From: Oopsacas minuta
Lineage: Eukaryota > Animalia > Porifera
NCBI GenBank assembly: GCA_024704765.1
Contig: JAKMXF010000112.1
Coordinates: 1-20,527, forward strand
Direction of reading: 5' to 3'
DNA length: 20,527 nucleotides
Shown one piece after another: positions 1-20,527 of the stretch (within the stretch, counting starts at the first letter, position 1; every line of letters starts with the position of its first letter). The position numbers and the translations under genes were made by a program. Under the pieces are notes generated by a model, which searched no databases, was not told the DNA's origin, and worked only from the letters and a program-made list of their open reading frames with translations.

Positions 1-77
1 AAATGAATGAAAGTTTCAAAGTAGACTAATAAAATATGTCTGAAAAGATGGATGCGGAAAAATATCCGACAGATTAA

Positions 78-275
78 TGGTTTCATATCAAACGGCAAAT
101 CTTTTCGAGTGCCCCTCGTAACTATTATACTAATTTCTCTTGTCATATTTGCGAAGATCAGCCTTCTACTATTATTTTGGACGGCATAGAAATGGGAACT
201 ATCAAGAACTTTCCGGACGATTCAAATCATGTAGATGAACCACAAAAACTTCTTATCATACCAGTGACAGCGTGA
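78..275 (+). pseudogene. Possible relic of a KDZ (Kyakuja-Dileera-Zisupton)/HMGXB3-like transposase segment
   Basis: A stop-to-stop frame contains FSCHICEDQPSTIILDGIEMG (135-197), which resembles the F-x-C-x2-C-x3-P-x2-hh-x-DG-x3-G pattern I recall from this family. Not confirmed by a search. Confidence 0.3.
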
Positions 276-1982
276 AACTCCACCCTAATCTATTGCAGTA
301 TAGCAAAGTTATGAAACGATGTACTTATTCGCAAACTATCAATTTTAACAATCCCTAGCCACTTGGGCTAAAATAAAATATTTCATGTTGTTTGATTTAA
401 ATAATCCAAATTAATAGTCTCTCTCATCTACTATCAGTCAAAAGAAGCTAAAAGAAGTGATTAAAAACAAATATCTAGTGAATATATGCCGCTCTAACTG
501 ATGGTTGAGAACAGAAGTCGAATGCTTCTCTGTTATTCATTATTGCAATAATGTAAGAAAATCAAAAGAAGGAAAATTAGAAAAATGTGAACAGGTCTAG
601 ATAGAATTGAAAAATGGTTACCGTCGCGTCATTTCGCGGCCCTGGAAATTGTGTTAGATTACAGCTAATGGATTAGCTTTCATTTAAAAGTTTAAAATGA
701 TTCGCCCGCGATTGCCCACGATATATTTCTGCACTATATCTACAAAATAAATTCGTCCGACACACCGAAAACTAATGGAAAGTATTTTGCAAATTTTCTT
801 AGTCGACTGAGAGCCAAGCTCTGATAAATGAAAGAAATTCATCTAAGTGCATATACTCTACATTGAAATAGCAAAATTTGCTTTACTGTCACTAGTCTAG
901 CATTTTTACCACAGTACACTTGTGTGGTTACTACAAATATCAAATGAAACTTTTGGCCTCAATAAATATACATTCTATTAGAGAAGAATTACTCAACTAT
1001 CTAATGACATTGAAGTCTCTAAATTTGGCTGCCTACGTTTTAGAGGGCGAGGAATTTAGCTAAAACAAAATTATTCAGATCTGAGCAAAATTTTACCCTA
1101 TTTCCACTCATTTGCCCACTGTGTACCTCGAGGCGCAATGCGACGATCTAAGGGGCCCGTATAATATAAATAATCAAAGCTACCGTTAAATTTAGATATT
1201 CTATGAATCCATAATTTTTACAGCTCTAGAAGTACCGATTGCTTAGCTAATAAATATTTAACATCTAAGAACAATAGAAATATTACAGATGACATAGTGC
1301 TATATAATGAATATTTTTCATTTATTTCCAGCAAAAAACTATAACCAATATAAAAATTCTAGAACAGTACGAAGGTGTAGAATTTTTCTCTTTCGAAAGG
1401 TGTGAAAATTTTGACACCTTCTTTTCATAATTTTTCCTAGAGTACAGACAAAGGTTAGACTAGTGTGACCGCTGCAACTATAAACCGAACGGACCAACTC
1501 CTATTCATGACTACCAGAACTGGACTGGACGGATCTTTGTAAATCACGAACCCGACAGATATAGAAATATTACGGACCGGACAGCTGCAACAATATTATG
1601 TGGGTTAGCAAAGTAGACTGAGGTATTCTACACAAGTGCGAATAGCGACCCTAACAATGCCTAACTAATGGAAGGGCTCCGCGGAGTCCCAACAATTGAA
1701 CATGGAGTCCGCAGGTGAAAGAGGTTTAGGACCACTGTTTTACACAATAACAACGAAAGTTAATCCAACCAGCATTAATTCATTAAAAGAAGCAGAAAAG
1801 TATTAAAGCAAGCATTAAACAAGACAAATTACTTGCATTTCATTAAAAATCATATAAATCTAGAGTTTCTGATAAATCATTTCAAAATATATAAGTTGAA
1901 AGTGTTAAATTATGTAAAACCCAGAAGACTTTACAATTCAGTAAAAATTACAATAGGCTGTATGATCATGATATGTATTCAT

Positions 1983-3554
1983 TCACTTCTCCAACTCACG
2001 CCAAATAGTAAATACAATAGTATCGCGGTCGTATTCATTCGATTTCGAAGGTATTAGCTTTTTTGGGTTCCTCAGAATACTAAGTCCTTCGCCTAAAGCA
2101 GCAAGTAAAATGCTTTCGGAGTAAGCTCCTTTCGAAGCAAATTTGAAGTTCTTGGTGTTGATAGGGAAAAACGAATTCCTATTAAGACACCACTCAATCT
2201 CTGATGGTAATTGAACAATATGCCTCACGTTACCCAAGAACCACCTGTACACAGAGTGAATTTCTCCATTAACATTATAGCGTATAATACATCCATCACT
2301 TGTACCGACATATAAACGTTCTTTAACAGCTAATAAAGATTTGATCGATATCCTTGCAGAATTGTCAGGGGTATTGATTGCATTAGCTATGTTAATGATT
2401 GAAGGCTCAGAAATGTTATCTATATCCCAACAAACAATAATAGAACGATTCATTACAGAAGTCCATACTTTCGTAATAGTTTTTTCTTCATCTTGGTAGG
2501 TTGCACTGGTGATATGGTGTAGTTGTTGTTCAATGTAATTTGATTGAAGTTCTGTTAACCGATACTTGTATTCTTTTTGTATCGGGAGATGAACTATAGT
2601 AAGTGGATTTGGGATATTACCACGTGTGCACCATATTTGAAGTTCATTGTTCTTTCGAATGGTATGGACACGGTTGATGGCTGATGCTATAGGATGTGGA
2701 GACAAATGACAGGTTAAGTTTGTGGTTAATCCCTTGCTTTCCAGGTCATCATTTAACCAGAAAATATCACCTAAGCTCGTAGTAGCAATGACACAATTCC
2801 ACTCCTTCAGATGTTGTAGGTCAAGTATATACATATTAGCCTTTACGTTCGTAGGGTCTCGAGCTAAAGCTTTAAAATACGGTCTTGACTTATGATTTGA
2901 ATTTAACTGCAGCTCCCGCATGTCAGGATATATCACAATTTCTCCTTTATCTGTACCTAGCCACATACTATTCTTAATAATACAGATAGCGTTAACTCGG
3001 GATTTAAACAGCTCTTTGTCACATTCATATAGTTTGATAGACATGTTCTGATCAGAATTAATCGACAGGAATGACAGGCAGCGCTCATCACTGTCTTTCA
3101 ACAACTTATCATATGATACGAACATCTGACAAACATGTTCACAAGTATAATTCTCAGCCATCTCTCCCTCAGACATTATCAAATCATCTAATCCTTCAAA
3201 CTTGGTGTTTATGTAGGGAGATTGAGCTGGTATGTGTGAACTCTCATTCAGTTGGCCTTGGATGGATGGACTGGCATTATGTAGCATCCTCGTTTTGTGT
3301 GAATACGCGTGAATTCCAGCACGAAAAGATGTTACACGATTTTTAGATTTTGTCTCTAAACTCTTAATCCTATGAGGAGGCATTGTACCCTTGCCAATAT
3401 CTATGCAGTTCATAGATATTTCTTTCTCATTAATAACATCTTGCTTCTCAAGAGAATTAGAATGTCCTCTGTTCAATTGTATCCCTCCAGATTCTAACAT
3501 TTTCCAACAGCTATCCAACGTGGAATCTGATGAAGGCGAAACAAATTGGTTTAC
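1983..3554 (-). CDS. LRRK-like terminal exon F: Ser-rich linker plus WD40-like beta-propeller
   Basis: Acceptor catttactttag|GTA at 3554 is in frame with the 511-aa ORF; stop TGA at 1983-1985. Propeller-like strands such as VNAICIIKNSMWLGTDKGEIVIY and IKSLLAVKERLYVGTSDGCIIRY. The WD40 call rests on pattern and position, not on a profile search. Extra exons in intron 3555-7316 cannot be excluded. Confidence 0.8.
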   Translation of the reverse strand, partial: VNQFVSPSSDSTLDSCWKMLESGGIQLNRGHSNSLEKQDVINEKEISMNCIDIGKGTMPPHRIKSLETKSKNRVTSFRAGIHAYSHKTRMLHNASPSIQGQLNESSHIPAQSPYINTKFEGLDDLIMSEGEMAENYTCEHVCQMFVSYDKLLKDSDERCLSFLSINSDQNMSIKLYECDKELFKSRVNAICIIKNSMWLGTDKGEIVIYPDMRELQLNSNHKSRPYFKALARDPTNVKANMYILDLQHLKEWNCVIATTSLGDIFWLNDDLESKGLTTNLTCHLSPHPIASAINRVHTIRKNNELQIWCTRGNIPNPLTIVHLPIQKEYKYRLTELQSNYIEQQLHHITSATYQDEEKTITKVWTSVMNRSIIVCWDIDNISEPSIINIANAINTPDNSARISIKSLLAVKERLYVGTSDGCIIRYNVNGEIHSVYRWFLGNVRHIVQLPSEIEWCLNRNSFFPINTKNFKFASKGAYSESILLAALGEGLSILRNPKKLIPSKSNEYDRDTIVFTIWRELEK

Positions 3555-6500
3555 CTAAAGTAAATGTTAGATCAATCACAAAAGTAACTTTTCATGTAAT
3601 GTTGAGACCCGGGATAACGATTTGAAATACAGTCTGGATCACTTATTATTAACCCGTTTACTATGAACCAGAACTGAAATGGGTCAATGGGTCATGGGTC
3701 AGGATTTATAGATCATGACCCATCAATAATCCTACGCATATACAGTAGAACTCAGATTTAAAGTACCCTCAAGGGAGAGGAAAAAATTGTACGTTATAAC
3801 CTAGTTCTACTGTACTAAATTTGGAAAAAATAAACTATTCTGCTTATTTATATGTATCATGATTGAAGTAAAAACAAATGTACATTTGCGATTTGATCCC
3901 CCTCCTTGTGACACACCTTTGGAATCAAAAGGAATGCGGTGGCCCCGTCATATTATACACCCCTAGGTAACGTGATGTTTGAACAGCTACATTTTAACTG
4001 TGTTTTCTTGGGACTTAGGATGGGTCATGTAGGTCATGGGTCAGAGACCCCATCTGTATGAGAGACTCTATCTGTATGCAATACATTCATGATTTGGCCA
4101 TAGCATCGAAGGTTGTCAATTTATGGTGAATATTTGCAAAAATATGCCATTCATGGTCACTACTATAACTCTGGGACTCGCGAACTATATAATGACAAAA
4201 TTTTGATATTTTGTACAGCAACATCCTTCGATTCCATGGTATCTATTTTAACCGTATATGTATTAATCTCCTCTCACAGAGTTCCAAATCTAGAGCATTT
4301 TTCTGACACACAGCCAGGGGACAAAAGTATTCGACCACACAATATATTGTCATAAATTGTATACTCTTTCCCGCTCCTATATATTGTGTAGTCTATATTC
4401 GTAGCTGCTATCTAGTAATTTGTATAGAATAACATATGTTTTTCAAGAATTTCAAAAAAATATTTTAGATTGACACTTTTTGAAGGTGTTAATTATTAAT
4501 AATTATTAGATAATTATTGATAATTAAAATATGTGGTAATTCAAAACCTATTAAGAATCTATAATTTCTGACTTGATATTTGAATTCTACGTAGGCGAGT
4601 TACCCCAGATTGAAATTTCCAATCGGATTGAGCAATTTTTACCAAAGTTATAGATGAATTTCAATTTTGTGCCATTTGTGCCACCTTTTGCCCAAGGTGG
4701 CACAAGTGGCCGCTACCAAGAGGTTATTTTGGAATTCAAGGGTTAGCATAGTCATATCATTCGAAAATATTAGTTCGACTTATTCCTCCTAACCCTAGTT
4801 GATTTCCTTGTAGTGGCGCTTTTTCCTGCCACCTGTGCCACTTTTTTCAAAAAGTGGCACAAGTAGGACAAATTGAAATTCTTTTATAACTTTGGTAAAA
4901 ATTGTTCAATCCGATTGGAAATTTCAACCTGGGGTAACTCGCCTACGTAGAATTCAAATATCAAGTCAGAAATTATAGATTCTTAATAGGTTTTGAATTA
5001 CCACATATTTTGATTATCAATAATTATCTAATAATTATTAATAATTAACACCTTCAAAAAGTGTAAATCGAAAATATTTTTTTGAAATTCTTGAAAAACA
5101 TATGTTATTCTATACAAATTACTAGATAGCAGCTACGAATATAGACTACACAATATATAGGAGCGGGAAAGAGTATACAATTTATGACAATATATTTGTG
5201 TGGTCGAATACTTTTGTCCCCTGACTGTATTTGCTAAATAAGCAATAAGATGACGTTATTTGGCCTGAAAATAGTTTGTAGATATAGACTGTGAGCAATG
5301 TAAATATCAATAATACATTTATTAGATCAAAAATGTACCGTTTAAACTTTAAATTTTATCGCAACTAATAGAATTCGTTAGCAATTGGCTTGACGTATCC
5401 CTGGTCCAAATCCTTAAATTAGCACAATTGCCTTAGCATATAGAATGCTATGGTACAGCTAATATTATTGTTAATTGCTATTTTCGATTTCCAATAAGAT
5501 AATGCAGTCAGGATTGCATATTGTGAACAGACTGAAGACCATGGTACCAAAGACCAAACTGTATTTTAGAACAAGAAAAATTCCACCACATAGTGAAAAT
5601 ATCAGGACTGGAACTTCATAATACAGGACTTAAAACTATTATTCACAATGGATGGCGTGTATTACCATATTTTCGAATATATTGTCCAAACACTATTTAA
5701 GATATGCCCCTCAAATGTATTACCAACATATATAAATACGGTAACCGCGTTCACTCTCGTCTTCTCAAATTTTGCTGTGTCATCATCTGACTACCTAATA
5801 AGCTATTTTTGATGATTTGGAGTATTTTCCGAGGCTGTTTTAACCCTTAATAATTAAGTTAGATCTTCGATATCTACATGGTATCATGATGCATGCTGAT
5901 ACATTTCTCTGTTGCTATGCAAATATACATGAACTGATTCTAGCCATACCTGGAAAAATATTGATGCTAGACCTTAATTCTGATATTAGTGTATCCGCAA
6001 TAGGTGATTCCTATTCATGAATAAACATTTGCGACATCTAACTCAACGATTAATAAGTTATTACATCATATATAGTGAATAACTTATCAATAGTAGGAGT
6101 CAGATGCAAAAATGGATTATTCATGAATAAGAAGTCAGATATGGCGGATATACTAGTTTCAAAAGTAAAGGTCTGGCATCAATATATTCCAGGTATGACT
6201 AGAATCTGTTCATATACCATCAAAAATTCCATATTTTTTCGAAACAACCACATACAGGGCGTTACCCAGGCGTATGCGGCGCTTACAGGCGGCTAAATTT
6301 GGGCAAATATATCTCTATGGGCAGAAACTCCTATATCATAATGCAAAATATATAGTCTAGGCGTATGGCCCTGAGATCCTGGATGAAACTCTGACCACAT
6401 GATAACATGATATCATGTAAATATCGTTGGTCTAAAATAAATATTTATTCAGGGTTAAAAACAGCCTCGGAACATACTCCAAATCATGTAAAATAGCTTA

Positions 6501-9500
6501 TTAAGTAGTCAGATGATGACATAGCAAATTTTGAGAAAACAAGAGTGAACTCGATTACCGTATTTATATATGTTGGTAATACATTTAAGGGGCATATCTT
6601 AAATAGTGCTTGGACCATACATTCGAAAATATAGCCATCTACTCGCCATCCGTGGTACTAAGAAAAACATGTCAGTTGTAAGCCCTGTACTACGAAGTTC
6701 CCGATCAGATTATCCATTTAGTGACTTTTAGCCAATATTTGACCACTTTTAATGTCTATTAGTGCTATAGTTTAACTGGACCAAATCCAACTTCGTAGCA
6801 CCGGGCCTGATCAAATGACTGTCATTGAATGACGTATTATAATTGAATAAACTTATCATAATGACAGTTATTAAATACATTTCTCTTTGGTTTGCTGTGG
6901 TGAAGCAAGATGCCAATGGTGCATGGCGTTGTTAGCAACCCCAATAATCCAGATATCGCTAGCATCTCCAGTAGTCAGGGGTTGCTGCTAGGGCTACTAA
7001 CAATTGCCCTGGTTTACCAAATTATCGGATTATGCAGGTGAATTTGTATTGTCGGAAGCTATTTCAGAAATAGACATTGTCGGATTATACAGGTGTCAGT
7101 TTATGCTGGTTCCACTGTATAATATAACTCTACAATTTGTAAACGAAATATCGACAAGATTGGGTGGGGCGTACGCCCCCAAGCTCCCTCCTTACGTACA
7201 CCACTGGCTCTGGGTGAGACCCGACCAATAAGAGTCGATGGCAACTCTACATAGTTATATTACAGTTTAGAAACTAGATAATAAATACAACCACACATAT
7301 AGAGGTAATTAATTACCTTCTCAAGTAGCGGTTCAACTAAAAGATCCATTGAGTAATGAGTTCTGATGATAGACTTGAATTGACCTAATTTGATTGCAAC
7401 ATGGAGCTGAGCGTTACGCATCTCAGGGGATTGTATCAAATCTACAAGTTCACGACTATTAGTTCGTTTTTCTGGGTCGTGTTCTACACACATTCGTACT
7501 AAAGAGTGCAGCATTAGAGGGAAATAATGCTTCTGTTCTTCAAAGTATATCAATTCTGAATAGTCAGCAGGGTTAGTAGTAACAGTGAGTAACTGATATA
7601 TAATAATTCCAACAGCGTAAATGTCAGCCTAACAGAGAAATTACAAGAATAAGTAACATGGGTTGAGTGGGGAAATTTTGTCGACAAAAAATAACGAGAA
7701 AGATGATAGAATATCCACAGATTGAATTGATATTGGTGAATTTATTATGTCAGGATAAGTGAAACGTCGTCAATTAGTGGCTGAGTGGCTGGCTAGCATA
7801 GACTACAATAATTAAGGACTGTGGGCTGCAAGCTCAGTCCTGTAACTTATGTCCATTGTGTTTTCTTGATATCCCCTAATTCGCTAAAGTTAGACTACGA
7901 AAATATATTATTGTTGGATAGGAAGTCATATGTTGGGAGTTGATTAATCAAATGGCCTTACCCAAGGGTGTTCAAACTTTTAAACCTACGGGCCACTTTA
8001 AAAATTAGACTCCGCCTTACGGGCCACAAATCATAGATCGCCCTTGGCTTTAGTTTAATCAAATTTCAAGCTATACTATTTGACATCAGATTGTATTAAA
8101 AATGGATTCTACTTGTAAATTCAGTTTATAGACTTAAATTATAATGTTTTAAATGGATTCGAATCATTTGATGTCTCTATTGAACTCAGCTTGTTTTCTA
8201 GCAATTGGACAATAGTACTAAACCTAGATTTGGGGTATACTATGTACTGTCCATACTAAAGTAACATTGCAGAAAATCTCGGCATTTCAATTTAGGTTCT
8301 GCCTCATAGGTTATACTTGTCATGCTCAAATAATTGATAGAATTCGTAAATGCAAACTATAGTTACCAAATACTTTATTAATACTGGGAACATTAATGCA
8401 TTTGTAGTGTATCTATAATTATTTCTATATGGTGTTTGAAAAAACAATTATTATCTGACTTCCGAGTTAATGTATGAAATTTCAGATATAAACTTTTACA
8501 CAAAATATTAAAACTTATCATGATAAAGTTTATAATATTTTGTGTAACAGTGTATATCGAAAATTCATACATTAACTCGGAAGTGAAAGATGAAATATTC
8601 AACGTTATACGGGCCATTACAAGCCATATCAAACAATTGTAGATTTTATCGGGGGCGCTGCTTCAGTTCAAATTTCAAGATTGTCATTAGTTAGAATCAA
8701 CTTTTAGTCTATTGTAACAAGTTCGAATCGAATTCAGACTGTTGTTACAAGTCAGAATCTACTTTTCCGAGATATCGCGTGGCAAAACGAGGCCCGGCGA
8801 AAACTTTTTATTGCAGTAATTATAAACCCGTACCATTGGAAGGGGATAAGGTATTTAGTTCACTACCTTATGGATCTGGGAGTTTCATTTGTACTCGTTA
8901 TTAAGCTACCTAGGGGCGGGGATGTGGACTTCATGGTAATTTTGTGTTTGGATAGACTTTAGTTGGACTAATTATTAGTAAACTCTGCAGAATGGCGGAC
9001 CATGGATTTTTTGTTTTTAAACTTGTGACCACAGTCTAAAAATCCATTCTGCCTTGTGACAACAGTCGGAAAATCGATTCTAACTTGTTCCAATAGACTA
9101 AATATCGATTCTAACTTGTTACAATTCAGAAATTTCTAACTAATGACAACCTTAAAATTCGAACTATGCATGCACCAATGCTTACTGGACAAAGTTTTTG
9201 GCATATTCCTGAAATTCTTTAGCGAATAATGGTTGATAATTTGTTGTTCTACAAATGTGCAATATATTTAATCAGGCAAAATGCACCGTTTCTGCCCTCG
9301 GCCGAAACAACATCCCTAGTCCAAAATTCAAATTTTCCCTATGTTCTTATGTATAGTTGGCTATCAGGTAAGAAAATCTGACTGAATGAGTCGTTACATA
9401 TGGATCCTCATTGTATAATAACACATTTCTCATGTCTAACTCAAATTGGAAGCGATATTTTGACATTATCAACATAATGTGGAAAGGTGTGAAAAACCAC

Positions 9501-12500
9501 ATAATTTCATTCTACAAATATTTCAGGTAAGGCCAGTTGATCAATCAACTCCCAACATATGACTTCCTGCCCAACAATAATACATTTTCGTAGTCTAACT
9601 TTAGCGGATTAGGAGATACCATGGAAACACAATGGACATAAGTTACAGGACCGAGCTGGCAGCCCACAGTCCTTTATTATTGTAGTCTATGCTGAGTAGT
9701 AATAAATTTATTTTTCGTCAATACAAACGGTAATAACGTTATCTTGCAAGAGGTATAAATTCAGTAGAATACGTGATTTTATATAGAGTAGAATTCGGAT
9801 AAGACCTATCCTTCGGGAGCAAAAATTTGTACGTACTATACTAACTTAAGTACGTCTTAAACTAATATTCTTCCTATACAATTAATAGCAAAAGAATAGA
9901 ATATCCGTTTTGGAGAAAAGTACGTACTAATCGAGTTCTACTATATTAGATAGTAAACTATTCCCATGATATATTATAGAAAAGTATTCGTAGGAACGAA
10001 TTTATTGGAGTGGGAAGTAATTAAAAGATAAAATACAAAGTTACTTACGGTTGGTTCAATAGATAGAGTAGTCTTAGAAACAACTTCTGGTGCCATATAG
10101 CCAGGTGTACCCATTACAGCTCCCAATTTATTCCCCATATTTGAGTACATATATACGAGTCTATAATCTGCGATTTTTAAACGTACACGATCATGTTCAA
10201 TGGGGTCATTTACAGAGGGAAGAGGGTAGCTCCATACCAGTAAATTGTTAGGTTTTAAATCCATATGTATAATTTTTAACTCCTCGTGTAAATAAAGAAG
10301 ACCAATACATAATTCTTCTAAAGTTTTCAGAATGATGTCATACTGGATGTAAGAGTTATGATCTATATATTTTTCTAATATATCCTTCAAACTTCCTAGA
10401 GGGGCCAATTCAAAGATTAAATAAAAATAAGTTTCGAAACCAACACTCAATAGTTGTACAACATTAGGATGTTCTAACTTGATGCAAAAAGACATTTCAT
10501 TTAGTATAGCTGAATGCATCTCAAGTAACTCTTGCTCGGAATATTTTTCTTCCTTAAGGAAATATAGAAAATTTTCAGCTTTTTGGTCAGGATATTTTAC
10601 AAGAAATTTGAGAGCAACTGTCTCATTTTCATCACATGAGCTAATTTCTGGGCCTCCATCATCTTCATTAATAATTGTATGAATGTTGCAAAGAGTAGTT
10701 TCTAAAGGGGTCAATGTTCCTTTGCACACTAAACCAAATCCACCTACACCTAAAATATCTTTAGAAAATATTTCCATTTTGTAATTTTTTCGAGCATTTT
10801 TATTCATGTGAACAAAATAGAGATCAGGGCAAACAATCATAAAATTCATCCAATTATGTATTGGACATATTTTCCTATTTCCTCCGTAAAAGAAATTAAT
10901 ACATTCTTCAGATGAGAATATATTTACTCGCTTTTTCCCATAGTATACATAACTACCACCCATGTTACTTACGGCCCTGATTGATGTTTCTATTTCGTCC
11001 AAGTCTTCGATTCCTCTTGAGCATTTCTGGCAGGGAGTATAGAAAATCAAAGGATCTCTTTTACTATCTTCGGTTGATACAAAATGAGCTATATTCTTGT
11101 ACCAATTGTTAAGGAGAGTCTTATAATGAGCTGAGAGCTTATGCAACAATATAGCAGCATCTGGAAGCACGTTCTTAATGTTATCAATAATTTGAATTTG
11201 ATCAGGGTGGCTAAGTTCCATAGAATTTTCACAAGAATTGCTTGTATCAATACTAAATACAGACCAAACTAGGAGATTGACGTAAACATGTATGGAAAAA
11301 TAATGTTTTATTAGACCAGGAATTTTGTCATAGCGATTAATTTTGCTTGATTCGACCAATAAAACCTCAAACAGAGTACAACCTTTGTAATGTATTTCAA
11401 AGGTAGATTTTGAGAGAAAATATTTGATACTTGTATATGATTTGGGGAGCCAAATATTAAATAGTTCTTGTATTGTCTTATCTCCTCTTAGTTGTGAGAT
11501 AAAACGAGCCCAAAACCCAGAAGGAACATGATCAAGAAACCATAATCTCTCTAAGTGGTATAAATCAAAATCAATATTTTCAAGATTCCTAAAGTCCATC
11601 ATTGTTCGCTCAGAATAAATAGGACGGTCAGGTAAAAATGAAGGAACTAAAATCTGATCATTGTCAATTTTCAAAACTACTTCACATTTTTCCAATAATT
11701 CAACATATGTATCAAGATGTGTATAAGAGACAGGTCCATTCACAAAATTGCTGGTTTTTATCATTCAAGTACGATTTTAGTTGATATCTATCAACAATTC
11801 CGGTATCGAGTAATTTAAGTAAAAAGGTTTCATTATTATTCTTAGATTGGTAAGTAGGCCGAATGTGATGATCTCGAATTAGAATTGTCATACTCTTAGA
11901 TAACCACTGTGGGTCCAAGAAATATATTTCTCTAAGGCGAGTTGTCTCAAAATTTAAAACAAGTCCTAAATGATGAAGATACTCCAAACCATCTTGCAAT
12001 AAATCTTTTTCCTTGAAAAGCTCTGTCCCAATCGTAGTCCACAGTTCCTCAAAATTAACAAAAGGAGGCAGATTATTTTTCTTCATTTCTTTAGCTTTCA
12101 CAACGATACAAGTTTCTAACCTTTTGTAAATTTCTGGAACCTTCTGGTTAATGAACGCATTCGGGTGTCTGGCGTCTAATTTGGGCTTGTATGTAACCTG
12201 ACTGTTTGTATTCCCAACATGAAGATGTGAAGCTACTTCGAATATAGCCTTCTTCAAGCCTTTTACTTGTTCTTTATTGCTTGCTATTAGTCCAGGTTTA
12301 CATGTTATAAAACATATATCTGCTATCCTTGGAAATGGACCTTTATCTGGGTGATATTTTATCAAAATCTCTTGAGCAAGATTCTAAAATAAAATGATGA
12401 AATTATTAGAAAGTTAGCAGAATGCATAGCCTACCATCAACCTCGAATTTTTGGACTAGGGATATAGTAGTGTACCGTGTACGGTAAGTATTATAATAGT

Positions 12501-15500
12501 ACAGTGCATGTCGGTTATGAGAACATCGTCGGGAACTGGACATAATGTTCTTATATCCAACATGTACTTATAACCGGTATGTAGTAAATTATGGGTGCCG
12601 GTTATGAAAACATTCATTTAAACAGAATTGGATTTAAGAACAGTATTATGGTAAACTGTTCTTATTAACTACTGTAGAATTTATACAAATTCTGCAGACA
12701 TACCGGTAATAAGAACCAATTAGACTACTACTCTAAGAGTGTTCTTATAATAGGTAAATGCTATTGGGGTATATGGCAACCGTTTTCCAGTGAAATGTTC
12801 ATATATCCAGCATGTTCTTATAACCGGGAATAATTCCATGTAAATCAAGTTTGGTTCTTATAACCGGCATAATTTTGCCATAATAAAGTTGGCAGGTTCT
12901 TGAGTTACAGTAGTGACCATGGATGACAATAATTTGTTAATATCCATTTATAAGTCGAAACCATCAATGATATAACAAAACTCACGATTTATAGTATATA
13001 CCCGATTTTCGGTACCTTTATAAGACAGTTTGATATGATATCTACAAGGATTATTGCATAGTCATCAATAATGCCATATATGGTAATATTCAGGATTGCG
13101 TCATTATCGTAGGAGATATCATATCAAAATGTACTACGTATAAGGGTATGGGAAATCGGTATATACTATAAATCGGCAATAGTGAGTTTTGTTATATCAT
13201 TGAGGATTTTCGAATTATAAATGGAAATTGACAAATTATTGCCATCCATGGTCACTACTGTAACTCAAAAACCTGCAAACTTTATTATGACAAATTATTT
13301 AAGTTTCATCTCTACATCATTTCGTACATTAACTCTGAAATCAAAGATGAGATATTTAACGTTTGATAGCTCATCAAAAATTGGGCAATTTTCTCCAAAG
13401 AATGCTTATTAATTAAGCAAAAGAAATTGACACATTATTTGGTTAAATCAGACTTGGTAACAAGAGGACTTGAATTGAACTTCAAATTTTAATAATGAAC
13501 AGTCATGAATCAAATTTGAATATATTAAACGATTTAATCAAATATCTGCTATTAACGAGTCGGATTCAACTTAAATCCGACTTGGTAAGTAAGTAGACTC
13601 TAATTGAACTTTTGATAATGAATGGGGGATAGATAAAAAAACATACTTGCAAGCTTTCTTGCTCAATTTCATCAATATGTGTCCCAACTAGTAACACAGG
13701 ACAACCAGGCGCCATCATCTCCAAGCTCTTAAGCCAACCTTCCAGTTCTGATATTCCCTTCTGTCTGTCACAGGCTCGGAACACTAAGAGATAGACAGAA
13801 CGAGGAGAGAGAAAACAGTGGAGGGTGGGATAATAGTCTTGTTGCCCAGCAAAATCCCATACTTCAAACTCGATCTTTTGTAATTTGTCGTCTGGGTTAA
13901 TTAGATCCCATTTGTTGATGTCAATACCCTCAGTGCTGTGTATATCATTAATTCTTTTCGATTGTAAGGTTTTAAGGAGGGTAGTTTTTCCTGTACCATG
14001 ATATCCCACTAATGCTAATTTAAATCTACGGTTAAGATGGCACTTTGTCCCAATAGATCTCAAAATGTTGAGGACAACAGGAAGGGATACTTCTTCATGA
14101 ATCCCCTCCAATTTTAAGTTGTCTCTACGTAGTGACTGTAACTTTTTATAGATCTACACAAAAAGAAATCGTTATGTACTAATTTAAATATCGAAATTGA
14201 TATCTCCATATTCGATTACCCCTGGCAAACGGTTCTCATATATATTGTATATTTTTGCTGATTCTACCAAACATACTGGTAATACGAACAAATTTTACTA
14301 CTTTTCAAAGAGTGTTCATATAACAGGCATAAAATATATTGGGGTATATGGCAACCGGTTTCCAGTATAATGTTCTTATAACAGGTTTAAACTATATGGA
14401 TTAGAGTACAAAAGATTCCGTGAATCAAGTCAAGGTTCATATAACCGGCATGTTCTTATAACTGGTATCTACTGTATCGGAATTAGAATCTACATCCTCG
14501 ATTACCCCTGACTACCCGCGAAAAAGTGATAAAATTACACTTCATACAAATTCATACTCAAAATGTACGTGTACCAATTTTCATGTTGATAGGGCTGTTA
14601 GATTTAGCAAGGCCGCGGGCTGGCACTAAAAATCACTACTCTATAAAGGATGTAATTTAAAATCAACGAGTCTTTGGCTCGTCGCTTTGCGATGAACTCA
14701 GCGTATTGCGCCTCGAGGTATTCAACAGACAAACAAACAAACAACATTTGAGATTTAATAATATTGATGTTTTTTACATTCAGGCTCAGCATACTTGATT
14801 ACTTCAGTATGGTCGTTGAAAGTATGATTCTACAACAATATTGAAATTTGTTTACTTTATATTCATAAAAACAACAATAAATTTACATATGATTAATCCA
14901 AAAATGTGAAAATCGGATTCAGCATGTTCGATATAATAAGTGAAGTTTTAGTGAATTCTATTTACTTGCTTGATAAACACGATAAATACATAGTTATGCG
15001 ACAATTTCAAATTGCATACCATAAATCCTTTCCTTGACAACGGACAAACAAACAAACAAACAAACAAACAAACGAACAGACAGACAACAATTGAGATTTA
15101 ATAAAATAGATTCTTCTAAACATTTAGAATGCAGTAAATGAGGAATCAGAATATTCTCGCGGTACACTGAGCGATGGAGTCCTATTAGCCACGACGAATC
15201 CTTAAACCATGAAATTTGTTTACACGAAATTTCCAGATCTACAGGATATAAAAGTAATAGAAAATTGCAAGAAGACTAAGTAACCTTAAGATTCCCGAGT
15301 TCTTTAGGTAATTCTCTTAAATTTGGATTGTCACTAATATCAAGGGTTTCGAGGTTCTTTTGGTAACCAATGCGAGGAGGAAGTCCTAGCAGATTGTTTT
15401 CGTGGAGGTGGAGATATTTGAGGGAAGGAAAATATGGAATTTCTTTATCATCTTCCTCTCCTACATCATAGAGTGAAATTATGAGTAATATAGATAGAAA

Positions 15501-18500
15501 AAATCTATGTTAAAAAAGTTATGATGGACACACTGTCTACATAAACATTTGGTCATAAGTTACCTATGATATGTACGTACATAGCAGATCATAAATACAT
15601 ATAGATACTTATGCGTAATCAATTTTACATATTTCAGTGCAAACCTTTATCGCCATAATTTTTCTGTATAAACCCATTCAAAATTATAACTCCTCTCGTG
15701 GAATCCAATCACAAGCCATGGACCTCTTGGGATTCCATAGATCAGGGCGGTACAAGCGGTGCGGCAGGTTCTACGAGCGGCATATACAGTAGACTCTGGT
15801 TAATACGTACACCGGGGGGCTGTCAAAATTCCTACTCCTTATCCGGAGTACTATTAACCGAACTAATTTACATCGAAAAGGCATCGAAGGGGACTGATAA
15901 AGTGTACAAAATTGTACTTCTTATCCGGAGTTACGCCTTAGTCGTGTTCGTATTAACGAGACTCTACTGTAGTTCCAAAAATTGCAGGGCTGTGTTACAC
16001 CATAGACTACTATACATATAATAGAAATAGGAAAGTAGCCGAGCAACGAAAAAATGAGAGGCCAGTTTGATAAAGCGCTCACGTATCGTTCTTCTAATCG
16101 AATCTATTACGATAATTTGAGAATCCCCATAGTTGAAACTCCGTCAGAGAAAAGCCCGTTCCTTCATCAGGTTATATCCTTTATGTAAAGTGTATCCTTA
16201 CCCCTCGTGCTTCGCGATTAGAATTTGTTGCCATTTTGTTAAATAAAATGAAAACAGTGCACAAAGCGATTTATTCTGTGAACACAGATAATTTAAGTAT
16301 TAACACATGATAGTGTTAATACATAAGAAGCAGTATGTATTAGCAAATTAGTGCTAATTAGACCAGACTAAATATCCGGTGACGAATATTCGGGCAAAAA
16401 TTCTACCATTCCGGCACACTTATCAAACTGATAATATTTTATCCAGGGGCGGGCATATCTGCCACAACATTGACATTAGAACTGCACTAAATGTGAATTA
16501 AAGTGAATAAAAAGAATTACAGGGTGTCCAGAAATTAATGTCACCTTACATTATGTTAAGAATAAGAAAATACCAGTGTACTATTGAATTCATTTATTTC
16601 CCAATATAACCACCCTCCAATTCTAAACATTTTCTAATTCTATTGGGCATCCCTACAGCTAGATTCTCGAGGCAAGATGGATCACTGTTGGACCAGTCTG
16701 TGGGGTGGAGCACCATCTTGCATCAATGTGGCCTTCAACGGGTCTGCTATCATTCTCTTTTCGAGTATTGTCCCTGTTTTTCGTTTGCGGTTTAGTGCAT
16801 CTTTACAGGTTTTGGTCAGTATTTCAGACACATAATAAGAAGCATTCACAGTTCGTTTGGGTGGCACAAGGTGTAATTCTGATAGTGTCTGATGGCTCAT
16901 CATGCCCCACACCATGATTTTCTGCGGGAATTTAACCGTTTCCTGAGGGAGAATATCTGAAGAATCATCACACCAGACACGATCATTTTGATGATTGGAT
17001 GAATGGAAAAGTTCGAAAGGTGACTCATCTGTCCAGAGAATACATTTCCAATCATCTACTGACCACACACTATACTTTTGACAGAATTCCAGTCTGTTTT
17101 CCTTTTGCTTTCCGGTAAATTTTGGCTGTTTAGGTCGTTTGAAGGCCTTAACTCCCAGGGATTTGGATAAATATGAGTGCACAGTGCTCTTGGATATAGA
17201 ATACCCTTTAGATTTCAGTTTAGCACTCAATCTTCTTGTGGATTGGTGACGTTTTCCAAGAGATTTGCCAATAATCATCTTGGCCACCGGATTCAGCAAG
17301 GATAGGTGACCGGCACCAGGTTTATGGCCGAGGCTCTGGTTGCTGATAAATCTCTTCCACCACCGTTTGAACGTGCGAATATCCTTCCCTATCCTACTAG
17401 CAACTACTTTCTGAGTTAGTCCACCTTCCAGCATGCCTATTGCGCGTGTACGAACCTCAGTGCTCATAATAATAACGTTAATCAGTTGAAAATATATAGT
17501 AAAATGAAAATCGAAGCAAAAGTCGCAATAAAAGTAAATTTTATAATGTATTTCAGTAAACAGAGATGAATACTGCATAAAATTTACGAAATAGTGTATT
17601 AAGGCATATACGTACTAGTGCTAATCAATATATGGTCAGTTAAAAAAAATATTATAAGGTGACAACAATTTCCGGACACCCTGTATAAGAATCGTGCACT
17701 TACCAAGTATTATGTTTTCTAAATTTTTGTTTCCATTTAAATATAATTCGCTAAGAAAGAAGAATTTCTCATGTCGATGTTTTAGATGATCACAGAGACC
17801 TTGATGTACTAGATTAATAGAAGAGGCAAAACAGGGAGTGTTCTCTTCAGAAAATATTATTTGCTTAATCCCACAACCAGAGTAATCAAGATATCGGAGG
17901 AACTTCGGCAAAAAGCGCAAGTCAAGGTAGGTAATATTTTTGTTATCTTTAACATTTAACCTAAGCAGTTTCGGAGTTATACATACTAGCCCATTCGGCG
18001 GGTTCTTGAGTTGATTTCCAGATAGCTTAAGCTCTCTTAAGCGACAATAATCCTCACCCACCTTAATGCCCTCCAAAATTTTGGTTTGGTTTGTGTCTTC
18101 CTGATCACCTATGTTGTAGCTAGCGCAGTCTTTACAGGGGTACTCAATTTCTTCAATTTTGTTGTCTGCTAAATCTAAATTCATTAGTTTAAATAACATC
18201 CAAATTTCAGATGGCACTCTCTTAATCTCGTTGTTTGACATATTTAGATCAGAGGTTTCTTTTAGATACTGAATGTATCGTGGGATAAAAGTCAATTTAT
18301 TTTTTTGAAGATTGACATCTCTCAACTTAGTAGTGAAGTCTTTAATACCTAATTCATCAAATTTATTATCTTCAACAAAATCTAATTTGTTCATAGCGAG
18401 AGAAAGTTTTTCTAATTTCTTATGGCAAATTATCCATAGAGGGATAATCCCCTCGAGACAGTTTGAACTGATATTTAATACTTTCAACGAGGGCAATGGT

Positions 18501-19351
18501 TGTTTAGAAGTTTGTGACATATTTGCAAAGAAGGGTACATCTGGAATATACTCTATATCATTGTTGAGAAGATTTAGGTGTGTGATCTCAGTTAGGAAGA
18601 GGAGACTGTCTGGGATTCTGTCTAGACTGTTTCCACTTAAATCAACCGAGGCTACAAACTTAAATGTTAAGTTCAATTCCAGATTTTCTCGAATATATTC
18701 CGGTACTTTAGGACACCTATCAAACTTGAAATTGTCATCGGTAATCATATCTAAGATATTTTCTAAACACCAAGTATTGAGATGTCCCTCACGGAAGTCC
18801 ATTAAAAGACGCTTATTAACATCATTATTACCACGCCTTCTAATCCTTTTCTTAGTAACTCCAACCATATTGCAAATAAGAGGCTTAACATAATCTTTGT
18901 AGCCCAACTCGAGAGCGAACTTAAGCCCACGACAGGAGTCAACAACTTCTAGAGATTGATGATATACGATTGAGTAAAACAATTCATCCCACTGAATAAT
19001 AAGAACTTCTATGAGAGGAGAGGCAGTAAGATCTTCCATATCTTCCCATATTATTTCTCCATATTCACGGTCATTAGGCTGATGTAGAGTCAATCTTTTG
19101 AGGAGCACTTTCTCTGTATTATAGGTTGCTTTCTTATACTCTTCTATTGCCCATTTAGGTGCATATTTGAATCCCATCTCTATCAGTTTCAAGGAAGCTC
19201 GCTTAGTAATTAAATCAAAGCTTGTAACACGTAATTCACTGAAATTGTCGTTTCTAAGTAAGAGTTCGCAAATACGCTTATTCTGAAATCTAACAGCGTG
19301 ATGTAAAGCAGTGTATTTGGTTCCTGGACATGTAAGGTTGATATCAATAAC
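1983..19351 (-). CDS. LRRK: ROCO/LRRK-family protein (ANK-LRR-ROC-COR-kinase-WD40-like), 6 exons resolved, 5'-incomplete, at least 2176 aa
   Basis: Six segments join in frame across canonical GT-AG introns (intron phases 1,0,0,0,0). Exon lengths are 1648+176+507+2316 (after removing the 19-bp adapter)+312+1572 = 6531 nt = 2177 codons including TGA. Domain order matches LRRK1/LRRK2-type ROCO proteins. Orthology to LRRK1 versus LRRK2 cannot be decided from this window. Confidence 0.93.
3743..3812. mobile_element. 70-bp mini-MITE
   Basis: TA|CAGTAGAACT ... AGTTCTACTG|TA. It shares an AAAATTGTAC-like internal motif with the 9786 and 15787 elements. Confidence 0.7.
4311..5227. mobile_element. 917-bp foldback element / large MITE with Tc1-like termini
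   Basis: Inverted arms of about 410 bp (4311-~4720 and ~4805-5227). The outer ~340 bp differ at only about 7 positions by eye. Termini CAG(C/T)CAGGGGACAAAAGTATTCG; TA on the right flank (5228-5229), CA on the left. No ORF. Confidence 0.9.
5610..6701. repeat. Degenerate nested palindrome: outer arms ~5610-5893 and ~6405-6701, inner palindrome ~5928-6214
   Basis: Outer arms: CACTATTTAAGATATGCCCC..GTATTACCAACATATATAAATACGGTAA (~5691-5744) is the reverse complement of ~6555-6609. Inner arms: CATGAACTGATTCTAGCCATACCTGG..GATGCTAGACCTT pairs with AAGGTCTGGCATC..CCAGGTATGACTAGAATCTGTTCAT. Confidence 0.85.
7317..7628 (-). CDS. LRRK-like exon E: kinase subdomains IX-XI
   Basis: Acceptor tttctctgttag|GCT at 7628 gives ADIYAVGIIIYQLLT (subdomain IX) and MCVEHDPEKR (subdomain XI Arg). 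Donor AAG|GTAATT at 7316. Confidence 0.9.
7963..8030 (+). mobile_element. hAT (Buster/Charlie-like) terminal fragment
   Basis: CAAGGGTGTTCAAACTTTT followed by two ACGGGCCAC subterminal motifs resembles hAT ends of the CAGGGGTGTCCAAACT...CGGGCCAC type. The partner end was not found. Confidence 0.45.
8458..8584. repeat. 127-bp imperfect palindrome centred on ATCATGAT (8518-8525)
   Basis: ACTTCCGAGTTAATGTATGAA pairs with TTCATACATTAACTCGGAAGT, and TTACACAAAATATT pairs with AATATTTTGTGTAA. Segment 8564-8606 matches 13321-13363 at 37/43. Confidence 0.8.
8665..9165. repeat. ~500-bp element with inverted arms built from ~30-bp subrepeats
   Basis: AGTTCAAATTTCAAGATTGTCATTAGTTAGAA pairs with TTCTAACTAATGACAACCTTAAAATTCGAACT. 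The motif ATCGATTCTAACTTGTT recurs at ~9073 and ~9104. Confidence 0.7.
9786..9943. mobile_element. 158-bp degenerate MITE of the CAGTAGAACTCG family
   Basis: TA|GAGTAGAATTCG ... CGAGTTCTACTA|TA, with internal AAAATTTGTACGT. Confidence 0.6.
10049..12383 (-). CDS. LRRK-like exon D: end of ROC, COR domain and kinase subdomains I-VIII (interrupted by a 19-bp adapter)
   Basis: Acceptor ttttattttag|AAT at 12383. COR motifs LEYLHHLGLVLNF, YFLDPQWL, LLEKCEV..ILVPSFLP and VPSGFWARFI. Kinase motifs GVGGFG, VALK, NEM (alphaC Glu), HMDLKPNN, DYR and GTPGYMAPE. Donor ACC|GTAAGT at 10048. The two track ORFs 11712-12365 and 9974-11764 fuse when 11715-11733 is removed. Confidence 0.9.
11715..11733 (+). other. 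Tn5 mosaic end / Nextera adapter sequence embedded in coding exon (probable assembly artefact)
   Basis: Exact 19/19 match to AGATGTGTATAAGAGACAG. Deleting it gives ...TGT GAA TGG ACT GAT ACA TAT GTT GAA (CEWTDTYVE) on the minus strand and joins the two overlapping ORFs. Confidence 0.96.
12502..12870. mobile_element. Degenerate MITE copies rich in the GTTCTTATAACCGG motif
   Basis: About 10 copies of GTTCTTATAACCGG variants in both orientations. TA|CAGT at 12500-12505 and ACTG|TA at 12671-12676. Segment 12689-12870 is homologous to 14261-14451. Confidence 0.7.
12869..13298. repeat. 430-bp palindromic (foldback) element; a further one-arm copy lies at ~4115-4215
   Basis: 12869-12960 is the reverse complement of 13208-13298 (CCATGGTCACTACTGTAACTC core), and 12964-12985 pairs with 13182-13203. 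The centre is near 13080. A related CATGGTCACTACTATAACTC lies at ~4151-4170. Confidence 0.88.
13647..14153 (-). CDS. LRRK-like exon C: last LRR/cap and ROC GTPase G1-G4
   Basis: Acceptor tttttgtgtag|ATC at 14153. Motifs: P-loop GYHGTGKTT (13980-14006), switch I STEGIDI, G3 WDFAGQ, G4 VGTHID. Donor CAA|GTATGT at 13646. Confidence 0.93.
14261..14474. mobile_element. Right part of a MITE of the same GTTCTTATAACCGG family
   Basis: Shares TATTGGGGTATATGGCAACCG.TTTCCAGT with ~12762-12792 and ends GTTCTTATAACTGGTATCTACTG|TA. Confidence 0.72.
14723..14760. repeat. (CAAA)n-containing dispersed repeat, copy 1
   Basis: CAACAGAC-(AAAC)3-AACATTTGAGATTTAATA; same flanks as copy 2. Confidence 0.7.
15038..15102. 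repeat. (CAAA)n-containing dispersed repeat, copy 2
   Basis: CAACGGA-(CAAA)7-CGAACAGACAGA-CAACAATTGAGATTTAATA. Confidence 0.75.
15285..15460 (-). CDS. LRRK-like exon B: two LRRs (absent from the ORF track)
   Basis: Acceptor tgatgtag|GA at 15460 matches the phase-1 donor of exon A. It translates GEEDDKEIPYFPSLKYLHLHENNLLGLPPRIGYQKNLETLDISDNPNLRELPKELGNLK. Donor AAG|GTTACT at 15284. Confidence 0.9.
15787..15969. mobile_element. 183-bp MITE (pogo/Tigger-like CAGTAGA ends)
   Basis: 21-bp TIRs CAGTAGA(C/G)TCT(G/C)GTTAATACG (19/21 identical), with TA on both flanks. Confidence 0.85.
16520..17683 (-). mobile_element. Tc1/mariner-superfamily DNA transposon, 1164 bp, internally deleted, in LRRK intron A-B
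   Basis: 29-bp TIRs CAGGGTGTCC(A/G)GAAATT(AA/GT)TGTCACCTTA at 16520-16548 and 17655-17683 (26/29 identical). TA target-site duplication at 16518-16519 and 17684-17685. Encloses a transposase ORF. Confidence 0.95.
16594..17467 (-). pseudogene. Truncated Tc1/mariner DDE/D transposase
   Basis: Likely start MSTEVRTRAIG at 17467, followed by HTH regions, WTDES (first Asp) and MQDGAPPH (second Asp), then TGA at 16682-16684. The WPxxSPDLNPI(E/D) motif is absent. A typical C-terminal tail (DPSCLENLAVGMPNRIRKCLELEGGYIGK*) continues in another frame to 16594. Confidence 0.9.
17704..19351 (-). CDS. LRRK-like exon A: ankyrin repeat plus LRR block
   Basis: Acceptor tttatttag|GTT at 19351. The frame is open for 53 codons upstream of the ORF-track start and gives an ankyrin consensus (DINLTCPGTKYTALHHAVRFQNKRICELLLRN). 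LxxLxLxxNxL repeats follow (VDLSGNSLDRIP, LKVLNISSNCL, LMNLDLADNKI, LRELKLSGNQL). Donor CTTG|GTAAGT at 17703. Confidence 0.9.
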
Positions 19352-19631
19352 CTAAATAAAATATATATGATATATAGAAAAATGATTGGATCAAATTTAC
19401 AAACTAATATACTACAAAGAAGCCCCACAGGCATCAGTACAGGAGGTCATAATATAATAATCTTTGGATAAACCATGGATAATAAATATTCGCTATGTTG
19501 TATGCTTTCAAGTACTTATTTTCTGGGGGCCTCTGTACATGAAAATGATAGCTATAAATCAAGAATTATTCCTTCAATTATAGTTGGATTCACCCATGTG
19601 TGACCTGAAAAGTATTGATGAATTAAGTGTA

Positions 19632-19661
19632 CCGCAGTCCATAAAAGGTTGAGAAACACTG
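19632..19661 (-). mobile_element. Solo hAT (Charlie-like) terminus
   Basis: The reverse complement reads CAGTGTTTCTCAACCTTTTATGGACTGCGG, similar to hAT-Charlie ends. No partner end was seen. Confidence 0.45.
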
Positions 19662-20527
19662 GCCTAGATTATACATATTGTATTACGATATAGGAGTATT
19701 GGCTAAATCATACGCCTAGTGATATAATAGTTGAATTTATGTGCCTATAGGCGTGAGGCAGACGCTTAGAAAATACTCTGGTATTTACATATTGGTCTGT
19801 GGCAATTTGACTAGAAATCGAACTAGTAAGCACTGCCCAGTCAATTGAAAAACCTCATTCGAACTAATATCCCTCGTTAAAATTGGATATTCAGAAAAAT
19901 GTGTCATCTTTGGTCTTTACTGTGATAACTGAAGAACGAGCCAATTTTATTATTACAAATTTTTGGTATTTTGTCTAATCTCTGAATTATTACATATACT
20001 TATTCAGATCCAATATTAACATCCTACTTACAAGGCATCAATGAATGACATATTTCACCAAATATATGCTTACTAGACACATAGTTTACCACATTCCCTG
20101 ATTCTTAGCATATAAATATTGCTTGAAAATTAATTGTTATGCAATACATTTATTCCGGCAAAAATAAGCTGTTTCTGAAATATAGAAACTACATACAAAT
20201 TGTTCGGTTGACACGTACAACCCCTAGTCTAAAACCCTAAAGGATTTGTGAGGCCCTGTGTATAGTAGGCTTTGTACGAACCAATATTCTACGCATAGAC
20301 ACAAAAATCTACTAGCCAAATTTCAAATCTGTGCCGACAGCATAATATATATCAATTGAATTCACTCAAAGTGGCATTATTAATTGGAAGCAGTATGTTA
20401 GGGGGATTGACTGAATGGTGGAATCTGACTGAATGGGAAAATCTGAATAGGAGATACTGGAATAAGATCGACCATAACCTATTTAATACACTGCCGTGTA
20501 TGTCCACCGAGAAGTCCTTTAAATAGA

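Follow-up and report, generated by a model that had tools for sequence, protein, structure and literature searches.

How does an engineered Tn5 end come to lie, letter for letter, inside a coding exon of a glass sponge? The window analysed here is the whole of scaffold C112 (20,527 bp) of the Oopsacas minuta assembly, which comprises 61,460,524 bp in 365 scaffolds. At positions 11715-11733 of its forward strand the window carries AGATGTGTATAAGAGACAG, which agrees with the Tn5 mosaic end of the Nextera adapter at 19 of 19 positions, with 0 mismatches. Even with 3 mismatches allowed, the window offers no second match to the 19-mer, and 100 shuffled sequences contained no match at all (0/100). 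The chance expectation for the 19-mer, calculated from base composition, is 2.8e-7 per window, in agreement with the order of 1e-7 given in the original prediction, which had been made from the letters of the window and had named the site an exact, engineered mosaic end. Both the match and its identity hold: the 19-mer is the mosaic end (ME) of hyperactive Tn5, an engineered derivative (PMC3046479), and the Nextera Mate Pair junction adapter contains it as one of its two halves (10.1101/443036). On the minus strand, which is the strand of the gene, the 19-mer reads CTGTCTCTTATACACATCT, and the 38-nt Nextera Mate Pair junction is made up of CTGTCTCTTATACACATCT followed by AGATGTGTATAAGAGACAG. 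We take the 19-mer to be a synthetic hybrid mosaic end, neither the natural outside end of Tn5 nor its inside end. From sequence comparison, and with a probability of roughly 0.95, we read the 19 bases as a leftover Tn5 mosaic end of a Nextera Mate Pair library and not as sponge DNA.

The insertion is bare on both sides. It lies between ...CATATGTATCA on one side and GTCCATTCAC... on the other, with no 9-bp direct repeat at these flanks (TATCA on one side, GTCCATTCA on the other) and without an adjoining second half, CTGTCTCTTATACACATCT, of the mate-pair junction. Read-through in a paired-end library would be expected to continue from the mosaic end into one of the Nextera primer tails, CCGAGCCCACGAGAC or GACGCTGCCGACGA; a search of the window for these tails and for TruSeq sequence found none. 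In all three respects (no 9-bp duplication, no second half of the 38-bp junction, no primer tail) the site is as the prediction had described it. The window contains no N bases, and the site bears no sign of a former gap. We know of no normal tagmentation product in which a lone mosaic end stands between adjacent genomic bases without a 9-bp duplication.

The interrupted gene and its deposited protein

On the minus strand, the 19-mer marks the exact place where two open reading frames (ORFs) overlap out of frame: one at 11712..12365 (217 aa), which ends in NQQFCEWTCLLYTS before a stop, and one at 9974..11764 (596 aa), which starts with MIKTSNFVNGPVSYTHLDTYVELLEKCEV. The gene strand at the site reads ...GAA TGG AC, then CTGTCTCTTATACACATCT, then T GAT ACA TAT GTT..., and taking out the 19 nt leaves a single frame, CEW-T-DTYVELLEKCEV. 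The minus-strand reading thus confirms the false frameshift that had been proposed for this exon, and the expectation that automated annotation would be broken by it was met in the GenBank protein LOD99_11144 (942 aa), which halts within the adapter and ends ...CEWTCLLYTS. The adapter encodes the last six residues of this protein, CLLYTS, as well as the third base of the preceding T codon, while the stop codon TGA at 11714-11712, 1 nt past the adapter, is a product of the frame shift. This false C-terminus, consisting of the codons T-C-L-L-Y-T-S and the stop, occupies 11712..11735 on the minus strand and corresponds to the protein end NQQFCEWTCLLYTS.

LOD99_11144 maps by tblastn to four exons on the minus strand: 19177-17699, 15464-15282, 14153-13647 and 12383-11715, the last of which covers residues 720-942 with 100% identity. 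The first exon (17699..19177) encodes leucine-rich repeats (LRR_8, E 3.8e-16); the second, a short one (15282..15464), covers residues 491-551 with 97% identity; and the third (13647..14153) encodes the Roc GTPase (PF08477, E 6e-23). The exon interrupted by the adapter falls into two parts. The upstream part (11736..12383, minus strand), which is the last exon of the 942-aa model, carries COR-A (PF16095, E 5.5e-10, residues 96-169 of a 210-aa piece). The downstream part (9977..11714, minus strand), which begins with the third base of the split codon AC/T at 11714, encodes the rest of COR and then a protein kinase (Pkinase, E 7.9e-24), and is colinear with a second copy of the gene and with seven paralogues, with no gap at the junction. 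By the Pfam match, the kinase domain belongs to the continuation of 579 aa (9977-11713), which is missing from the deposited model.

In Pfam searches run on each of the ORF pieces separately, LRR_8, Roc, COR-A and Pkinase all scored above their cut-offs and follow one another in that order on the minus strand, which is the canonical order of LRRK/ROCO kinases. The interrupted gene is an LRRK-type ROCO kinase, and its database version is one without the kinase. Farther downstream, an ORF at 1986..3518 on the minus strand shows a weak match to the LRRK2-type WD40 beta-propeller (PF23748, Beta-prop_LRRK2; E 4.9e-6, 26.2 bits versus a cut-off of 26.9); it is a probable 3' exon, and we infer that it belongs to the LRRK-type gene once the false stop is removed. 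Two further features of the gene are recorded here for their own sake. Its activation-loop motif (10160-10168, minus strand) reads DYR, unlike the DYG found in the second copy and in six paralogues. Its first intron harbours an ORF (16685-17578, minus strand) with a Tc3-type transposase DNA-binding domain (PF01498), of which a 95% copy is present at C329:211562-212545.

The second copy of the gene, 92% identical, lies on another scaffold, at C321:1252113-1253156. It is colinear with the window and lacks exactly the 19 bp: where the window reads TATCA, the 19 nt and GTCCATTC, the second copy reads ...TATCAATCCATTC..., and one ORF of 646 aa passes through the site uninterrupted. In an alignment, this ORF and the seven paralogous proteins all read CEW or CDW, then I, M or V, then D or E and TYVELLE, with one residue at the split codon and no gap; the 19 nt are therefore a clean insertion, with nothing lost or duplicated. 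Judging from these homologues, the 19 bp would almost certainly be absent from the DNA of the sponge. The 19-mer in the LRRK-type gene is a data error and not a biological feature.

Mosaic ends across the assembly

That other loci in the assembly might be affected too had also been foreseen, and a search of all 61.46 Mb found 44 exact copies of the 19-mer, 19 in forward and 25 in reverse orientation, where 8e-4 would be expected by chance and the reversed control gave 0. When up to 2 mismatches are allowed, the count rises to 59 copies against 2 for the control. The mismatches of the near-exact copies are mostly found in the two outermost bases at either end, a sign that these are truncated adapters. 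The exact copies are all solitary 19-mers: none of the 44 sites has a Nextera primer tail, a second junction half, a transposon body or an inverted partner next to it, and a target duplication of 9 bp or shorter is absent at 43 of them, the one exception lying within a tandem repeat. Neither TruSeq adapter nor the full 38-nt junction centre occurs in the assembly, only one half of the junction being present at every site.

The copies are associated with gaps. Nineteen of the 44 lie no more than 110 nt from an N, that is, within less than one read length, and eight adjoin a single N. Long N runs close to copies may in some cases not be assembly gaps, a doubt that does not touch the single-N cases. 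In the genome paper, 936 scaffolds were merged into 365 (PMC10280926), which implies at least several hundred joins in 61 Mb and hence a chance proximity to an N of well below 1%. Removal of the adapter restores long frames clearly at the window site only; at several others a long frame is present to one side of the adapter but not to the other. This mixed behaviour of the reading frames means that the sites are of mixed kinds and not all clean insertions. Sites L020 (C166:230909) and L025 are unique in the assembly, so that there is no empty-site copy with which to compare them, and site L004 lies in repeats and is hard to read. On scaffold C154, next to the adapter copy at 12573-12591, the 30 nt between the adapter and a long N run (L018:1520-1549) have a G+C content of about 60%, as against 34% for the genome; this stretch may be a chimeric partner from foreign DNA.

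Could the 19 bp nevertheless be a true part of the sponge genome, as the footprint of a transposon, a tiny intron or a recoding signal? All that speaks for this is that they are present in the deposited assembly. The sequence is that of an engineered mosaic end (PMC3046479), its copies are solitary, with no transposon body, inverted partner or 9-bp duplication, and they are tied to gaps. Nor does an intron fit, as the borders GT...AG are absent on the gene strand, where the 19 nt read CTGTCTC...ACATCT; the mean intron size in O. minuta is 341 bp (PMC10280926). Add to this that the 19 bp are missing from the 92% copy and from all paralogues, and the chance of a genuine sponge sequence becomes negligible. 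A real insertion in the animal is, for practical purposes, excluded.

Routes into the consensus

The O. minuta genome, about 61 Mb in 365 scaffolds, was sequenced using a Nextera Mate Pair library with 150-bp reads (PMC10280926); Nextera Mate Pair sequencing of this species is also described in the mitochondrial paper (PMC4520895). The assembly chain consisted of SPAdes 3.9, SSPACE, Pilon 1.21 and GapFiller 1.10, the last run with the settings -m 30 -o 2 -r 0.7 -n 10 -t 10 (PMC10280926). The mitochondrial paper, which is the source given for the Illumina data, reports adapter trimming by Cutadapt (PMC4520895). The proposal that untrimmed adapter had been built into the assembly is therefore right as to the adapter but too simple as to the trimming, which is on record. 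Since TruSeq sequence and the 38-nt junction are both absent, trimming evidently dealt with these two forms and would have missed lone mosaic ends alone.

The flanks of the 19-mer in the window are adjacent in the genome, whereas a mate-pair junction would join sequences that are kilobases apart. Such a jump across the adapter is absent from the window but occurs elsewhere, at C321:914179 versus 904277. Within C321:914160-914393 (L037:1501-1734), a single N separates two mosaic ends that point towards each other. The first of these is followed, up to the N, by 173 nt that reproduce C321:904277-904449, located 9.9 kb upstream on the same strand, at 99% identity. Just this 9.9-kb jump at C321:914179 is predicted by a mate-pair circle of roughly 9.9 kb in which one end, but not the other, comes from Tn5. 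Junction reads with a lone mosaic end existed, and at this site they extended the edges of a gap. The segment itself is a small misassembly built from a mate-pair junction read.

The same site bears on a different source of the adapter, namely read-through in a paired-end library of Nextera type. Every insert of such a library ends in the same 19-mer, and the genome paper does not name the kit of its paired-end library (PMC10280926). However, primer tails follow the mosaic end at 0 of the 44 sites, and the continuation of C321:914179 at a distance of 9.9 kb is explained only by a mate-pair circle. We therefore consider paired-end read-through quite improbable as the source, and derivation of the 19 bp from the mate-pair library very probable.

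The bases that adjoin the mosaic ends carry a trace of Tn5. On the 3' side there is a T at position 2 at 26 of the 44 sites (p=3e-4), accompanied by preferences for G at position 1, C at 9 and T at 10 (p=0.01-0.03); the sample behind these statistics is 44 sites, and T at 2, the strongest of the positions, was chosen post hoc. The preferences at positions 1, 9 and 10 agree with the Tn5 target consensus AGNTYWRANCT (PMC3046479). On the 5' side, the 44 sites show no base bias and no mirrored pattern. A biased 3' side next to an unbiased 5' side means that, of the two junctions, only the one on the 3' side is a true tagmentation site. Microhomology of the left flank to the start or end of the adapter was also considered and set aside: 9 of 12 bases match in the window, but the mean over the 44 sites is at background, and we take the match for a coincidence.

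The net length of the insertion differs from site to site. It is +19 nt in the window. At C166:510218 (L021), comparison with five other copies of a multi-copy element that spans the site gives a net gain of +16 nt. At C166:230909-230927 (L020), the adapter lies in frame within an ORF of more than 1,000 codons, to which it would add DVYKRQ, and the net change is a multiple of 3; a protein deposited from this locus would probably carry DVYKRQ without any frameshift to give warning. Such a spread of net changes would fit a course of events in which an aligner sets the first bases of the adapter on genome bases, matching or mismatching, and treats those that remain as inserted; a polisher would then accept the insertion where usable depth is low. 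A rare physical chimera would also be compatible with this variation, and of the two we find the computational route somewhat more likely.

It is possible, though we hold it the weaker case, that the physical route operated in the window, the assembler having faithfully copied a library side product that carried a scarless single mosaic end. Such a product might stem from one-ended strand transfer by Tn5, or from a polymerase that jumps, during strand displacement, from the 5' end of the mosaic end to a neighbouring 3' end. SPAdes, GapFiller (at -m 30 -n 10) and reassembly by Pilon all need real reads that run from flank through adapter to flank; moreover, the 3' flanks resemble true Tn5 cut sites, and molecules with a lone mosaic end were clearly present in the library, as the C321 site attests. 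Yet no known Tn5 reaction yields a 19-bp insertion without a 9-bp duplication, molecules that arise from single events should be outvoted at the reported coverage of 186x, and the spread of net insertions (+19 in the window, +16 at C166:510218, a multiple of 3 at C166:230909) fits absorption by an aligner at least as well as it fits chemistry. A bolder form of the idea is that the scarless insertions of +19 in the window and +16 at C166:510218 stem from a genuine but so far undescribed side reaction of Tn5 during mate-pair preparation, which sets a single 19-nt end between neighbouring bases and leaves no 9-bp duplication. We think this unlikely; if true, the reaction would leave predictable false frameshifts in any assembly made from such libraries.

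The reading that we prefer, a leftover mosaic end of the mate-pair library, has direct support on five points: the 19-mer is a mosaic end, it is far commoner in the assembly than chance allows, homologues lack it, the deposited protein is cut short, and a different site bears the mark of a mate-pair junction. The events would then have run as follows. Junction reads with a single mosaic end would slip past adapter trimming by Cutadapt and feed the reference-guided finishing that followed SPAdes, that is, SSPACE, Pilon and GapFiller. Adapter would thereby enter the consensus at about 60 places, some at gap edges and some inside continuous sequence. In the window, the outcome would be a scarless addition of 19 bp to the exon that runs from COR to the kinase, with a frame shift, a stop and the loss of the kinase half from the deposited protein. 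Both the escape from Cutadapt and the program behind the window insertion are what we infer from this pattern, and our confidence in any single software step as the source is low.

Relation to known systems, and other features of the window

Fragments of Illumina adapters in deposited assemblies are a documented problem (PMC13182109). The present case resembles known Nextera/Tn5 contamination in that the exact 19-nt ME occurs in many solitary copies in one Nextera-based assembly; it differs in that the window copy is an internal, scarless one that interrupts a coding exon in the reference genome of a eukaryote and has given rise to adapter-encoded protein residues. An internal match of 19 nt is probably too short for the screening thresholds of NCBI. 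The Nextera Mate Pair junction belongs to the library used here, has the 19-mer as one of its halves and accounts for the jump of about 10 kb at another site; however, the 44 sites hold one half only, with no 38-nt form, and the flanks in the window are adjacent. With genuine Tn5 transposition the site shares a Tn5-derived end and a Tn5-like target bias in the 3' bases, but the 19-mer in the window is of the engineered mosaic form and comes without a transposon body, a second inverted end or a 9-bp duplication.

The consequences reach beyond a single gene. O. minuta provides the reference genome for glass sponges, and the paper that describes it draws conclusions from the presence, absence and truncation of genes. 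The assembly holds at least 44 adapter remnants, and probably about 59. A protein of 942 aa that has no kinase and ends in six adapter-encoded residues circulates in NCBI and UniRef, and other adapter copies flag small misassemblies, such as the segment of 173 nt duplicated from 9.9 kb away. Counts of pseudogenes, domain losses and frameshifts in O. minuta should mask the 19-mer sites. The defect can be found by a search for the 19-mer and is easily corrected after a check of the reads. Knowledge of it is of use in quality control.

The similarity between the window and scaffold C321 extends well past the interrupted exon. Window positions 268-12250 match C321:1252113-1263605, much of the region being colinear, in reverse orientation and 90-92% identical. 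The two scaffolds may be the products of a recent segmental duplication, or else divergent haplotypes that were not collapsed; different libraries were made from different adults, according to the genome paper (PMC10280926). The C321 copy has a frame break of its own in the kinase domain (L032:3326-3335), where ...GFETFFF is followed by a stop and a new frame begins with MAPLGSL, while the window reads GFETYFYLIFELAPLGSL; this could reflect a pseudogene or another assembly error. Finally, the window contains, at 4310-5230, a repeat of about 920 bp that is missing from the C321 copy. More than 35 copies of it occur across the assembly at 95-99% identity, and its two strands match one another at about 90%, which makes it a foldback or MITE-like element.
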